DNA of 64,000 nt from Planctomycetota bacterium (GTDB lineage: Bacteria > Planctomycetota > GCA-002687715 > DRQF01), in contig JBLINQ010000008.1 in assembly GCA_047639315.1 (NCBI GenBank), forward strand, positions 810 to 64,809, read 5' to 3'. Each line of letters begins with the position of its first letter. Positions within the stretch are counted from its first letter, which is position 1. Positions 1 through 64,000 of the stretch are shown one piece after another. The notes under the pieces were generated by a model. The model had not been told where the DNA came from, made no database searches, and was given only the letters and a program-made list of their open reading frames with translations. A program made the translations under genes and the position numbers.

Positions 1-609
1 TTAAGCCACAAAGTTGATGATCTGAAGAAGTGGATCTCGCGGGGCGGCATCCTCATCACGCAGCGCAACGCGGCTCATTGGGCCGGTGAGAAACTCCTGG
101 GCTTGACTAAACCGAAGGCCAAGGCCAAGCCGAAAAATTCGTCCTTAGCCTCGGTGAAAACCTCTCCCGGATCGAACTACGCCGATCGCAATAAGCGCTC
201 GGCCCTACGCCGACTCAGTGGAGCTATCTTCAACGCAACACTCGATGTGACCCATCCTCTCGGATGGGGATTCAAACACAAGAAAATCTCGCTCTGGCGT
301 AAAGGCACAACCGTGATGCTGGAATCCAAAGCGTCCCACAACAATCCGATTCGCTATGCGAAGAAACCTCTGATGAGTGGTTTTGCTGGCCCCGCTGCTC
401 AGGGCAAGTTGGCTGAAACGGTGGCCGCCAGCGTTGACCGGATGGGATCAGGTGTCATCGTTCGTTTTGCCGATGACATGAACTTCCGTGCTTATTGGCG
501 TGGATCGGAGCGTCTCTACTTGAACGCCATCTTCCATGCTCGATTCGTCGCCAGCAGTGGTGGCATCATGATCGGAAACGAAGAAGAAAGTCATAGCCAC
601 GGCCATTGA
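1..609 (+). CDS. C-terminal part of a probable M14-family zinc carboxypeptidase-like protein (5' end outside window)
   Basis: Frame is open from base 1 (LSHKVDDLKKWISRGG...) to TGA at 607-609. The C-terminal 'G.G.V..F.DD.NFRAYW.GS.RLYLNAIF' segment is typical of large bacterial M14 peptidase C-termini. The catalytic domain is not in the window. Confidence 0.6.
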   Translation, partial: LSHKVDDLKKWISRGGILITQRNAAHWAGEKLLGLTKPKAKAKPKNSSLASVKTSPGSNYADRNKRSALRRLSGAIFNATLDVTHPLGWGFKHKKISLWRKGTTVMLESKASHNNPIRYAKKPLMSGFAGPAAQGKLAETVAASVDRMGSGVIVRFADDMNFRAYWRGSERLYLNAIFHARFVASSGGIMIGNEEESHSHGH

Positions 610-687
610 GTTTTTATTCGCGTGGAAGAACCGGGAATGCACCGATAATAGAAGTGCATACCCCTTCATGACAAAAGGTGCACCGGC

Positions 688-1782
688 ATGAGCGATTCAA
701 AGCACAAACGTAGATCAGCAGTCAAGTTCATCGTGAAGACCGAGAAACCTCTCGATCGGCTCGATACGAAATTGGGCGAAGTCACAATTGTTCCCTATGA
801 GGAAGGGGACGAGCACGGCATCCTCGAGTTGTTCAAGACGGTCTTCAAGGTTGATCGAACTCTCGACCAATGGAATTGGGAGTTTCGTGACAATCCGAAT
901 GGCATGCACATCTACGTCGGCAAGTTGGCCGACGGCACAATTGTGAGTCAATACACCGGCATCTTAACGAAGGGCAAGATCTTCGACCGCGATGTTCTTT
1001 TCTCACAGATCGTCGACTCAATGGTCCATCCTCAATGCCGTTCCGGCTTGAAGAAGAAGGGGCTCTTCGCCCTCACCTTGTTGAACCACTCCTATAAGCA
1101 CGGACACTTGCAAGACGAGTGCATCCAGATGGGATTGCCGAATCCTCTCGCTTATCGGCTCGGGTCGCAGACTTGCTACTACGTGCCGATGACCAAGGCC
1201 TATGTCCATCACAAAGAAGTGAACCCTGACGACGCCAGTGAGGAAGTTCCTTCCACCATCAAGGGCCTGGGCAATACTTATGAGGTGTCCATGACCACCG
1301 AGCTGGCTCATGATCATGACCATCTTTGGGCCCGCGTCAAAGACAAGCACCGAATCATCACGTGGCGGAACAAAGAATTCTGGGAATGGCGCTACGTCCA
1401 GAATCCTCATTTTGACTACCTCACGCTCGAGCTCAGAGACCCGAGCGATGGGGCGCTTGCGGCCTCGGCCGTCTGTCGAGTTGGCTGGTTAGATCAGCCC
1501 GACTTTGTCATCGCTGATTGGTTGGTTGATTTAGACCGCGTGGGTGCAGCCGAAGCGATGATCAAAGTTTGTGAAGAAGCTGCCCGACGTAGCGGCATGA
1601 AGAGCGTGAAGTGCTTCCTCAATCACAATGCCCCAGAGTCGCGGACTTTTGAGGACGTCGGCTACAATCTCTTGCAGACGCAATTTCGCCTCGTGTCGCA
1701 CACCTATGCCCCCGAGTTCGTCACCGAACGTGACCTCATGAACGAGTGGTATTACACCCTCGGTGATTTCGACATCGTCTAA
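688..1782 (+). CDS. Tandem GNAT-fold acyltransferase
   Basis: 364 aa. N-terminal GNAT motif (DSMVHPQCRSG...GLF, acetyl-CoA binding loop) and a second GNAT-like half (DWLVDLDRVGAAEAMIKVCEEAAR). Confidence 0.7.
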   Translation: MSDSKHKRRSAVKFIVKTEKPLDRLDTKLGEVTIVPYEEGDEHGILELFKTVFKVDRTLDQWNWEFRDNPNGMHIYVGKLADGTIVSQYTGILTKGKIFDRDVLFSQIVDSMVHPQCRSGLKKKGLFALTLLNHSYKHGHLQDECIQMGLPNPLAYRLGSQTCYYVPMTKAYVHHKEVNPDDASEEVPSTIKGLGNTYEVSMTTELAHDHDHLWARVKDKHRIITWRNKEFWEWRYVQNPHFDYLTLELRDPSDGALAASAVCRVGWLDQPDFVIADWLVDLDRVGAAEAMIKVCEEAARRSGMKSVKCFLNHNAPESRTFEDVGYNLLQTQFRLVSHTYAPEFVTERDLMNEWYYTLGDFDIV

Positions 1783-1789
1783 GAAATGA

Positions 1790-1816
1790 AAAAGGACGCC
1801 ATGGCGGCGTCCTTTT
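1790..1816. terminator. Bidirectional intrinsic terminator
   Basis: AAAAGGACGCC-ATGGC-GGCGTCCTTTT inverted repeat between convergent genes. Confidence 0.8.
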
Positions 1817-1847
1817 GATTGATTCTACATTCACCGTGGTGTGAGAA

Positions 1848-2861
1848 TTACTTCATCCGGCTCCAGACGTTGGCATACCACATGGCACGTTTAGAAACCT
1901 TGAGCCCTGTCATCTTGCCCACGACTTTCCTCATCTTCAGGTCCATGCCATCTTTCACGCCTTTTTGTGAAGCAATGATGAGCTTGGTGACGGCCTTGTC
2001 GAGCTTGAGTTCGTTCTTACCAACGTAGTCGTCGAACTTGGCTTTGAATGCAGCGCAAGTCGCTTCCCAAGTTGGTTCCCCTTTGCAGCCCTTGGTGAGG
2101 GCTTCGAGGTTCTTTTTAGCTTCGATCCAGCTGCCAGTCGCCATCATATATTTGATCGAAGCGACGTCAGCTTTAAAGCGAAGCTTCAGTTCTTTCTTGG
2201 CCAACTCTAGGTCGGCTTTGACTTCCTCGGTACTTGGCTGGTAAGTCTCGAGAATCTTCTTGGCGTCAAAGAGTAAACCCTTGCCATGCATGAGTGCTCG
2301 TGCCGATGCGATCTCGGGAGCGGCTCCCCATCCGGTCTGCAGTTTCTTGAGTTCGATAGGAATGCGCTTATCGATGAGCTTGCCGACTTCGTTGCGATGA
2401 CCGACGGCGATGATCTTGCCGTCGACTCCAACGAGGGCTGCCATCGGCAACTTCAATGCGTCAGACTTGCCAATCACGAGAGGATTGTCGGCCGTGACCA
2501 TGGCTGTATTCGTTGGAAAGCGCTTCATCATGAAGGCGGCCAAGTCGACGGTCTCTTCTTGCACGTGAGTCAGGACAACAGTGAGTCCTTTCTTACGATA
2601 CTTCTTGTCGATCTTAATGGCATGCGGCACCGCATGCCCGAGGCAAGGCCCTCAGCGGTAGCCCCACATCTCGATAAGAACGGGTCGTCCAACGAAGTGG
2701 TTACGTGATACGTGACCATCTCCATTCATCACGACTTTGCGAAACCGAAACTCTGGCATGCGCTCTCCGGCAACGGCCAAAGTTTGAGCATGGCTCATCG
2801 TTGGCAGCAGGACGAGGAGGGCGATGGCCAATGACAGTCGATTGATACTCATGAATCTCAT
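1848..2861 (-). CDS. Exported TlpA/redoxin-like protein with U-x-x-C motif (predicted selenoprotein, UGA read-through at 2654-2652)
   Basis: Track ORFs 2652..2861 and 1848..2630 are in the same frame. Reading through TGA gives signal peptide...GRPVLIEMWGYR-U-GPCLGHAVPHAIKIDKKYRKKGLTVVLTHVQ, the redoxin beta1-CxxC-helix-beta pattern. A SECIS-like hairpin follows. Start is 2861 or 2852. Confidence 0.85.
2619..2638 (-). promoter_or_regulatory. Candidate bacterial SECIS element
   Basis: Minus strand GGCATGCG-GTGC-CGCATGCC: perfect 8-bp stem, loop starts with GU, stem starts 13 nt and loop 21 nt after the UGA. Confidence 0.7.
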
Positions 2862-3117
2862 AACTCAGGTATAGCGGATCCATCAGGTCGTGTCATGGCT
2901 TTGTTGTCCAGAGTGTCGATGAATGGGCGGGATTGCCCCAGGTTGGGGCGAATTTCCTTGGTTCGAGGACGCAGAATCTAATTGGAGTGAACCGCTGAGC
3001 ACCCTCGCCGTTTTCTATTTTGTCAACCAACCCGGGGGCTGGCGAAAATCATCCCTTGTCGTTCGAGGCACTCGACTCGACGGACAGGCGTCTCACTTAC
3101 AACTGAAGGAGGTTCTC

Positions 3118-4647
3118 ATGTCAGCTGACAATTTGCGCTACCCGTCCGTACATCAAGATTTCAACGAGGTGCTTCTCGAGCAGCTGCAAAGAACACCCTG
3201 GATTCTGATTTCCGGGGCTTTTCATGCCGCGCTTGTGGTGCTGATGATGCTCTTCATGAGTCCGCAGATCGACCTTGAGCCAGATGAGATGGCTGAAATC
3301 GGAGCCGATTATGTTGACGAAACAGAAGAGGATGTTCCAGAGGTTGATCCACCAGAAGACGATCCTGTACCGACTGAAGTTCCAGTTGAAGATCTCCCTG
3401 AAGTCACTCAGGAAGTTGTGAACGAGACCCCTGATAACAGTGACATGGAAGAGACTTTCGGAGAATCAGAATTCGAGGCACCAGCCAGGTTGACCAGCAC
3501 CAGTAACAGTGATGCGATTGGTCTCGGTGGTGGCGTTGGCGGCGGCAGTGGAGCAGGCGGACGGAATGGCAGAATCAAGGGCGGTGGGCGCCCCAAAGCT
3601 GCCGACGTTTGCGTGATGCGTGGCCTTGAGTGGTTGTCTCGTCACCAGTCTCCCAATGGTTCTTGGGACGCCGATGGTTTCTGCTGCGCCACAGGAGGGT
3701 GCACCTGCTTACAAGGAAGTAAGGGTGGCGCCCTGTTTGATACTGGCGTGACCGGCCTCTCGCTCTTGGCTTTCTTGGGAGCAGGTGAGTCCCCGAAGGT
3801 CGGCGAGTATCGCCGGAACGTTGCACGAGCAGTGCGTTGGTTGATGAAGAGTCAGGATGCCGAAGGCTGCTATGGCGAGAGCAGCGGCAGTAAGATGGCA
3901 TACAACCAAGCCATCGCCACCTTGGCTATGATCGAGGCGTATGACATGAGTCGTATCCCGTCACTCAAAGCGTCAGCTGAAAAGGGCTTGGCCTTCTGCA
4001 TGTCGATGCAGAATCCTTACAAGGCATGGCGCTATGGCGTGGCAACAGGACAGAACGATGTCAGTGTCACCGGTTGGATGGTCATGGTCATGAAGGCGGC
4101 GAAAAGTGCAAAGTTGCCATTCGACGAGCGGAGAATGGCATGGGCGACAGACTACATCGTTGAAATGACTGATGAAGAATCCGGACGGGTTGGCTATGTG
4201 AGGGCTGGCGAACCGACTGTACGCGAAGCGGGCAAGACCGAGGAGTTTCCAGCTGAAGAGTCTGAGTCGATGACCGCTGTTGGGATCTGTAGTCGCATCT
4301 TCATGGGCGAAGACCCTAGCAACAGTAAAGAGATCAAACTCGCGACCGAGAACCTGCTGCTGAAGAAGATGCCCGTTTGGGATCAATCCCGAGGTTCCAT
4401 TGATATGTACTACTGGTACTACGGCACTCTGGCCATGTATCAGGTGGGTGGTCAAGCTTGGAAAAAGTGGAATGTTGCGCTCAAAGACGCCGTGATCGAT
4501 CGCCAGCGGGTCGATGGGGTCGCTTCGGGGTCGTGGGATCCACGGGGTGCATGGGGCGAGGCTGGTGGCCGAGTGTACTCAACCGCACTCATGACCATGT
4601 GCTTGGAGGTGTATTACCGTTATGGGCGCGTCTTCGGCACCAAGTAG
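3118..4647 (+). CDS. Membrane-anchored prenyltransferase/squalene-oxidase-repeat (alpha/alpha toroid) protein
   Basis: ATG 3118 has an AAGGAGG RBS, so it is preferred over the track start at 2923. One TM helix, acidic linker, Gly-rich stretch, then QW-like repeats (WLSRHQSPNGSW, WLMKSQDAEG, QRVDG..SGSWDP; YYWYYGTLAMYQ). Confidence 0.8.
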   Translation: MSADNLRYPSVHQDFNEVLLEQLQRTPWILISGAFHAALVVLMMLFMSPQIDLEPDEMAEIGADYVDETEEDVPEVDPPEDDPVPTEVPVEDLPEVTQEVVNETPDNSDMEETFGESEFEAPARLTSTSNSDAIGLGGGVGGGSGAGGRNGRIKGGGRPKAADVCVMRGLEWLSRHQSPNGSWDADGFCCATGGCTCLQGSKGGALFDTGVTGLSLLAFLGAGESPKVGEYRRNVARAVRWLMKSQDAEGCYGESSGSKMAYNQAIATLAMIEAYDMSRIPSLKASAEKGLAFCMSMQNPYKAWRYGVATGQNDVSVTGWMVMVMKAAKSAKLPFDERRMAWATDYIVEMTDEESGRVGYVRAGEPTVREAGKTEEFPAEESESMTAVGICSRIFMGEDPSNSKEIKLATENLLLKKMPVWDQSRGSIDMYYWYYGTLAMYQVGGQAWKKWNVALKDAVIDRQRVDGVASGSWDPRGAWGEAGGRVYSTALMTMCLEVYYRYGRVFGTK

Positions 4648-4742
4648 ACGATCTTGAAGTGTGTGTCTTCGTTGAGTCCTAAGAGAAACGGACTGCCAGG
4701 ATTTCTGGCAGCCCGTTCTTGTTTTCTTGTTGTCGTTGGCTC

Positions 4743-6002
4743 TTACGACATGCTGCCGCGCAACTCTGCGGCCCACTGAAGCGCTGATACGTAGGTGTCT
4801 CGGATGGCACCCGAATCCATCCCTTGAAAGCCCACTTCATGCCAAGCGGACTGTTCATAGTTGATGGTGCATTTGAGCGCTTCGCCCATGATCCCCTCGT
4901 GAGTCATCAAGGCATCTTTGAGATTTTGAGCGATTGGCAACTCTTCCAAAATCTCATCCATCGGGCGATCAAAGAGACACTCGAGAGTCGAGAACAACCC
5001 AATCGTGAAGAACGAATCTGGGTTCTTCTCTTCCGTTTCGCGAGACAAGAGCTCGCACATACGACCACGGATGACTGCGGTATTGAAGATGGCGGATGGC
5101 TTATCTGAAACCCCTGAGAGAATGACCAAGTTGGCCCAAGTGCGTATCCACTTCATGCCCAGCAACATGATGGCATGCTGGATCGATTCAACTTTGTTGC
5201 TGAATGCGAACATCGCGGAATTGACGTAGTGCAGCAGTTTGTAGCTCAATCCGACATCATTGCAGATGGCGTCTTGCATTTTCTCTAACCCAGATTGGGT
5301 GTCGTTGATTGCCGCCAAGAGTCGCATGCGCGCGATGCCATCAGCAGGCACTCGCCCACCCACGACGATTTGGGGCTTCGAAAGAAAATGGCCTTGGAAG
5401 AGATTAAAGCCGGCACGCCGGCAGTCCTCGAAGCAGTCGAAAGTCTCAATGCGCTTAGCGATTGTTACGATGCCAAGTTCATTAGCCTTCGTGACGATCA
5501 ACTTGCAGGCTTCTGTCGGCCCGGCGGCAACGTCTAACTTAATCTCATCAATCTTGGACAACATTTCGTCGTCGATATTACCTGGCTCATGCCCATCGAG
5601 AACGATGCGGTAACCGCTGTTCCGTAAAGATTGAATGAACTCCACGACTTGGGAGTCAGTGAGATCGGCCGCACTCAGTTCCAGTGCCAGTTTCTCCTTT
5701 GGGAAGATCTGAATGCAATTTGACCGCAAGAATGTTGGCGTCACGTTGACATAGGCGCGTTGTGTTTCAGCGACGTTATCTTGGCCGAGCTCGATGAACG
5801 TATTCCAGAACGTTTGGCCCGTGGCTAAGTCGCTGTCAGTGATCTCAGCCCAATTGTCGCAGCTATTGCGATAGAGCAACTCGTAGGCACGAGTCTCAAG
5901 GTTCTCATTGAACATCGGTTGTCTTCCGACGTAAGTCGGGACGAGGGCAGACTCTTCAACCTCTTTGACTCCACCTCGATTTGATTCCATTTGTTCGCTC
6001 AT
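4743..6002 (-). CDS. EAL + HDOD domain protein (YuxH-like), EAL probably degenerate
   Basis: RQPMF...YELLYR, FQGHFLSKP (EAL-like) followed by HDOD (DVGLSYKLLHYVNSAMF...IQHAIMLLG; FTIGLFSTL). Confidence 0.85.
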   Translation of the reverse strand: MSEQMESNRGGVKEVEESALVPTYVGRQPMFNENLETRAYELLYRNSCDNWAEITDSDLATGQTFWNTFIELGQDNVAETQRAYVNVTPTFLRSNCIQIFPKEKLALELSAADLTDSQVVEFIQSLRNSGYRIVLDGHEPGNIDDEMLSKIDEIKLDVAAGPTEACKLIVTKANELGIVTIAKRIETFDCFEDCRRAGFNLFQGHFLSKPQIVVGGRVPADGIARMRLLAAINDTQSGLEKMQDAICNDVGLSYKLLHYVNSAMFAFSNKVESIQHAIMLLGMKWIRTWANLVILSGVSDKPSAIFNTAVIRGRMCELLSRETEEKNPDSFFTIGLFSTLECLFDRPMDEILEELPIAQNLKDALMTHEGIMGEALKCTINYEQSAWHEVGFQGMDSGAIRDTYVSALQWAAELRGSMS

Positions 6003-6366
6003 GCCGGACTCCTCTCACAACGCGGGATATTCCCCTTATCGGTTAAGGCGGAGCACATCTGGAATACTGCATTTTCACCCAGGTAAGACGAATAAATGGC
6101 CGAGCGAAATATGGGAAAGGGTGGCTTGCACGCCACTTACTAAGGAGCAAGATCGGTGGCAGCGATGAATTGTGAATCGATGTGCCTAATTCCCCAACAG
6201 ACAGTGAAAGGCCTCACTTTTTTCTCGGGTGATTAACCGAAAAGTGACTAAGATCTCAGGAGAGTACCGAGACGTTTGTCTCTTCTTCCGGATATACAAT
6301 ACCGAAGGTACGTGCTTGCGAACTCGCCGCTTGTCGACATCTTGAAACCTCTCTGATTGGAATGCT

Positions 6367-7311
6367 GTGATGCGAAGCAAGCAACGCGTTCGACGCCCTG
6401 AGAAAACCGGGAATTCCCGATTCGAGTGGGTCACGATTCCCAGGTCGATTCTCGGTTGCCGACGATCTTTTGGCGTCTACCTTCCAGTCGACTACGGCAC
6501 TTCGACCCGAGGCTATCCGACCCTCTATCTGTTTCGCGGGGCTGAAAGAGAATGGGCTGGCTCTCAGGATGGTCGTGAAGGGCTCAAACGGATTCTCGAT
6601 GGTTTGATCGAGTCTGGGAAAATTGAGCCGATGATCGTCGTTCTGCCTGGATTCATGGAGCCTTCGGGCCGGACCCAAGGCGTCCCACTGGATTGGTTGG
6701 CAGATGGATCGAATCGAGGTGTTGGCAACGGGCGATTTGAGCGCCATTTCTTTGAGATCAAAGACATTGTCGAATCGCGTTTTGCAGTTCGCATCGGGCG
6801 TCGGCATGCGGCACTCGACGGCTTCAGCATGGGTGGATTCAGCTCGATGTATCTTGGCTTGAAGTACCCAGCGCTCTTTGGATCGGTTGGCTCCTACGAC
6901 GGAAGCTTCATGTGGCCTAGTCAGATCGACCCGCGTCTTAAACCGTTTGGGCGTGCCTGCAAGCTCTGGATGTCAGAAACTTGTGCCCCTTATTTTTGCG
7001 GGCCGACTGGTTGGGATATTCCTCGGATGGAACGTGCCAATCCCATCACCTGGGTGACAAACGCGACGGGCAACCGCCTACGACTCTTGCGCGACCTCAA
7101 GGTTCATATGCGCACGGCGGGTTCTGAAGTGGTTGGTAACGTCGATCGGTGCTACGAGCTCGACGAGTACCTCGAATATGCTGGGATTGCCAATACCTTC
7201 CGTGACCAGCTTATCTTTGACAAGAAAGCTCGGCACGACTGGAGTTGGGCAGATCGTCATCTAAACGAGACGATCCTGCTCCATGATCAGGTTTTTAGAT
7301 CGATTGGTTGA
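6367..7311 (+). CDS. Alpha/beta hydrolase, putative esterase (Fes/FrmB-like)
   Basis: VYLP.DY...YPTLYL, nucleophile elbow GFSMGG, C-terminal HDW; no signal peptide. Confidence 0.8.
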   Translation: MMRSKQRVRRPEKTGNSRFEWVTIPRSILGCRRSFGVYLPVDYGTSTRGYPTLYLFRGAEREWAGSQDGREGLKRILDGLIESGKIEPMIVVLPGFMEPSGRTQGVPLDWLADGSNRGVGNGRFERHFFEIKDIVESRFAVRIGRRHAALDGFSMGGFSSMYLGLKYPALFGSVGSYDGSFMWPSQIDPRLKPFGRACKLWMSETCAPYFCGPTGWDIPRMERANPITWVTNATGNRLRLLRDLKVHMRTAGSEVVGNVDRCYELDEYLEYAGIANTFRDQLIFDKKARHDWSWADRHLNETILLHDQVFRSIG

Positions 7312-8026
7312 GTCGTTCGAGGATTTCGCCGGCCTCGATGAACGATCGGGCCAACATATCAGGCTGGTCGATCTTACTCATCACAACATCGCTGGCCGTA
7401 TAACCGCAGGTTAGGCCAATGCAGCGGATCTTTCCGGCTTTTGCCACGTCGAAGTCCGGTTTGCCGTCACCCACAAGAACTGTCTCATTTCGATCCGAAC
7501 CAGCCTGATCGATGACGAAGTCAAGAACAGCAACATCCGGCTTACGAGGCAGAATCTTGTTGTCGTCGTCCCGGGCTCCATCTCCGACCACGAGATCGAA
7601 GTAGGGGAGCAATTTCAAGCGCTCGAGGACTTGCACGGCAATGTCATGAGGCTTGTTCGTCAGGCAGATCTGGAACACACCTTGGTTTTGCCAGTGGCTC
7701 AAGATCGTTTCAGCCCCCGTAGCCACAGTTGTCTGGGCAACTGGGTTGTCTTCGTAGATATCCTGAAACTCGGTGACGAGAGAGTGAACTTCGGCAATCG
7801 AGCGTGGCAGGGTGTTGAACGTGGCTTGGGAGGAATCGTCGACCATGCCGAAAATAGCCCGTTCGACGAGCTTCTCGGCACCATCACCGATGAAGTCACG
7901 AACTTGGGCCTCGGTCAGCTCATCCAGGGTGTAGTGACCCCGGATGCTATTGACGGCAAGGGCTATATCAGGGGCGGAGTCGACCAATGTACCGTCCAGG
8001 TCATATATGATGCAAGAAAGTGGCAT
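7295..8026 (-). CDS. gph: HAD-superfamily hydrolase, phosphoglycolate phosphatase-like
   Basis: DLDGTLVDS motif I, TNKP motif II, KPD motif III, VGDG..D motif IV. ATG 8026 with a GGAG RBS is preferred over 8095. Confidence 0.8.
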   Translation of the reverse strand: MPLSCIIYDLDGTLVDSAPDIALAVNSIRGHYTLDELTEAQVRDFIGDGAEKLVERAIFGMVDDSSQATFNTLPRSIAEVHSLVTEFQDIYEDNPVAQTTVATGAETILSHWQNQGVFQICLTNKPHDIAVQVLERLKLLPYFDLVVGDGARDDDNKILPRKPDVAVLDFVIDQAGSDRNETVLVGDGKPDFDVAKAGKIRCIGLTCGYTASDVVMSKIDQPDMLARSFIEAGEILERLNQSI

Positions 8027-8128
8027 TCCTAACTCCGTTCCGTTTTGGCCCAATTTGCCAGAGATTCCCCTGCATTGTGTGGGCTTTTTCGCCATTCACA
8101 ACGAGAAAGGCAAAACAGAAACATAGAA

Positions 8129-8161
8129 GAGCCTCAGAGGGGTAAAACCCCGCTGAGGCTC
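8129..8161 (-). terminator. Intrinsic terminator downstream of add
   Basis: GAGCCTCAG-A-GGGGT-AAA-ACCCC-G-CTGAGGCTC hairpin with a T-rich tail on the minus strand. Confidence 0.65.
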
Positions 8162-8193
8162 GATCTGATCCAGTTCACAGCATATGGGCGATC

Positions 8194-9285
8194 TTAGATG
8201 AGGCCTTCATCGCGCATCGACTGATATCCTGCTTTGATTTTATCGTAGATGAGAGTGAGGCGATGATCGAAGTCGACGAAGGCACTTTTCATCGAATTGA
8301 CGGTTACCTTCTCCAGATCTCTGGCATTGAGCCCAAAAGTCTCATTCGCGATGGCAAATTCCGCTGACATTGTTGTGTCTGACATCAGTCCATTGTCGGT
8401 ATTGAGCGTGACACGGAAATGGGCATCGAAATAGGGTCTGAATGGGTGAGATTCGATATTGGGGACGGCGCCTGTATGGACGTTGCTTTGAAGGCAGATC
8501 TCCAGGGGAATTCGATGATCTCGAATATAGGTCGCCAAGGTTCCCATGTGAGTGACCTTGCCGTCCAGAATGGTCATGTCTTCAACCAGTCGGGTACAAT
8601 GACCGATCCTGTGGGCGCCGCAATATTGAAGAGCCTGCCAAATGCTCGCTTTGCCAAAGGCCTCACCAGCATGAATCGTGATATTGAAGTTCTCGCGTTT
8701 GCAGTATTGGAAGGCCTCCAAATGTGCTTTCGGTGGGTGTCCGTTCTCGTCACCAGCCAGATCGAAGCCGACGGCCCCTTTGTTTCGGAAGGCCACTGCC
8801 AACTCGGCCATTTCCAAGGATAAGGCCGGCTCCATGTTCCTCAGAGCGCAGACGATAATGCCCCAATGAACTCCGGTCTTCTCTTGTCCGGCCTCCAGGC
8901 CGCGAATCACGGCGTTCATAACCTGCTCGTAGTTCAGCCCCTTATTCGTGTGGAGGAGGGGAGCAAATCGAACTTCGGTGTAGACGACACCGTCGGCGTG
9001 AAGATCTTCAAGCAGCTCTGTTGCGACTCGGGCGAGTGATTCCTCGTCTTGCATGACCCCGCAGGTCACTCCAAATCCTTCGAGATACTCACCAAGATTG
9101 CCCTTATTTGCGCCGCGGAAGAACCACTTGGAGAGTTCATCTGGGTTGCTCGTTGCCAGTTCGACATCGCCTAACCCCTCGGCCAATTCGATGATCGTTG
9201 CGGGCCGCAAGCCGCCGTCGAGATGATTGTGAAGCAGAACTTTGGGCATTCTGGCCAATACGGCGGGTGCAATAATCTCGGTCAT
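8194..9285 (-). CDS. add: Adenosine deaminase
   Basis: LHNHLDG, HAGE, RIGHC, NTDN metal/catalytic motifs. ATG 9285 overlaps the thiolase TGA (ATGA). Confidence 0.9.
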   Translation of the reverse strand: MTEIIAPAVLARMPKVLLHNHLDGGLRPATIIELAEGLGDVELATSNPDELSKWFFRGANKGNLGEYLEGFGVTCGVMQDEESLARVATELLEDLHADGVVYTEVRFAPLLHTNKGLNYEQVMNAVIRGLEAGQEKTGVHWGIIVCALRNMEPALSLEMAELAVAFRNKGAVGFDLAGDENGHPPKAHLEAFQYCKRENFNITIHAGEAFGKASIWQALQYCGAHRIGHCTRLVEDMTILDGKVTHMGTLATYIRDHRIPLEICLQSNVHTGAVPNIESHPFRPYFDAHFRVTLNTDNGLMSDTTMSAEFAIANETFGLNARDLEKVTVNSMKSAFVDFDHRLTLIYDKIKAGYQSMRDEGLI

Positions 9286-10571
9286 TTGTCTTCCATTCTT
9301 TCCAATAAGACGGCTGAGCCTTGTCCGCCGCCGACGCATAGAGCAGCGATTCCGCGCTTTGCTCCGCGTCTTTTCATTTCTTTGAGGAGCGTCAAGATGA
9401 TCCGTGCACCACTGGCTCCAACGGGATGGCCAAGCGCTATCGCTCCGCCATTAACGTTGAGTTGTTCGAGAGGGATCTCGCCCATGGCCGAAGAACGACC
9501 CAATTCACGTTGGCAGAAGTCCTTCGACTTGGACGCTGAGAGACAGGCTAACACTTGAGCCGCGAAGGCCTCATTGATCTCAAATAATTCGATATCGCCC
9601 AGTTGCAGTTGATTGCGTTCGAGCAGCTTCGAAATGGCAAATACGGGCCCAAGTCCCATCCTCTGAGGGGATAAGCCAACGGTCACGCAGTCGCGAACAT
9701 AGCCAAGGGCCTCGTGCTTTTCGGTCATGAGTTTTGGGCTGGCGGCCAACAGAGCTACGGCCCCATCGGTCACGGCGCAGGAGTTGCCAGCTGTCACTGT
9801 GCCGTAACTTCTGGTGAAAACTGGGCGCAATCGGGCTAAAGCGTCTCGATTTTGGTTGGGGCGGACAGCTGTATCATCACGCACCGATGCGTTATTGGTC
9901 ACGGTCACGAATGATTCTTTGCGCAGCACTTCGGCGCTGGCGGCGGCCCTTTGATGGCTCCTGAGGCTATAGGCATCCTGCGCTCCTCGGCTAATGCTAA
10001 ACTCGCGGGCCAAGTTTTCAGCGGTCTTGCCCATGCTAAGCCCACAAATCGGATCGGTAAGCCCTTCGAGCAGGGCGATTCGCGGTTTCAAGAAACGTGG
10101 TCTGAATGTGAGCAAAGCACTGAGTTTTCCCGTCATGGATTTCGAGCGACCCAAAGTGCTGAACAGCGCCTTCATCTCGTCGGAATAGCAGAACGGGTAG
10201 TTGCTCATCGACTCGGTGCCGCCGATGAGGAAAGCCGAGTCATCGTTGCGATCAGCGCGGTGAAAGACCTGGGATAAGGCCTCCATCCCAGAGGCGCAAT
10301 TTCTTTGCACGGTCAATGCCGGGACCTTCTCAGAAATACCCGCACGCAAGGCGATGACCCGCGCAATGTTGCTGACGGCAGCATCAGGGCCAACGCACCC
10401 GAATATGACCTCTTCGATCTTCGCCGCAATGTCTGGATGTCGTGCCAACAAGTGGGAAGCGGCGAGGTACCCAAGTTCGTCGGCGCCTAAGCTCGCCAAT
10501 TCCTTATTAGCCGAAGCGAATGGCGTTCTGATGCCATCAACAATGACGAGTTCTTGACGTGAGTGGACCAT
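9282..10571 (-). CDS. fadI: Acetyl-CoA C-acyltransferase (3-ketoacyl-CoA thiolase, FadI/FadA-like)
   Basis: GIRTPF, VQRNCASG (catalytic Cys), EINEAFA, GGAIALGHPVGASG, CVGGGQG. ATG 10571 overlaps the upstream TAA. Confidence 0.88.
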   Translation of the reverse strand: MVHSRQELVIVDGIRTPFASANKELASLGADELGYLAASHLLARHPDIAAKIEEVIFGCVGPDAAVSNIARVIALRAGISEKVPALTVQRNCASGMEALSQVFHRADRNDDSAFLIGGTESMSNYPFCYSDEMKALFSTLGRSKSMTGKLSALLTFRPRFLKPRIALLEGLTDPICGLSMGKTAENLAREFSISRGAQDAYSLRSHQRAAASAEVLRKESFVTVTNNASVRDDTAVRPNQNRDALARLRPVFTRSYGTVTAGNSCAVTDGAVALLAASPKLMTEKHEALGYVRDCVTVGLSPQRMGLGPVFAISKLLERNQLQLGDIELFEINEAFAAQVLACLSASKSKDFCQRELGRSSAMGEIPLEQLNVNGGAIALGHPVGASGARIILTLLKEMKRRGAKRGIAALCVGGGQGSAVLLERMEDK

Positions 10572-12643
10572 TAGTTGAGCTCCTTGCGTTCTGACACCCA
10601 AGAGGCGATGCCACCGGTGAAGGGAGGAAAGCCCATGCCAAAAATGGAAGCCAAGTCGAGATCATCTGGGTTCGACACCACACCTTCATCAAGAATGCGA
10701 ATGGCCTCTTTTTCCAACGCGAGGCTCAGCCTTTCAATAATGACCCGATGAGGCCAATCTTGTAGCTCGGGTTTCACGCCAGCCAAACGATGCAGCGCTG
10801 CCATCGAACGGGCTTTCTTCTTCTGGCCTCGCCAGCGATAAAACCCCTTGTTTGTCTTACGACCAAATTCGCCCCGACTGACCATTTTGTCCAGTAAAAC
10901 AGGAGTCTCGCATTCGAATTCGGGAAAGCTGGATAGGTAATCACAGACATGCTTGATGATGTCTAAACCCACCGAATCCATGAGTTCGAAAGGACCCATC
11001 GGTAAGCCCATGGCGCGAGCGGATTTTTCGATGTCAGCTAAGGGGGCGCCTTCAATGAGAAGTTGTTGAGCTTCCAAAAGATAGGGGGCAAGGATTCGAT
11101 TGACGACGAATGCCGGCCGATCTTTGACGACTACTGGGGTCTTGCCAATTTTGCGGCAGAATCGAGCCAACCGAGCGATGGTCGTCTCTTGTGCATTTGT
11201 CCCGCGCACAATCTCGACCAAGGGCATTTTCGGCGCGGGATTGAAGAAGTGAAGTCCATAAAGTTGTTGCGTGTCATCGATGGCATCACCCAGTTCTTCG
11301 ATGCTCAAGCTCGAAGTGTTGGTGCAGATCACCGCATTCTTATGAGCCGCTGCGCTTATGTTGGCTAAGACTTCGCGCTTTAGGTCAGCGATCTCCGGAA
11401 CTGACTCGATAATAAGATCACAACCGCTGAGGTCTTGATAATCGTCAGTGAGAAGCAATCCGTCTTTTTTCTTCTTAGCGGCGTGAGGCTCTAAGCGCCG
11501 CCGTTTGACTCGTTTTTCGAGCTCCGCATCAACGGCCTTGCTCGCTTTGATTAGTGAGCTCGGGAATGGATCAAGCAAGACGACTTTCTGGCCAGCCAAA
11601 AGAAGGGCTGTTGCGATTCCAGTTCCCATGACACCAGCACCGACAACAGCCACGCGGCGAATCGGAGCTTCTCTCCTTAAATCGATGTTATAGGGCGCGC
11701 CTCGATCCTTGTCTCGATTACGACGGAAGATCGAAATGAGGTTCTTGGCTACTCGACCTTGCGCCAGCTTGAGCGCGCCATCGTGTTCTAAGCCGAATCG
11801 TGCGTCGTGATTGAGCTTGGCTGACTTCCTAAGGATCGAAATCAAGGCAAGTGGAGCCGGGTAGTGTCCTTGAGTCTGGGCATGAACCTTCTTCTCCGCC
11901 ATGTCGAGTACGAGCTTGCGCACGAATGGGGCCTCGTGAAGGAGATAGTCAGAAACACCTACTTTGTGGAATTTGGGACGACCACTATGGCCATGAGTAC
12001 GCGCTGAATTGAGCTCGCGAATCCAGACTTTGGCGCGGTCGAGCAAGATGTCCTCGGGGCAGCACTCCGCAGCCAAGCCGATTTTGTGGGCTTGGCGCCC
12101 AGATATGAGTCGCCCACTCAATAAGAGCGGCAATGCTTGCTTGAGGCCGATCGTGTCAACCAACCGTGTTGTTCCGCCCCAAGCTGGCAAGATGCCAAGA
12201 CGCACTTCAGGAAGCCCGAGCTTCGTCTTTGGGCTGTCGCTCGCCAATCGTAGGTGACAGGCAAGTGCCAATTCCAAGCCGCCGCCAACAGCAGTTCCAG
12301 CGATGGCAGCAATGGATGGGATCGGGAGTGACTCAATTCGATGAAAGAGACTCTGGCCTCGTTTGATCAATTGCGAGATCTGGTCGACTGATTCCATGTG
12401 GGCGAAGACATCAAGGTCGGCGCCGGCGCAGAAAATACCGTCACCGGAACCCGTAATGATCAGGCCTTTGGCTGAAGCAAGATTGTCCTCGATGGAATCA
12501 AGAACGAGTTCGAGTTCGCCCAATGACGCCGGGCTCAGAATGAATGGTCTCTTATCATTGCCGCCAAGCCGCAAGTGATAGACGTCCGACTCACACGCCA
12601 ATTTGAGCGTAGTGGTGTCGTTCAGAGTCGTCGTTGGCATCAA
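10571..12643 (-). CDS. fadJ: Multifunctional enoyl-CoA hydratase / 3-hydroxyacyl-CoA dehydrogenase (FadJ/FadB-like)
   Basis: FCAGADL, GGGLELALACH, GLPEVRLG crotonase domain; VVGAGVMG Rossmann fold, TNTSS, HFFNP, PMGPF. Confidence 0.9.
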   Translation of the reverse strand: MMPTTTLNDTTTLKLACESDVYHLRLGGNDKRPFILSPASLGELELVLDSIEDNLASAKGLIITGSGDGIFCAGADLDVFAHMESVDQISQLIKRGQSLFHRIESLPIPSIAAIAGTAVGGGLELALACHLRLASDSPKTKLGLPEVRLGILPAWGGTTRLVDTIGLKQALPLLLSGRLISGRQAHKIGLAAECCPEDILLDRAKVWIRELNSARTHGHSGRPKFHKVGVSDYLLHEAPFVRKLVLDMAEKKVHAQTQGHYPAPLALISILRKSAKLNHDARFGLEHDGALKLAQGRVAKNLISIFRRNRDKDRGAPYNIDLRREAPIRRVAVVGAGVMGTGIATALLLAGQKVVLLDPFPSSLIKASKAVDAELEKRVKRRRLEPHAAKKKKDGLLLTDDYQDLSGCDLIIESVPEIADLKREVLANISAAAHKNAVICTNTSSLSIEELGDAIDDTQQLYGLHFFNPAPKMPLVEIVRGTNAQETTIARLARFCRKIGKTPVVVKDRPAFVVNRILAPYLLEAQQLLIEGAPLADIEKSARAMGLPMGPFELMDSVGLDIIKHVCDYLSSFPEFECETPVLLDKMVSRGEFGRKTNKGFYRWRGQKKKARSMAALHRLAGVKPELQDWPHRVIIERLSLALEKEAIRILDEGVVSNPDDLDLASIFGMGFPPFTGGIASWVSERKELN

Positions 12644-12766
12644 CTCACCTTTCTGAATTCAAAACTGTGCCTTGCCTTCAGGCAACGGTCGATCGGCAAG
12701 ATACAAAAACTGACGAGTCTTCGTCGTGGCTGGACCAAAAAATGTAAGGAAAGTAGGTGTGACACG

Positions 12767-13717
12767 CTATTTGCGTATGCCCATGCGAAGAGAATGAAGC
12801 TCAGGCAAGATGGCAAGCGCACTGTTGCGTCCCTGCTCGACGATTTTGTCCATGTCCATGAAGTCGGCCCAACTCACGCCGTCAATTTGTGGCCGAATGA
12901 CAAGGTCGGCCTGGGCAGCGGCTCGTCCGTTCAGAAGTTGGCAGCTGATTGAGTCCATGCGATTGATGACATCGAGGCCCGATTCGAATTCTTCCTTGAC
13001 GTCGAGGGGTGGTGATAGATCGACGGCAATGACTAAGTCCGGGTCATGCTTAGCGGCCGACTCCATAGGGATGGAGCAAAGCACGCCGTAATCGGACAAG
13101 AGGTCGCCTTCTCGAGGGACGGGTGGGAAGATGCCGGGCAACGCCGTGCTGCCAATAATGGCTGAGAACAGCTGACCTTCATCTAAATCGACGCGTTGGC
13201 CACTTTTCAAATCTGCGGCGACGACTGTCAATGGCAAGAGCAAGTCCTCGATCAGACAGTTCTGCATGACCGATTCTAAGCAATCTTCCATCGGCCGGTT
13301 GCTCAAAATTCCTGGTCGAGAAACGAATCGGTGAAATGCGACAGTCGCTCTCAAATAGCTACGGACTCGACCGACGATGCGACCCCATGCCCGCGCTGAT
13401 TCAGTGAGACCGCTGTCGTTCTCATCCATCGAATGTCCAGCTCCTTGGGAGGCTTTCAACATTCGGTTGTAGTAACGTCTGAATTTGTCGTCGTGGATGT
13501 AGGTGTGGACGCGTGTGGTAATGGCCTGAGCGTCTGGTGATTCGCAATAGAGTGCGCCGATGAAGGCGCCGATTGAGACACCGACGATGCGGTCAATCTG
13601 GACGCCAGCCTGTTCCAAGACCTGGAGCACTCCAAGGTGAGCGTAACCACGTGCCCCGCCGCCGCCGAGTATGAGTGTAGTGCCACCCTTTTTTGGTCTT
13701 CGGCGGCTTTGGTTCAT
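12767..13717 (-). CDS. Patatin-like phospholipase/esterase
   Basis: LGGGGARG, GVSIG (GxSxG), DYG (DGG variant). Confidence 0.88.
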   Translation of the reverse strand: MNQSRRRPKKGGTTLILGGGGARGYAHLGVLQVLEQAGVQIDRIVGVSIGAFIGALYCESPDAQAITTRVHTYIHDDKFRRYYNRMLKASQGAGHSMDENDSGLTESARAWGRIVGRVRSYLRATVAFHRFVSRPGILSNRPMEDCLESVMQNCLIEDLLLPLTVVAADLKSGQRVDLDEGQLFSAIIGSTALPGIFPPVPREGDLLSDYGVLCSIPMESAAKHDPDLVIAVDLSPPLDVKEEFESGLDVINRMDSISCQLLNGRAAAQADLVIRPQIDGVSWADFMDMDKIVEQGRNSALAILPELHSLRMGIRK

Positions 13718-15219
13718 TCTCTAACCTCTTCAGGAATCGGCTGAGAATCTGGACGGTTGTCGATCACTCGTTGTTCTTTTGTTTCACGCTCCATACCTAC
13801 GCGCTCAAGCATTTCGTCTAGATTGTGAACTTCAATCGAATTGAATTGGATTTCGGCGCAGGCCTTGGCTCGGCGCTGAATACGGTCGTGCATTGAGTTG
13901 ATCTTCCCGGCGTCAGAGACGGCTACGTGCAAAGTCAGCTCGTCAACTTCGAAGGGATCGTTGTCGGCCTTGCTAATGACGATTTGCCATTCTTCGATGC
14001 CTTGTTCACCCTCAAGGACCTCAAACAAGGTGTTGAAGTTGACATAGGTCCCTTTGACCTTGGACAACTCGAGATTCTTGACATTCGAAACTCGTCGCAC
14101 GATGCTCGACATGCGTGGCAACCGACGTCCACATCCGGGGCATCGTTCCCAAGTGATGCCGCCTTCGATCAAATCACCGGTGCGATAACGCAAGAGAGTC
14201 GAGCCGCGACCAGCAAGAGTGGTGTAGACCAACTCTCCACTTTCTCCGTCAGGAACCTGTTCGCCCGTTTCAGGGTTGATGATCTCCATGATGCTGAGAT
14301 CAGGCGACAAGTGAAATCCGGTATTCTCCGCGCCGGTACATTCTGCCCAGCATTGCCGGGCTTCAGTGAAACCAAAAACGCTGGCGACTCGAACATCTTC
14401 AGAGCCCATGTCGCCTAACAAGTCGATGATTTTACGTTTCAAAGTTGGCGAGACGGCCTCGCCGCCCAGGGCCACACGCTTAATCGAGTCGATCTTCATC
14501 CCTTTTGAATGAGCGGTCCGCAGCAAGTGATAGGCATATCCTGGCATGCCAACGATAGCCGTGGGGTTCATTCGTTGCATGAGTTCCAAGATGCGTGATC
14601 CGCCCATGGCGCGACCACCACCCGTGTTTAGAGTCATGACGCCGCCGGCTTCTGCGCAGGCCGCAACTTGCCAGAAAGCCAAGTGTGGAGCATAGGGGAA
14701 GAAGCTCAAGACCTTGTCTTCTTTGGGCTTCAGCCCGAGCGTCCGGACAATCCGAAGGCCCGTCTCGCGCAGAAGTTTCTGATCATAAGGCGTCAAGAAG
14801 AACGGTATAGATGATGCGCTTCTGCCCGTCGTGAAGAAGATCTGAGTTGGATTGTACTCACGCAAGAGTTCTTGCTGCAGGCCTTCTTGCCCGCGGCGCA
14901 GCTTGCGGGCTAAGTACTTGAGCTTGACACTAAGGGGAAGCGCTTCCCGGATCAACTCAGCCGATGGCTGCAGAATGAAATCGCGTGGCCCAGAATTGCC
15001 ATCAGGGGACGGCAGTAGATCGTTCTTGGTGGTGAAGGGGAATCGCGCCAAGTCAGAAGGGTCGCGAAGCACGTCCCAGGAGGGGACTTGTTTTTCGAGG
15101 TATAAGCGGCGATAGAATGGACTGAACGGGAGTACCTGTTCTTTCAAGTAGCGCCGGAGTTGCCGGATCTGTTCCCGCTTAGTCTCTTTGGGGTCGCATT
15201 CGTCCCATCGAGATGCCAT
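13714..15219 (-). CDS. Phenylacetate-CoA-ligase-like AMP-binding protein
   Basis: RFPFTTKNDL, TTGRS (divergent P-loop), FGFTEA, GELVYT, LLRYRTGD motifs of PaaK-family adenylate-forming enzymes. Confidence 0.75.
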   Translation of the reverse strand: MASRWDECDPKETKREQIRQLRRYLKEQVLPFSPFYRRLYLEKQVPSWDVLRDPSDLARFPFTTKNDLLPSPDGNSGPRDFILQPSAELIREALPLSVKLKYLARKLRRGQEGLQQELLREYNPTQIFFTTGRSASSIPFFLTPYDQKLLRETGLRIVRTLGLKPKEDKVLSFFPYAPHLAFWQVAACAEAGGVMTLNTGGGRAMGGSRILELMQRMNPTAIVGMPGYAYHLLRTAHSKGMKIDSIKRVALGGEAVSPTLKRKIIDLLGDMGSEDVRVASVFGFTEARQCWAECTGAENTGFHLSPDLSIMEIINPETGEQVPDGESGELVYTTLAGRGSTLLRYRTGDLIEGGITWERCPGCGRRLPRMSSIVRRVSNVKNLELSKVKGTYVNFNTLFEVLEGEQGIEEWQIVISKADNDPFEVDELTLHVAVSDAGKINSMHDRIQRRAKACAEIQFNSIEVHNLDEMLERVGMERETKEQRVIDNRPDSQPIPEEVRE

Positions 15220-15391
15220 GGCAGCTCCTTTTTAAGTTTGCTCTGTTTCGTCTTCTCATGGCGGCTGCGGTCTGCAGCTTCAAGAGAAGGCATTGACATA
15301 TCCCCTTTGTCTTTTCGGCATTGCCTCTGCAATGACTTGATACGGATTGGTTGAGGCCCTGTTGGCTCGAAGTGGAAAGCCGGTGTTGGAT

Positions 15392-15931
15392 CTAAGAGTT
15401 GCCTTGGGGCGCTTTGGAACGCATGACGAAACTACTGGCACCTAAAATCAACAACATCTTCAGGCCTTCGGATCTCGTGGACATGCGATGAAGCGCATCG
15501 AATGACTCCCGGGCTGCAGTCACAGGTTCTTTGGGAGTGAAGTCAATTTCTCGTCCTAATTCCGTAGCATTCGGGATCAGATGAAAATGGAAGAACAGGG
15601 CCAAGGCGAACGCACATAGAACCATGAAGAAGGCGGCGCGCTTCTGAGTCAAGAAAACCAAGAGCAGGGTGAGAGCGCCCACGACACACTGAAACACGCC
15701 ATAATGCCGGAAAAAACGCCGGTTTAGTTCTGAGGCAATATAGCGCAGGGCTTGTGGACGCGCGGTCTTGGCCTCAACTGCGTCAAATACCACATTGGCA
15801 TTGCGCAAAGTTTCCGGCTTGAGGCTCACAAATGTGCTCCCAGCGATGTACGCCATGGAAATACTCAAGAACAACCATCCGCCCAGAAACCAAAGACATA
15901 ACTTCGGAATCACAGTCGATGTGGCAAACAT
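15392..15931 (-). CDS. Four-helix membrane protein, DUF4149-like
   Basis: 179 aa, about 4 hydrophobic segments; GREIDF...FDALHRMS pattern typical of DUF4149/TMEM205. Confidence 0.6.
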   Translation of the reverse strand: MFATSTVIPKLCLWFLGGWLFLSISMAYIAGSTFVSLKPETLRNANVVFDAVEAKTARPQALRYIASELNRRFFRHYGVFQCVVGALTLLLVFLTQKRAAFFMVLCAFALALFFHFHLIPNATELGREIDFTPKEPVTAARESFDALHRMSTRSEGLKMLLILGASSFVMRSKAPQGNS

Positions 15932-16041
15932 GGCCTATCTCCATTCATGAAAAGCGTTCTAAATTCGTATCACTTGATGCGTGCTTCCGAGTCATCATTT
16001 GCGCTCGAAAATGCCGATGATAGTGTGACGGAAGTCCTTAT

Positions 16042-16057
16042 TGGCACAAGGTTAGCT
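16042..16057 (+). promoter_or_regulatory. Candidate sigma54 (-24/-12) promoter for fadE
   Basis: TGGCACAAGGTTAGCT has the exact GG-N10-GC spacing and 2 mismatches to TGGCACG-N4-TTGC; 76 nt upstream of the ATG. Confidence 0.4.
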
Positions 16058-16133
16058 TTGAAATTCACTGGAATCGTCGATAATCACGAGCGACTTTTCC
16101 TTAAGCGGCCGTCCAAAGGAAGAGGAGAGTAGA

Positions 16134-18560
16134 ATGATTGGCACCAGTTTGGCGATTGTTGCGGTGGTCTTGACCTTAGGCTACTTGGGGGCTCCTTTGG
16201 CAGTTTGGACCCTGGTCATCGGGGGCATCTGCTTCTGGCTTGGTATGCCGACCTGGTTCATCCTCGTTCTGGCCGTGCCGTTCTTAGCATTCTGTGTTCC
16301 GGCGCTCCGGTCTCAATTGGTCGCCAAGAAGCTGGCCGGAATTTTGAAGAAGGCCGGACTCTTGCCGGTCATCTCCGAAACCGAGCAAGTCGCTCTCGAA
16401 GCCGGCACAGTTTGGATGGATGGCGAGCTCTTTTCTGGCGCTCCAGATGCCAAAAAACTGCTCGAACCCGAAATCCCGACGCTCCGCCCAGACGAACAAC
16501 AATTTCTCGACGGTCCCGTCGAAGAGGCCTGCAAGCTCGTTGATGACTTACGTTGTTGGCAAGACAAAGACCTTCCGCCCGAGCTTTGGGCATTTCTCAA
16601 AGAGAACCGCTTCTTTGGCCTCATCGTCCCGAAAGAGCATGGTGGGCTTGCCCTCAGCGCCACTGGGCTGAGCGCTGTGATTCACAAGTTGGCGTCGCGT
16701 TCCTTTGCTTTGAGTGTCACGGTCATGATTCCCAACTCGTTGGGCCCTGCCGAACTCTTGCATCACTACGGAACGGACGAGCAGAAATCAGAATTCTTGC
16801 CCAAGCTGGCCAGCGGCGAGCACATGCCATGTTTCGCACTGACCGAGCCAGGAGCTGGTAGTGATGCCGGTGCAATCGCTGCCGAAGGTGTTGTCTTCAA
16901 AGACGATGACGGCACGCTCAAGCTCAAGTTGAATTGGGACAAACGATATACCAGTTTGGCCACGGTCAGCACGATCATCGGTTTGGCATTCAAACTGCGT
17001 GACCCTGAGAATCTAATTGGCAAAGGTGTTTCTCCAGGAATCACCTGCGCCCTCATCCCGACCACGACACCTGGTGTCACTGCCAACGAACGGCATGATC
17101 CACTTGGCGTTCCATTTCACAATTGCGCTATCTTCGGCAAAGACGTCATCGTCCCAGTCGATGCGATCATCGGTGGCCCCGCCTTCGCTGGTCAAGGCTG
17201 GCGCATGTTGATGGAGTGTTTGGCGGCCGGTCGCGGTGTCGCATTGCCAGCGGCCATGGTTGCGAATTCCAAGTTGGTCTCACGTACTGCCGGCGCCTAC
17301 AGCATGCTGCGTTATCAATTTGGCATGCCGATCGGAAAATTCGAAGGCATTGAAGAACCACTTTCCCGCATTGGCGCCATGACCTACATGATGGAAGCTG
17401 GGCGGCGCTACACGAATGCTTCGATTGACGCCGGGCACAAACCATCCGTGATTTCTGCGATTGTAAAATGTCACTTTACTGAACTCTCACGTCGGATCAC
17501 GAACGATGGCATGGATATCCTCGCCGGTGCCGGGATCTCGCGTGGCCCTCGCAACTTGCTTGCGAATAGCCACATAGCGAGTCCGATCGCGATCACCGTC
17601 GAAGGTGCGAACATTCTTACCCGTTCGATGATCATCTTTGGCCAAGGGGCCATGCGCTGCCACCCTTTCGCACGTGCACAAGTCGAAGCACTCCAGAAGG
17701 ACGATTTCGCCGCCTTCGATCGCGCTTTCTTTGGGCACGTACGCCACTTCGTTCGAAACTTGTTCCGAAGTGTTCTTTTGAGCGTTACTCGCGGATGGTT
17801 GGCTCGGAGCCCAGTCACCGGGCCGACGGCGAATTATTGGCGCAAGCTGAAGTGGGCTTCTGCCAGCTTCGCACTCCTTTCCGATTGCGCCATGGTTTCA
17901 CTCGGTGGCAAACTAAAACGCCACGAACGACTTTCTGCGCGCTTGGGCGATATCCTGTCGTGGATGTATTTCTTAACTGCCGTTTTGAAGCGCTACGAAA
18001 CCGATGGCCGTCAGAAAGAGGACTTGCCGTTAGTGAAGCTTGCGGCCGAAGAGTGCTTGGCAGAAATCCAGGCTGCCTTCGATGGCGCCTTCGCAAACTT
18101 TCCGGTGCCCTATGTCGGTTTCTTGATGAGAGGCCCGATTGGAATTTGGTCGCGCCTCAACGCTATTGGGCGTAAGCACCACGATGTTCTTGGCAGCCAA
18201 GTCGCCGATATCCTTCGTCGTCCGGGCGCTCAGAGAGAACGATTGTTTGATTTGATGCACATTCCAGCTTCCAAAGAAGAAGCTCTTGGACGCTTAGAGC
18301 AAGCTCTTGTCGTAGCCAACGAATCCTTGTCTGTCTCGGCCAAGATCAAGCAGGCGATGAAGGATGGCAAACTGGGTCGCGGTCGACCTGAACGCATGAT
18401 TGATGGGGCGCTTGAGGCGGGGGTCATCAACGATGAGGAGGCCGCGTGTATGCGCGCTGCTCTGGAGGCTAAAGACGACGCCGTCAAGGTTGACAGTTTC
18501 CACGTCGATGTGTTTCAAGCTTCGACGCCAACCCCAGGGTTTGCGCCGACATCAATCTGA
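16134..18560 (+). CDS. fadE: Acyl-CoA dehydrogenase, long FadE type with DUF1974 C-terminus
   Basis: ISETEQVALEAG..W.DGELFSG.PD, CFALTEPGAGSDAG, ITVEGANILTR; 808 aa; GAGGAG RBS. Confidence 0.92.
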   Translation: MIGTSLAIVAVVLTLGYLGAPLAVWTLVIGGICFWLGMPTWFILVLAVPFLAFCVPALRSQLVAKKLAGILKKAGLLPVISETEQVALEAGTVWMDGELFSGAPDAKKLLEPEIPTLRPDEQQFLDGPVEEACKLVDDLRCWQDKDLPPELWAFLKENRFFGLIVPKEHGGLALSATGLSAVIHKLASRSFALSVTVMIPNSLGPAELLHHYGTDEQKSEFLPKLASGEHMPCFALTEPGAGSDAGAIAAEGVVFKDDDGTLKLKLNWDKRYTSLATVSTIIGLAFKLRDPENLIGKGVSPGITCALIPTTTPGVTANERHDPLGVPFHNCAIFGKDVIVPVDAIIGGPAFAGQGWRMLMECLAAGRGVALPAAMVANSKLVSRTAGAYSMLRYQFGMPIGKFEGIEEPLSRIGAMTYMMEAGRRYTNASIDAGHKPSVISAIVKCHFTELSRRITNDGMDILAGAGISRGPRNLLANSHIASPIAITVEGANILTRSMIIFGQGAMRCHPFARAQVEALQKDDFAAFDRAFFGHVRHFVRNLFRSVLLSVTRGWLARSPVTGPTANYWRKLKWASASFALLSDCAMVSLGGKLKRHERLSARLGDILSWMYFLTAVLKRYETDGRQKEDLPLVKLAAEECLAEIQAAFDGAFANFPVPYVGFLMRGPIGIWSRLNAIGRKHHDVLGSQVADILRRPGAQRERLFDLMHIPASKEEALGRLEQALVVANESLSVSAKIKQAMKDGKLGRGRPERMIDGALEAGVINDEEAACMRAALEAKDDAVKVDSFHVDVFQASTPTPGFAPTSI

Positions 18561-18563
18561 TGA

Positions 18564-20078
18564 CTAACCAGGTTGGCCAACGCAGGTGACATAGATCACG
18601 CCTTCGTTGGTTTTCCGTTGGAAGAGACTGTTCACTTGGTCATCGAAGTAACCGCCGATACCGCTCACGCCTAAGTCTAACTTCAGGGCAGCGATGTTGA
18701 TGCGTTGGCCGATGTTGCCAGCATCTAGGTTGAGATAGCGATAAGAGCGATCACCGGTTGATGCCACAGCCTCTTCGATGTCTGCCAAGTGATAGATAAC
18801 CACGCTGGCATCTCGCAAAAGCTCTTGCCCAAGCCCAATCTCGTGGTTCTCACGAGCGAAGTAACCGCGCTTCAATAGCAACAAGCGTGAGCTATGCGGA
18901 TCATATCGATAGAGACCGGCGTCGAGGTCGTCTACTCGGTGGACGGCGACGTAGGTGTGTATGCGTGCTGGATCGAGGAAGAAGTCTTGGCTTGCTTCAC
19001 TGGTACCGAGATAGGCGTAACCCAGAATCATTCCCAATTGCTCACAGGTCATCGACGACGCACTCTTGAAGCTGCGAGTCGAGCGACGAAGGAGAATCGA
19101 TGGTCCTAAGGAGCGTTCCCAATCGATTAGTTTGCGGCTAAGCGCAAAGGTCAATTGAGACGTCTCACCAGAAACCAAAAAGGGTGGCAATGGCGAGGTC
19201 GTCTTGACTTCTGGCCCAGTGATCTTTCCAGCTTCATGGACCGCATGAATAGAATTATCTTCATCAAAGGCAACGGAAGTGTCGCTCACCCCCAAAGGCT
19301 GACGTCCGGATTTCTCGTTGGGTAAGGCGGCCATCATGAGCATCGACTCTGCACTCTGATCGAAGAACATCAGCTCGTCGATGGCAGTATCATTAAATGC
19401 TGAAACGGTGACTGGCGTGTATCCCAGTTCGGGGCCGAAGGCCATCAAGTTGCCAATGATATGGCCCGAGTCGAGAAGGATCCGGCGATAAGCACGATCA
19501 TGATAGCGCCAACTGGATCGCTGAAAAACGATGCTAAACAAGATGACTATGTTTGAGTCAGCTATCGCTTCGGAACCGTATGTGTGCGCTTCCAAGTCGC
19601 GCCAATAATTGCCCTCTAAGACCGGGGCTAAGGTGTGATCTCGAACCTGGAAATTATAGATGCCGTCGTCTACTCCAGGAAGATCTCTGATTGCGACGTA
19701 GATCTCAGTTGGGTACAGCGCGCCGGCCGAAGGGGAGGCCCGGAAACAAATTGGTTCACCGTGAGTTTGCTGCTGCGCAGTCACACCGCCTATATGAAGT
19801 AAGAGTGTCGAGAGCCGGCTCAATTCACAGGTGGGCGACATCGGATCTGGGTCGAGTAGAACCGGATCGTCCGAGCCTTCTTGACGGCCCAGAAGCAAGA
19901 GCTCGCCCAAGGCGATTCGGGTTTTCGAGTGAAAGCTCTTGTAAGGCTCAGGCTGAGCTGCCCAATCTACTGGCGCAACGTCCCGGATGGTCTCAGGATC
20001 GTATTTGGTGGCGTTGTGGTAGTCGTTTGCAGTTGACACGATTGCTCCCTTGGGTGTCCAAGGGTGTAACATCTGCAA
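18564..20078 (-). CDS. SagB/ThcOx-family tandem nitroreductase-fold dehydrogenase
   Basis: YHNATKY...W..QP.PYK, RASPSAGALYPTEIY, WRYHDRAYRRILLD.GH, second domain RRSTRSF...YRYLNLDAG. Confidence 0.85.
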   Translation of the reverse strand: MQMLHPWTPKGAIVSTANDYHNATKYDPETIRDVAPVDWAAQPEPYKSFHSKTRIALGELLLLGRQEGSDDPVLLDPDPMSPTCELSRLSTLLLHIGGVTAQQQTHGEPICFRASPSAGALYPTEIYVAIRDLPGVDDGIYNFQVRDHTLAPVLEGNYWRDLEAHTYGSEAIADSNIVILFSIVFQRSSWRYHDRAYRRILLDSGHIIGNLMAFGPELGYTPVTVSAFNDTAIDELMFFDQSAESMLMMAALPNEKSGRQPLGVSDTSVAFDEDNSIHAVHEAGKITGPEVKTTSPLPPFLVSGETSQLTFALSRKLIDWERSLGPSILLRRSTRSFKSASSMTCEQLGMILGYAYLGTSEASQDFFLDPARIHTYVAVHRVDDLDAGLYRYDPHSSRLLLLKRGYFARENHEIGLGQELLRDASVVIYHLADIEEAVASTGDRSYRYLNLDAGNIGQRINIAALKLDLGVSGIGGYFDDQVNSLFQRKTNEGVIYVTCVGQPG

Positions 20079-20110
20079 AGCAGGAAGGGAAACATTCTCA
20101 TCCAGCGAGT

Positions 20111-22456
20111 TTATTCGCCGAAGTACTTGCCAATCACCTCGCGTAGAACATTAGGTTTGATTGGCTTCGAAACGTAGTCGTCCATGCCCGCGTCGATACA
20201 AATCTCGCGGTCGCCCTTCATCGCGTTCGCAGTCACCGCTACGATCGGAATTTCGATCCCACGATCCCGTAGGGCCTCGGTTGCGTCCAATCCACCCATG
20301 ACGGGCATCTGGAGGTCCATCAGAATAATGTCAAAGTCGTCATCGTCGTCCGTCATCTCTAGGGCGATCGCGCCATTTTCAGCTATGCAGGTTTCGAAGC
20401 CCCACTTCTTGAGCATACTGGTAATGAGTTTCTGATTGATGGTATTGTCTTCCACAACAAGAATTCGACCGTTCGAAGACCCTTCCGACTTTGGTATTGT
20501 GATTTCTACATCAACCACCGATTCGTCCTCCTTGTCTGCTTCATTAAGGGCTTCCAACACGAAATTGTAAAGCTCAGACGCCTTGAACGGACGTTGGAGG
20601 TGCATGTTACTGCGGCTCGTAGCGTTGTGTCCGCTAAGTTGCCCCCCAACAGTGATGATTCGTGGGCAAGTTTCTTTGCACTCAGCGATCACCGATAGGT
20701 TGGCCCGACAGGAAGTTATCTCCATGTCGAGATCAACAATGGCAATCTCGAATGGACTCCCGCTTCTTGCAGCATTCGTGATCAACTCGCGTATCGATTC
20801 AGGCCGACTCACGAACTTTGGTTTTATGTTCCAAGATAGAAGCAGATCCTTGAGATTCTTCTCTTCAGCCTCATCACTCTCGACTACTAAGATTGAAATC
20901 CCGTCCATTCTTGTGTCGTCGACAAAAGTTGGCCCATTCTCTTCACTGGCACGTTCAAGTCGAGCAGTGAAGTGGAATGTTGATCCTTCGTTGGTTGTAC
21001 TTTCAGCCCAAATATCGCCGTTCATTAGAGCGACGAGCTGTTTCGAAATTGCTAACCCTAAGCCGGTCCCACCGTATTGTCTTGTGGTCGAGCCATCGGC
21101 TTGAATGAACGGCGAGAAGATTGCTTCGAGCTGATCCTCCGCGATACCTATGCCGCTGTCTTTTACCGAGAAGTGAAGCTCAACGTAGCCATCTACCTCC
21201 GACTCCAATTCAACACCAATCGAAACGGAACCTTCGTCCGTGAACTTGATGGCATTGCCAATCAAGTTGATCAAAACCTGGCGCAATTTAGCTGAGTCAC
21301 CGATAACCAAGGTCGGGATATTGGTGTCGGAACGGCAGAGCATTCGGACGCCCTTGCTATTGGCAGAGTGAGCCAGGACTTTGGTGGAATCACAGACATG
21401 ATCATGAACATTGAATTCATGGAGGTCTAACTCCATGCGGCCAGCCTCAATCTTGGAGAAGTCGAGAATGTCATTGATGATGACGAGCAAGGCCTCTGCC
21501 GATGAATCTACGATCTGCAAAAACTCTTTTTGCTCCTCGTCCAAATCGGTGTCGAGGGCGAGCTCGGTCATGCCAATGATGCCGTTCAGTGGCGTGCGAA
21601 TCTCGTGACTCATATTCGCCAAGAACTCGGATTTGGCACGTGTTCCTTCTTCCGCGCGTTCTTTCGCCCGGACGAGATTCTTGTTCAAGTCGATGAGTTC
21701 GCGGGTCCGGTCTTTCACTTCGCTTTCGAGCGTATTACTGTGTCGAGCGAGTTCAGCATCGCGCTGTTGGACACGCGACAGCATCACGTTGAAGAGCTCA
21801 ACGAGGCGACCGATTTCATCATTGCCGAGCTTCTGAGCTCTTAAGGAGTAGTTCTTGTTCTCCGAGATCTGGCTGGCCACGCTGGAGAGGCTGGCAATTG
21901 GGTCGGAGATGATCTTCTGCATCTTCCGGGCCAAGAAGTAAGTCAAGCCTAAGATCGTGATCATGAGCAACAACGCCATTTGCACCAACCTGGCCTGCAT
22001 TGTCTTTTCGTCGAGTCGATCGCTTAGGACATAGACGGTGCCCAGCTGTTCCCCGTCGAGTTGAATGCGCTGAACGACCGCTACGGTCTTGTCCATGATC
22101 TCAAAGCTGCCGACGCCGCTAAACTGAGGTTTCCAATCGTCGGCGCCGTCGCGATTGTAGCTCGCGAATGTCTCACCACTGACGTCGAAAACGACGCAGT
22201 TTATGACGTGGCCTTGTTCGCCGAGTATCTCTAAGCTCTTGAGCGCATCCTCTTTGGCTTCGAATTGGAGAGGCGCTCTGATATTCGCAGCGACGATCTT
22301 GGCGACGGTGCTAACTTGTTCGATTTTGCTTGAGCGCAACATACGCATGTTGGCGAGAAACAACCCGCCGCATGCGAGGGCCAACACAAGTGCACTTGAA
22401 CACATGATGACCCATGTGATTTTTGCTCTGATCGAGATGTCGCGGAAGTGTCTCAA
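20111..22456 (-). CDS. Hybrid sensor histidine kinase (periplasmic sensor, HAMP, HisKA, HATPase, two receiver domains)
   Basis: [16 protein letters not shown]-box, [11 protein letters not shown]-box, DSGIGI, GGTGLGL; degenerate first REC, intact second REC (VEDN, MDLQMP, KPI). Confidence 0.92.
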
Positions 22457-22457
22457 G

Positions 22458-23093
22458 CTACTTTTTCTTTTTCTTCTTCTCTTGCAAGATGCGAATGGCC
22501 ATTTTCAAGATCTGAGACGAAATCTTCAGTTTCGAACTCTTCGCCGCAATCATGTTTACTTCGAACTTGACTCTGTTGCTCTTGATGAGAAATCCAAGGG
22601 TGCCGCCATCGTCAATGAACCCAGTCTTTTCGCCAACAAGAAGGACGTGATCCTTTTGGGCGATCGCAATCACTTCTTTTACTTCGTCATCTGATAGCGA
22701 GCGACTGACAAACAAAACCTGTGTCTTTTTGATATCCCCAACATTCTCGAAGCGCTTAATCACGATCTTGCGTTTGTTGATCGGCTTAAGTTTGGTGAGG
22801 AGGTCGAGTTCCTTGCCGAATGGGTCTTTACCCACAATACCAATCGTGATCTTGGTTGAATTCTTCTTCAGGTTTGCAGTTGGCCAGGTGACCCAACGAA
22901 CAATGCGGTAAAGGAAAAGAGCCTTGATGCGATATTCCGAATCGCGGGAACCGACTTCAGACGAAATCGGTGGGGCCGAATGCCTGGAGCGAGAATCGCT
23001 TCCAGAGGCATGCCCTCCGATTGTGCATACGACGAAGATGACGAGCGCTAAGCCCGTTGTCTTCCATCGATTTGTCGTCTGAGTTCCAGGCAT
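22458..23093 (-). CDS. YfiR family periplasmic protein (DUF4154)
   Basis: [32 protein letters not shown]...[19 protein letters not shown] 23093 overlaps the TAA of the receptor gene. Confidence 0.88.
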
Positions 23094-25168
23094 TAGAAAG
23101 TAAAGTCCATCCAAAAGTATGCCGTGCGATCGACTTCGCTTGCTTGCCGACCAAACGTTCCGCCGTATTCCGGATGGCGACGATCGAGGAGGTTCCGAAC
23201 TCCAATAGCGAGTTCTAGATTCTCAAGAGGTCGCCAACGTACTTGCAAATCCAAGCGCACATAACTTGGGATATTCTGTGTTCGAAGGTTGTCCGTCCAA
23301 AATAGGGACGTGTTGAACTCTAAGTCATCTGTGATGTTCCAGTGGGCGCGCAAGACGACGCGATGATTCGGGCTGTTGCCTTCCGCGTTATTGACTTCTG
23401 GATCGGTGGTGCCAACCCCGTGAACCTGCACCCGAATGAAACTGTAGCTGGCAGAAACACGCAGCGCTTCATATGGGCGCCATTCCGAGGAGACCTCGAA
23501 GCCGTAGGATTCTGCCTTGGCCCGGTTTTGATTGATGGCTTGCAGGAGAGGTAACCCGCCTTGAATGGACACACCAAGAATGTCGTTCGTCGCCACATGT
23601 TCGTAGTCGTTGTAGAACATGGCCAAGTCGAATGAGAGATTGCTCGCTGGGCGAACACGGTAGCCGACTTCAAAGGCAATGAGGTCAATCGAGTTCGCAT
23701 GCTCGTTAGCGTGGAGCACTGGAATGACAGGGCTTCCTCCGAGATTGATTGGGTTCTGGCGAATCGTCAGGTCTTGCGTACCTCTCGAGGGCGTTTCAAC
23801 AGCCCTCGAGACCGCGGTCCAAAGAGTATGCTCCGGTGCTGGTGTCCATATCAAGCGTACGCTGGGCTGAATTTCAAAGCCACTGAAGTCGTTATGTGAG
23901 AACTTGCTGCCAAACGTGAGTTTCAGTTCGTTTTCAACAAGAGTTAGTTCGTCTTGGACAAATGCACTGAAGATCTGATATCTCCTTGCGTCCGGATCGG
24001 CAAAGATTTGGAAGCTGCCCTCAAAGTCGTCAGAAACATAACGATAGCCCACGCCCCAAATCACGCGATTCGAATCGCCGATGGCAAACCGATGTTGGAA
24101 ATCTAGGTCATAAGTATTGCGGGTGTCCTTGAAGAGGCCGTCCGTTCGTTCGGTGCGATCGACATAGAGCTGGAGCGTGAAATCTTGCTCATCCGAAATC
24201 CTGTGCTTCCATCTGGTGATGAGATTCGCACCGGCAATATCGATGGTGTCTTCGAGAATGTTTGCGAGGTTTGATGAAGTCGGATCAGAGATGTCGATCG
24301 TCTGTTCAGCGGTCCCATCATAGGCGTCGCCCTGAACGGTGAGTTCGTCTCGCCCCGAAAGGAGCATGTCGAGGCGAAAGCCAATTTGCTTCATCGCCCA
24401 ATCACCGTGTGTGTCGCTGCTTGATGCCGAGCCAAAGTCGTCGCGGTCAAAATATTGCCCGTAGACACGAAGATGAGCATCCTCGCCGACTTTCATTCCG
24501 TAGTTGATGACATTTTCTATGTTGTTGGTGCCTACGACAGTCTTCACTCTGCCGCCAAGTGTCTCTTTGGCGGATTTGGTGATGATATTGATGATGCCGT
24601 TGACGGCATTCGCGCCCCAAAGCGTGGCGCCGGGGCCGCGAATCACTTCGATGCGGTCAATATTCTCGACGGGCGTTGACTGTTGGTTCCAGAAAGTGCC
24701 CGAGAATAGGGGCGTGTAGAGTGTGCGGCCATCCATGAGGACAAGCATCTTACTGGCAAAGATTCCGTTGAAACCACGGGCAGTGACGGCCCAGCGATGA
24801 CGCGTGACTTGTGCGACCTCAATGCCGGGGACCAAACGTAAGGCCTCCGGGATCGAACGGGCACCGGCACGTTGGATATCGTCTTGGGTTACGACGAAAA
24901 TTGCCGCTGGAGAGTGTGACAGTGGCTGAGCTGATTTGGATACGGAAGTCACTTCCATATCCAAGAGATCCGCTAAATCAAGCTCGCTCAGCTCGTCCAT
25001 ATCCTCTTGGGTGCCATTTTCGACGAGATCCGGATCCTTCATGGTCTCATCTTGTTGGCCGACTGCGACGCTAAAGATGGCAGCCCAGACTATGAGGATC
25101 CCCCAAGTGGGTGGTAATCGCAGCGGACGGATATGTCTATATCCGCGCTTTCTTGACTCATGCAGCAT
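23093..25168 (-). CDS. TonB-dependent outer membrane receptor
   Basis: DLLDMEVTSVSK, plug (IPEALRLVPG, RIEVIRGPGATLWGANAVNGIINIITK), C-terminal NLLDRRHPEY and terminal Phe. Confidence 0.92.
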   Translation of the reverse strand: MLHESRKRGYRHIRPLRLPPTWGILIVWAAIFSVAVGQQDETMKDPDLVENGTQEDMDELSELDLADLLDMEVTSVSKSAQPLSHSPAAIFVVTQDDIQRAGARSIPEALRLVPGIEVAQVTRHRWAVTARGFNGIFASKMLVLMDGRTLYTPLFSGTFWNQQSTPVENIDRIEVIRGPGATLWGANAVNGIINIITKSAKETLGGRVKTVVGTNNIENVINYGMKVGEDAHLRVYGQYFDRDDFGSASSSDTHGDWAMKQIGFRLDMLLSGRDELTVQGDAYDGTAEQTIDISDPTSSNLANILEDTIDIAGANLITRWKHRISDEQDFTLQLYVDRTERTDGLFKDTRNTYDLDFQHRFAIGDSNRVIWGVGYRYVSDDFEGSFQIFADPDARRYQIFSAFVQDELTLVENELKLTFGSKFSHNDFSGFEIQPSVRLIWTPAPEHTLWTAVSRAVETPSRGTQDLTIRQNPINLGGSPVIPVLHANEHANSIDLIAFEVGYRVRPASNLSFDLAMFYNDYEHVATNDILGVSIQGGLPLLQAINQNRAKAESYGFEVSSEWRPYEALRVSASYSFIRVQVHGVGTTDPEVNNAEGNSPNHRVVLRAHWNITDDLEFNTSLFWTDNLRTQNIPSYVRLDLQVRWRPLENLELAIGVRNLLDRRHPEYGGTFGRQASEVDRTAYFWMDFTF

Positions 25169-25458
25169 GATTTATTTCCTTGGGAATCGTTTTGCTGCGA
25201 ATCGTTCTCTTGAAACGACCTAAGAGCGCAGTCAAACGGACTTTCCGTGCTTTTCTTCCCACTGATGCTTCGACAAAGATACTTTCCTAAGTTTAACTTT
25301 TATGAGGTGATCTTTGGCAATCGGGGTGAATTCCGACTGGTCGAGTGGATTCGCACTCGGATGGACGATAAATCTGTATTGAGATTGCAGTGCTGGGGGC
25401 ATCGCCTGTACTCTCGACCCATCACCCCCTGATGATGACTACTCGGAGGAATCGAAGA

Positions 25459-26298
25459 ATGAAGAATTTGGCATTGATTGTCTGCCTCGTTGCCCTTGGC
25501 AGCATGGCAGTCCCAACGACATTATTCAGCCAATGCTGAGGTGCTGGGGGTAAAGCAAAAACCCCTAGCGGCGCTGGACGCGTCGAAACTCCCATTGCAA
25601 AAGAAATGCGTAGCCCTGCTGTGGCAACCGAGCTTGAGATCAATTGGATCGAAGCTCAGTGGCCAACTTCCTGGGATGAGAAGTATGGCGATCAAGCCCT
25701 TCCTCTCAGCGCACTTTCGAAGTTGTCAGACGACAAGAACAAACCTTCTCTCGTCTATGTTGTCCGTGGCAACGAAGAAGAGAAGCAGCTCATCAACGAA
25801 GACAAGATGTTTGGCTCCATTGATGTTGTTCTCGCCAGTCGTTTCTTCCGTTGCTATCGCATTGTTGACAGCGATATCACAGACGAGAAGATTCGCGCGA
25901 AGTATCTGTTGAAGAAGGGCCCCACGGTCATTCTTCTCGATGCCAAGGGCAACGAAATGTTGAAGAACAAGAAGAGCGTTTCGAAGACTTGGGTCTACAG
26001 CAAGCTGAAAAAGCAGTTCTCATATGACTTCGACGGCAAGATGTCGACTCACGTGAAGAAACTCTCCGCTTGGCTCGACGAGCTCGAAAAAGCTGACGAC
26101 AAGAAGGCTGACGCAGAACGTCTTTATCGTACTGCTGCAGACCGTTTCGAAAAACGCGAGACACCTGCTTCGACTCGTTCATTGGCAAAGGCTGAGAAAG
26201 CTTATGCTGACTCGGAAACCACATTTGACAAGATCAAAGAGCGCGGCCCAAAGTTGAGTAGCCCTCAATTGAAGACTCAGAATACTGCAAAGAAGTAG
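25459..26298 (+). CDS. Exported thioredoxin-fold-like protein with N-terminal Cys-Sec (CU) motif (predicted selenoprotein, UGA at 25537-25539)
   Basis: GGAGGA RBS and ATG 25459 give MKNLALIVCLVALGSMAVPTTLFSQC-TGA-GAGGKAKTPSGAGRVETPIAKE, exactly in frame (49 codons) with track ORF 25606..26298, whose own ATG has no RBS or signal peptide. Confidence 0.75.
25543..25577 (+). promoter_or_regulatory. Hairpin(s) immediately 3' of the in-frame UGA (candidate SECIS)
   Basis: GCTGGGGGT-AAAGCAAAA-ACCCCTAGC (9 bp, one G-U) starts 3 nt after the UGA. An alternative CTAGC-GGC-GCTGG hairpin puts a G-led loop 30 nt after the UGA. Confidence 0.45.
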
Positions 26299-26326
26299 TT
26301 TCAAAGAGCCTTGAATGATCAGACAG

Positions 26327-26364
26327 AAGAGCGCCTCGATCGTCGATCGAGGCGCTCTTTTTTT
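26327..26364 (+). terminator. Intrinsic terminator
   Basis: AAGAGCGCCTCGAT-CGTCG-ATCGAGGCGCTCTT followed by a T run. Confidence 0.85.
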
Positions 26365-26480
26365 GTTCGACGCATTCAAACAAGGATCGAGGCCGGACCC
26401 CGATACACCGCAAGGGAGAGTGGCTTGTTTGCATCAGCGCCGACGATCTCACCATCAGACATCACAATAATTATTGCGAA

Positions 26481-27305
26481 TTACCTCTGACATTTCGGGC
26501 AATAGAATGTCGACCGATTGCTCTGAATCGAGCGTCGGATCGGTACTTCACATGTCTTGCATGGTTCGCCCTCACGATCGTAAACCGTCAGCTTGATGGC
26601 GAAATAGCCTGCCTCTTCGGACGGGTCGAGGAAGTCCCTCAGAGTTGTCCCGCCAACCTTGATAGCGCGGTCCAGAACTCCTTTGATGGCTGCAACCAAG
26701 AGATCGATCCGTTCGCGGCTCAGACGGCCTGCGGCACGATGAGGATGGATGCCTGATAGGTGCAAGGCTTCGCTGGCATAGATGTTGCCAACGCCAACGA
26801 CGATGTTGGCATCCATGATGAAGTTCTTGATGGGGCGTTGACGTTTGCGGCACTTAGCATGGAGATAGTCTGCATCGAAGGCGGAACACAGGGGCTCGGG
26901 GCCCAAGTTGCACAGCAAGGGATGCTGTTGCAGGCGGTCGTTGGCAACCGACTCGAGCATGCCGAAGCGACGCGGATCGATATAGCGGAGCTCTTGGCGC
27001 CCGCTGAGAAAGAAGGTGGCGTGCGTGTGCAAGGCTTTCGCGGTCTGAGGACTACAGAACTGAAACCTGCCAGTCATTCCCAAGTGGGAGAGCAAGGTCG
27101 TACGGGCACCGCAGGCGATCAGGAGGTACTTGCCTCTGCGCTCGATCTTCTTGATCGTGGTGCCTACGAGTGTGCGTATGAATTCTTGCTCGGCGACCGG
27201 ATAGCGCAGTCGCGTTTCATCGATAACGATGCGATTGATCTTGCGACCAATGAGAAGCGGCTCTAGGCCCCTTCGTACCGTTTCAACTTCCGGTAATTCT
27301 GGCAT
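26481..27305 (-). CDS. mutM: Formamidopyrimidine-DNA glycosylase
   Basis: N-terminal PELPEVE, HLGMTG, GVGNIYASE H2TH motif, C-terminal CKTC...CPKCQ zinc finger. Confidence 0.96.
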   Translation of the reverse strand: MPELPEVETVRRGLEPLLIGRKINRIVIDETRLRYPVAEQEFIRTLVGTTIKKIERRGKYLLIACGARTTLLSHLGMTGRFQFCSPQTAKALHTHATFFLSGRQELRYIDPRRFGMLESVANDRLQQHPLLCNLGPEPLCSAFDADYLHAKCRKRQRPIKNFIMDANIVVGVGNIYASEALHLSGIHPHRAAGRLSRERIDLLVAAIKGVLDRAIKVGGTTLRDFLDPSEEAGYFAIKLTVYDREGEPCKTCEVPIRRSIQSNRSTFYCPKCQR

Positions 27306-27322
27306 TAGCTGATCACGGGTCC

Positions 27323-27994
27323 TTAGTCGACAGGCTCTTGCGGTACTTTGCCGTCAAGGCGATCGAGTAGGTCACGAGCGCGTTGTTGGTCATGCACGAA
27401 GGAATCCGGACTCAGATTGACCCGTGTCCAAGTTGCCGCGTCGGCGAGCTTCATCGAGACGATGGTCTGTAGGTCTCCACGTGCCGAAGCGATGACGACG
27501 GAGTCGAGCCAAGGAGTTGTCCTTTGCGCCATCGCAAACGACTCCAGAGTGTCGATCTGTTGCCAAATACGGTGATAAGCGCTCTCTTGGCTAAAAGTCC
27601 GAAGCTGGTCCTCCGGTCGGCGGATATGGGTTCCACCTTTTGCTTTCAGAGCACTGTCTTCGATGCGAGCCCGTTGATTGACCTCACGCTTCATGAGCGT
27701 AATGGCGGCGTCCGAAATCAGATCTTGCGCGACATAGGGATGCAATGCATCGGCGCGTGCATGAGCAAGTTCGGCCAAACCACGAACGCGAATGTCGTAT
27801 TTGGGGCTAGTCTCCCAGCTCGACGTCGCAATAATTGCTTCATTGAGTTCGTTGTAGGCACTTTCAAAATAGAGGACGTCGCTCGCGAACCCGTCTGGGT
27901 CAGCCACGATGGGCTCTTCCGGCGTACTGGTGCAAGCGGTGAGGGTAAAAAGTGCCAAAGCAAACAACATGAACATTCGATTTGTGGTGACCAT
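27323..27994 (-). CDS. Hypothetical lipoprotein
   Basis: ATG 27994 with a GGGAG RBS; hydrophobic signal with LTAC lipobox; helical mature part with no recognised family. Confidence 0.65.
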   Translation of the reverse strand: MVTTNRMFMLFALALFTLTACTSTPEEPIVADPDGFASDVLYFESAYNELNEAIIATSSWETSPKYDIRVRGLAELAHARADALHPYVAQDLISDAAITLMKREVNQRARIEDSALKAKGGTHIRRPEDQLRTFSQESAYHRIWQQIDTLESFAMAQRTTPWLDSVVIASARGDLQTIVSMKLADAATWTRVNLSPDSFVHDQQRARDLLDRLDGKVPQEPVD

Positions 27995-28004
27995 GACCGG
28001 CTCC

Positions 28005-28541
28005 CTATTTCTTCTTTGGACGAAAGACCTTGACGACACCCTCATTGCCTTCAAGGAAAGGTCCTTCGGCAAGGTCTATACAATAGGGGATAGCTGGAAA
28101 AACTGCATCCAAACAAACCCGAATTGAGGCCGGCTTTCCAGGCAGATTAACCACCAAGCTCTTTCCGACGATTCCAGCCGTTTGACGGGATAAGATCGCG
28201 GTCGGCACATAGTCCAAGGATACTTTCCTCATCAGTTCGCCAAAGCCCGGAAGTAGCTTATCGCATACTTGTTCCATCGCTTCGGGCATGACGTCTCGAG
28301 GGGAAGGCCCTGTGCTTCCGGTGCTGCAAATAAGAGCGCACCCTTCCTTGGCAAAACTCAAGACCGCCTCAATGATCGTCGGGATTTCATCCGGTACGAC
28401 TTTAATTTCATAATCACAGTCTGTGGCGATGTATTCTCGAAGGCAGCTTTCGATACCAGGACCCGACAGATCCTCATAGATCCCTTGACTTGCTCGATCG
28501 GAGATTGTCAGAATACCGATCTTGGGTTTTTTCTCAGTCAT
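28005..28541 (-). CDS. mog: Molybdopterin adenylyltransferase
   Basis: ILTISDRAS.G.YED.SG, TGSTG..PRDV.PEA, GFGELMR.VSL..VPTAILSRQ, NLPGKP. Confidence 0.93.
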   Translation of the reverse strand: MTEKKPKIGILTISDRASQGIYEDLSGPGIESCLREYIATDCDYEIKVVPDEIPTIIEAVLSFAKEGCALICSTGSTGPSPRDVMPEAMEQVCDKLLPGFGELMRKVSLDYVPTAILSRQTAGIVGKSLVVNLPGKPASIRVCLDAVFPAIPYCIDLAEGPFLEGNEGVVKVFRPKKK

Positions 28542-28545
28542 GGTC

Positions 28546-30780
28546 TTAATCTCTCAGGTTGCGTTTCCAGAAACTCAGCATCGATGAGAATAGATGAATC
28601 TGTGCGGGACGATCGCTGATGCCGTGTTTGCGGTTGGGGTAAATCAACATCTCGAACAGGATGTTATTACGGATCAACGCATCGACAAACGAATAGGTGT
28701 TTTGCACCTGTACATTGTCGTCAGCCGTGCCGTGGACAAGGAGAAGCTTGCCGCTGAGTTTTCCGGCCTTTGCCACAAGATCACAGGCTCGATAACCTTC
28801 AGGATTGTCTTGTGGTCGCTTGATGGATGATTCGGCCCACAACGTGTCGTAGTACTGCCAGCGCGAAACCCCAGCAACGGCGACTCCCGCTTTGAATTCC
28901 TTTGAGCCAGTCATGCCCAGCAGTGTCAAGCTGCCGCCGCCACTCCATCCCCAGAGGCCGACACGATCGCCGTCGACGAATGGTTGTTTCTTGAGCCATG
29001 CAATGCCATCAAGAAGGTCATTCAACACGCTTGGTCCGTACATTTCGTTGAGGAGAGAGTTTTCCGCGACTTTTGAAATCGCCGCCGCACTTCGATTGTC
29101 GACGCAGAAAACCAAGAACCCGTTCTCCAGCAGCAGGTTGTTCCAAAGAATGTCCCGGCCCATCCAACTGTCACTTACTTTCGGTGCAGATGGGCCGCCG
29201 TAACCATAGGTGATCACGGGGTACTTCTTCTTTGGATCAAAGTTCTTTGGCTTCATGATGTAGGCCGGCATCTCGAAGCCGTCCTTCGTAGGAATCGTAA
29301 AGAACTCTGGGTACTGCAAGCGGTGGGCTTCAGCCGCTTCCATCTTGGCGGCAGTTAGAACTTTGATGACGGAGCCATCTGGCCGGTGCAAAGCGAGTTG
29401 CGGGGCCAAGGACGCGCGGGAATATTCGTCAACGTAGGCCGAGCTTTGTTTGTTGAAACTGATTGCGTGGGTGCCATCACCCTGACTCACACGTGTCATC
29501 TCACCCGTCTTCAGGTCAACGCGATAGAGCTGGTTTTCGATGCTCGATTTCTTGAGCGACGAAACGTAAGCGATTGAATTATGCCAATCAACGGATTTGA
29601 TCGCCTGACGCAACCAATAGACAACACCGGAGTCTCTGAGCGCGAAATCGCCTTTGGTGATCTGGCTTAGAAGCTTGCCGGTTATGTCGTAGTGATAGAG
29701 GTGGGCATAACCACTTCGCTCGGATATCCAGAGGATGTGTTTCTCATCTGGTGAAACGAGTAGGTCGTCGTGGGGATGAACCCAACCTGGGTCTACTTCC
29801 TCGAACAAGATTGTCGAAGAGTACTTGCCGTCGGTGCCAGCTGAGGTGAGATTGACGCGGTGCACAGTAATCTTGTTCTGCGCGCGGTTCATGGTTTGAA
29901 TCAACAAACCAGAACCACTCGGAAGCCAACTGACGCGGACAATGTATTCCTTCGAATCTTTGTCGCCCGCCAACTTCACGATCTTCGGCAAGGCTCCTGC
30001 CTCAGCGCCGATGACACGAACCTCGACGCTTGGGTTCGTTGTGCCAGTCCGTGGATAACGTTGGTTCTTGACCGTTGGGTATGGGTTCTTCCACTCAATG
30101 TAGGGAATCACGCCAACTTCGGTCTCATCGCTTCGCAAGTAAACCAGCTGCTTGCTGTCGGGCGACCACCAGTAGCCCAAGTCTGCGCGACCAAAGATCT
30201 CTTCCCAATAAACCCAAGGCAAAGTTCCGTTCAAGATGACGTCGGTTCCACCTTCAGTCAGTCGGGTTTCCTTGGCTGTTTTCAGGTCGGAAAAATAGAG
30301 ATCAGAGCCACGGATGAAAGCAAGCTTGTTGCCATCGGGAGAGAATCTGGCTGATTTCTCGACGGCCTGGGTTTTGGTTAATCGGGTGACTTTTCCCGAT
30401 GGCATAGCGCAGGCCCACAAGTCGTCGTTGACGGTCCAAAGGGCCCAGCGCCCGGTGCCATCAAAATCGTCTGGGAACCAAGAGATGGCGGCTTTTGGAT
30501 CAATCGATGCCATGCTTTGGGCGGCTTTGACAAGCGAAAGTGATTCCAGCACTTTCCCACTTGATGGATTGATTCGCTGCACGCCGTCTTGCAGCCCTTC
30601 GCGAGTCGGCTGGTAATAAAGAAGGTCACCATTGTCGAGCCATGATGTGCTTGCCGTCGCCGATATCAGGTAAGCGTCGTAGCCGTTCATCCAAGGGACG
30701 CTGACGACAGACGGTTCCTGGGCAAGACCGAAGGGGCTGATGAGAAACAACGATAGCAGGGCAGCAAAGAGTCTATTCAT
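28546..30780 (-). CDS. Dipeptidyl peptidase IV (S9B), secreted
   Basis: Signal peptide, WVYWEEI, beta-propeller, GWSGGG nucleophile, DDNV, HGI triad residues. Confidence 0.92.
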   Translation of the reverse strand: MNRLFAALLSLFLISPFGLAQEPSVVSVPWMNGYDAYLISATASTSWLDNGDLLYYQPTREGLQDGVQRINPSSGKVLESLSLVKAAQSMASIDPKAAISWFPDDFDGTGRWALWTVNDDLWACAMPSGKVTRLTKTQAVEKSARFSPDGNKLAFIRGSDLYFSDLKTAKETRLTEGGTDVILNGTLPWVYWEEIFGRADLGYWWSPDSKQLVYLRSDETEVGVIPYIEWKNPYPTVKNQRYPRTGTTNPSVEVRVIGAEAGALPKIVKLAGDKDSKEYIVRVSWLPSGSGLLIQTMNRAQNKITVHRVNLTSAGTDGKYSSTILFEEVDPGWVHPHDDLLVSPDEKHILWISERSGYAHLYHYDITGKLLSQITKGDFALRDSGVVYWLRQAIKSVDWHNSIAYVSSLKKSSIENQLYRVDLKTGEMTRVSQGDGTHAISFNKQSSAYVDEYSRASLAPQLALHRPDGSVIKVLTAAKMEAAEAHRLQYPEFFTIPTKDGFEMPAYIMKPKNFDPKKKYPVITYGYGGPSAPKVSDSWMGRDILWNNLLLENGFLVFCVDNRSAAAISKVAENSLLNEMYGPSVLNDLLDGIAWLKKQPFVDGDRVGLWGWSGGGSLTLLGMTGSKEFKAGVAVAGVSRWQYYDTLWAESSIKRPQDNPEGYRACDLVAKAGKLSGKLLLVHGTADDNVQVQNTYSFVDALIRNNILFEMLIYPNRKHGISDRPAQIHLFSSMLSFWKRNLRD

Positions 30781-30842
30781 GGCTCAATTTCCTAATCGAA
30801 TCAAAGCTTCTGGCGGACATACGAGTGAGTCATATGGACGTT

Positions 30843-32430
30843 TCAGATTCTACGATCGTTTGGCGCCGATCCCCATAGGCCGGAGATGGGAGAAAGATGA
30901 GCTATTGGTGAAGCGTTCTGCTGAGAAAATTGAATCTCAGTGATTGAGTTTGCAGATGATCGGAGAGATAGAGGACAAGGCGCACCAAGTCGCTCTCGAT
31001 GTTCTTCAACGAGGAGCGACTTGGTACACCATCGATCCTTCTGCTTTGCGTCGGTCTTCTTGCCATTGGTTTTGAGGTTCTTCTTGAGTGTCTTAATCTC
31101 GGCGACGACCTCCAAGTAGAGCTTCACTCGCTCGACCCCTTCTTTCGCAACCTTGGCGTTGTTGGGATTGGTGTCGCGCAGTCCTTCGGTGAGCACTTCT
31201 AATCCGTCCACATTGAAGTACCAGCTGAGATGTTTGATGGCATGCTTCCGAAGGGTCGAGTCTACGTCTTTGTTGTCGTCGAGCACCTGGGCATAGAAGG
31301 AGAGGAGATTCTCATTGTCTTCGGCGCGGTTCATGACCAATGAATGCCCAATTCCCATTGAAATGTTTGGCGTATTTCGTCGGGACTTGACTGACCCAAC
31401 GTTCAAACCCCTTCACTTGAAGCTCTTTGTTCTTGAGGAGCTTCAGATTTGTAAGTGCATTAAGAACCGCAAGGCACTTGCGGTTTTCGAGGTACTGATG
31501 AATGAGAGCAACCAGGGCATTGGGATCAGGGCAGCCGTTCATGAAGACTTCGAAGGCTCCCATTTCGTTTGGCCCATCATATTGGTCAATGAGCTGATCA
31601 AAGTAGGACCTTTCTGTCGTTGGCATCATGGCGATGACAGAAATGAGATTGCCTGTCTTCCTGGCGGCGTGTGCTTGAATGAAGTCATTAAGGGCCTTCA
31701 CGAGGTCACTGCCCTTTAGGTCCACATCCTTGAAATAAGCGAGGGCCTCCTCGTGTTGACTCCTTGAGATTGTGAACTTTGTGGTTGTCAGATACTCCAA
31801 GAAGTGCCTGGGTTGAACGATGGTTTTGATGGCTCCGGTGAGAATGGGAGAAGTGGGAGATCCACGATTCACTTGATGGCGCACGACTGAGAGCCTGACC
31901 ATGTCCATGAAGTTGTCGTGGTCACAAGTCGCTGCCGTCCATTTGAGGTCGGCCTCGAAGTTGTCAGAATTTATTGCCAGGATCTGTTTGATAACCGCAC
32001 GACACAACTTGGGGTTGCGATTCGATGAGGTCAGTAGCCGCAAGTAAGATCGACATCTGGTATCCGCGAGTTTGTCCGCCACTTGAGCCAAGACGCTCGG
32101 GTTTGCCTTGGCAAGAAAGTGACGTGCTGATTCATCAAGGCACGGAAACGCGACTTACCCTGGCGGAAGTAGGAGGGTGGTGAATCTTCACCTCTCATAG
32201 GTCGAGTTTTGGTGTCCACCAATCCGGTTGTTTCAAGGGCAAGAATGTCCACGGCCACTTTCCTGGCCAATTCGTCACTGACATTCTGGTTTGCGTTTTG
32301 GATACGCGAAACTTTCTCCGAATGTCCTTCTCTGCATCAAAGAACTGGAGCAACAGGCGGTCGGCAACGGCCGTCCCTTGGCGTATGGCTGCTCGGCACG
32401 ATTCCCAGGCCAACACGTCGTCTTTGAGGC
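30843..32430 (-). pseudogene. Multiply frameshifted, 5'-truncated helical/HEAT-like protein gene
   Basis: Protein-like segments hop frames: 32195..32416, 32031..32270, 31312..32091, 30843..31406 (the last has HEAT-like 'LRKHAIKHLSWY..VDGLEVLTEGLRD'). No credible start/RBS at the 5' end. Confidence 0.55.
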
Positions 32431-32932
32431 CGATGGTGATGGGGTCGATTTCTTACGCACCCGGCGAAAACTTGGCGCCGACGTTCCCATCATTGCGGTG
32501 ACCGCCCGAGGCGAAGAGGAGCAGAGAATCGAGGGATTACGAGCCGGTGCCGACGATTATGTCGTCAAGCCATTTAGCATTGTTGAGTTGGATGCTCGCG
32601 TCGAAGCGGTGGGACGTCGCCGGTTAGGTCCGAGTGTGCTCGATCTTGAGGTGGCAACGGTAGACATGCAGGCTTTCACTTTTCAGCGTGACGGCAAGAA
32701 TTCGAAACTCCTTCAGAAGGAAGCGGAACTCCTCGACTACCTGAGTGAGAACCCTGGCGTGACGTTTCGCCGTAGCGATCTACTGCGCCGCGTCTGGGGT
32801 TATGACGCAGCGCCGACGATTCGAACGGTCGATACCCACGTCTTCAAATTGCGTAAGAAGTTAGAGCTTAAGCCAGAGAACCCGAGGCACCTGATTACGG
32901 TTCATGGGGTTGGTTATCGTTTTGAACCTTGA
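32429..32932 (+). pseudogene. OmpR-family response regulator lacking the N-terminal half of the receiver domain
   Basis: Homology starts abruptly at DGDGVDFLR...VPIIAVTARG...GADDYVVKPF, followed by a wHTH (RTVDTHVFKLRKKLE, TVHGVGYRF). The acidic pocket and phospho-Asp strand are absent; residues encoded by 32291-32428 are not receiver-like. Confidence 0.7.
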
Positions 32933-33026
32933 GCTGCATCCCAAGCGGAATAAGGCAGCCAAAGAAAATGGCCCCAAGATCATAAGATCTTGGGGCCAGA
33001 TGTTTCACCGATCCGATTCTTCAGGC

Positions 33027-34874
33027 TTAAAAGAAGATGAAGTTCGGGTTCGAGATGTAGTAGTTGCCGACGCCGAGTTCATCGGTGTAGTAGCTAATCA
33101 TCTGGAAGACAGCCGTGAAGCCTGCACCATCGAGGGCTTCGTTGCCACCGAAGGAGATAATGTTGTCTCCGTTTGCGGCAGTGACCAGGCTTGGCTCGTA
33201 TTCCCCAATCAACCCGGTGCTGGAGACAGCGCCAAAGTCGAATGATGGATTCAAGATACTGGTGTGGATGTTACCCCATGGTGTTGGGAACGGAACTTGT
33301 GGTGCATCATAAGCGAGAGTCAGGAACATACCTGGACGCTCAGTTTCAGTGATGAACAACAAAGTGCCATTTGCTGGCGTCCAGAAAGTACGGAGGCGGC
33401 GAGTGTAGACCGTTATCTCAGTGCTCTCAGTTGTACCGACGCGTTCAGCCTTGATGACTGTTGTGCCTGGGCTGCTGGCACCGCGAACGAGGTGACGAGC
33501 GCGACCATTGGCGTCAGTGATTGTGTTGCTGCTGCCTGGCAAGAATGCGTTACCGCTCACAACAGTCCACCGGACTGCACCGCCGATAACGGGCGAACCG
33601 AAGCCGTCAATGACTTGCACTTCGGCAAGTTGGGCGAAGTCTTCGAAAACGTTGCCACCTTGGTATGCACCAGCAATAGCGAACAAGCCGCCCTTTGGTG
33701 CCAAGTTGAATTGCAGGTCGTTTGGTGTGCCGGGCTTGAACAGGTCCATTGTCGCCGCAAAGATTGTTGAGGCCGGGAGATCACTCTCGAAGTGGAAGCT
33801 GAACAAGTTACCCCAACGAAGAGCGTTGCCCATTGGAGTTGTAGCAAAATCAGGACCGTCCCAACGGATCTTGCTGTTGATGTTGTCAACAGTTGAAACC
33901 CAGTCAGTTCCTGCGAAAGGCTCACCACTGTGATAGTCAACGTCATGGAATGAGATGTTGCTGATGTTGGCACCAGCTGGGAATTCCATTTCGAATCCGT
34001 TGGCGCAGCGATCGGAAGTGACGTTTTGGATTGAGACGTCAAAAGAGTAACCACCACCCGGTTTTGGCGCGGAGCGGAAACCAACCCAGAAACGACCTTC
34101 GCCTGGAACGTCGATCGGATTGAGGTTTACGGCTGGATCATGAAGTGGCCAAGCCTGGATAGCAGCTTCTTGGCGAACCGTGGATTCGCCAGGTGTGAAA
34201 CTCATGTTGTAGTCGGCGCCACTCTGAGCGACGTTCACTTGACGCCAGGAGACGCTGTCAGCGCCGTTACCAGCTTGTGCTTCGTCTTGGGTTACGTATT
34301 GACCTTCGACGAAGTAGAGAGCACCAGCGTTTTGTGCTGGATCGAGATCAGATGTGTGAACTTGAAGGCGCTTGAAAGTGCTGTTGCCTGTCGTTCCCTG
34401 ACCAAAGTAAGGGTAAGGGTAAACACCATCGAAGGCGTTCACTTGGAATTTTGGGCCGAGTCCACCTTGGGAGCCGTTAAGTCCTGAGCCATATGGATCA
34501 GAGCATCCTATGCCAAGGTAAGTTCCGTCAGATGAGACTGGGCAACCATCGCAGAGCGTGCCGCTCAATGCGAAGAAGCCATGCTTCAACCATGATTGAC
34601 CAATTTGCTCAAAGCGCCCGTCCTTGAGACGGAACGCATGCTGGCCAATGACCGGATGCAAATTGTTGTTCTGTTGCCAACTCAAGTTGGCGTCGCCGAT
34701 ATTGCACGATGTCGTTCCGACGGAGAAGGCGTCGATGCCTGCTCCCGCGTCGACGGAATAATTCGAGACACCATTGAGGTCGCCGACAATCACGTTCGGA
34801 CTTTGGGCGTTCAGGCCTGCGGCGAGCAGACCCATCAATGTGCAGCACATCACTGCAACGGAAGCTAACTTCAT
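33027..34874 (-). CDS. Secreted uncharacterised protein ('GTTSCNIG...EQIGQSWLKHGF' family) with an Ig-like (Big_1-like) C-terminal region
   Basis: Signal peptide, Cys-containing conserved N-terminal domain, later 'VQVIDGFGSPV.G..VRWTV......TDANGRA' Ig-like motif; 615 aa. Confidence 0.6.
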   Translation of the reverse strand: MKLASVAVMCCTLMGLLAAGLNAQSPNVIVGDLNGVSNYSVDAGAGIDAFSVGTTSCNIGDANLSWQQNNNLHPVIGQHAFRLKDGRFEQIGQSWLKHGFFALSGTLCDGCPVSSDGTYLGIGCSDPYGSGLNGSQGGLGPKFQVNAFDGVYPYPYFGQGTTGNSTFKRLQVHTSDLDPAQNAGALYFVEGQYVTQDEAQAGNGADSVSWRQVNVAQSGADYNMSFTPGESTVRQEAAIQAWPLHDPAVNLNPIDVPGEGRFWVGFRSAPKPGGGYSFDVSIQNVTSDRCANGFEMEFPAGANISNISFHDVDYHSGEPFAGTDWVSTVDNINSKIRWDGPDFATTPMGNALRWGNLFSFHFESDLPASTIFAATMDLFKPGTPNDLQFNLAPKGGLFAIAGAYQGGNVFEDFAQLAEVQVIDGFGSPVIGGAVRWTVVSGNAFLPGSSNTITDANGRARHLVRGASSPGTTVIKAERVGTTESTEITVYTRRLRTFWTPANGTLLFITETERPGMFLTLAYDAPQVPFPTPWGNIHTSILNPSFDFGAVSSTGLIGEYEPSLVTAANGDNIISFGGNEALDGAGFTAVFQMISYYTDELGVGNYYISNPNFIFF

Positions 34875-35103
34875 TTTGAGAGACTCCTGGAGGAAACGAA
34901 GAGTTATATCTGGCGCTTGTACAAATCGGGGGACCTTGGACTTCGATTGACATTAGAAGGGATCTACCCAGCTGATACAAATATCTGCCAGATATTCTCC
35001 CATGGGTTTTTAAACCCACATTCCTAAGTGTCTTAGTTGTTTGGGCTTAGGCCGAATCATGCCGACCGGGATATTTTACCACCATGCCTCATTTGGGCCC
35101 AGG

Positions 35104-35946
35104 CTACTGAATCGATGCGAACAGCCCGATTCCCGTCCAGATCCGAAACCAATTGCCGATTGATGCGACAAGTTGATCAAAGTCAACTTCCGGGAGATTG
35201 GCGGCGGCTTCGATGGCGTCGAGGAGAGTCCCGCCTTGCTCCAATGTCTCGAGGATGACGAATTGCGATTCCGACAACGTTGTTCGCCAAACGGTGTAGT
35301 CACGGCGGTAGAGGAGTAGCCAGCTATCTCGCTCAGCTGGGACTTCTAAGTGTCGGTCTTCTTTGCGGGCTTCGATGAATTCGTCTACCGGAAACTGCAA
35401 GGCAAGGCGTCGATGAGCCGGGATCAGAGACAAACGCAGAGCACCCCAAGCTTCTGGCGTAATGTTCAAGATATCGTCGGCGGGAACGCTTGTGACATTC
35501 TTCTCGTCGAAACACACATTGGTCGCACGTTCGACGCTTGCCACATCGACAAGGAAACCGCGGTGATCGATCGTCTCGTTTGTTTCTGCGAGAAAAGCTG
35601 AGAAGTGTGAGCCCAAGTGCGCAAGGTTCGGAGACGAAGATGGATAGTGGTGGAGATAGCTTTTCGCAATCTCATGAAATCTCTCATGGCCAAGCGTGAA
35701 CTGCACCACGGGAAAGTCTTCGGCAAGCGACTCCACGAGTCGCCAGTAGTACATGTCGGAGTAAACACGCAAACGGTCCATCGCCGAAAGTTGAGGGCCC
35801 GCCGTGGCAATCTCTTCAACTGAGTCGGTTGGCCAAATTTGATGGGCCTCGTTGCTCGTAATGCCAGCTTCAATGCCTTCTGGATGCGAGACAACTTGCA
35901 GCATCCAGCGTTCGAAACGGTCGAGGCTCTCGGCTTCATGGTTCAT
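35104..35946 (-). CDS. DUF2063-type MNIO partner protein (BufC/HvfC-like)
   Basis: RLRVYSDMYYWRLVESLAEDFPVV...F..Y...YPSSS.NL..LG..F..FL motif; ATG overlaps the MNIO TGA. Confidence 0.85.
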   Translation of the reverse strand: MNHEAESLDRFERWMLQVVSHPEGIEAGITSNEAHQIWPTDSVEEIATAGPQLSAMDRLRVYSDMYYWRLVESLAEDFPVVQFTLGHERFHEIAKSYLHHYPSSSPNLAHLGSHFSAFLAETNETIDHRGFLVDVASVERATNVCFDEKNVTSVPADDILNITPEAWGALRLSLIPAHRRLALQFPVDEFIEARKEDRHLEVPAERDSWLLLYRRDYTVWRTTLSESQFVILETLEQGGTLLDAIEAAANLPEVDFDQLVASIGNWFRIWTGIGLFASIQ

Positions 35947-36788
35947 CGGCGAGCCTCATCTGTGCGGAATCGTTTGGCCCGAAGAACCTCATTGTGAACT
36001 TCATCAAAAGAGGGGATCTCATCATCCCACTCCAACAGAGTGGCCCTATTGCCAGCTCGATCCATGACCCATTTATAAAGTTCCCAAACTTCGTCAATGA
36101 CGATGCCGTCATGGGTGTCAATGCAGTGCGTTCCCTTGTCTGTATGGCCAGCCAAGTGAATTTGAACGACTCGGTCCATGGGGATCTTTTCTAAGTACTG
36201 AATGGGATCAAAGCCATGGTTTCTTGAGCTGACATAGACGTTGTTGACGTCGAGCAGGAGGGCGCAGTCACTCTGCTTTGCCATCTCCGATAAGAATTCT
36301 TCTTCCGAGAGGCTGTTGGCAGTGAAGCTGACATAGGTTGAAGGATTCTCGATGACCAAGGGCCGTTCCAAGAAATCCTGAATTTGGCAGATACGCCCGA
36401 CAACCCATTTGAGGCTCTCCTCGTTCGTAGGCACTGGGTAGAGATCATGGCCATTTTTGCCCGCGACTCCGGTCCAGCAGAGATGATCGCCTAACCACTT
36501 GGCATCAACTCGAGCAGCGAGTTTCTTGAGCTTCAACATGTAGCCCCAGTCGATGGGGTCGGTGCTTCCGATCGACATGGAGACACCATGCATCACGATG
36601 GGATAGCGCTCTGCCACTTGCTCCAAGATGTGGAGAGGACGGCCCTCAGTCTCCATGTAGTTTTCGGAGATGATCTCGAACCAATCGATCTCGGGCCAGT
36701 GCTCTAAGATGTGGGGGTAATGCACGGAGCGAAGTCCGATTCCCAGGCCAAGGTCAGGCAGATTCCATTTGTTCGGAATTGTGGTCAT
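35943..36788 (-). CDS. DUF692-family multinuclear non-heme iron oxidative enzyme (MNIO; BufB/HvfB/MbnB-like)
   Basis: GIGLRSVHY, WFEIISENY, HGVSMSIG, GDHLCW, IENPSTY, LLDVNNVYV, QIHLAGH, IDTHD, LLEWD. ATG 36788. Confidence 0.95.
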   Translation of the reverse strand: MTTIPNKWNLPDLGLGIGLRSVHYPHILEHWPEIDWFEIISENYMETEGRPLHILEQVAERYPIVMHGVSMSIGSTDPIDWGYMLKLKKLAARVDAKWLGDHLCWTGVAGKNGHDLYPVPTNEESLKWVVGRICQIQDFLERPLVIENPSTYVSFTANSLSEEEFLSEMAKQSDCALLLDVNNVYVSSRNHGFDPIQYLEKIPMDRVVQIHLAGHTDKGTHCIDTHDGIVIDEVWELYKWVMDRAGNRATLLEWDDEIPSFDEVHNEVLRAKRFRTDEARR

Positions 36789-36813
36789 TGATGAGTCCGC
36801 GAGGGAAAAGACC

Positions 36814-36836
36814 TCAGTGCGCTGGGAGCGCACTGA
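36814..36836 (-). terminator. Hairpin between precursor and MNIO gene (weak terminator or mRNA stabiliser)
   Basis: TCAGTGCGCT-CCC-AGCGCACTGA (minus strand) 10-bp stem, followed by GGTCTTTT. Confidence 0.55.
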
Positions 36837-36849
36837 AATCTCAGATCGA

Positions 36850-37263
36850 TCAGTGTTTCAGTGGAACGGCGCAACCACCCTTGCCATCGCAGGAGTTTTT
36901 GCCCTTGCAACCGTTGTCGCTCGATTTGCAGCCGCCAAGGCCTTTGCAGGAGTTCTTGCCGCCACAAGAGTGAGCTTTGACTGTGGCACAGCCGCCCTTG
37001 CCCTTGCAGGTGTTCTTGCCGGCGCAGCTACCGTCGCCAGACTTGCAGCCACCATTGCCCTTGCAGGAGTTCTTGGCCTTGCAGATGTGTTTTTCTAAAC
37101 CCATCTCGTGGGCCGCTTTTGCCATGCCGTCGGTGCTTGCCTGCGTGGTAGCAGGGCTTGGGGTCTCATCTTTCTTGTCACCACAACCAACTGTAGCAGC
37201 GGCAATGATGCCACCGGTTGCTGCCAGGAGGGCTCGGTTGAAATCGCGTCTGTTCATTCCCAT
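36850..37263 (-). CDS. Cys/Gly/Lys-repeat RiPP precursor (BufA2/HvfA-like) with twin-arginine lipoprotein-type signal, 4 repeats
   Basis: MGMNRRDFN...ATVGC, then four C-x-x-K-N-x-C-x-G-x-G-G-C units (12 Cys); directly upstream of DUF692. Confidence 0.88.
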   Translation of the reverse strand: MGMNRRDFNRALLAATGGIIAAATVGCGDKKDETPSPATTQASTDGMAKAAHEMGLEKHICKAKNSCKGNGGCKSGDGSCAGKNTCKGKGGCATVKAHSCGGKNSCKGLGGCKSSDNGCKGKNSCDGKGGCAVPLKH

Positions 37264-37351
37264 GGGGATCTCCAAGAGTAGAAGGGTGAATTTCTAAATC
37301 TGGCGACTTGTGGTCAACCAGGAATAGTCCTGGCTCAGATCATAGCACAGC

Positions 37352-37393
37352 AAAAAAAGGAAGACCTCGGCCAATTGATAGCCGAGGTCTTTT
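37352..37393 (-). terminator. Intrinsic terminator between the two precursor genes
   Basis: AAGACCTCGGC / GCCGAGGTCTT 11-bp stem; on the minus strand followed by CC-TTTTTTT. Confidence 0.75.
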
Positions 37394-37405
37394 GAATGTG
37401 TCTGT

Positions 37406-37639
37406 TTATCTCGTCCTGCAGCCGCCTTTGCCTTCGCAGGAGTTTTTGCCCTTGCAGCCGTTGTCGCCGCCCTCACAGCCACCATGGCCTTTGCAAGCGT
37501 TGTGACCAGCGCACTCGTGTCCGGCATCAGCGACTGCATGTTCGCTGCCGTCCGAGGCGCAGCCCAAAGTAGAGCCGGCAACAATGCCACCAAAGGCAGC
37601 AATAATGACTTTGTTAAAATCGCGTCTCTTAAGACCCAT
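37406..37639 (-). CDS. Second Cys-repeat RiPP precursor with twin-arginine lipoprotein-type signal, 2 repeats
   Basis: GGAG RBS; MGLKRRDFNK...STLGC then CAGHNACKGHGGC and CKGKNSCEGKGGC. Confidence 0.85.
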   Translation of the reverse strand: MGLKRRDFNKVIIAAFGGIVAGSTLGCASDGSEHAVADAGHECAGHNACKGHGGCEGGDNGCKGKNSCEGKGGCRTR

Positions 37640-37726
37640 ATCTGTTCTCCGATGATCCATTGCGTTTCTTGACCGACCCCACCAGAGGTTGAGTCCTCAA
37701 GTCGCTTGCCTGGCAAACGACCAAAG

Positions 37727-37752
37727 TTGGTGTTTACAACTATTCCGGTTCC
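37727..37752 (-). promoter_or_regulatory. Possible ECF-sigma promoter upstream of the precursor genes
   Basis: Minus strand GGAACC-N16-CCAA, one mismatch per box to the GTAACC-N16-CGAA consensus I recall for Caulobacter sigma-F. Confidence 0.25.
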
Positions 37753-37893
37753 CCGGTAAATCCAGGAAAGTCTGCAATGTGAAGGGAAATCAGTTGGCTG
37801 GAAGGAAGCACTGCCGTTCAGGGACTTTTTTTCGCCACGAATCTCGGGAGTCGTTTATTTCTCCCTATCATGTCGAGATCACAAACGAAGACT

Positions 37894-37937
37894 CCTCTTC
37901 TTCGTGAACTCGCACGCAGGCGGTTCACGAGAAGAGG
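37894..37937 (-). terminator. Hairpin/terminator downstream of lon
   Basis: CCTCTTC(T)TCGTGAAC...GTTCACGAGAAGAGG near-perfect 15-bp inverted repeat; modest T tail. Confidence 0.6.
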
Positions 37938-37954
37938 TATTCCATCTTGACGTG

Positions 37955-40357
37955 TTAGTTGCTTTCTTCTGCCAAGAGCGGCTTTCTCTTGCGGCCGGTC
38001 TTACGCTTGCCGATGGCAATGCCAATGACGTCTTGAACGTCACTGACGAAATGAAACTTGAGACCCTTCTTGGTGTCGGGAGTCATTTCTTCGACGTCGA
38101 CGCGATTTGCATCTGGAAGAATCACCGTCCCGATCCCAGCTCGTTTGGCGGCGAGCACTTTCTCGTTGATTCCGCCTACAGGCAGGACGAGTCCTCGCAA
38201 GCTAATCTCGCCCGTCATGGCGACATTCTTGCGAACCGAACGCCCGGTCAACAAAGAGACCAATGCCGTCAGAATCGAAACGCCCGCCGACGGACCATCC
38301 TTTGGCACCGCACCGGCAGGGAAATGAATGTGAATGTCAGAGCGATCCAAGTACTCGGGCTTCAGGCCCAAGGTTTTAATCTCGGCTTTGATAATGCTCA
38401 TCGCGGCTTGGGCTGACTCACGCATGACGTCACCGAGTTGCCCGGTCAGCATGAGGCGTCCTTTACCTGGCATTCTGGTCGCTTCAATGAACAGGATCTG
38501 GCCACCAAAGGGCGTCCACGCTAATCCCGTCGCGACTCCTGGCAACTGAAGACGATCGGCGACTTCAGAGCTGAATTTTTTCTTGCCCAAGTAGGTTGCC
38601 AAATCGGAGAGCTTGACGTTCTGTTTCTTCTTGGCACCCTCGACGATGTTCCTCGCGATGACGCGAAGCACGGTCGAGATGCGTCGTCCTAACTCCCGAA
38701 CTCCAGCTTCTCTGGTGTAGTCCTCAACGATGGCGCGCAGCGCTGGCGTGCCGATCGCGACTTGGGTTTTCTTGAGGCCGTGATCTTCCAATAGTTGGGG
38801 CAGCAAGTGCTTCTCGGCGATCTTCACTTTGTCGTGGGTCGCGTAGCCCGGGACATGAATGATCTCCATGCGATCGCGCAAGGGGCCTGGAATCTTGGCG
38901 ATCCAATTGGCCGTCGCAATGAACATGACCTTCGAGAGATCAAATTCTTGCTCCAAGTAATGATCTGAGAACGTCGAGTTTTGTTCTGGGTCTAAGACTT
39001 CCAAGAGCGCCGCCCCTGGGTCTCCTGCATGGCCCGCACCGAGTTTGTCGATTTCATCCAACATAAAGACTGGGTTGTTCGTGCCAGCCTTTTTGATGGC
39101 CTGGATGATGCGACCGGGAAGAGCGCCGACATAAGTCCGGCGATGGCCACGGATCTCAGCTTCATCCCGGACTCCACCCAAGGAGAGGCGAATGAACTTC
39201 CGGCCAAGTGATTCTGCGATGGACTTGCCGAGTGAGGTCTTGCCAACTCCAGGAGGACCCGCGAAGCAGAGGATTGGTCCACGCATGTCTTGTTTGAGGT
39301 GACGAACTGCCAAGAACTCAAGAATGCGGTTCTTCACTTTCTCCAGCCCGTGATGATCTCGATCAAGGACATCTTTCGACGTCTCAAGGTCGATGACATC
39401 CTCACTGGTGGTGTTCCATGGCAAATCGAGGATCCAGTCGATCCATGTGCGGGTCACGCTCCAGTCTGGAGAGCTTGAGTTCATGCGGCCGAGGCGTTTC
39501 AGTTCTTTCTTGGCGGCCTCATGAGTGGCCTCCGGTAGATTCGCGTCCTCGATCTTCAAACCCAGTTCGGTCAAGTCGCTGTCGTCGCTACCTTCGCCAA
39601 GCTCATCGCGAATCGCCTCCATTTGCTGACGGAGGTAGAACTCGCGCTGGCCTCTGGTGATTTCACCCTGGACCTGATCTTGAATCTTCGAGGACAGTTT
39701 TTGGACTTCAAGCTCGTGCACCAGCATCTTGTGTGTTTCAACCAAACGCTCCTGCATGTTTGAAGTCTTGAGCAACGCTTGTTTTTGCTCGAGATCAACA
39801 GGGAGTGTTGCACCAATCAAATCTGCCAAGGCTCCGGGTGACTCGGCGTTGTGTGCCATGACCAAGTGTTCATCGGTTAGATGAGAGACATGATCGGCAA
39901 GCTCGGAGAATGAAACCTGAAGGTTGTTGTTGAGTGCATCAATCTCGACGGACTCCATTTCTTCTTCGGGCATAATGACGCCACGGGCTCGTAGCGGCTT
40001 GTCATCTTCGTCGATGATTTCGTCAACGTGGAAACGGTTGACGCCTTGGACGATAACAGTCATCGATCCATCAGGAACACGGAGCGACTTGAGAATCTCG
40101 ACTTCGCAGCCAACATCATAAAGTGCCTCAGCATTCGGATCCTCAACGCTTGGATCTTTTTGGGCTAAGACCAGAAGTTTGCCACCGTTGTCTTGGGCCT
40201 CGCGAACACCCAACAAGGAGCGTTCCCGTCCCACACTCAAAGGCATGACTTGCCCAGGGAAGACGAGAAGATTGCGCAGCGGCAGGACGTAGTGTTCCGT
40301 CACTTCTGGCTCGGCTTCGTTCTCAGGACTCGTTTGTTTCTTCGACGCTTTACTCAT
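37955..40357 (-). CDS. lon: Lon protease (endopeptidase La)
   Basis: LPLRN N-domain, GPPGVGKT Walker A, LLEVLDPEQN, PKDGPSAG catalytic Ser; GGAGG RBS. Confidence 0.96.
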   Translation of the reverse strand: MSKASKKQTSPENEAEPEVTEHYVLPLRNLLVFPGQVMPLSVGRERSLLGVREAQDNGGKLLVLAQKDPSVEDPNAEALYDVGCEVEILKSLRVPDGSMTVIVQGVNRFHVDEIIDEDDKPLRARGVIMPEEEMESVEIDALNNNLQVSFSELADHVSHLTDEHLVMAHNAESPGALADLIGATLPVDLEQKQALLKTSNMQERLVETHKMLVHELEVQKLSSKIQDQVQGEITRGQREFYLRQQMEAIRDELGEGSDDSDLTELGLKIEDANLPEATHEAAKKELKRLGRMNSSSPDWSVTRTWIDWILDLPWNTTSEDVIDLETSKDVLDRDHHGLEKVKNRILEFLAVRHLKQDMRGPILCFAGPPGVGKTSLGKSIAESLGRKFIRLSLGGVRDEAEIRGHRRTYVGALPGRIIQAIKKAGTNNPVFMLDEIDKLGAGHAGDPGAALLEVLDPEQNSTFSDHYLEQEFDLSKVMFIATANWIAKIPGPLRDRMEIIHVPGYATHDKVKIAEKHLLPQLLEDHGLKKTQVAIGTPALRAIVEDYTREAGVRELGRRISTVLRVIARNIVEGAKKKQNVKLSDLATYLGKKKFSSEVADRLQLPGVATGLAWTPFGGQILFIEATRMPGKGRLMLTGQLGDVMRESAQAAMSIIKAEIKTLGLKPEYLDRSDIHIHFPAGAVPKDGPSAGVSILTALVSLLTGRSVRKNVAMTGEISLRGLVLPVGGINEKVLAAKRAGIGTVILPDANRVDVEEMTPDTKKGLKFHFVSDVQDVIGIAIGKRKTGRKRKPLLAEESN

Positions 40358-40697
40358 GGTTTCCTCCAGGCAACCTCGCGCAAGAGACGTGCCGCCGGAG
40401 ACTCGACGATCTTCAAGAATGGGATACGATGTTGAGGCCGGGTCTTTGTGCGTATGGAGGTGCCCAAGTCAAATCACTGTCCCTTTCGACCTACGGGCCA
40501 AGGCTCATAAATTGTTTTTGACAATAGGGTTAGGGCGACTGCGCTCAAGGCCAGGATTTGGGCGCGCTGGGTTGGCGAAAAGCCTGGATCTTGCCACGTG
40601 CTAAGAGCACGGAAGTGCTCCGGAGAGCAGCCGCCATCCTAACCTGACCTTTTGACAGACAAGTCGCCCAAGCCTGAGCATTTGGCAGGACATTTCT

Positions 40698-40726
40698 TGC
40701 TTCCATAGGGCCCCCTGTGTAGGATT
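40698..40726 (+). promoter_or_regulatory. Sigma70-type promoter for the sulfatase-like/murL/murD2 operon
   Basis: TTGCTT-17 nt-TAGGAT with TG extension, 36 nt upstream of ATG 40763. Confidence 0.55.
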
Positions 40727-40762
40727 AGCTCCGAGTCGTAACTTATTTGGCATTGGTGATTT

Positions 40763-43700
40763 ATGCGAGAAATGCTGTTTGGCGTATTGCGGGTGGTTGG
40801 GGCCGGGATTTTGGCCTCCTTCCTGTTCGTGGGCCATGATCTACAGCGTCTGGGTCCGGTCGAGCCCGAAGAGTTTGAAGTCATCGCCGTACTTTTGCGA
40901 CGTCTCGCGCTGGTCGGTGGGGCCTGTGGCATTGTCTGGGCGGTTCTTTGGTTGGTGGTCCCACTGCTTCGGAAGTTAGGGCATCGACTTGGGAAGCGTC
41001 CCGACTTACTTCCTGCCATCGCGATCACTGTCCTTTTGATTCCCTATCAGTATTATCTGACTAAGAGCATCCTTTCAGGGGCGGGCATCGGCCGTCTCGT
41101 GGGCATCGAGATCCTGCGAATAGCAGCCCCTGTTGCTGTCTTCTTGGGTGTTCTTTTTTGCAGCTACCTCGTGTTGCGAGTGGCAGCACTTATCGCCAAG
41201 CGTAAGTTGTCTGTCCGCCTTCTATTCGGCTTGTGTTTGATCGTATTGGCTCTCTGCATCGAATTGCTCGATGAGTCCTACTATCCCGGTCTCTATCTGT
41301 TCATGCATGACTTCGCATTCTTCGTTGCGTTAAGTCTCGCCACGCTCGGTGCCGTTCTTTTGTTGCCGCAAAATCGGATGGCCCAGTTTGTCTGCACCAT
41401 GCTGATTCTCTTTGCCGGCTTAGCTGCTTTGGGAGATCGGGTCGAAGTCCCAACGATTCACCAGCGATCGATCCTGTTTCGTCGAACCCTTCAAGGACGG
41501 CGTATCCTCGCGTTCTGGCGCCTGATGGGGCGTGACGAGATTGGCTTTTTCGACCGCCTTGGCATTGACGCTGACTTCCAAGCCGAACGCAAGCAAATCC
41601 GTATGCAGTTCGATGACGCTCGGGTCGAGCTTGAGGCACGATTAGGACGGCAACCCGTCAAGAATGTCATTTGGTTGACGATCGACACATTACGTGCTGA
41701 TCATCTATCGGCCTATGGCTACGACCGACCAACTTCGCCTTCAATGGAGCGCCTTGCTGCCCGGGCAACGAAATTTGATCGGCATTATGCCCAGTTTCCA
41801 ATCACCAGCTTCTCTTTTCAATCGATGTTCTTCAGTCGATATCCTTCAGCCACTCCGCTATTTCGACGCGCCAAAGACTTGCCCGATGACCCGAAAGGCA
41901 ATATCTCACTGGCTCAGCATCTGACTGACCGAGGCATCACGACGGTGTCTTTTCCGGCCATCCCTCCAGTCAGTTTGAGCCATCCGAGTTATGAGGCCTT
42001 GGCGCTCGGATTTCAGGAAGTAAACCCCAGCGTGCCACCGAAGAGCCCTCTCAGTGCAGAGAGCCAAATGAAGTGGGCAACCAAGAGATTGGAAGGCATG
42101 GGGGCAGATCGCTTCTTCATGTGGATTCACCTGATGGATCCTCATGCGCCCTATATCCATCACGATGACTACAACTTCGGCGATCGTGCCATCGATGCTT
42201 ACGACTCTGAAATCGCCTATGTCGATCGTCAGATTGGCAAACTCCTGGTCAAGTTGGAAACTCTGGGGCTGGCTGATTCAACCGCCATCGTCATCAACTC
42301 GGACCACGGTGAAGCGTTCGGTGAACACAACTCCCAATTTCACGGCACGACTCTCTATGACGAGCAATTGCACGTGCCCTGCATCCTCTACGTGCCTGGT
42401 CTTCAACCCCAAGTCGTGAAATCGCTCACCAACAACATTGATCTCATGCCGACGATTCTTGATCTCATGGCGGTCAAGGTTCGTTCGCCGATTCAGGGGC
42501 AGACTTTGATCGGCTATTTGATGGATGGCGACCTTTCTCCCGTACGGCCGGTGTCTTTTGCCTACGCAGAGATTCCTTCGGCAATTCCAGAAATGGATCC
42601 AGCCAACACCAACAAGCAGATGATTGTGAGCGGTCGATTCAAACTTCTTGCGAATCAACGAGACGAGTTTGCTGAACTCTTTGACCTCACTACGGATCCG
42701 AAGGAAGAGAAAAATATCTCGGACCGCGAATCTGAATTGGTGGCGCAGCTGTCATCGATCATCAAGAGTCTGCAAGAAGAAGGTCGAAACCTAAATTTGC
42801 CTGAAGGGGCAAGAAGCGATCAAGAGACGTTCGACTCACTCCGCGATGCTCTCAAGGGTGGCACTGTGCCAGCACGTTGTGCTTTGCTCATGGCAAACTT
42901 GCCCCGCAAACATCCCCAGTTAGAGAAGATCGCCCTCGAACGCCTTAATGATCCGAAAGAACATGAACTCGTCAAGATGACGATTCTGGAGAACGGTGCC
43001 GACCTACTGGGTGAGAAACTTATGCCCTACATGAGGTCGGTTCTGTCTTTGCCTCCTTTCCTCGGTTCGGCGGCTTTGGTCCTTGATTTATGGTTGGAGC
43101 GCGGGCTGCCGCTCAATTCGAGAGACCGCACTTTGGTTTCTTTGAATATGCGCTTCCACCCGCAAGTTGGGTGGCGTGCTGCTCGTCTGCTCGCTGCTTT
43201 TGATGATCCTCGCGCGAGCCTTCAGTTGGCTCCGGCCCTGGCATTGGGAGATCGCAATACCGCTTTTGCCTCGGCTGCAGGACTTGGTCAGATTGAGAAT
43301 GGCGACGGGTTGGAGCGGTTGAGGCGAGATTTCGTCTTCTACTCTTTGGATCCAGATCGGTGTACTGCTGCCATCAAAGCCCTCGCGACCTTGGAAGATC
43401 GGAAGTCCTTACCGCAGATCACTCAGTTGGTGCAAAACCGATACTTGCACTATCGCATCAAGTTCGCAGCGCTCGAGTATTTCATGAAATTCGAGCAGGA
43501 AGACGCCATTCCGGGTCTTCTTTATCTGTGCTCGGGCTGGGACCCCAATGTGGACAAAGAAGTCTTTCAACGCATGGTCAAAGCGTTTGGCAAAGAGAGA
43601 GCCGAAGTCATCCGCAAGAATGGCCGCTTTGTGAGTGAAGTCGATGATCTCGTGCAGCAAAAGCGCATACCCGCCGCGCTCAAGGTTGCACTGAGTATTA

Positions 43701-44698
43701 TTAAGGAGGTGGGGGGGGCTCGCCAAGCCGCACCACTTGCCATTGTTGCTGGTCACTTGGGCTATCGCCTCGGGCGCACAGATCAAGTTGATGTGGTTCT
43801 TCGTGAACTCGAGGATAGCCGAGCACCTCAAATTTATCGGGATGTCGCTCGGGCCATGCGTAAGCCCCAGGGCGACAAGACATATCGGCTTGAAGTGCTC
43901 GATCTGCGTCCAGTCAATCCGACACCGATTGCAGCTGGATTAGAACGCCGCTTTCATGTTCGCATTCGAAATGTTGGCGACCGAACCATTCCAGGCGGCA
44001 ATGATCCGAGTGGCCTGTCGGTCAAGATGGCTTTTGCCGGTGACCACCCCCCTGGGGACTTGTTCTTGCCGCCATCAAAACTACCTGCCTGGGGACTACC
44101 ACCCGGAGGAGAAGCTGAGCTGAATCTTCTGGCGGGCATTCCGTCCCCCGGTCAATTCTATTCCTTGGGCGTCGAGATCACGCGGCTAGATTTTGGGCCA
44201 ATGGAGGTTGTCGACAAGCGCGAGTCCAAGGAAGTCATTTGCGTAGCCGACCCCCTGAAGGGCGGACTCACAGTCGAGAGCATGCGATTCGACTCAGAAC
44301 AGATCCGTCAGAACTGGGAGCCCACTCGCTCATTCTATCCGGCTGTAATCAACCCTGATAAGTCAGTCGCCTTCTTGGCCTTTCGAATCGATCCTGGGCT
44401 TCGTTCACCGCTATTTAAGGCCGGATCTAAGCCCCTGAAGTTGTCCGTCGATTTCGATACCGAGAAGCACGCAGGCATCAACACCGAGGTTTTTGAGGTC
44501 TACTATCGATATGAGGGAGAACCTCATTTCGTGTTTCACCAACGAATCGCCATTCCATACAACATTGACAATGTGCGGCGGAAGATGAAATTTGAGCTTC
44601 CACTGAAGAATGGCAAGAGTCCTGTGCAGGTTCGTTTAGACCCTTTCTCGGCGCCTCACCTCTTCCTCATTCATTCCATCACCATCAAAGAAATGTAG
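40763..44698 (+). CDS. Large membrane-anchored alkaline-phosphatase/sulfatase-fold protein with HEAT-like repeats
   Basis: Multiple N-terminal TM helices; NVIWLTIDTLRADH, WIHLMDPHAPY, YDSEIAYVD, SDHGEAF, HVPCIL; later helical HEAT-like repeats; no (C/S)xPxR motif. Confidence 0.85.
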   Translation: MREMLFGVLRVVGAGILASFLFVGHDLQRLGPVEPEEFEVIAVLLRRLALVGGACGIVWAVLWLVVPLLRKLGHRLGKRPDLLPAIAITVLLIPYQYYLTKSILSGAGIGRLVGIEILRIAAPVAVFLGVLFCSYLVLRVAALIAKRKLSVRLLFGLCLIVLALCIELLDESYYPGLYLFMHDFAFFVALSLATLGAVLLLPQNRMAQFVCTMLILFAGLAALGDRVEVPTIHQRSILFRRTLQGRRILAFWRLMGRDEIGFFDRLGIDADFQAERKQIRMQFDDARVELEARLGRQPVKNVIWLTIDTLRADHLSAYGYDRPTSPSMERLAARATKFDRHYAQFPITSFSFQSMFFSRYPSATPLFRRAKDLPDDPKGNISLAQHLTDRGITTVSFPAIPPVSLSHPSYEALALGFQEVNPSVPPKSPLSAESQMKWATKRLEGMGADRFFMWIHLMDPHAPYIHHDDYNFGDRAIDAYDSEIAYVDRQIGKLLVKLETLGLADSTAIVINSDHGEAFGEHNSQFHGTTLYDEQLHVPCILYVPGLQPQVVKSLTNNIDLMPTILDLMAVKVRSPIQGQTLIGYLMDGDLSPVRPVSFAYAEIPSAIPEMDPANTNKQMIVSGRFKLLANQRDEFAELFDLTTDPKEEKNISDRESELVAQLSSIIKSLQEEGRNLNLPEGARSDQETFDSLRDALKGGTVPARCALLMANLPRKHPQLEKIALERLNDPKEHELVKMTILENGADLLGEKLMPYMRSVLSLPPFLGSAALVLDLWLERGLPLNSRDRTLVSLNMRFHPQVGWRAARLLAAFDDPRASLQLAPALALGDRNTAFASAAGLGQIENGDGLERLRRDFVFYSLDPDRCTAAIKALATLEDRKSLPQITQLVQNRYLHYRIKFAALEYFMKFEQEDAIPGLLYLCSGWDPNVDKEVFQRMVKAFGKERAEVIRKNGRFVSEVDDLVQQKRIPAALKVALSIIKEVGGARQAAPLAIVAGHLGYRLGRTDQVDVVLRELEDSRAPQIYRDVARAMRKPQGDKTYRLEVLDLRPVNPTPIAAGLERRFHVRIRNVGDRTIPGGNDPSGLSVKMAFAGDHPPGDLFLPPSKLPAWGLPPGGEAELNLLAGIPSPGQFYSLGVEITRLDFGPMEVVDKRESKEVICVADPLKGGLTVESMRFDSEQIRQNWEPTRSFYPAVINPDKSVAFLAFRIDPGLRSPLFKAGSKPLKLSVDFDTEKHAGINTEVFEVYYRYEGEPHFVFHQRIAIPYNIDNVRRKMKFELPLKNGKSPVQVRLDPFSAPHLFLIHSITIKEM

Positions 44699-44738
44699 AG
44701 GCTCCTGGCCGTCTCAGACACAGGTTAGACTGGGCCTC

Positions 44739-46121
44739 ATGAATCGCCCCGAACCGGATGTTTCAATTTCCTCATTTGACCCCAGTCATTTCTCGACCTT
44801 TGTCTTTGACAGGGTGAGCGATTTTGGGCAAGGCTTGAGATTCCATTACCGAATCTCAGGGGAAGGCCATGACGGTCTCGAGTTCACCGAAGAAATTCAC
44901 TTCGAGGGGCATCGGGATTCACTCTGCGAAGAGCAGGAAGCTGTGCTTGAGAACTTATCCAGCCTCCTCTTTCAAGTTGCCGGCACGAGCTACTACAAGA
45001 CGGCAGCACCTCCGACCTTAACTCTGCCTTCGGGCACAGCTGGCCCAGATCGAATTGCGTTTCTCACGACGCTAGTCAAAAAAGGTCTGGCCGAATTTGC
45101 CAACGTCAACAATCTTGATCTGAGCGCAATTCGATTCTTGCCATGTCCAGGGCGTCCCAGCGAATCGCAATACGTCGTACCCGAGTCGAATAAGGTGCTT
45201 GTGCCTTTTGGTGGCGGCAAAGACTCGCTCCTATCGCTCCAGCTGGTCGTTGAAGCGGGCTTTAATCCCACTCTTTTTGTTGTTGGGCCGAACCCCGTGG
45301 CCGAAGGTTTAGCCGAGAAAACTGGGCATCCCCTGATTCGAGTGCGAAGAGTATTAGATCCTAAGATAGGCATGCTCAACACCGTCGGTGCATACAATGG
45401 GCATATCCCAGTGACCGCAGTCGTTTCCATGATCGCCGTTCTGGTGGCCGTGCGCGACGGGTTCTCGGCGGTTGTCATGTCCAACGAGAACTCTGCAAAT
45501 AAAGGGACGATGTTGGACGGTGGTGCAAAGGAAGTGAATCACCAGTTCTCCAAGGGCCTCGAATTCGAGGCCATGCTTCGCGATCAAATTCATCGATGTG
45601 GATTGAGGGGAATGGACTACTTCTCGTTACTTCGGCCTTTCTCTGAGTTGTCGATTTGCCGTGAGTTCGCTCGTCGTGGCAATCACTTTGGCGAGTTCGT
45701 GAGTTGCAACGGAAATTTTCGAAGGTCACAAACTGACGCCCGACCGCATTGGTGTATGGAGTGCTCCAAGTGCTTATTCGTTCATTTGTCCATGGCGCCA
45801 TTTCTCACTGAAGACGATATGTTCTTGATCTTCGGAGCGAATCCTCTTGGCGATGTTGCCCGCTTCTCAACTTACGAAGCGCTGATTGAGTTTAATGGCG
45901 CTCAGAGACCCTTCGACTGTGTCGGTGGCCCAGAAGAATCGCGTGCTGCGTTCGCTCTTCTGCTTGATCATCCCGTCGCCAAGTCTTATCTCGCGGTCAA
46001 GGCATTCAAAGAGAAATGGGGCCCCAGCCTACCGACGGTCGACGTGGTGTCCGAATTGGCATCGTCGGAAGATCACTTGGTACCCGAACGATTCCTCGGA
46101 GCCGTGCATGCCGTTCGCTAA
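44739..46121 (+). CDS. murL: UDP-MurNAc-L-Ala-L-Glu epimerase (MurL-like)
   Basis: PFGGGKDS, VMSNE, VNHQFSKG, SLLRPFSEL, SCNGNF, WCMECSKCLF, PFDCVG match the MurL motif order; overlaps a MurD2-like gene. Confidence 0.82.
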   Translation: MNRPEPDVSISSFDPSHFSTFVFDRVSDFGQGLRFHYRISGEGHDGLEFTEEIHFEGHRDSLCEEQEAVLENLSSLLFQVAGTSYYKTAAPPTLTLPSGTAGPDRIAFLTTLVKKGLAEFANVNNLDLSAIRFLPCPGRPSESQYVVPESNKVLVPFGGGKDSLLSLQLVVEAGFNPTLFVVGPNPVAEGLAEKTGHPLIRVRRVLDPKIGMLNTVGAYNGHIPVTAVVSMIAVLVAVRDGFSAVVMSNENSANKGTMLDGGAKEVNHQFSKGLEFEAMLRDQIHRCGLRGMDYFSLLRPFSELSICREFARRGNHFGEFVSCNGNFRRSQTDARPHWCMECSKCLFVHLSMAPFLTEDDMFLIFGANPLGDVARFSTYEALIEFNGAQRPFDCVGGPEESRAAFALLLDHPVAKSYLAVKAFKEKWGPSLPTVDVVSELASSEDHLVPERFLGAVHAVR

Positions 46122-47463
46122 GTTAGCAGCTGCACGCGTAGCGATTCTCGGATTCGGCCGAGAAGGTCGGGCGGCCCTCGCCGTCCTGAGGCAACGCTGT
46201 CCACGACTGTTGATCACCGTCATTGAAGAAGGCAAGCTGGCGCCTCAATTGGACGATGACGACGACTTACTTCACATCGTTAACCGCCAACTCTCCGTCG
46301 AAGAATTGCTTGGTTTTGATTATCTGATCAAAGCACCTGGAATCAGCTGCTATCGTCCAGATCTTGTTGCTGCACGGGCGGGCGGCCTGCAAGTTACTTC
46401 CCTCACTTCTTTGTGGCTCTCTGAGCCACATACGGCCATCACAATTGGTGTGACCGGAACCAAGGGTAAAAGTACAACGGCGACATTACTGCGCGACCTA
46501 TTGGTGTCGACTGGAGCTCACGCGGTTCTCCGGGGCAACGTCGGGCGGCCACTCTTTGATCCCCAAGAACCTGAATCCCACGCCAATTTCGTTGTGATCG
46601 AATTGTCCAGCTATCAGGTTGCAGACTTAGAGGGCTCGCTTGACCATGCGGTGCTTACGAACCTCGAACCAGAACATCTTGATTGGCATGGCAGCGAAGA
46701 ACGTTACTTCGAAGACAAACTCAAGATCACGAATTTGACTCAGTCGGTTTACGCCAATGCCGACTGCCGGCGGTTGCGGGAACGCCTAAAAGACAAGAAG
46801 CATGTTCGTTGGTTCGGTGCGGGTCACCAGTTGAGGCCGACGGCTCAAGGTGTCATGTGTGGTGATAAACTCCTGATATCCGATGCCAAGATGAAAACCG
46901 TTGGCTATCACAACCTGGTTAACGCGTGCGCGTCTTTGGCGGTTGCCTTCGATCTGGGTGTATCGCCGGAACTCGCCAAATCCGTGGCCGAGAATTTTCA
47001 ACCTTTGGCTCATCGCTTGGAAAGCTTGGGAGAGATTGAAGGCCGATTGATCGTCAATGACAGTATGGCTTCGACTCCCTTAGCCACGATGGCTGCCATG
47101 CGTGCCTTCGATGGTCGCCCGCTGCATGTCATCGTCGGTGGCGCCGATCGCGGGCTTGATCTTGCTGAATTCATAGAGTTCTTGGTCAATGTCGATGGGC
47201 CGTGCGCGATTCACCTCGTCGGTGATTTTGGTCTCCGGTTGCAAAGAAGCCTCTCGGCGACAGATGGATCTCATTCGGTTCGCGTGCAATCTGCGGCGAG
47301 CCAGGAAGCTGCGGTCGATGCATGCTGGGCGGAATCGAGGCCAGGAGATGTCATCTTGCTGTCGCCTGGAGCGCCGAGTTTTGATTGTTTCCGTGATTTC
47401 GCGGCCCGCGGTGCTGCCTTCGGCAAGTCAATCTCAAGACATGCTCCCAATGCAGCTTCATAG
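46108..47463 (+). CDS. murD: UDP-MurNAc-L-Ala:glutamate ligase, MurD2 (L-Glu) type
   Basis: ILGFGREG, KAPGIS.Y, TGTKGKSTT (K variant typical of MurD2), ELSSYQ, EHLDWHG, HRLE, VNDS, LLSPGAPSF. ATG 46108 with GGAG is preferred over the track start at 45886. Confidence 0.88.
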   Translation: MPFAKLAAARVAILGFGREGRAALAVLRQRCPRLLITVIEEGKLAPQLDDDDDLLHIVNRQLSVEELLGFDYLIKAPGISCYRPDLVAARAGGLQVTSLTSLWLSEPHTAITIGVTGTKGKSTTATLLRDLLVSTGAHAVLRGNVGRPLFDPQEPESHANFVVIELSSYQVADLEGSLDHAVLTNLEPEHLDWHGSEERYFEDKLKITNLTQSVYANADCRRLRERLKDKKHVRWFGAGHQLRPTAQGVMCGDKLLISDAKMKTVGYHNLVNACASLAVAFDLGVSPELAKSVAENFQPLAHRLESLGEIEGRLIVNDSMASTPLATMAAMRAFDGRPLHVIVGGADRGLDLAEFIEFLVNVDGPCAIHLVGDFGLRLQRSLSATDGSHSVRVQSAASQEAAVDACWAESRPGDVILLSPGAPSFDCFRDFAARGAAFGKSISRHAPNAAS

Positions 47464-47574
47464 GTTCAGTGAATAGGGAATATCGTCCCTTGACCAACCC
47501 TTAGCAATCGGAATAGCGTGTCTGTCTTACTACGTCCGTTCTGAAGATCGAACGGAATGACCCGGAGGAACAAA

Positions 47575-48441
47575 ATGCTCGTCTCTCGATTGAAGAACTT
47601 CGCCCTTATCTTGGCTCTGCTTTCGGTCTCGCAGATTGTGATCGCGCAAGACTCGCGGCCGAATAAGGCCAAGAAGACAGCGGCGATGAAGGTGACCAAG
47701 AAAGAGATCAGTTTCAAATCTCTTGATGGCCTCCAACTTACTGCTGATCTTTATGCTGGCAATCTTCTCAATGAGAACTCGCCATTTATCTTGCTTTGCC
47801 ATCAAGCGGGCTGGAGCCGCGGGGAATATGTTGCGATTGCGCCGAAGTTGGTGGCGATGGGCTTCAACTGCTTAGCGCTTGATCAACGTTCAGGTGGGGG
47901 CATCAACGATGTTGCCAACAAGTCAGTTGCTGCAGCCAAGAAGAAGGGGTTGCCGACTCTTTATCTCGATGCCAGACAAGACATCATTGCGGCTCTGCAG
48001 TTCGTCAAGAAGAAGCATGCGAAGGGCAAACTCATCGTATGGGGCTCTTCTTACTCGTCGGCTTTGGTGCTCGAGATTGTTGGCAACAAACCGGACCTTG
48101 CCGATGGAGTCTTATCGTTTGCACCCGGCGAGTATTTTAGCCGTTTCGGCAAGACCGATCATTTTGTCCGTGATGGCGCCAAGAAACTAAAAGTGCCAGT
48201 CTTCTTAACTGGATCAAAAAGCGAGACTGCAGGGAGCGTGAAGATGATTGCCGACTCGATGAAGTTGGGGAAGAAACTGCACTTCTTCAAGCCCAAGTCA
48301 CGTGGCAATCATGGTTCAAGAGCACTGTGGAAGAAATTCGGTGACAGCCAGGACTACTGGAATGCCGTAACCAAGTTTTTGGACACGCATTTCCCGCGGC
48401 AGTCTGCCACCAGTAAACCATCCAAGAAAATGAAGAAATAG
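47575..48441 (+). CDS. Secreted alpha/beta hydrolase (dienelactone-hydrolase-like)
   Basis: Signal peptide, LLCHQAG.SRGEY, DQRSGG, WGSSYSS nucleophile elbow, HGSRAL. Confidence 0.8.
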   Translation: MLVSRLKNFALILALLSVSQIVIAQDSRPNKAKKTAAMKVTKKEISFKSLDGLQLTADLYAGNLLNENSPFILLCHQAGWSRGEYVAIAPKLVAMGFNCLALDQRSGGGINDVANKSVAAAKKKGLPTLYLDARQDIIAALQFVKKKHAKGKLIVWGSSYSSALVLEIVGNKPDLADGVLSFAPGEYFSRFGKTDHFVRDGAKKLKVPVFLTGSKSETAGSVKMIADSMKLGKKLHFFKPKSRGNHGSRALWKKFGDSQDYWNAVTKFLDTHFPRQSATSKPSKKMKK

Positions 48442-48453
48442 GAAAAAGACAGC

Positions 48454-50511
48454 ATGATCAAGATTCTGAAAACAGCGCTGGTATTGTGCCTCTTGGCAAC
48501 CTTGGGCATGGCCCAAGAGCGTATGTCGCCTGAACTTCTCTGGAAGCTCAAGCGTGTCAGCGGCGGCATCTACTCACCCGACGGCAAGTGGGTTGTTCAC
48601 GGTGTTCGTGGTTACGATATCAAAGAGAACAAGGGTGATACGGATCTCTTCTTGACCGAAGTGGCGACTGGAAAGTCTCGCCAAGTCACCGAAGGCCCTG
48701 GCAGCGAAGGCGCTGTCCAGTGGGCTCAAACGGTTGATGGCGCCCGCCTGTTCTTCTTAGCGCGCCGAGGTGATGGAGCTACGACGCAGGCTTGGCACAT
48801 GGACCCAGTGAGTGGTGCGACAGCGGCGGTGACCAATGAAAAGACTGGCATCGCTAATCTCAAAGTTTCGCCAACAGCCAAACATATAGCTTTTACCATG
48901 GACGTCAAACTCGACAACAAAGTCGTGGACATCTATCCGGACCTGCCCAAAGCCGATGCGCGCATCATCGATGGTCTGATGTATCGTCATTGGGACGCGT
49001 GGCATGACTATAAGTACAGTCATCTGCATGTGGCGGAGATCGGAGTTGATCTCAAGGCGAAGAACACCGTCGACTTAATGGAAAATATGAAGGTCGATTG
49101 CCCAGTGCCGCCCTTTGCCGGCAGTGAGCAACTCAACTGGTCACCGGATGGCACCGAGATCGCCTTCACTATGAAGGTCAGCAATGACTGGGCTCAGTCA
49201 ACTGATAGCGACATCTACCTGATCAAGGTGGGCGATGCTGACCAGCGCAAGCGCTGCATTACCGCCGGGATGGACGGCTACGACAATGACCCCATCTATT
49301 CTCCAGATGGCAAGTACTTGGCGTTTCATTCCATGAAACGTCCCGGTTTCGAGTCGGATCGCAATCGCCTGATGATTTATGATCGCAAGTCTGGCGTCAT
49401 TTCAGACTTGTCTGCTGGTTTGGACCAGATGGTTCATGGTTCGGTTTGGGCTCCAGATTCCAGTCGTCTCTACTTCATGTCAGAGATGCGCGGAACAAAT
49501 CAGCTCTACACCTTAGACCTCGCTTCGAAATCATTGAAGCGCATCACGCTGACGAGTCAGAAGAACTGGGGCATTCGTGATATCGCGCCGGATGGCAAGA
49601 CGCTGCTGGTTGGCGTCCAAAGCATGGTGCGTTCGACAGAGCTCGGCTATCTCACAATTGCCGACGGCAGCTACCAGCCACTCACGGATGTGAATGGCGA
49701 GATTTTCTCCAAACTCGAAAAACCTAAGATTGAAGAGCGTTGGGTCAAGGCCACTGACGGCAAGATGATCCACAGTTGGGTGATCTATCCGCCTAACTTT
49801 GACCCCAAGAAAAAATGGCCAACACTGATCTACTTCCAAGGCGGTCCCCAAGGCCAAATTGGGCAGTGGTTCAGCTTCAGGTGGAACTTCCATTTGATGG
49901 CTGCTCAAGGTTACGTTGTCGTTGCCCCAAACCGCCGGGGATTGCCAGGTTTTGGCCGTGCATGGAACGACGAGATTTCCAAGGACTGGGGTGGGCAAGC
50001 GATGCAAGACATCCTCGCTGTGACCGATGATGTGGCAACTGAGCCTTTTGTTGACAGCAAGAAAATGGCCGGTATTGGTGCGAGCTTCGGTGGCTACACC
50101 GCTTATTGGATGATGGGCAACGGGGCAGATCGTTTCGCCGCCATGATCTCTCATGCGGGTCTATTCAACTTGGAATCGATGTATGGCGTGACCGAAGAGT
50201 TGTTCTTTGTGAACTGGGATGTTGGTGGTCCTTACTGGCGCAGTAAGAAGTTGCAAGACTCTTACAACCGTTTCTCGCCTCATCGCTTTGTCGGCAACTG
50301 GAAGACTCCCTTACTCGTGATTCATGGCGAGAAAGACTTCCGCGTACCGATCGGTGAAGGCATGCAAGCATTCACTGCGGCCCAATTGCAAGGTGTGCCG
50401 AGCCGCTTCCTTTACTTCCCTGAAGAAGGGCATTGGGTGCAGAATCCACAGAACGGGGTTCTCTGGCATCGTGTCTTCTTCGACTGGCTTGCTCGTTACT
50501 GCAAGAACTAA
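48454..50511 (+). CDS. S9-family peptidase (dipeptidyl-peptidase 5 / acylaminoacyl peptidase-like), secreted
   Basis: Signal peptide, TolB-like propeller, FQGGPQ, GASFGG, DFRV, EGHWV. Confidence 0.92.
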   Translation: MIKILKTALVLCLLATLGMAQERMSPELLWKLKRVSGGIYSPDGKWVVHGVRGYDIKENKGDTDLFLTEVATGKSRQVTEGPGSEGAVQWAQTVDGARLFFLARRGDGATTQAWHMDPVSGATAAVTNEKTGIANLKVSPTAKHIAFTMDVKLDNKVVDIYPDLPKADARIIDGLMYRHWDAWHDYKYSHLHVAEIGVDLKAKNTVDLMENMKVDCPVPPFAGSEQLNWSPDGTEIAFTMKVSNDWAQSTDSDIYLIKVGDADQRKRCITAGMDGYDNDPIYSPDGKYLAFHSMKRPGFESDRNRLMIYDRKSGVISDLSAGLDQMVHGSVWAPDSSRLYFMSEMRGTNQLYTLDLASKSLKRITLTSQKNWGIRDIAPDGKTLLVGVQSMVRSTELGYLTIADGSYQPLTDVNGEIFSKLEKPKIEERWVKATDGKMIHSWVIYPPNFDPKKKWPTLIYFQGGPQGQIGQWFSFRWNFHLMAAQGYVVVAPNRRGLPGFGRAWNDEISKDWGGQAMQDILAVTDDVATEPFVDSKKMAGIGASFGGYTAYWMMGNGADRFAAMISHAGLFNLESMYGVTEELFFVNWDVGGPYWRSKKLQDSYNRFSPHRFVGNWKTPLLVIHGEKDFRVPIGEGMQAFTAAQLQGVPSRFLYFPEEGHWVQNPQNGVLWHRVFFDWLARYCKN

Positions 50512-50536
50512 GAACGGACGGTTCTCGTAGACAAAA

Positions 50537-50572
50537 AAACTGCCTGGACAACGATGGTTGTCCAGGCAGTTT
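50537..50572. terminator. Bidirectional intrinsic terminator
   Basis: AAACTGCCTGGACAAC-GATG-GTTGTCCAGGCAGTTT perfect 16-bp stem between convergent genes. Confidence 0.88.
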
Positions 50573-50597
50573 CTATAAACTCGACGAAATCTGAAGC

Positions 50598-51500
50598 TTA
50601 AGCGTCTTTCAAACCGATGAGGGTTTCGCGTGCTTCTTCAACAAGGCCAGTTTTCTTGGCTTTGCCCATGAAACGTCCAAGAGCCTTCTTGGCGTCCTTT
50701 GGTTCCATGTTCTTAATTTCATCCAACCGTGTGCGAGCCGAAGCCGTGATGGCGTCTTTCGCTGCGGTGATCTTTGCCTGAAGTGCTTCAGGCAAGTTCT
50801 GGGGCTTAGCAGCAACCTTGTCGATTAACTTGTAGCCTGAGTCCCAATCACCTTTGCTGGCAGAAGCGACGCTGGCGTCGATCGCGCTATTGATCTTGTT
50901 GATCGTCTTGCGCTTGATGCCCTTGCCATGCTCGTCTTTGAGGAGCTTGGTTGCATTCTTGACTTCTTCCATGATGCCCTTGGCATTCACACCTTTGAAG
51001 ATGTGCATACGTTCGAGGTTGTGTGGATTGACCAAGCAAGTGTAAGGGATCTTGCCGGTGTCGTTGTATGTCCCAGCCTTGCTTGAACGCAATTTAGAGA
51101 TCATGTCAAAAGTGAGGTTTGGCCACTTAGCCATGAACTTGACTTTTTCACCGTTAGCATTCTTCTTGGTGTACATGGCTGCTTTAGGATCTTCTTTCTT
51201 GATCCCTTCATCCAGACGACCCAAGGACAGAACCTCAACGGTATTGTCGTTCGCAAACTTGATATATTTCTTATTCTGCAACACGGCAGAATGTGCACCC
51301 CAGCACGGGCCTCAGTAGAAGCCATGGCTGTGCAAAACCATAGGGACGTTCAGTAGCTTGGCTTCTTCGACTGCCGCATCCCAAGTCTGAGCGAACGTCA
51401 CTGTTTCCTTCAACTTTGGCTTTTTCTGAGCCCAAGCATCATCGGAAATGGCAACGAATGTCAGGCTGAGAAGGAGTGCAATTAAGAGACTCCGTTTCAT
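50598..51500 (-). CDS. Exported thioredoxin-fold protein with U-x-x-C motif (predicted selenoprotein, UGA read-through at 51314-51312)
   Basis: Track ORFs 51312..51590 and 50598..51284 are in frame. From ATG 51500: signal peptide...TWDAAVEEAKLLNVPMVLHSHGFY-U-GPCWGAHSAVLQNKKYIKFA (thioredoxin-like 'A..EAK...P......W-CxxC' pattern). A SECIS-like hairpin follows. Confidence 0.85.
51273..51292 (-). promoter_or_regulatory. Candidate bacterial SECIS element
   Basis: Minus strand ATTCTGC-CGTGTT-GCAGAAT: perfect 7-bp stem, GU at loop positions 2-3, loop 26 nt after the UGA. Confidence 0.7.
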
Positions 51501-51788
51501 GCTTCTATTCTCCGTATTCGCGATAATCGCGATCCTAAAACATAGCGCCCTGGGAAACGGTAATTCACGTCTCTGCTCAGGCACCGTCATGGTGTTTTGG
51601 GTGATCTAAATCGATTTCAGAGAAATCCGCAAGATACAGCCCGCTCCCGCCTTACAAACAAATAGGATCAGGCGAACGATTCGATGAATCTGAGAAAACC
51701 TCAGATTTGTTTCGGCTGCGGTGCAAGATGGGGCGGACAAGAGGTTACCATCTGGCCACATCAATTCGGTTTTGGGAGTGTCTTCCGG

Positions 51789-52511
51789 ATGATTCGAGTC
51801 CATCAAAGACCGGCATTAATGGTCTTAACTCTATTGCTATTAATGTGTTGCGCCTCATGTCGTGACTCATTGGATTTGCATTCGGATCAGGCTGTTCTCA
51901 TTGTCGAACGAGCCCGGGAGCACCCTGTTCTCTTTAAGACCGAGCGAGATTTGGAGCGGGCACCGGATGTCTTTCAGGTAAAATTCCGTATCGAGACCGG
52001 CGGAAACTTCATAATTGAGGCCCATCGGGAGTGGGCTCCGAACTCCGTTGATCGATTCTATAACCTCTCAAAAGCCGATTTTTGGAAACGGGCCCCGATC
52101 ATTCGTGTCGTCCCAGGGCATGTGATCCAGTGGGGCATTCATCCGAGCCCCGGCGTGACGAAGTCATGGCGTGAACATTCGTTTGACCCAGATCGAATCC
52201 TGAAGAGTAACCGACGTGGATACGTGGTTTTCGCTCCAGATCTGGATTCTCGTCGGCCAAGCACGCAGATCATGGTCAACCTCTCGGATCACCTGACGTA
52301 CGACAAGTTCTACGCTCCGTTCGGACGAGTCATCAAAGGCCTCGATGCTCTCGAGCGCGTCTATGGCGACTACGGTGATCTTGTTGAATATGGCAACAAG
52401 ATAGGGCCGGATGCCAAGCTCGCCGTGAAACGCGGCCAAGCCTATATTGAACACAGGTTTCCGCTGATGAATGTGTTCCGCTCAACAACTCTCAGCGAAA
52501 AGACGCCTTAG
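51789..52511 (+). CDS. Cyclophilin-type peptidyl-prolyl isomerase (probable lipoprotein)
   Basis: IEAHREWAP..VDRFYNL, IIRVVPG.VIQWG, STQIMVNL, PFGRVIKG; hydrophobic leader with Cys. Confidence 0.8.
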   Translation: MIRVHQRPALMVLTLLLLMCCASCRDSLDLHSDQAVLIVERAREHPVLFKTERDLERAPDVFQVKFRIETGGNFIIEAHREWAPNSVDRFYNLSKADFWKRAPIIRVVPGHVIQWGIHPSPGVTKSWREHSFDPDRILKSNRRGYVVFAPDLDSRRPSTQIMVNLSDHLTYDKFYAPFGRVIKGLDALERVYGDYGDLVEYGNKIGPDAKLAVKRGQAYIEHRFPLMNVFRSTTLSEKTP

Positions 52512-52531
52512 GGCTTCTTGCTGAGGCTCGC

Positions 52532-53563
52532 TTACCACCACCGATGTTTCGCTGCCTTTGGAAACAGGTCACACAGGTAGTCGGCAAAATCATCTTGTTC
52601 TGGGAACATGAAGTTCTTCAGCATGAAGGTCTCTAAGGCCAACCTCATGGCTTTGGCAGACTTGTAGCGGTTGTTCTTATCGGTCGACACAGCTTTCATG
52701 ATGATCTTGGAAAGATCGGCGGGAATGTCGGCATTCAAATCAATCGGCGGGATGACCTTCTTGGTCTCCAAGTCAGCCAAGAGCATCTCGGTGTTGCCGA
52801 CTTCGTGAGCCAATTGTTGCGTGAAGAGCTCATACATCACCAGCCCGAGCGAGTAGATGTCCGAGCGAATTTCGGTTCCTTCGCGGCGGACTTGCTCCGG
52901 TGCCATGTAGGGATATTTACCGAAGACGATTTTCTTTTCGTCATCGAATTCGTTGAGCTTCGACTTGGCTACACCAAAGTCACTAAGCTTCGGAATTCCT
53001 CGGAATGAGATGAGAATGTTGCTCGGGCAGATGTCGCGATGAATGATGCCCATGTGTTGGCCATCACGATTGTGTCGATTGTGGGCGTAGTGAAGTCCGG
53101 ACAAAATCCGCGTCATGATGTAAACGCCGTACTTCATGGCAACATTGATCTTGAGTTCTTGCAACCGTTCAATCAGATCAAGGACGGTAACGCCAAAGAC
53201 GTGCTCCATGATAATGAAGAACTCGTGGCGCGTTTCGCCCAACTGATAGACCTGAACGATGTTGGGGTGGTTTAGACCGCCGCATAAGCGAGCCTCGTCT
53301 AAGAACATGGCGCGATCACTTTTGTATCGGACTCGATTCTTCGGCAAGACCTTGATCGCCATCAGCTTGCTGAAACCAAAAGCTCCAGCTTTCTCTGCTA
53401 GATAGACACGCCCCATACCGCCTTCGCCGAGGAGTCTGAGAATCTCATAACGACCAATGCCCCGAATTACCCGGCCTGGGCCAATCGTCGATCTGAAGCG
53501 GTCCAGGAACCCTGGGCGTACTTCTGGCAGGAGAGGATCAGTTGTTCTTTTGTCGTCACGCAT
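52532..53563 (-). CDS. Hanks-type Ser/Thr protein kinase, soluble
   Basis: LGEGGMGRVY, AIK, HRDICPSNIL, SDFG, YMAPE, SDIYSLG; no TM or sensor extension. Confidence 0.93.
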   Translation of the reverse strand: MRDDKRTTDPLLPEVRPGFLDRFRSTIGPGRVIRGIGRYEILRLLGEGGMGRVYLAEKAGAFGFSKLMAIKVLPKNRVRYKSDRAMFLDEARLCGGLNHPNIVQVYQLGETRHEFFIIMEHVFGVTVLDLIERLQELKINVAMKYGVYIMTRILSGLHYAHNRHNRDGQHMGIIHRDICPSNILISFRGIPKLSDFGVAKSKLNEFDDEKKIVFGKYPYMAPEQVRREGTEIRSDIYSLGLVMYELFTQQLAHEVGNTEMLLADLETKKVIPPIDLNADIPADLSKIIMKAVSTDKNNRYKSAKAMRLALETFMLKNFMFPEQDDFADYLCDLFPKAAKHRWW

Positions 53564-53614
53564 GGGATGTCATGTTACCAATCTGAGAAATGACCGCGCA
53601 AACAACCGCTGCAA

Positions 53615-55099
53615 TTACTTCGCATTAAACCACTTCCGAATCACATCTTCGGCTGGCTTACCGTAAACCGTGTATTGGCGTTTATCGTCCGAATCTTTGT
53701 TGCGCCACCAAGTATAGAAGAAGGCACCCAGGAATCGAGTCGACGCCTCTTCCCACACCTGGAGGTAGGCCTCGTAACAGTCGGCTTGCTCTTGCCAGTC
53801 AATCACTTTGGGGCTGACATAGTCCCAAGGGTTCTTGTTAATGCCGTCCAAGCTCGCGTAGCCCATTTCACTAAAGAAATATGGCTTCTTGGTGTATTTC
53901 AGTTCCTTTTCGAGGGTCGTCCGCACTTTGCGCCAGGCCAGGACGAGCTCAGGAATCGAAGGATCATTCTTTTTGGTCAGGCTGTGGTAGCCAGTCATGC
54001 CAATGGCATCGAGGGCATCCCAAAACTGAATCACCGTCAGGTGATCCCAATTGGCTGAATAACTGAGAGTGCCATGAAAACGCCCCCGCACTCCGCGGAT
54101 CACTTCGCGCCAATGTTCTTCGTCGCGTTCCAAGGACGAAAACTCTGAACCGACCACTAATTCCGCGGCCCCGGCTTGCTCGGCCAGGCTGGCAAAAGCG
54201 CCTATGAATTCTTGATAATTCAAAAACCAATCATCGGCGTCCCGAGGCTCAATGTTGCCGCGCCAATGATCGTCCTCTGGTTTCCACAAAAGAACGATAG
54301 GCATGATCGCCACCCGCAAGCCCAATTCGCGCGCTTGGCGTGCGGCTCGAGCAACCATCGGCAACGGCGTCGATCGGTGTTTCTTGGGTACGATCTCGCA
54401 ACTCTTGTGGTGCTCAAGGAACCAAGGTGTCACCAAGAGAACATCGGTTGCGCCGATGGCCACCTGCTCTTTGAGCAAAGGGGTGTAGTCATAGGCGGCG
54501 TCTCGAGAATAGAGCCCAAGAGAGAATCCCTTCATTCTCTTGCGGGATAGTTCGGGGCTCGCCTTGGCGTTTTGCCACATGCCCTTCTTGGCTCGTCTTG
54601 CTTTTTGTCCCGCCTGTTCGAAATCTTTGGCAAAACGCGCGTTTTGATCCGTAGCCAAGGGCGCCGCTAGCCCGGCGGCAATCATGGATGTGTTGAGAAA
54701 GGTCCCGTCGTTGCTCCAGACGTAACCCAAAGTCTCAAATTTGGCGTTTTTGAAGTTGCGATCGAACTTAATCTCGACTTCCTTGCCTTTGGCGAGCGTT
54801 TCGAGATGATGCTTGGCTAACCGGGCTATTGTCCCGTCCCAGGAAAGTGGCCCATCGGGCGCATCGACGCCAATCAATTGAATCCGGTGTCCACCTTCGA
54901 CAATGACCTGTTGGCCAGTCGGTACGTCTAAGATCTTCGTGGTGCAGCGAAGTGAGGGGAGGGCGTACTGCGGGATCTCGGCGAAAACGGTGGTTTGGTG
55001 GCTTTTATTCTTCTGATCGAGCCAATGGAAAACCTGGCCCCGGGCAGGTGCTTCTACGAGCAAGACGAAGATCAAAGATAGAAGGCCGGTGATCGCCAT
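53615..55099 (-). CDS. Secreted fusion: thermonuclease (SNase)-like domain + GH113-like TIM barrel
   Basis: Signal peptide from ATG 55099; IQLIGVDAPD...LGYVWS.DGTFLNTSMIAAGLA...EQAGQKARRAKKGMW (SNase); VGSEF, YSANWD, FSEMGY (GH113-like). Confidence 0.8.
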   Translation of the reverse strand: MAITGLLSLIFVLLVEAPARGQVFHWLDQKNKSHQTTVFAEIPQYALPSLRCTTKILDVPTGQQVIVEGGHRIQLIGVDAPDGPLSWDGTIARLAKHHLETLAKGKEVEIKFDRNFKNAKFETLGYVWSNDGTFLNTSMIAAGLAAPLATDQNARFAKDFEQAGQKARRAKKGMWQNAKASPELSRKRMKGFSLGLYSRDAAYDYTPLLKEQVAIGATDVLLVTPWFLEHHKSCEIVPKKHRSTPLPMVARAARQARELGLRVAIMPIVLLWKPEDDHWRGNIEPRDADDWFLNYQEFIGAFASLAEQAGAAELVVGSEFSSLERDEEHWREVIRGVRGRFHGTLSYSANWDHLTVIQFWDALDAIGMTGYHSLTKKNDPSIPELVLAWRKVRTTLEKELKYTKKPYFFSEMGYASLDGINKNPWDYVSPKVIDWQEQADCYEAYLQVWEEASTRFLGAFFYTWWRNKDSDDKRQYTVYGKPAEDVIRKWFNAK

Positions 55100-55196
55100 T
55101 CGCCTTGACAAGAATCGCGTCCCTTTCCTATCATCCCCATGGTAAGTGACTCTGCTCTTCAATTGCTGCAAGTGTATCTTCTTTCTGGAGTTAGAA

Positions 55197-56978
55197 ATGT
55201 CGAGGTTGCTGGACATCACTCGACGCGACTTGTCAGGCTGGGTCTTACTCGCCTTGGCTCTCGCTCTTGTGGCCATGATAACGCCAGGACTTGGAGCTCC
55301 ACCGGAATCTGCCGAACCCGCAGCTGGCGCCAGCCCGCTCCTACCTCTCGTTGTCTACTTGGCTGATTCTCTGCCATCTGTACGTACATGGAGCGGTTCG
55401 GTCCCACTTTTTTCTCTGGGCCTCATTTGGCTCAGCGCCCTGGGGATCTTCTACTGTACATGGAGGTTGACTCGTAATCGAGTTGTCTCTCTTGGGGCAG
55501 GCCTGTTGATTAGCATTCATCCTTTGGCGATGCGTGCGGCGTTCCAGCCTGCCGGCTTACGAGATATTGTTGGCCTGGCGATCTTGTCGTGGCTGCTGGT
55601 CTTGAATGCCAAGCCTCGGGCCCGCTCGACTCGCTTTCCAAACTTGCCACCTTCGGCCAGCAGCAAGCCCCTCATCGCCCTGATGTTCTTGGGGATACTG
55701 ACGGCCCCTGGATTCTGGATTGTGCCACTCATCCTCTTCGCCATGGACATTCCATTTCATCGGGAAGCTGGACGGGGCGCATTCGAGCGTAATTGGCGCT
55801 CCTACGCTCCCCATCACTTCTGCCTGTTCCTCGGTTTCGTCCTTGAGTTCACCTTCGGCAGCACTGAGGGAACTGTTGGTGTGATCCAGGGTGTGGGTGG
55901 CTTTGCCGACACCTGCGCCTCCGTGTTCTTCCCCGGGACTGAGCACGGTGTTTTCTCCGCTTCCGTGGTCGTCCTTGTCGTGATTGCAGCGGCAGTCGTT
56001 GGCATTTTCGAGGCCCTTTTTGACTTAGGCCGACGCCGTCTGACTTTGCCTTATGTGGCATTTGCAGGCTTCGCCAGTGCCGTGAGCCTGATCGGAGCCA
56101 TCATCACAGCAGACGCTCGTGTCACGGGTGCCTCATGGGTCGCTTTCATTGGGTTCGCGATACTCATTCCGGTTGTCGCCTGGCGTATGATGATGTCATT
56201 TCTGCCAGAGCAAGATACTCACATCAATTTGCACAGCCTGCCTCATCGACCATCATGGGACGAGATTCTGCATAACGCTCATCTTGCGCCCGTGCCGGAG
56301 TTGGCCAACGTGCCAGCTGGCCCCCGACTGGAAGACTGGAGTCAGAACATCCTGACGATCGCCCCACTTGATGAACCCGAGACTGTTGCCGAACCCGTAA
56401 CGACTCGAAATGATCTCCAGGGCGCTTTGGATCGTTTGGGGCTGTCATTGCCGGTAGCAGGAGATCATTCGGCTAAGTGGGACGCCGACTTCTACCGCCA
56501 AGAACTCGAGCCATTCCTGAATCCGTCGGCGTCAGTTTTGGCGTTCTTGCCATCACGTTCGCCCTATGCCGCCATGTCAGCAGCGCTTTGCAGGCGTATG
56601 ACCATCTTAGAACAAGGGACGCGAGGTTTCCCCGGGATCACCGGATTCGACAATGTCAGCCTGTTTGAATATGACGGCAGGCGACCTTGGCCCGCTGGTG
56701 GTGAGAGTTCTGACGTCATTTTTTCAATGGGCGTTCTCTCACGCATTCGCACACCTGAACTGCAGGGGGCTTTGTCCGAATTCGCTCGCATCCTGAAGCC
56801 AAACGGTGTTGCCATCCTGGTGTTTCAGCACATGGGCACCCTTGATGATGCAGAGAGCAATCCGTTGCCGGAGGAAGTCGCCGCTGACTTTTGCCGTGAG
56901 GCCGGCTTCACTGTGGAATCGATAGCTGAGGCAGTTGAAGGAAGTTATCGGATCCTTGCTCGAAGGGGCGTAGTATGA
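55197..56978 (+). CDS. Polytopic membrane protein with C-terminal class I SAM-methyltransferase-like domain
   Basis: About 9-10 hydrophobic segments (GLLISIHP resembles TMTC/GT-C 'ALLFAVHP'); C-terminal SDVIFSMGVL.RI...ALSEFARILKPNG. Confidence 0.65.
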   Translation: MSRLLDITRRDLSGWVLLALALALVAMITPGLGAPPESAEPAAGASPLLPLVVYLADSLPSVRTWSGSVPLFSLGLIWLSALGIFYCTWRLTRNRVVSLGAGLLISIHPLAMRAAFQPAGLRDIVGLAILSWLLVLNAKPRARSTRFPNLPPSASSKPLIALMFLGILTAPGFWIVPLILFAMDIPFHREAGRGAFERNWRSYAPHHFCLFLGFVLEFTFGSTEGTVGVIQGVGGFADTCASVFFPGTEHGVFSASVVVLVVIAAAVVGIFEALFDLGRRRLTLPYVAFAGFASAVSLIGAIITADARVTGASWVAFIGFAILIPVVAWRMMMSFLPEQDTHINLHSLPHRPSWDEILHNAHLAPVPELANVPAGPRLEDWSQNILTIAPLDEPETVAEPVTTRNDLQGALDRLGLSLPVAGDHSAKWDADFYRQELEPFLNPSASVLAFLPSRSPYAAMSAALCRRMTILEQGTRGFPGITGFDNVSLFEYDGRRPWPAGGESSDVIFSMGVLSRIRTPELQGALSEFARILKPNGVAILVFQHMGTLDDAESNPLPEEVAADFCREAGFTVESIAEAVEGSYRILARRGVV

Positions 56979-57580
56979 AGCAGTCGACCGAAAACGAATC
57001 CCCGAGCATGGTTGAGGAAATTAAGTTAATCGAATCCGGTTTGAAGCGCCGCGAGGAGCAACTCCTCGGCCTTGAGCAGAAACTGGATGCTGCGGTTGAC
57101 GCTCTTGCTCTGGACCTTAGCGCGGTAAGTTTGCCCCCGAACATGGGGGCAATTTTGAATCAGTTGCCCGAGGAAGAAACCATGCCCGAGCCAGAAGAGC
57201 AACCGGTCGAAAAACATCCTGAAACTCATATCGAGCCGTTGATTCAACCTGAGAACCCTGAGCTTGCCCAGCTCCCAACGCCGGTTTCTGGACAGCCCAC
57301 CCTTCGCGATCCGGCTGTGATTGAGCTTCTTCATCAAAGTGCCGGTATGGCCCAACGGCAAGAGCACACTCGGGTCAGTGTTGAGAACCTTGACAAGAAG
57401 GTCGACACCTTGGCTCGTGAGCTTCACCAGTGGCGAGGCGAGGACGATCGCCGTGAAGCCGAAAAGAAGGACGCTGGAGGTCTTTTCTTGGGTATGTCCA
57501 CAAATGAACTAAAACGTCTTGTAGGCATGGGCGTTTTCTTCCTGCTCATTGTCATCATTTGGCACCTGATCGTCGACTAA
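56975..57580 (+). CDS. Hypothetical coiled-coil protein with C-terminal TM anchor
   Basis: ATGA-type overlap with the upstream gene, heptad-rich, C-terminal LVGMGVFFLLIVIIWHLI. Confidence 0.65.
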   Translation: MKQSTENESPSMVEEIKLIESGLKRREEQLLGLEQKLDAAVDALALDLSAVSLPPNMGAILNQLPEEETMPEPEEQPVEKHPETHIEPLIQPENPELAQLPTPVSGQPTLRDPAVIELLHQSAGMAQRQEHTRVSVENLDKKVDTLARELHQWRGEDDRREAEKKDAGGLFLGMSTNELKRLVGMGVFFLLIVIIWHLIVD

Positions 57581-57631
57581 GATGAAGAGTCGCCTCGGCG
57601 CCTCTAGTCATTGGCAAGGATCGGACTCGAG

Positions 57632-58126
57632 ATGAAGAAACAGATATTCACTTACAAGAGCCAGCTGTCCTGTTCTGCGGAAGAACTCTATCAGTGGCAT
57701 GCTCAGCCCGAGTGTTTCGAACTTCTGACCCCTGACTGGGCCAATACCACGCTCCTTTCTCAGGAAGGAACGATCGAAGAGGAAGGCTCACGCGCCCATC
57801 TGAAAATGAAGATGGGGCCCATCCCTCGGTCGTGGATCGCGGAGCACTACGACTGCATCCCAAATAAACAGTTTTGCGACCGTCAAATTGTTGGGCCGTT
57901 TTCACTGTGGGAACATCAGCATCTCTTTGAGGCCAACGACGAAGGGGTCGTTCTGCACGATCGCATTCACTTTGTTCTCCCTGGCTGGTGGTTCGGGCAG
58001 ATTTTTGGCGGCAGATTTACTAAGAAGAAACTATTGCGCTTGTTTGAATATCGCCATCATCAGACGGCTCAGCATTTGGGCGCGACGATGACGCATTTGG
58101 GTTCTTCGTGCGAACCTGAATCCTAA
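57632..58126 (+). CDS. SRPBCC/cyclase-family protein
   Basis: LYQWH..PECFELLTP, WIAEH, FCDRQIVGPF..WEHQHLF, LFEYRH. Confidence 0.85.
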   Translation: MKKQIFTYKSQLSCSAEELYQWHAQPECFELLTPDWANTTLLSQEGTIEEEGSRAHLKMKMGPIPRSWIAEHYDCIPNKQFCDRQIVGPFSLWEHQHLFEANDEGVVLHDRIHFVLPGWWFGQIFGGRFTKKKLLRLFEYRHHQTAQHLGATMTHLGSSCEPES

Positions 58127-58189
58127 GAACTATTTTGCGCATAGTCGTCGCTATGTAGTCGATCGTTTTTTTCGTCCAGGAGCAGGACC

Positions 58190-58738
58190 ATGAAGCTGTG
58201 TTTGTTGGCGATTCTTGTCGCGCTACTTGGGTGTTCGACGGCAACAGATACAGAGCAAGTCCAAGAGCAATCGACCAAGCCGGGAGAGAATCCATGGGTG
58301 GTGATCAATGGCTCCGACAGCCTGCTGCAGCAAAAGTCTTACCTGCGCATCACGACCAAGAAGGACTTGGCTGTCGTTTGGCAACGTCACAAGGGCCAGT
58401 CCACAACAGAGCCTTTTGACTTCTATTACAATCCCTTGGGAATGCCGACGATCGACTTTGAAACATCCATGGTTGTAGCCATCTTTGATGGCCGTGGTTG
58501 GAACAACGCGGGCATCGATGCGCGTCGAGTCTTTATCAGAAACGATGACCTTGTTGTCCGCTATCAGGACAAGAGTTTTCAAACGGCCGGGATAGATGGT
58601 GGTGGGCAATTGGGCGCTGCCTATGGTTTCTTCATCTTGCCGCGTTCAAATCGGAAGCTCGTGATTGAGGAAGATGATCAGACCATGGGTGATGGCGGCC
58701 CTAAATGGAAAATCGTGGCGCAGCTTCCCAAATTGTAG
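58190..58738 (+). CDS. Lipoprotein with PrcB C-terminal-like domain
   Basis: LLGC lipobox; P.IDFETSMVVAIF.G...AGI...V......LVVRY pattern. Confidence 0.6.
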   Translation: MKLCLLAILVALLGCSTATDTEQVQEQSTKPGENPWVVINGSDSLLQQKSYLRITTKKDLAVVWQRHKGQSTTEPFDFYYNPLGMPTIDFETSMVVAIFDGRGWNNAGIDARRVFIRNDDLVVRYQDKSFQTAGIDGGGQLGAAYGFFILPRSNRKLVIEEDDQTMGDGGPKWKIVAQLPKL

Positions 58739-58829
58739 CACCTTCTCCAGTCTGCTCTCCTTGGCTCACGCATTCTCATAGACCAAGTCAAAGTTGGCTG
58801 ACTCAAACCGGTTCATAAAGAGAAAATCG

Positions 58830-59264
58830 ATGCCACACGCTCCATTTCATTTGGCTATTCAGGTTCGAGATATTGAAGAAGCTCGCCAGTTCTATGGTCG
58901 TGATCTGGGTTTCGCCGAAGGGCGAAGTTCGGACGAATGGATTGACTTCGACTTCTATGGCCATCAGTTGGTGGTTCATTTGAATCGCGAGATCGGAGTG
59001 GCGGGTTGTGTGAACGGCTCATCGAACCCCGTTGATGGTAAAGGGGTCCCAGTGCCACATTTCGGCGTTGTTCTCGAAATGGATGCGTGGCAGGCCTTAG
59101 CAGCCCAGCTGAGTGGTGTGATCGACAAGTTCATTGTCAAGCCGTACGTGAGATTCGAAGGACAGACGGGGGAGCAAGCTACGATGTTCTTCGCCGATCC
59201 TTCCGGGAACGCCCTTGAGTTCAAAGCATTCAAGGACATCGAAGGTCAACTGTTTGCTAAGTGA
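58830..59264 (+). CDS. VOC/glyoxalase family protein
   Basis: PFHLA..V.D...AR.FY, WIDFDFYGHQLV, VPVPHFG, DPSGNALEFK. Confidence 0.9.
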   Translation: MPHAPFHLAIQVRDIEEARQFYGRDLGFAEGRSSDEWIDFDFYGHQLVVHLNREIGVAGCVNGSSNPVDGKGVPVPHFGVVLEMDAWQALAAQLSGVIDKFIVKPYVRFEGQTGEQATMFFADPSGNALEFKAFKDIEGQLFAK

Positions 59265-59273
59265 CGAAGCCTC

Positions 59274-60527
59274 TTAACTACCAGCTGCACAAGCTCGGCC
59301 ACGTTCTTCATTGACCCGCCCAAGAAGGAAGAAACTCACGACAAAGCAACCCAAGAAGTAGGCGATGCCACCTTCCAATCTTTCGTTGAAGAAATACAAC
59401 AATAAAAGGTTGCCCGCTGGCGCAAGGATCGCCGCGACTCGCCCAAAGAACCCCCAGAATCCGAAGATCTCACCACTGCGACCTTTCGGTGCCAGCAGCG
59501 CAACGGTGGCGCGAATGGCCGAAAGTGAAGCGCCCATGGCGAAGCCGGCGAGGAGTGCTGCGGCCCAGAAGCCAACACGATCAGGCTTGAGCAACAGCAA
59601 GAGTCCAGCCAGAGCCCAAAGTAGGGTCGTCATCCGAACCGTGTTGGTCGTGCCAAAGATGGAAGCCATTCGACCACTCGCCATGGCGCCAAAGAACGCA
59701 CTTACCTGACTGACAAGTAGAATGAAGACGACGTCTTTTTGCGACAAGCCTGCCAGTTGGGTGCCATAAATTCCGGCATACTGAATGACGCCATAGATGC
59801 CGATTTGTAGCACCAATGCCGCAGCAAAGAAGCTAAATAGATCAGGCAGCTTGGCACGATCTCGGATCGTTTCACCAGACTCTCGAATGCCGTTGCGTAC
59901 GGCTTCTTTGATCGGGACGAAGCCGCGTTCTTGCTCTTTCACGAAGAGAAAGGTTGGCAGGCCACCGATAAGAAAGAACACGGCTACGATCACGCCGCTA
60001 AGGCGTGCCCCAGTGGCCATGCCCCAAAGCTCCATGGCCCCCAAGCACAGGGCCAAAGCCGCTAAGCCGCCGATATAGCCAACGCCCCAACCCCATGCCG
60101 ATATTTTGGCGACATCTTCGGGTTCGGCCAATTCTGGCAAGAAAGCGGCAACCAGGTTCTCGCCACTGGCAAAGGCGGCATTGGCCAGGACGACGAGAAT
60201 GAGGGCGAGGGTGACGTCGCCAGGTTGTAGAAACGACAAACAAGCCGTCAAAGCAACACACGTCAAGAAGCTCACCAGCAAGAATCTCTTCTTACGACCT
60301 CCGTGGTCGGCAATCGCACCAATAACGGGGGCCGTGAAAATGACGATGAGGTTAGAGACGAAGAGGCCGATGCTCCACAGCCTGGTGCCGTCTTCCTTGG
60401 CGATCGTCTCAACAAAGTAAACGTTGAAAACAGCCGTGATGATGACGGTCGTGAATGAGGAATTGCCGAAATCGAAAAGACACCAAGAGGCGATGGCTCT
60501 CTTGTCTTTGACGATCTTATCGCTCAT
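59274..60527 (-). CDS. MFS transporter, UMF1/ATG22 family
   Basis: SWCLFDFGNSSF, GAIAD..G.KK, SAWGWGVGYIGG, EIFGFWGFFGR; about 12 TM. Confidence 0.88.
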   Translation of the reverse strand: MSDKIVKDKRAIASWCLFDFGNSSFTTVIITAVFNVYFVETIAKEDGTRLWSIGLFVSNLIVIFTAPVIGAIADHGGRKKRFLLVSFLTCVALTACLSFLQPGDVTLALILVVLANAAFASGENLVAAFLPELAEPEDVAKISAWGWGVGYIGGLAALALCLGAMELWGMATGARLSGVIVAVFFLIGGLPTFLFVKEQERGFVPIKEAVRNGIRESGETIRDRAKLPDLFSFFAAALVLQIGIYGVIQYAGIYGTQLAGLSQKDVVFILLVSQVSAFFGAMASGRMASIFGTTNTVRMTTLLWALAGLLLLLKPDRVGFWAAALLAGFAMGASLSAIRATVALLAPKGRSGEIFGFWGFFGRVAAILAPAGNLLLLYFFNERLEGGIAYFLGCFVVSFFLLGRVNEERGRACAAGS

Positions 60528-61428
60528 CGGGATCATCCACGATGCGGCTGGATCCTTGGACATCGATCACATTTTCATCCATCAACTCTTGCGGAGCGGC
60601 ATCGAAACTCTCTTGTTGATTGGGCTGCTGAAAAGGACTTTGGTCGTCAGCTCCGACGCCTTGGCCAAACTTGAAGAATCCTGATGAGAGGCCCAGGCCT
60701 TCTCGCGCTTCTACCATCAGTCTTTCCTTCAGAGTGGCAATGATAAAGTAGATGCCAATGAAGGGCGTGATCCACCATTGTTGACCCGGAGCAAATACCG
60801 GCAACACGATGAGGCCGAGCGCAAAGTAGAGGCCTATTTTGCAAGACGTCCTGGTCCCTTGAAGCCGCCCGAGGCGAGCGCTGAGAAGAGCCCGAAGAAC
60901 GCGACCCCCGTCACAGGGGAAACACGGGATCAAGTTGAGGAAGCTCAAGAGAATGTTGAGCCCAAAGAAGACGATGAGAAGATCGTCGCTTCGGAGGAAT
61001 GTCCGCCGATCCTCCAAGAAGAATACGATGCTCTCGAGGCTGATTTCGTTCGTTCGCCCCAAAGCCGCGATCACGATGAAGGTGATCCCTGCCAAGAGTA
61101 GATTCATGGCTGGCCCGGCGACTGCAATCAGGCCTTCTTGTTTGGGATCCTTGAGTTCGCCGGCGATACGAGCCATGCCACCGAGGGGGGTGAGGATGAC
61201 GTCAATCACCCGAACATTAAGTTTCCGGGCAACAATGGCATGCCCGAGCTCATGTAGAATGACGGTGCCGAAAAGAATGAGAGGACCTAAGAGTCTGAGG
61301 CCGACGTCGAGTCCGGAGCCACCTGCAGACAGGGCAAGAAGGACCATCAATGCACCAAGAAAGATGAAGCTCCCGTGGATCTTCACCGCAACGTCACCAA
61401 CCGAAAAGAGCTCATAGCCGCTTCGCAT
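60517..61428 (-). CDS. Site-2 protease family (M50) membrane metalloprotease
   Basis: HELGH, IAVAGP, FLNLIPCFPCDGGRV. Confidence 0.9.
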   Translation of the reverse strand: MRSGYELFSVGDVAVKIHGSFIFLGALMVLLALSAGGSGLDVGLRLLGPLILFGTVILHELGHAIVARKLNVRVIDVILTPLGGMARIAGELKDPKQEGLIAVAGPAMNLLLAGITFIVIAALGRTNEISLESIVFFLEDRRTFLRSDDLLIVFFGLNILLSFLNLIPCFPCDGGRVLRALLSARLGRLQGTRTSCKIGLYFALGLIVLPVFAPGQQWWITPFIGIYFIIATLKERLMVEAREGLGLSSGFFKFGQGVGADDQSPFQQPNQQESFDAAPQELMDENVIDVQGSSRIVDDPDER

Positions 61429-61493
61429 GGGGACTGTTATAACACGATCACAGTCTAGTGCTACGGAACTGAAAAGAAGGACTTATAACTCCC

Positions 61494-61658
61494 ATGTACA
61501 TGATTGGTCGATTCTTACAGATTGTGGGACTTGGAGTTACAGGCTTGGGTTGCCTTATTGCTTTCGATCAGTCGACAAGCGAAGGAACCATGTGGGCATT
61601 CGCGATTTTCGGACTCGTGATTTTTGGCGTTGGGCGGCTGATTAGCCCCAAAGAATAA
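61494..61658 (+). CDS. Small two-helix membrane protein (54 aa), below the ORF-track cutoff
   Basis: MYMIGRFLQIVGLGVTGLGCLIAFDQSTSEGTMWAFAIFGLVIFGVGRLISPKE*; AGGA upstream; fills an otherwise empty intergenic gap. Confidence 0.6.
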   Translation: MYMIGRFLQIVGLGVTGLGCLIAFDQSTSEGTMWAFAIFGLVIFGVGRLISPKE

Positions 61659-61735
61659 GTCGCTCGTGGGGCCGCGAATGGGGAATCTGGTGGAATTCTC
61701 AGAACTGAGAATTTGATTAAAACGCTGGCCCGGAG

Positions 61736-62362
61736 CTAACTGGTTTCAAGTGCGGCCATGATTTCGGCGCTGAGTTCTTCGGCGGGCCGGGTGGCATCCA
61801 ATGCCAAGATTCGGCCAGGGTAGTTTTCGATCAGCCTGGTGTAATTCGCCTTGACCCGCGACAACTTGGCATCATTCTCGAACACATCGATCTGATCGCG
61901 GGTACTCGTGATTCGATGAAGTGCGACATCCACCGGGCATTCTAGGTAAACAGTCAGATCAGGAATCGGATAAGCCGCGTTGATCGTCGCGACGAAGTCG
62001 AGCTCGTCGGACCCTTCCCCTTCATAGGCCAAAGACGAAAGCACGTAGCGCGCACAAACAACATGGCTGCCGTTAGACAGAACTTTCTGGATGCCATCCT
62101 CTTGGTTCCAGAGATGGTCTTGGCGATCAGCGGCGAAAAGAAGAGCAAGTAAGTGGCGATCATGCTCCGCTGATCCAGAGGAAGTTTGTTCTCCGGAAAG
62201 CAATTGACGCAACAACTTGCCAATCGGACGATCGGTGGGTTCCCAGGTATGCTGGCATTTTTGACCACTCGACTGAAAATTCCGGACCAAAGCCTTCGAT
62301 TGGGTCGAAGTGCCAGATCCATCAATTCCTTCAAAGACAATAAATTTGGCGCTACTCGTCAT
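61736..62362 (-). CDS. tmk: Thymidylate kinase
   Basis: FIVFEGIDGSGTSTQ, EPT..PIGKLLR, LLFAADR..H, RYVLSSLAY, PDLTVYL. Confidence 0.85.
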   Translation of the reverse strand: MTSSAKFIVFEGIDGSGTSTQSKALVRNFQSSGQKCQHTWEPTDRPIGKLLRQLLSGEQTSSGSAEHDRHLLALLFAADRQDHLWNQEDGIQKVLSNGSHVVCARYVLSSLAYEGEGSDELDFVATINAAYPIPDLTVYLECPVDVALHRITSTRDQIDVFENDAKLSRVKANYTRLIENYPGRILALDATRPAEELSAEIMAALETS

Positions 62363-64000
62363 TGGCTCGTGTCGTCGTTTCTATTTCGTCCTGACTCCGG
62401 TATTGGAGCTCGTAGAGCCTGCGATAAAGACCGCCTTGACTCAAGAGTTCCTCATGAGTCCCTTGTTCATGAATCTCACCGTGATGCATGACGATGATAC
62501 GGTCTGCCTTCTTGATGGTCGAGAGACGATGGGCAATCACAATGACCGTCCGCTTCTCCATGAGGCGCTCGAGTGCCAATTGGATCAAGTGCTCAGTTTC
62601 GGTGTCAATGTTGGCCGTCGCTTCGTCCAGCACCAAAATGGGAGGATTGTGAACCAAGGTGCGTGCGAATGCGAGCAGTTGTTTTTGCCCTAAGGAAAAA
62701 GTCGCTCCGCGTTCTTCGACTTCAAAATCGAGGCCACCATTCAACTTGCTTAAGAACTCAGTGGCATAAACTCGATTGATGGCGTCATGAAGAACTGCAT
62801 CGCTGTATGACTCATCGCCAAGCCGCAGATTCTCGCGAATCGTATCGGCGAAGAGAAAGACTTCTTGCAAGACCACGCCAACAGATCGTCTGAGGTCGTG
62901 TTTGTCGAGTTCTCGTATGTCAACGCCACTCAATGTGACGGAGCCTGAGCTGATTTCATAGAACCGACTCAGGACGTTGATTAGCGAGCTCTTGCCAGCG
63001 CCGGTGGCTCCGACGATGGCGATCTTTTCGCCGCGTTTTGCGGAGAAGCTGATGCCGTGAAGAACCTCAGTCTCACCGTCATAGGAGAAATGGACATCCT
63101 TGAATTCGATGTCACCGATCTCTCCGAGCTCAGCTATCTTCTTGGCCTCAGCCGGTGACTTGATCTCGTCATCGGTGTCGAGAAGGAGTGCCAGCCGCTC
63201 GCCGGAAGCCATCGCTGATTGAAGCACGTTGTATTTTTCGGAGAGCTGCCGCAGGGGTTCGAAGAACCGTTGCAAGAGAATCCAGAAAGCGAACATGTCG
63301 CCGATCGTTAGGACTCCTTCACCAACGAGGCGGTGTCCGACGATGAGAACCATGCCGGCGCCAATCGCCGAGAAGATGCCAATGCCTGGGAAGAACAAGG
63401 AGAAGTTCTTCACCGTCTTGACGTGAGCGTCTTTTAGTTCTCGATTCCAAGATTCAAAACGATCCCGACTGCGCTTTTCAGTCCTGAAAATTTGGACCAC
63501 TCGAATCCCAGTCACAGCTTCATTGATGAAGCTATTTAACCGTGTGACTCGAGACCGTACTTCTCGGAATAACTGTTGCGCCTCTCGTTTGAAGTAAAAA
63601 CTCCAGAGAGAGATGAACGGGACGAGAGCAAGGCTCAGGAGAGCCAACTCTGCGTTGATAGCAAAAAGAACACTGAGCGTGACGCCGATCATGACGAGGT
63701 CATAGAACAGGACATCGATGCCTGAGGTGAAGAGCTCGGCTAAGGCTTCAATGTCGCTGGTGACTCGAGTCACGAGCTTACCAACCGGGTTGGTGTCAAA
63801 GAACCTTAAGTTGCGGCGCTGTAGATGCCTGAAAACATGATTGCGCAAGTCGCAAATGATATTCTGGCCAGTCTTGTTGGCAATGTGGATTTGAGCGTAG
63901 CGCAGGCCATAGGTGCCTAAGCCAATCCCCGCTCCAAGTATGGCCAAGGTTCCCAGGGCGCCAATGCGAACAAATTCTGAATTCTCAGCGCCGATCTTCA
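62352..64000 (-). CDS. ABC transporter permease/ATP-binding protein (MsbA/MdlB-like), 5' end outside window
   Basis: Frame is open to the window end; GKLVTRVTSD, VGATGAGKSS Walker A, FSLGQKQLL, LVLDEAT, IAHRLST. Confidence 0.92.
   Translation of the reverse strand, partial: KIGAENSEFVRIGALGTLAILGAGIGLGTYGLRYAQIHIANKTGQNIICDLRNHVFRHLQRRNLRFFDTNPVGKLVTRVTSDIEALAELFTSGIDVLFYDLVMIGVTLSVLFAINAELALLSLALVPFISLWSFYFKREAQQLFREVRSRVTRLNSFINEAVTGIRVVQIFRTEKRSRDRFESWNRELKDAHVKTVKNFSLFFPGIGIFSAIGAGMVLIVGHRLVGEGVLTIGDMFAFWILLQRFFEPLRQLSEKYNVLQSAMASGERLALLLDTDDEIKSPAEAKKIAELGEIGDIEFKDVHFSYDGETEVLHGISFSAKRGEKIAIVGATGAGKSSLINVLSRFYEISSGSVTLSGVDIRELDKHDLRRSVGVVLQEVFLFADTIRENLRLGDESYSDAVLHDAINRVYATEFLSKLNGGLDFEVEERGATFSLGQKQLLAFARTLVHNPPILVLDEATANIDTETEHLIQLALERLMEKRTVIVIAHRLSTIKKADRIIVMHHGEIHEQGTHEELLSQGGLYRRLYELQYRSQDEIETTTRANDE

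Follow-up and report, generated by a model that had tools for sequence, protein, structure and literature searches.

A putative MurL–MurD2 route to peptidoglycan D-glutamate in one genus of Planctomycetota

The supply of D-glutamate to the cell wall has been only partly solved for the PVC superphylum, and the locus described here bears on how one planctomycete obtains the D-Glu at position 2 of its stem peptide. In the window, i.e. the complete stretch of 64,000 nucleotides that was analysed, two same-strand open reading frames span 44739–47463: murL, followed by a gene for a murD-type ligase, with ends sharing 14 nt. An earlier note on this DNA had described overlapping murL-like and murD-like genes, and the frames lie exactly where it had placed them. 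We consider it highly probable that a translationally coupled MurL–MurD2 operon provides the D-Glu of position 2 without free D-Glu, and that the pair was acquired and canonical murD lost. The features on which the following sections draw are:

44739–46121, + strand: murL, 460 aa, TAA stop at 46119–46121
45210–45227, + strand: PP-loop GGGKDS, MurL residues 158–163; predicted ATP pyrophosphatase/adenylation site, invariant in the alignment
45702–45773, + strand: Cys cluster SCN...WCxxCxKC with Cys323, Cys339, Cys342 and Cys345, all four invariant in the MurL alignment
46099–46121, + strand: junction, read from the sequence, with the GGAG ribosome binding site (46099–46102), the murD2 ATG (46108) and the murL TAA (46119–46121)
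46108–47463, + strand: gene of the MurD2-type ligase, 451 aa from ATG 46108
46453–46479, + strand: P-loop TGTKGKSTT, ligase residues 116–124; Lys119 replaces E. coli Asn113
46672–46674, + strand: Glu189 (E. coli D182, X. oryzae MurD2 E197); L-Glu determinant by alignment, role from PMC8788868
47149–47151, + strand: Arg348 (E. coli K348, X. oryzae R358); L-Glu determinant by alignment, role from PMC8788868
47374–47382, + strand: Pro423-Ser424-Phe425 (E. coli A414-S415-L416, X. oryzae P433/F435); by alignment, PMC8788868

At its longest, the reading frame of the ligase extends from TTG 45886 to 47463; the start is almost certainly ATG 46108, judging from the GGAG ahead of it. The same-genus orthologue (locus L088) likewise has 451 aa and a 14-nt overlap with murL, which implies translational coupling. 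Of 24 named loci that were inspected, 21 likewise have murL next to murD2.

The MurD2-type ligase

The ligase is a three-domain protein of the MurD family with the Pfam domains Mur_ligase_M, Mur_ligase_C and MurD-like_N, and it matches the generic murD model TIGR01087 with 288 bits (cut-off 212; positions 1–438 of 441). This match could be taken as a sign of an ordinary D-Glu-adding MurD, located beside a MurL-like PP-loop protein of other function and fed with D-Glu by another enzyme. The residues argue against this reading. With the E. coli-type canonical MurD, which has the same three-domain architecture, the ligase has in common Lys115, His183, the position of the carbamylated Lys198, Ser415 and Phe422; it differs from it by the exchanges D182E, K348R, A414P, L416F, N113K and K319M. 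At E. coli positions 16, 113, 182, 348 and 414 the ligase contains E, K, E, R and P, a pattern that, Saccharibacteria and Peregrinibacteria aside, is shared by all 22 ligases encoded beside a murL. All 28 canonical MurDs compared, 27 of them from the host phylum, possess G/S, N, N/D, K and A at these positions. Thus, where a canonical MurD has Asp or Asn182, Lys348, Ala414 and Asn113, the ligase has Glu, Arg, Pro and Lys. Arg at position 348 also occurs in streptococcal D-Glu MurDs, but the five columns, including Glu182 and Pro414, are combined in no sampled canonical MurD. The TGTKGKSTT variant, which the earlier note had pointed out, proved to be informative: at E. coli position 113, Lys occurs in 100% of the MurD2-clade rows of the alignment and in 0% of the canonical MurDs.

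In X. oryzae MurD2, L-Glu is recognised by E197, R358, P433 and F435, and the double mutation E197D/R358K leads to D-Glu specificity (PMC8788868). The X. vasicola columns of our alignment map onto these four published residues with a constant offset of +8. Two deviations were observed: at E. coli position 319 the Ile or Leu of other MurD2s is replaced by Met in the window ligase, and its orthologue in G002, a genome of the same genus, has Ala instead of Glu at key position 182.

The tree supports the same assignment. The ligases of the host genus form a clade (support 100/100) within the MurD2 clade (100/98), and the MurDs of the same family group with other planctomycete canonical MurDs, apart from the window ligase. 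Constraining the host-genus ligases to join the same-family MurDs gave a tree that was 154 lnL units worse and was rejected by the AU test (p = 4e-42). Full support for nesting within the MurD2 clade also argues against an ordinary D-Glu MurD, as do the order murL–murD and the overlap, which are those of the experimentally validated lineages. In summary, the L-Glu determinants Glu189, Arg348, Pro423 and Phe425, the placement in the MurD2 clade and the adjacency to murL support the proposal of a MurL/MurD2 module, and the automatic annotation of these ligases as D-glutamate ligases is probably wrong.

MurL and the proposed reaction sequence

The murL product is homologous over its full length to characterised MurL proteins, with which it shares the GGGKDS PP-loop and the Cys cluster. 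It matches the NCBIfam model NF041275 with an E-value of 1.3e-101 and 340 bits over profile positions 31–445 of 447, and the precomputed Pfam matches are MurL_N (PF26299) and MurL_epimerase_C (PF26298). The protein is 36–41% identical to the MurLs of Xanthomonas, Stenotrophomonas and Micromonospora and, in an alignment of 18 MurL sequences, retains every one of the 68 invariant columns. Its score stays below the equivalog cut-off of NF041275 (700 bits), a model named for and tuned to Xanthomonadales, and the window MurL is on a long branch; no planctomycete MurL reaches this cut-off, the top score being 494 bits. The low score hampers automatic naming; membership in the family is not called into question by it.

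A sequence search for a solved MurL structure returned no PDB entry. The AlphaFold model (pLDDT 89.4) displays a PP-loop core of the QueC/TtuA type; the top fold matches were QatC, QueC, TtuA and argininosuccinate synthase, MnmA was also matched, and the comparison of the MurL profile with the PP-loop region of TtuA gave a weak match. MurL and the QueC-like enzymes (B. subtilis QueC, 3bl5; QatC, 9y01; TtuA, 5b4e) thus have in common the fold of PP-loop ATP pyrophosphatases, a motif of the SGGxDS type (GGGKDS in MurL) and a C-terminal Cys cluster, which in MurL may form a QueC-like metal site, as the fold match to QueC and TtuA suggests. However, the sequence identity is only 13–21%, and MurL has an additional N-terminal β domain and a C-terminal helical domain. 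Moreover, QueC-like enzymes catalyse amidation or thiolation, whereas the substrate of MurL would be a UDP-sugar dipeptide and the outcome an epimerisation. The predicted fold is compatible with the reported AMP-forming chemistry.

For orthologues from Xanthomonas, Micromonospora and Salinispora, ligation of L-Glu and a unidirectional epimerisation accompanied by the conversion of ATP to AMP have been described (PMC8788868). By analogy, we infer that the window pair carries out both reactions and that the PP-loop is the site of adenylation. In a first step, the MurD2-type ligase would join L-Glu to UDP-MurNAc-L-Ala, using ATP. In a second step, the QueC-like PP-loop protein MurL would adenylate the α-carboxylate of the terminal L-Glu, with one ATP being converted to AMP. 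In a third step, the product would be passed onward by ordinary MurE and MurF, which are encoded on contig C56.

The resemblance to the published system, of which the Xanthomonas murL and murD2 together rescue the D-Glu auxotroph E. coli WM335 (murI), extends beyond the individual proteins. In both cases murL precedes murD2 with overlapping ends, the ligase carries the Glu/Arg/Pro/aromatic signature and a Lys-containing P-loop, MurL is homologous over its full length including PP-loop and Cys cluster, and the host has neither murI nor a second murD, the dcw cluster being devoid of murD. Identity to the proteobacterial and actinobacterial proteins is 36–43% for the ligase and 36–41% for MurL. 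The window pair differs in its deep branch in both trees, the MurL score below the Xanthomonadales equivalog cut-off and the Met at position 319; in addition, its host belongs to the planctomycetes, which are missing from the published distribution list.

Other sources of D-glutamate in the genome

The host genome assembly consists of 280 contigs and is 89.6% complete with 2.1% contamination, so that the absences reported for it are not absolute. Using tblastn, murA, murB, murC, murE, murF, mraY, murG, ddl, ftsI and ftsW were found. A dcw-like cluster with the order ftsI-murE-murF-ftsW-x-murC-murB-ftsQ is located on contig C56 and lacks murD; the gene pair is situated outside this cluster, as the earlier note had stated. 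The gene of the window ligase is the sole murD in this 89.6%-complete genome.

The earlier note had also proposed to check for the absence of murI and dat and for a canonical murD, and none of these genes was found. A search with E. coli MurI (tblastn) gave zero matches, and the best match of TIGR00067 reached 32.6 bits with a YgeA-like racemase; the glutamate racemase gene on which a MurI-dependent supply of D-Glu relies was thus not detected in this genome. The three class IV aminotransferases comprise IlvE, a PabC-like protein and an ambiguous protein resembling BCAT (contig C11); no bona fide D-amino-acid transaminase was recognised among them, and the cut-off of the Dat profile TIGR01121 was reached in none of 41 genomes; Dat as an alternative source of D-Glu is unsupported. 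The YgeA-like Asp/Glu racemase on contig C85 (NF007569, 310 bits) and the aminotransferase on C11 could produce some free D-Glu. Both proteins would suit an ordinary MurD that consumes D-Glu, whereas the loss of the canonical murD of the same-family type is at odds with it; together with the residues, the tree and the gene order, this makes such a MurD improbable, and we prefer the L-Glu-adding ligase acting with MurL.

DapF was also considered as a moonlighting source of D-Glu and was ruled out, as it was undetected in all nine genomes of the family. The chlamydial DapF has been proposed to moonlight as a PLP-dependent glutamate racemase (PMC5885031), which represents another answer to missing MurI within the PVC superphylum. 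In contrast to the chlamydial case, the family studied here has no detectable DapF, and the window ligase does not belong to the D-Glu-adding type.

Origin of the pair and fate of canonical murD

In the earlier note, the route was described as one that replaces MurI. For the host genus this wording was not supported: MurI occurs in only four of 41 related genomes, and its absence has already been described as prevalent across the PVC superphylum (PMC5885031). As far as the sequences tell, the gene displaced in the host genus is the canonical D-Glu-type murD and not murI.

The trace of this displacement can be seen at another locus. In four sibling genomes belonging to three genera (G003, G004, G006 and G007; genera g2, g3 and g5), a small gene (geneA) is followed by murD-mcsA-mcsB-clpC. 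In the host genome (contig C58) and in two further genomes of its genus (G001, G002), geneA is followed by about 100 nt and then by mcsA-mcsB-clpC; the murD slot is empty. In a fourth genus (g4, genome G008), murD adjoins the start of mcsA at a contig end. We propose that an ancestor of the host genus took up the pair from outside the lineage and that canonical murD was lost later, a loss that would make the pair now the sole route. This would constitute a clean swap of an essential gene for a foreign functional analogue, with the ancestral slot visibly empty. At the locus of the pair no empty insertion site could be recognised, and the flanking hydrolase has other neighbours in the sibling genera.

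The size of the assembly and its values for completeness and contamination raise the concern that the pair is foreign to the organism, i.e. that the contig was mis-binned and the true canonical murD lies in the missing 10%. This is very improbable. The pair is located mid-way along a 66-kb contig, between genes for Lon and a sulfatase/HEAT membrane protein on one side and for an S33-type hydrolase and an S9 peptidase on the other. The order Lon-sulfatase-murL-murD2-hydrolase-S9 is conserved in the same-genus genomes G001 and G002 and in an independent ENA assembly, GC and GC3 of the pair match the genome, and the ancestral slot is present on C58 and empty in three separate genomes. Lon is 76% identical to its same-genus orthologue; its nearest named match (63% identity) is from Planctomycetota, which, together with the failure of tblastn to find ftsZ, gives indirect support to the planctomycete host that the earlier note had considered probable.

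In a different history, the pair would date back to the origin of the family or beyond and would have disappeared from the siblings, the canonical murD of which would have arrived later. The host-genus clade forms a deep branch of its own in both trees with no donor identified, and the composition of the pair is fully ameliorated, with no compositional sign of recent transfer in GC and GC3, as such a history would lead one to expect. However, the sibling MurDs group with those of other planctomycete families (95/91 and 100/99), as predicted for vertical descent, and the murD slot beside mcsA-mcsB-clpC is common to the four siblings of three genera, with G008 being consistent at its contig end. 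MurL is present in all three genomes of the host genus, and six genomes from the remaining genera of the family and 14 from the order all lack it; many independent losses would be needed to explain its absence from these 20 genomes. We therefore regard an ancestral pair as unlikely and favour lateral acquisition with subsequent loss of murD. The lateral origin suggested by the earlier note is borne out by the MurL distribution, the AU test and the empty slot, and the phylogeny of both proteins, which it had recommended, placed the ligase in the MurD2 clade and gave a congruent MurL tree.

The siblings pose a question of their own. The family has no MurI, no DapF and no clear D-amino-acid transaminase, and yet four of its five genera have kept a canonical D-Glu-type MurD, which would point to an unrecognised source of D-glutamate. 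It is conceivable, though rather doubtful, that these four genera depend on such a source and that the host genus escaped this dependence via uptake of MurL/MurD2. If this were true, genes kept in the siblings and lost in the host genus would point to a D-Glu-forming enzyme of Planctomycetota.

One planctomycete genus thus appears to use a MurL/MurD2 bypass of the Xanthomonas type. As the system was already known and was found to be widespread, the gain concerns its distribution and evolution and not its mechanism. The published list of hosts, limited to a few genera of proteobacteria and actinobacteria, clearly understates the true range: within the phylum, MurL was detected in 10 of 401 genomes (about 2%), with at least two origins.

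Signature of the murL-murD2 pair

From sequence comparison, the gene pair is very probably a genuine and functional MurL/MurD2 module, which was laterally acquired by this planctomycete genus and replaced a lost canonical murD; the MurL/MurD2 system itself is already known, and the window pair adds a member to it. As described in the earlier note, a murL-like and a murD-like reading frame overlap on the same strand:

44739-46121, plus strand: murL, 460 aa, with TAA at 46119-46121
46108 (ATG) to 47463, plus strand: murD-type ligase, 451 aa, with GGAG at 46099-46102 upstream of the ATG

The maximal reading frame of the ligase starts at TTG 45886 and ends at the same stop (47463); in a same-genus assembly, this gene is annotated with an identical length of 451 aa and an identical 14-nt overlap. 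The protein contains the Mur ligase domains and scores 288 bits against TIGR01087 (murD; cut-off 212). The pair indeed lies outside a dcw cluster: its neighbours encode Lon, a membrane sulfatase/HEAT protein, an S33-like hydrolase, and an S9 peptidase, none of them a cell-wall gene, and the dcw-like cluster is located on contig C56.

L-Glu ligation has been shown experimentally for Xanthomonas MurD2 (PMC8788868). According to this 2021 review by the discoverers of the pathway, residues D182, K348, A414, and L416 of E. coli MurD correspond to E197, R358, P433, and F435 in X. oryzae MurD2; the double mutant E197D/R358K of the latter switches from L-Glu to D-Glu preference, and mutating K319 of E. 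coli MurD to Thr leads to acceptance of L-Glu. We aligned the window ligase with E. coli MurD, 30 MurDs of window-related genomes, and 24 MurL-adjacent ligases from named genomes, among them Xanthomonas, Stenotrophomonas, Rhodanobacteraceae, Micromonosporaceae, Solirubrobacterales, Alphaproteobacteria, and Peregrinibacteria. The column mapping is exact, as every one of the X. vasicola columns is offset by +8 relative to the published residue numbers. At the four published L-Glu positions, the window ligase possesses Glu189, Arg348, Pro423, and Phe425. An unbiased scan yielded five discriminating columns (E. coli T16, N113, D182, K348, A414), which are occupied by E, K, E, R, P in MurL-partnered ligases and by G/S, N, N/D, K, A in canonical MurDs; the window ligase has the MurD2 state in all five. 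The P-loop variant TGTKGKSTT, which had been noticed before and is encoded at nt 46453-46479, represents the N113K column and is therefore a true MurD2 marker. The K319 column is hydrophobic across all MurD2s, with Met in the window ligase and Ile/Leu in the others. At the D182 column, the orthologue from G002, another genome of the genus, has an Ala (LFPAHTDWH; L124, contig G002:C229), where all other MurD2s have Glu, a residue with a demonstrated control over L-Glu preference. In locus L069 (Candidatus Saccharibacteria), the MurL-adjacent ligase gene lies upstream of murL and its product outside the MurD2 clade; it shows an intermediate pattern, with Asp182 kept but Lys113, Arg348, and Pro414.

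Probable lateral acquisition and loss of murD

A maximum likelihood analysis of 55 MurD-family proteins unites the window's genus, represented by four sequences, in a clade (100/100) nested within the MurD2 clade (100/98*), whereas the MurDs of the family's other genera constitute a clade (95/91*) amid canonical MurDs of the phylum's other families. Forcing genus and family MurDs together costs 154 log-likelihood units and is rejected (AU p = 4e-42), in agreement with the lateral acquisition suggested earlier. The MurL tree is congruent with the ligase tree and places the window's genus on a separate long branch with full support. G030, another genome of the phylum, pairs in both trees with a Sericytochromatia sequence (96/84* and 100/98*) and therefore gained its genes independently; for the window's genus, no donor lineage can be named from the two trees. 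As GC and GC3 of both genes equal those of the genome, the transfer was not recent. Within the genus, MurL and MurD2 share only 49-52% identical residues (window versus L088, L145, L146), compared with 65-70% for the hydrolase, 71-73% for the S9 peptidase, 76% for Lon, and 86-91% for McsB; thus, the pair evolves unusually fast. The G002 orthologue of the hydrolase 3' of murD2 (G002:C229:8019-8885, L145) contains one in-frame TGA, which was read through.

In four genomes of sibling genera (G003, G004, G006, G007), a canonical-type murD is flanked by geneA, a small lipoprotein-like gene, and by mcsA-mcsB-clpC rather than residing in a dcw cluster. The corresponding regions were compared at loci L134-L136 and L140; in the window's genome the region is

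C58:13274-15638: neighbourhood of the ancestral murD slot, geneA end at about 15006, mcsA start at about 14906

The gap of about 100 nt contains no murD remnant, and geneA is directly next to mcsA in both other genomes of the genus (G001, G002). The empty slot in all three genomes argues that the native murD was lost and that the acquired pair is now relied on. The region around the pair is not syntenic in sibling genera; hence its landing site is not comparable.

Wall genes and the supply of D-Glu

The earlier note had proposed that the pair replaces MurI, and had called for a genome check for canonical murD and murI/dat and a phylogeny of both proteins. The assembly comprises 5.2 Mb in 280 contigs and is 89.6% complete. 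Its only murD-family gene above cut-off is the window's; the other Mur ligase matches are murE, murF, murC, and a partial murC-like gene:

C56:1-9700: dcw-like cluster ftsI-murE-murF-ftsW-(LysM-like)-murC-murB-ftsQ, without mraY, murD, murG
C1:19389-24373: mraY and murG side by side
C110:2-517, minus strand: MurC-like Mur ligase fragment, 172 aa, TIGR01082 115 bits, ending at the contig edge
C85:17580-18497, minus strand: YgeA-like broad-specificity Asp/Glu racemase, NF007569 310 bits, TIGR00035 above cut-off

The C110 fragment may represent either an Mpl-like ligase or a paralogue of MurC. With E. coli queries, tblastn detected murA, murB, murC, murE, murF, mraY, murG, ddl, ftsI, and ftsW, and no murI, dapF, or ftsZ in this 89.6% complete genome. 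The best TIGR00067 match is the YgeA-like racemase (32.6 bits), and none of the three class IV aminotransferases (IlvE, a PabC-like one, and an unassigned BCAT-like one) comes near the D-amino-acid transaminase cut-off.

The replacement of MurI did not hold: MurI occurs in only 4 of 41 related genomes, and the displaced gene is canonical murD. Absence of MurI is reportedly prevalent in the PVC superphylum, and moonlighting of DapF has been put forward (PMC5885031). DapF is present in most of the phylum; both MurI and DapF are missing in all nine genomes of the family, which rules out a DapF-derived D-Glu supply here. The glutamate-racemase model found no match in the family's other genomes at E-values up to 1e-5. 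Since the sibling genera possess a D-Glu-type MurD but neither MurI nor DapF, they would have another D-Glu source, which is the most interesting loose end. Likewise, the family may use a meso-DAP route without DapF or another diamino acid.

Fold and distribution of MurL

All residues invariant across the MurL family, GGGKDS and four cysteines among them, are retained in the window protein. For MurL, its discoverers proposed adenylation of the alpha-carboxylate and did not find a known domain (PMC8788868). The confidently predicted model (m7e0f8222a544, window 44739-46118; pLDDT 89.4, pTM 0.91) has its best matches among substrate-adenylating PP-loop enzymes: QatC, QueC, TtuA, argininosuccinate synthase, and MnmA. 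The PP-loop of TtuA was also touched in a profile search. The modeled fold fits the adenylation proposal, according to which the window MurL would adenylate its substrate. The top structural match is the QueC-like QatC (9y01_B) of the anti-phage system QatABCD, placing MurL in the fold group of defence QueC-like proteins (QatC, Cap9).

Among 40 related genomes, MurL occurs in both other genomes of the genus and in one distant phylum member; it was found in none of six genomes from the family's four other genera and in none of 14 genomes of the order. In an even draw across the phylum, 10 of 401 genomes (7 of 288 genera) encode MurL, and an overlapping murD-type gene again follows 3' in four other lineages. 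No paper linking MurL or MurD2 to Planctomycetes was found in the searched literature. A collection scan gave at least 598 MurL loci outside the phylum; the matches listed include Solirubrobacterales, Nocardioides, Stellaceae, Beijerinckiaceae, Peregrinibacteria, Saccharibacteria, and Sericytochromatia. The range of MurL is thus well beyond the genera given in PMC8788868. In two other planctomycete lineages (L154 in G041, L155 in G045), a divergent MurL-like gene (bit scores 252 and 218) is followed by a murD-type gene; a 1218-aa reading frame of G055 (L156) resembles MurL in a single part only, which aligns with the C-terminal half of the model (105 bits).

Follow-up and report, generated by a model that had tools for sequence, protein, structure and literature searches.

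The minus strand of the 64,000-nt stretch of DNA analyzed here (the window) almost certainly carries a real, unannotated gene (50598..51500) for a thioredoxin-like selenoprotein with predicted export, as judged from sequence comparisons. Taken as a whole, the locus very probably encodes an exported thioredoxin-fold oxidoreductase whose attacking residue would be selenocysteine (Sec), with the UGA codon decoded via a hairpin. The coding sequence is complete (300 codons and a TAA stop at 50600..50598) and is interrupted by a single in-frame TGA at codon 63 (51314..51312, minus strand), on either side of which homologues align over their full length. Reading this TGA as Sec (U) from 51500 to 50598 yields a 300-residue product with the context HSHGFY-U-GPC-WGAH around codon 63, a Sec codon assigned from the sequence and from comparison with homologues. 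Translation table 11 resolves the same region into a 92-aa and a 228-aa open reading frame. The predicted redox motif, U63-G-P-C66 (51303..51314, minus strand), has invariant columns for C63, P65 and C66 in an alignment of 41 sequences.

Expression and export signals flank or begin the reading frame. A Shine-Dalgarno-like GGAG (51510..51513, minus strand), read by eye from the sequence, precedes the start codon at 51500 by 9 nt. The first 24 residues (MKRSLLIALLLSLTFVAISDDAWA, followed by QKK; 51429..51500, minus strand) resemble, by eye, a signal peptide of the Sec (secretion) type, and a basic-hydrophobic-AxA N-terminus is present in all of the full-length homologues in the alignment. An intrinsic terminator with a perfect, GC-rich 13-bp core stem and a U7 tail (50533..50569, minus strand) is located 28 nt past the stop codon. 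It folds at -33 kcal/mol (z = -7.3; none of 200 shuffles folds as well), and the stem reaches 18 bp in the fold, where an AAA pairs with part of the U run. A scan for consensus promoters and terminators found no promoter and missed this terminator, which was seen by folding instead. The strong hairpin after the stop codon suggests that the gene is monocistronic. The initial annotation, which was made from the letters of the window, had already described a 300-residue read-through product with a signal peptide, a thioredoxin-like N-terminus and a helical C-terminal domain. The translation reproduces this product with its TGA, the N-terminus fits an exported protein, and the two-domain architecture agrees with the structural model and structure searches described below.

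The identity of codon 63 is best seen in the relatives of the protein. When 5.8 billion proteins were searched with a word index, 224 relatives that fall in two length classes were retrieved. In every relative of approximately 300 residues, C-[G/P/S]-P-C occupies the corresponding position, and the shorter ones (approximately 228-240 residues) begin with 'MHSAVLQNKKY...' directly after the motif. Proteins that start just past the motif are the signature of gene calls cut by a stop. A set of 1.84 billion cluster representatives, searched exhaustively with a profile, contained only 297 matches. Of the 150 best, 73 are C-terminal fragments that begin just past the motif, 14 are N-terminal fragments whose last residues are H-x-H-G-x-x, directly before it, and only 12 have an intact CxxC. 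Thus, gene callers split the family at the UGA and the databases mostly contain its two broken fragments, making it invisible as a selenoprotein.

A six-frame search of a 401-genome sample of Planctomycetota identified the family in 51 of them, and most of the matches had exactly one TGA. Among the 53 copies in these genomes, which represent many families of the phylum, the codon for the first cysteine is TGA in 40 and TGC or TGT in the remaining 13. The protein is conserved on both sides of this codon (VVHSHGFY before, GPCWGMH..QNKKY after). Such conservation of the TGA across metagenome-assembled genomes (MAGs) was one of the checks proposed in the initial annotation, which also held that homologues consistently without C or U at the site would count against its reading; C or U was always present. 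The annotation further named TGC or TGT at 51312-51314 in sequencing reads as a refuting finding, and a second assembly record, described below, has TGA there as well.

These comparative data already contradict the notion that translation genuinely ends at the TGA, whether the locus is a pseudogene, has suffered a nonsense mutation or was misassembled; it would then leave a 62-aa peptide and, possibly, a 228-aa protein with its own start. Callers using table 11 do annotate the region in this way, and most database entries are fragments of 228-240 residues. However, the same TGA codon in 40 copies from many families, with protein conservation on both sides, is not what a true stop predicts, and the downstream fragment would be left without a signal peptide and an active site. 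Furthermore, the TGA is followed by hairpins that are particular to the Sec forms, Cys forms align at the site, and the TGA and hairpin recur identically in another assembly record, the JGI metagenome contig Ga0535667_0311506. We therefore regard a true stop as having a negligible chance of being correct. At the same time, many members of the family end at an ordinary TGA stop, indicating that TGA is not reassigned genome-wide.

The UGA is followed by a candidate Sec insertion (SECIS) hairpin (51273..51292, minus strand), assigned by comparison and by bacterial SECIS (bSECIS) criteria to what we designate class A. The hairpin has a 7-bp stem formed by a 5' arm AUUCUGC (51292..51286) and a 3' arm GCAGAAU (51279..51273) that enclose the loop CGUGUU (51285..51280), and the loop begins 26 nt past the UGA, exactly where the initial annotation had placed it. 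The published bSECIS model calls for a loop of 3-9 nt, a stem of 4-16 bp, a UGA-to-loop spacing of 16-37 nt, a G within the first two nucleotides of the loop and a minimum free energy of -7.5 kcal/mol or lower (PMC13188914). The window hairpin falls within these bounds (6-nt loop, 7 bp, spacing of 26 nt, -7.7 kcal/mol) and has a G at loop position 2, followed by a U. The hairpin is marginal when considered alone, with the 71-nt region around it folding no better than shuffled sequences, and the case for it is therefore argued from homologue comparison only.

That comparison separates the 40 Sec-form loci into two classes of hairpin. In class A (21 Sec-form loci, including the one in the window), the seven codons that follow C-W-G-M read CAU UCU GCC GUG NUG CAG AAY with zero synonymous variation and form a UUCUGC/GCAGAA stem with a CGUGNU loop. 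None of the 13 Cys forms has the class A hairpin; in these, the histidine codon is CAC and both codons and residues vary at the next two positions. The invariance of the class A stem shows conservation, not covariation. The other 19 Sec-form loci write a different hairpin into the same seven codons, GCAC-N-(GGUC/GUGC/GUUC...)-N'-GUGC (class B), with a spacing of 22 nt. The four outer pairs of class B are uninformative because they are fixed by the His-CAC and Val-Leu GUG-CUG codons. The loop-closing pair is C-G in eight loci, G-C in five, A-U in four and unpaired in two, a degree of covariation that was reached in none of 500 shuffles. Class B cells are paired in 97.9% of cases vs 16-60% in slid controls, and only 3 of the 13 Cys forms retain the five-pair stem. 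Thus, two interchangeable SECIS solutions occupy the same seven codons of the family.

These elements resemble the fdhF-type SECIS of E. coli and the bSECIS consensus in that the hairpin is inside the open reading frame and has a small apical loop with a G followed by U/G; the class B loops that read GGUC are a further point of likeness. Unlike the fdhF-type SECIS, the stems of this family are short (5-8 bp) and have no evident bulged U or lower stem, and their recognition by SelB is a prediction. An Rfam search around the UGA returned no matching model.

The source genome, a 5.2-Mb MAG in 280 contigs, encodes a complete set of Sec genes, all of them scoring above the curated cut-offs: tRNA-Sec (C111:6305-6398, 65.5 bits), selD (C111:6588-7514, 355 bits), selA (C111:7558-8928, 507 bits) and selB (C175, 354 bits). 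Three of these, selA, selD and tRNA-Sec, form a cluster with a common strand (G000:C111:6305-8928). The selD gene has itself an in-frame TGA (SSGG-U-AAK, GGU-AAK) and therefore codes for a selenoprotein form of SelD. All of the other 50 genomes carrying the family also have selA (51 of 51 carriers, counting the source genome). Across the sampled Planctomycetota, 290 of 401 genomes (72%) have selA, so the Sec trait looks unusually widespread in the phylum.

The presence of this machinery bears on whether the UGA could be read through by other means, such as near-cognate insertion of Trp or Cys or a suppressor tRNA. Sequence data cannot identify the inserted residue, which leaves room for this reading, yet we consider it very improbable. 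The Sec machinery is complete and accompanied by selA in every carrier genome, the hairpin fits the SelB-type SECIS model, and the site is that of a redox cysteine, the classic position of Sec/Cys exchange. TGA also serves as the stop codon of many members of the family. Decoding of UGA-63 as Sec is the reading that we carry forward.

The family appears to be confined to one phylum. In a survey of representatives of 185,579 species, all of the convincing loci were in Planctomycetota MAGs, including Phycisphaeraceae, Planctomycetia, Planctomycetaceae and others, recovered from wastewater and from marine, lake and groundwater settings. A maximum-likelihood tree of the 53 copies has Sec forms on every deep branch, those at the base carrying class B SECIS. 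Class A is limited to one clade with 100/100 support, which contains the window gene, and Cys forms are embedded in the tree at no fewer than four separate, well-supported positions. The simplest reading of this topology is that Sec is ancestral and was replaced repeatedly by Cys (at least four events), with a single switch in SECIS class; as the tree was rooted at the midpoint only, the Sec-to-Cys direction is an interpretation of the branching order.

Several Cys forms reside beside a Sec paralogue in the same genome. The two are in tandem in G199 (G199:C4:214249-216203) and G262 (G262:C117:10140-12091; loci L036 and L037), where the Cys copy is without the class A hairpin, and such coexistence is also seen in G018, G297 and G182. 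One Cys form (L034, G018:C18:14813-15652) has kept the five-pair class B stem GCACC-GCUC-GGUGC and shares its contig with a Sec-form copy approximately 6.5 kb away. The retention of the stem and the proximity of the Sec copy suggest a recent Sec-to-Cys conversion. The tandem paralogues are a natural pair for comparison, and the family as a whole offers a clean natural experiment in Sec-to-Cys replacement, with some of its events in tandem duplicates.

An AlphaFold2 model built from 41 sequences (pLDDT 92.9, pTM 0.85) resolves the product into two domains. The first (residues ~35-170; 50991..51398, minus strand) is a thioredoxin-fold domain similar to Thioredoxin_7 and DsbD-gamma proteins in the model and in Foldseek searches. 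Its elements follow the order alpha-0 (40-50), beta-1 (54-60), the U-G-P-C motif at the start of alpha-1 (64-74), beta-2 (88-94), an inserted beta-hairpin (109-123), beta-3 (153-157) and beta-4 (164-168). Pro152, which is invariant, is just before beta-3 (E153). Hence, the model has the features that define the thioredoxin fold superfamily: the beta-alpha-beta-alpha-beta-beta-alpha fold, a CxxC placed where alpha-1 starts, and a conserved proline preceding beta-3. The second domain (residues 173-300; 50601..50984, minus strand) is all-helical in the predicted secondary structure, with a long alpha-3 (173-191) and five further helices (197-299) for a total of six.

Sequence searches with the 300-aa protein were largely silent on this fold. 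No Pfam family reaches its gathering score; Thioredoxin_7 (PF13899) scores 12.6 bits against a gathering threshold of 27 (E = 0.16), and models of the Redoxin/TlpA-ResA-like group (PF08534, NF002854) do not match. NCBIfam release 20.0 has no family at E<=1, selenoprotein models included, and a PDB sequence search gave no significant match. The helical C-terminal domain, likewise, has no Pfam or PDB sequence match. With respect to the Thioredoxin_7 comparison raised as a check in the initial annotation, the profile falls below its threshold, and the closest Foldseek neighbors of the predicted structure are of the Thioredoxin_7 type.

The best Foldseek matches in the PDB were 3f9u (E = 2.6e-5), an exported cytochrome-c-biogenesis-related domain of B. 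fragilis, the Chlamydia DsbH (2ju5) and DsbD-gamma (1uc7), with E values of 2.6e-5 to 1e-3 and TM scores of ~0.6 normalised to the target. AGR2/ERp19 and then classical thioredoxins follow these Thioredoxin_7-type matches, and all of the matches have the thioredoxin fold. DsbD-gamma, DsbH and 3f9u are all exported and share with the modeled protein the alpha-0 that precedes beta-1 and the CxxC. However, they are Cys proteins of ~120-150 residues without a helical C-terminal domain and have only 11-17% identity. The chaperedoxin CnoX/YbbN (Salmonella 3qdn) similarly couples a thioredoxin fold to an all-helical (TPR) domain. It appears at rank 45 of the Foldseek list, aligned over ~300 columns with a weak TM score of 0.27, and Pfam and PDB sequence searches found no sequence similarity in the helical domain. 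CnoX is cytoplasmic and, in E. coli, is without a functional CxxC. The likeness is, as far as these models go, an architectural analogy only.

The genomic context provides few functional clues. A neighborhood comparison of 30 loci identified no phylum-wide operon partner. The only conserved neighbors, a cyclophilin-type peptidyl-prolyl isomerase (PPIase) and a Ser/Thr kinase, recur in 8 loci of the taxonomic family to which the window belongs, and elsewhere the flanking genes differ. In the window, the cyclophilin-type PPIase (51684-52511, plus strand) is divergently transcribed and has a hydrophobic, Cys-containing N-terminus, possibly of a lipoprotein. With no conserved operon, the context gives no substrate. 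The mechanism that we propose therefore rests on the signal peptide, the fold, the C-G-P-C-type motif and a DsbD_TM protein encoded elsewhere in the source genome (G000:C120).

According to this mechanism, SelB loaded with Sec-tRNA(Sec) would recognize the hairpin at 51292..51273, so that UGA-63 is decoded as Sec without termination, and the signal peptide would direct export of the product through the cytoplasmic membrane. Sec63, positioned where helix alpha-1 starts, could then attack a substrate disulfide (or sulfenate), and Cys66 would resolve the resulting selenenyl-sulfide. A DsbD-type electron shuttle in the membrane may return the oxidised U-G-P-C to its reduced form, and the six-helix C-terminal domain probably binds a partner or substrate. 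The strongly reducing C-G-P-C-type motif and the placement of Sec in the attacking position are the features behind the reductase proposal. On balance, we lean toward a role as a periplasmic selenol/thiol-disulfide reductase, a functional assignment that we consider somewhat probable.

The conserved histidines of the family could also be accommodated by a selenoprotein that is not a disulfide reductase. In the 41-sequence alignment, which has U63 and C66 in the same motif region, three histidines (His57, His59 and His191) never vary and a fourth, His70, is conserved to 90% or more, and the arrangement H-x-H...U-x-x-C...H could form a selenolate/thiolate/imidazole metal site (e.g., Cu/Hg, Sco-type). 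Sco proteins, which have a thioredoxin fold, bind copper via CxxxC and a histidine. The motif of the window protein is instead the canonical reducing C-G-P-C with two-residue spacing, and the structures it resembles most are those of redox carriers (DsbD-gamma, DsbH), not Sco. Moreover, by sequence comparison, His57 corresponds to the buried Asp26 of E. coli thioredoxin, a catalytic acid/base position, which we take to count against metal binding. No metal-related genes neighbor the locus. We consequently view a metal site as unlikely and retain the reductase as the favored function.

A second gene in the window (2861..1848, minus strand) places the protein in a broader lineage. It has one TGA in the context GYR-U-GPC-L and codes for an exported selenoprotein candidate with a Redoxin/ResA-like domain and a helical domain, although both HMM scores (Redoxin, 4e-5; ResA, 8e-11) are below the cut-offs. 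It also has a SECIS candidate of its own, with an 8-bp stem (GGCAUGCG/CGCAUGCC) and a GUGC loop starting 21 nt past the UGA. BLASTP aligns only 43 residues around the motif of the two window proteins. By contrast, hhalign matched the two family profiles, that of the 1848..2861 gene comprising 14 read-through members, with a probability of 98.4% (E = 9.3e-15) over 227 columns (query 33-304) that include both domains. This profile homology over the thioredoxin and helical domains identifies the two genes as distant paralogues with the whole architecture in common.

The comparison upholds what the initial annotation had inferred about the pair, that the two genes share the U-G-P-C tetrad and architecture, are otherwise divergent, and belong to an old paralogous family. 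Its broader view of an old selenoprotein family, as opposed to an accidental nonsense mutation, is supported by the Sec/Cys correspondence, the conservation of the TGA, the SECIS elements, the Sec machinery and the two-domain homology. The family of the 1848..2861 gene is present in 120 of the 401 genomes of the phylum (30%), with exactly one TGA in most of the matches and multiple paralogues in several genomes.

The family of the 50598..51500 gene has precedents in kind. A 2026 catalogue of bacterial selenoproteins lists, among many others, thioredoxin, thiol:disulfide interchange, thiol-disulfide isomerase-like/TlpA (cd02966) and Redoxin (PF08534) forms (PMC13188914), and TlpA-like selenoprotein candidates have been reported in planctomycete isolates (PMC4807772, S9 table). 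Like the catalogued thioredoxin-fold UxxC selenoproteins, the family has Sec in place of the N-terminal Cys of the CxxC, a bSECIS inside the open reading frame and Cys homologues; the 1848..2861 gene belongs to the Redoxin/ResA-like group of these proteins. Unlike the catalogued UxxC families, it has the signature H-S-H-G-F-Y-U-G-P-C-W-G-M-H, a ~35-residue beta-hairpin insertion and a family-specific helical domain, no Pfam gathering score or NCBIfam match, and a distribution found only in Planctomycetota. Its motif strings were not found in the searchable literature. Having neither an HMM match nor a motif in the literature, it is most aptly regarded as a new family within a familiar kind, the thioredoxin-fold UxxC selenoproteins, set apart in a comparison that covered Pfam and NCBIfam HMMs, including those that define the catalogued families, and the searchable literature.

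Recognition of the family adds a lineage-specific member to the thioredoxin-fold selenoproteins. We propose, tentatively and as something short of probable, that this is a Planctomycetota-specific family absent from catalogues and HMM libraries, with Sec ancestral and Cys secondary, and that together with the much larger TlpA-like family it may be part of a large, mostly unannotated exported selenoproteome for envelope redox. The presence of selA in 72% of the genomes and of the TlpA-like family, mostly with TGA, in 30% suggests that selenium-dependent envelope redox could be a general and overlooked trait of the phylum.

Other loci with in-frame TGA codons were observed alongside these two families. 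A third paralogue in the source genome (G000:C33:19676-20662) has a signal peptide, the motif FFRWN-U-GPC-VGG and a Lys-rich helical C-terminal domain, and shares 26% identity with the product of the 1848..2861 gene. A distant subfamily (L069, L070 and L074, in G184, G339 and G365) has ~27% identity, the same architecture, one TGA and the motif FHKDK-U-GGC or RHKDF-U-GRC. In the window, a further candidate (25459-26298, plus strand) would code for a signal peptide, the sequence Q-C-U-G-A-G-G and then an in-frame, Lys-rich body of 250 residues, a product with no Pfam match at E<=0.001.
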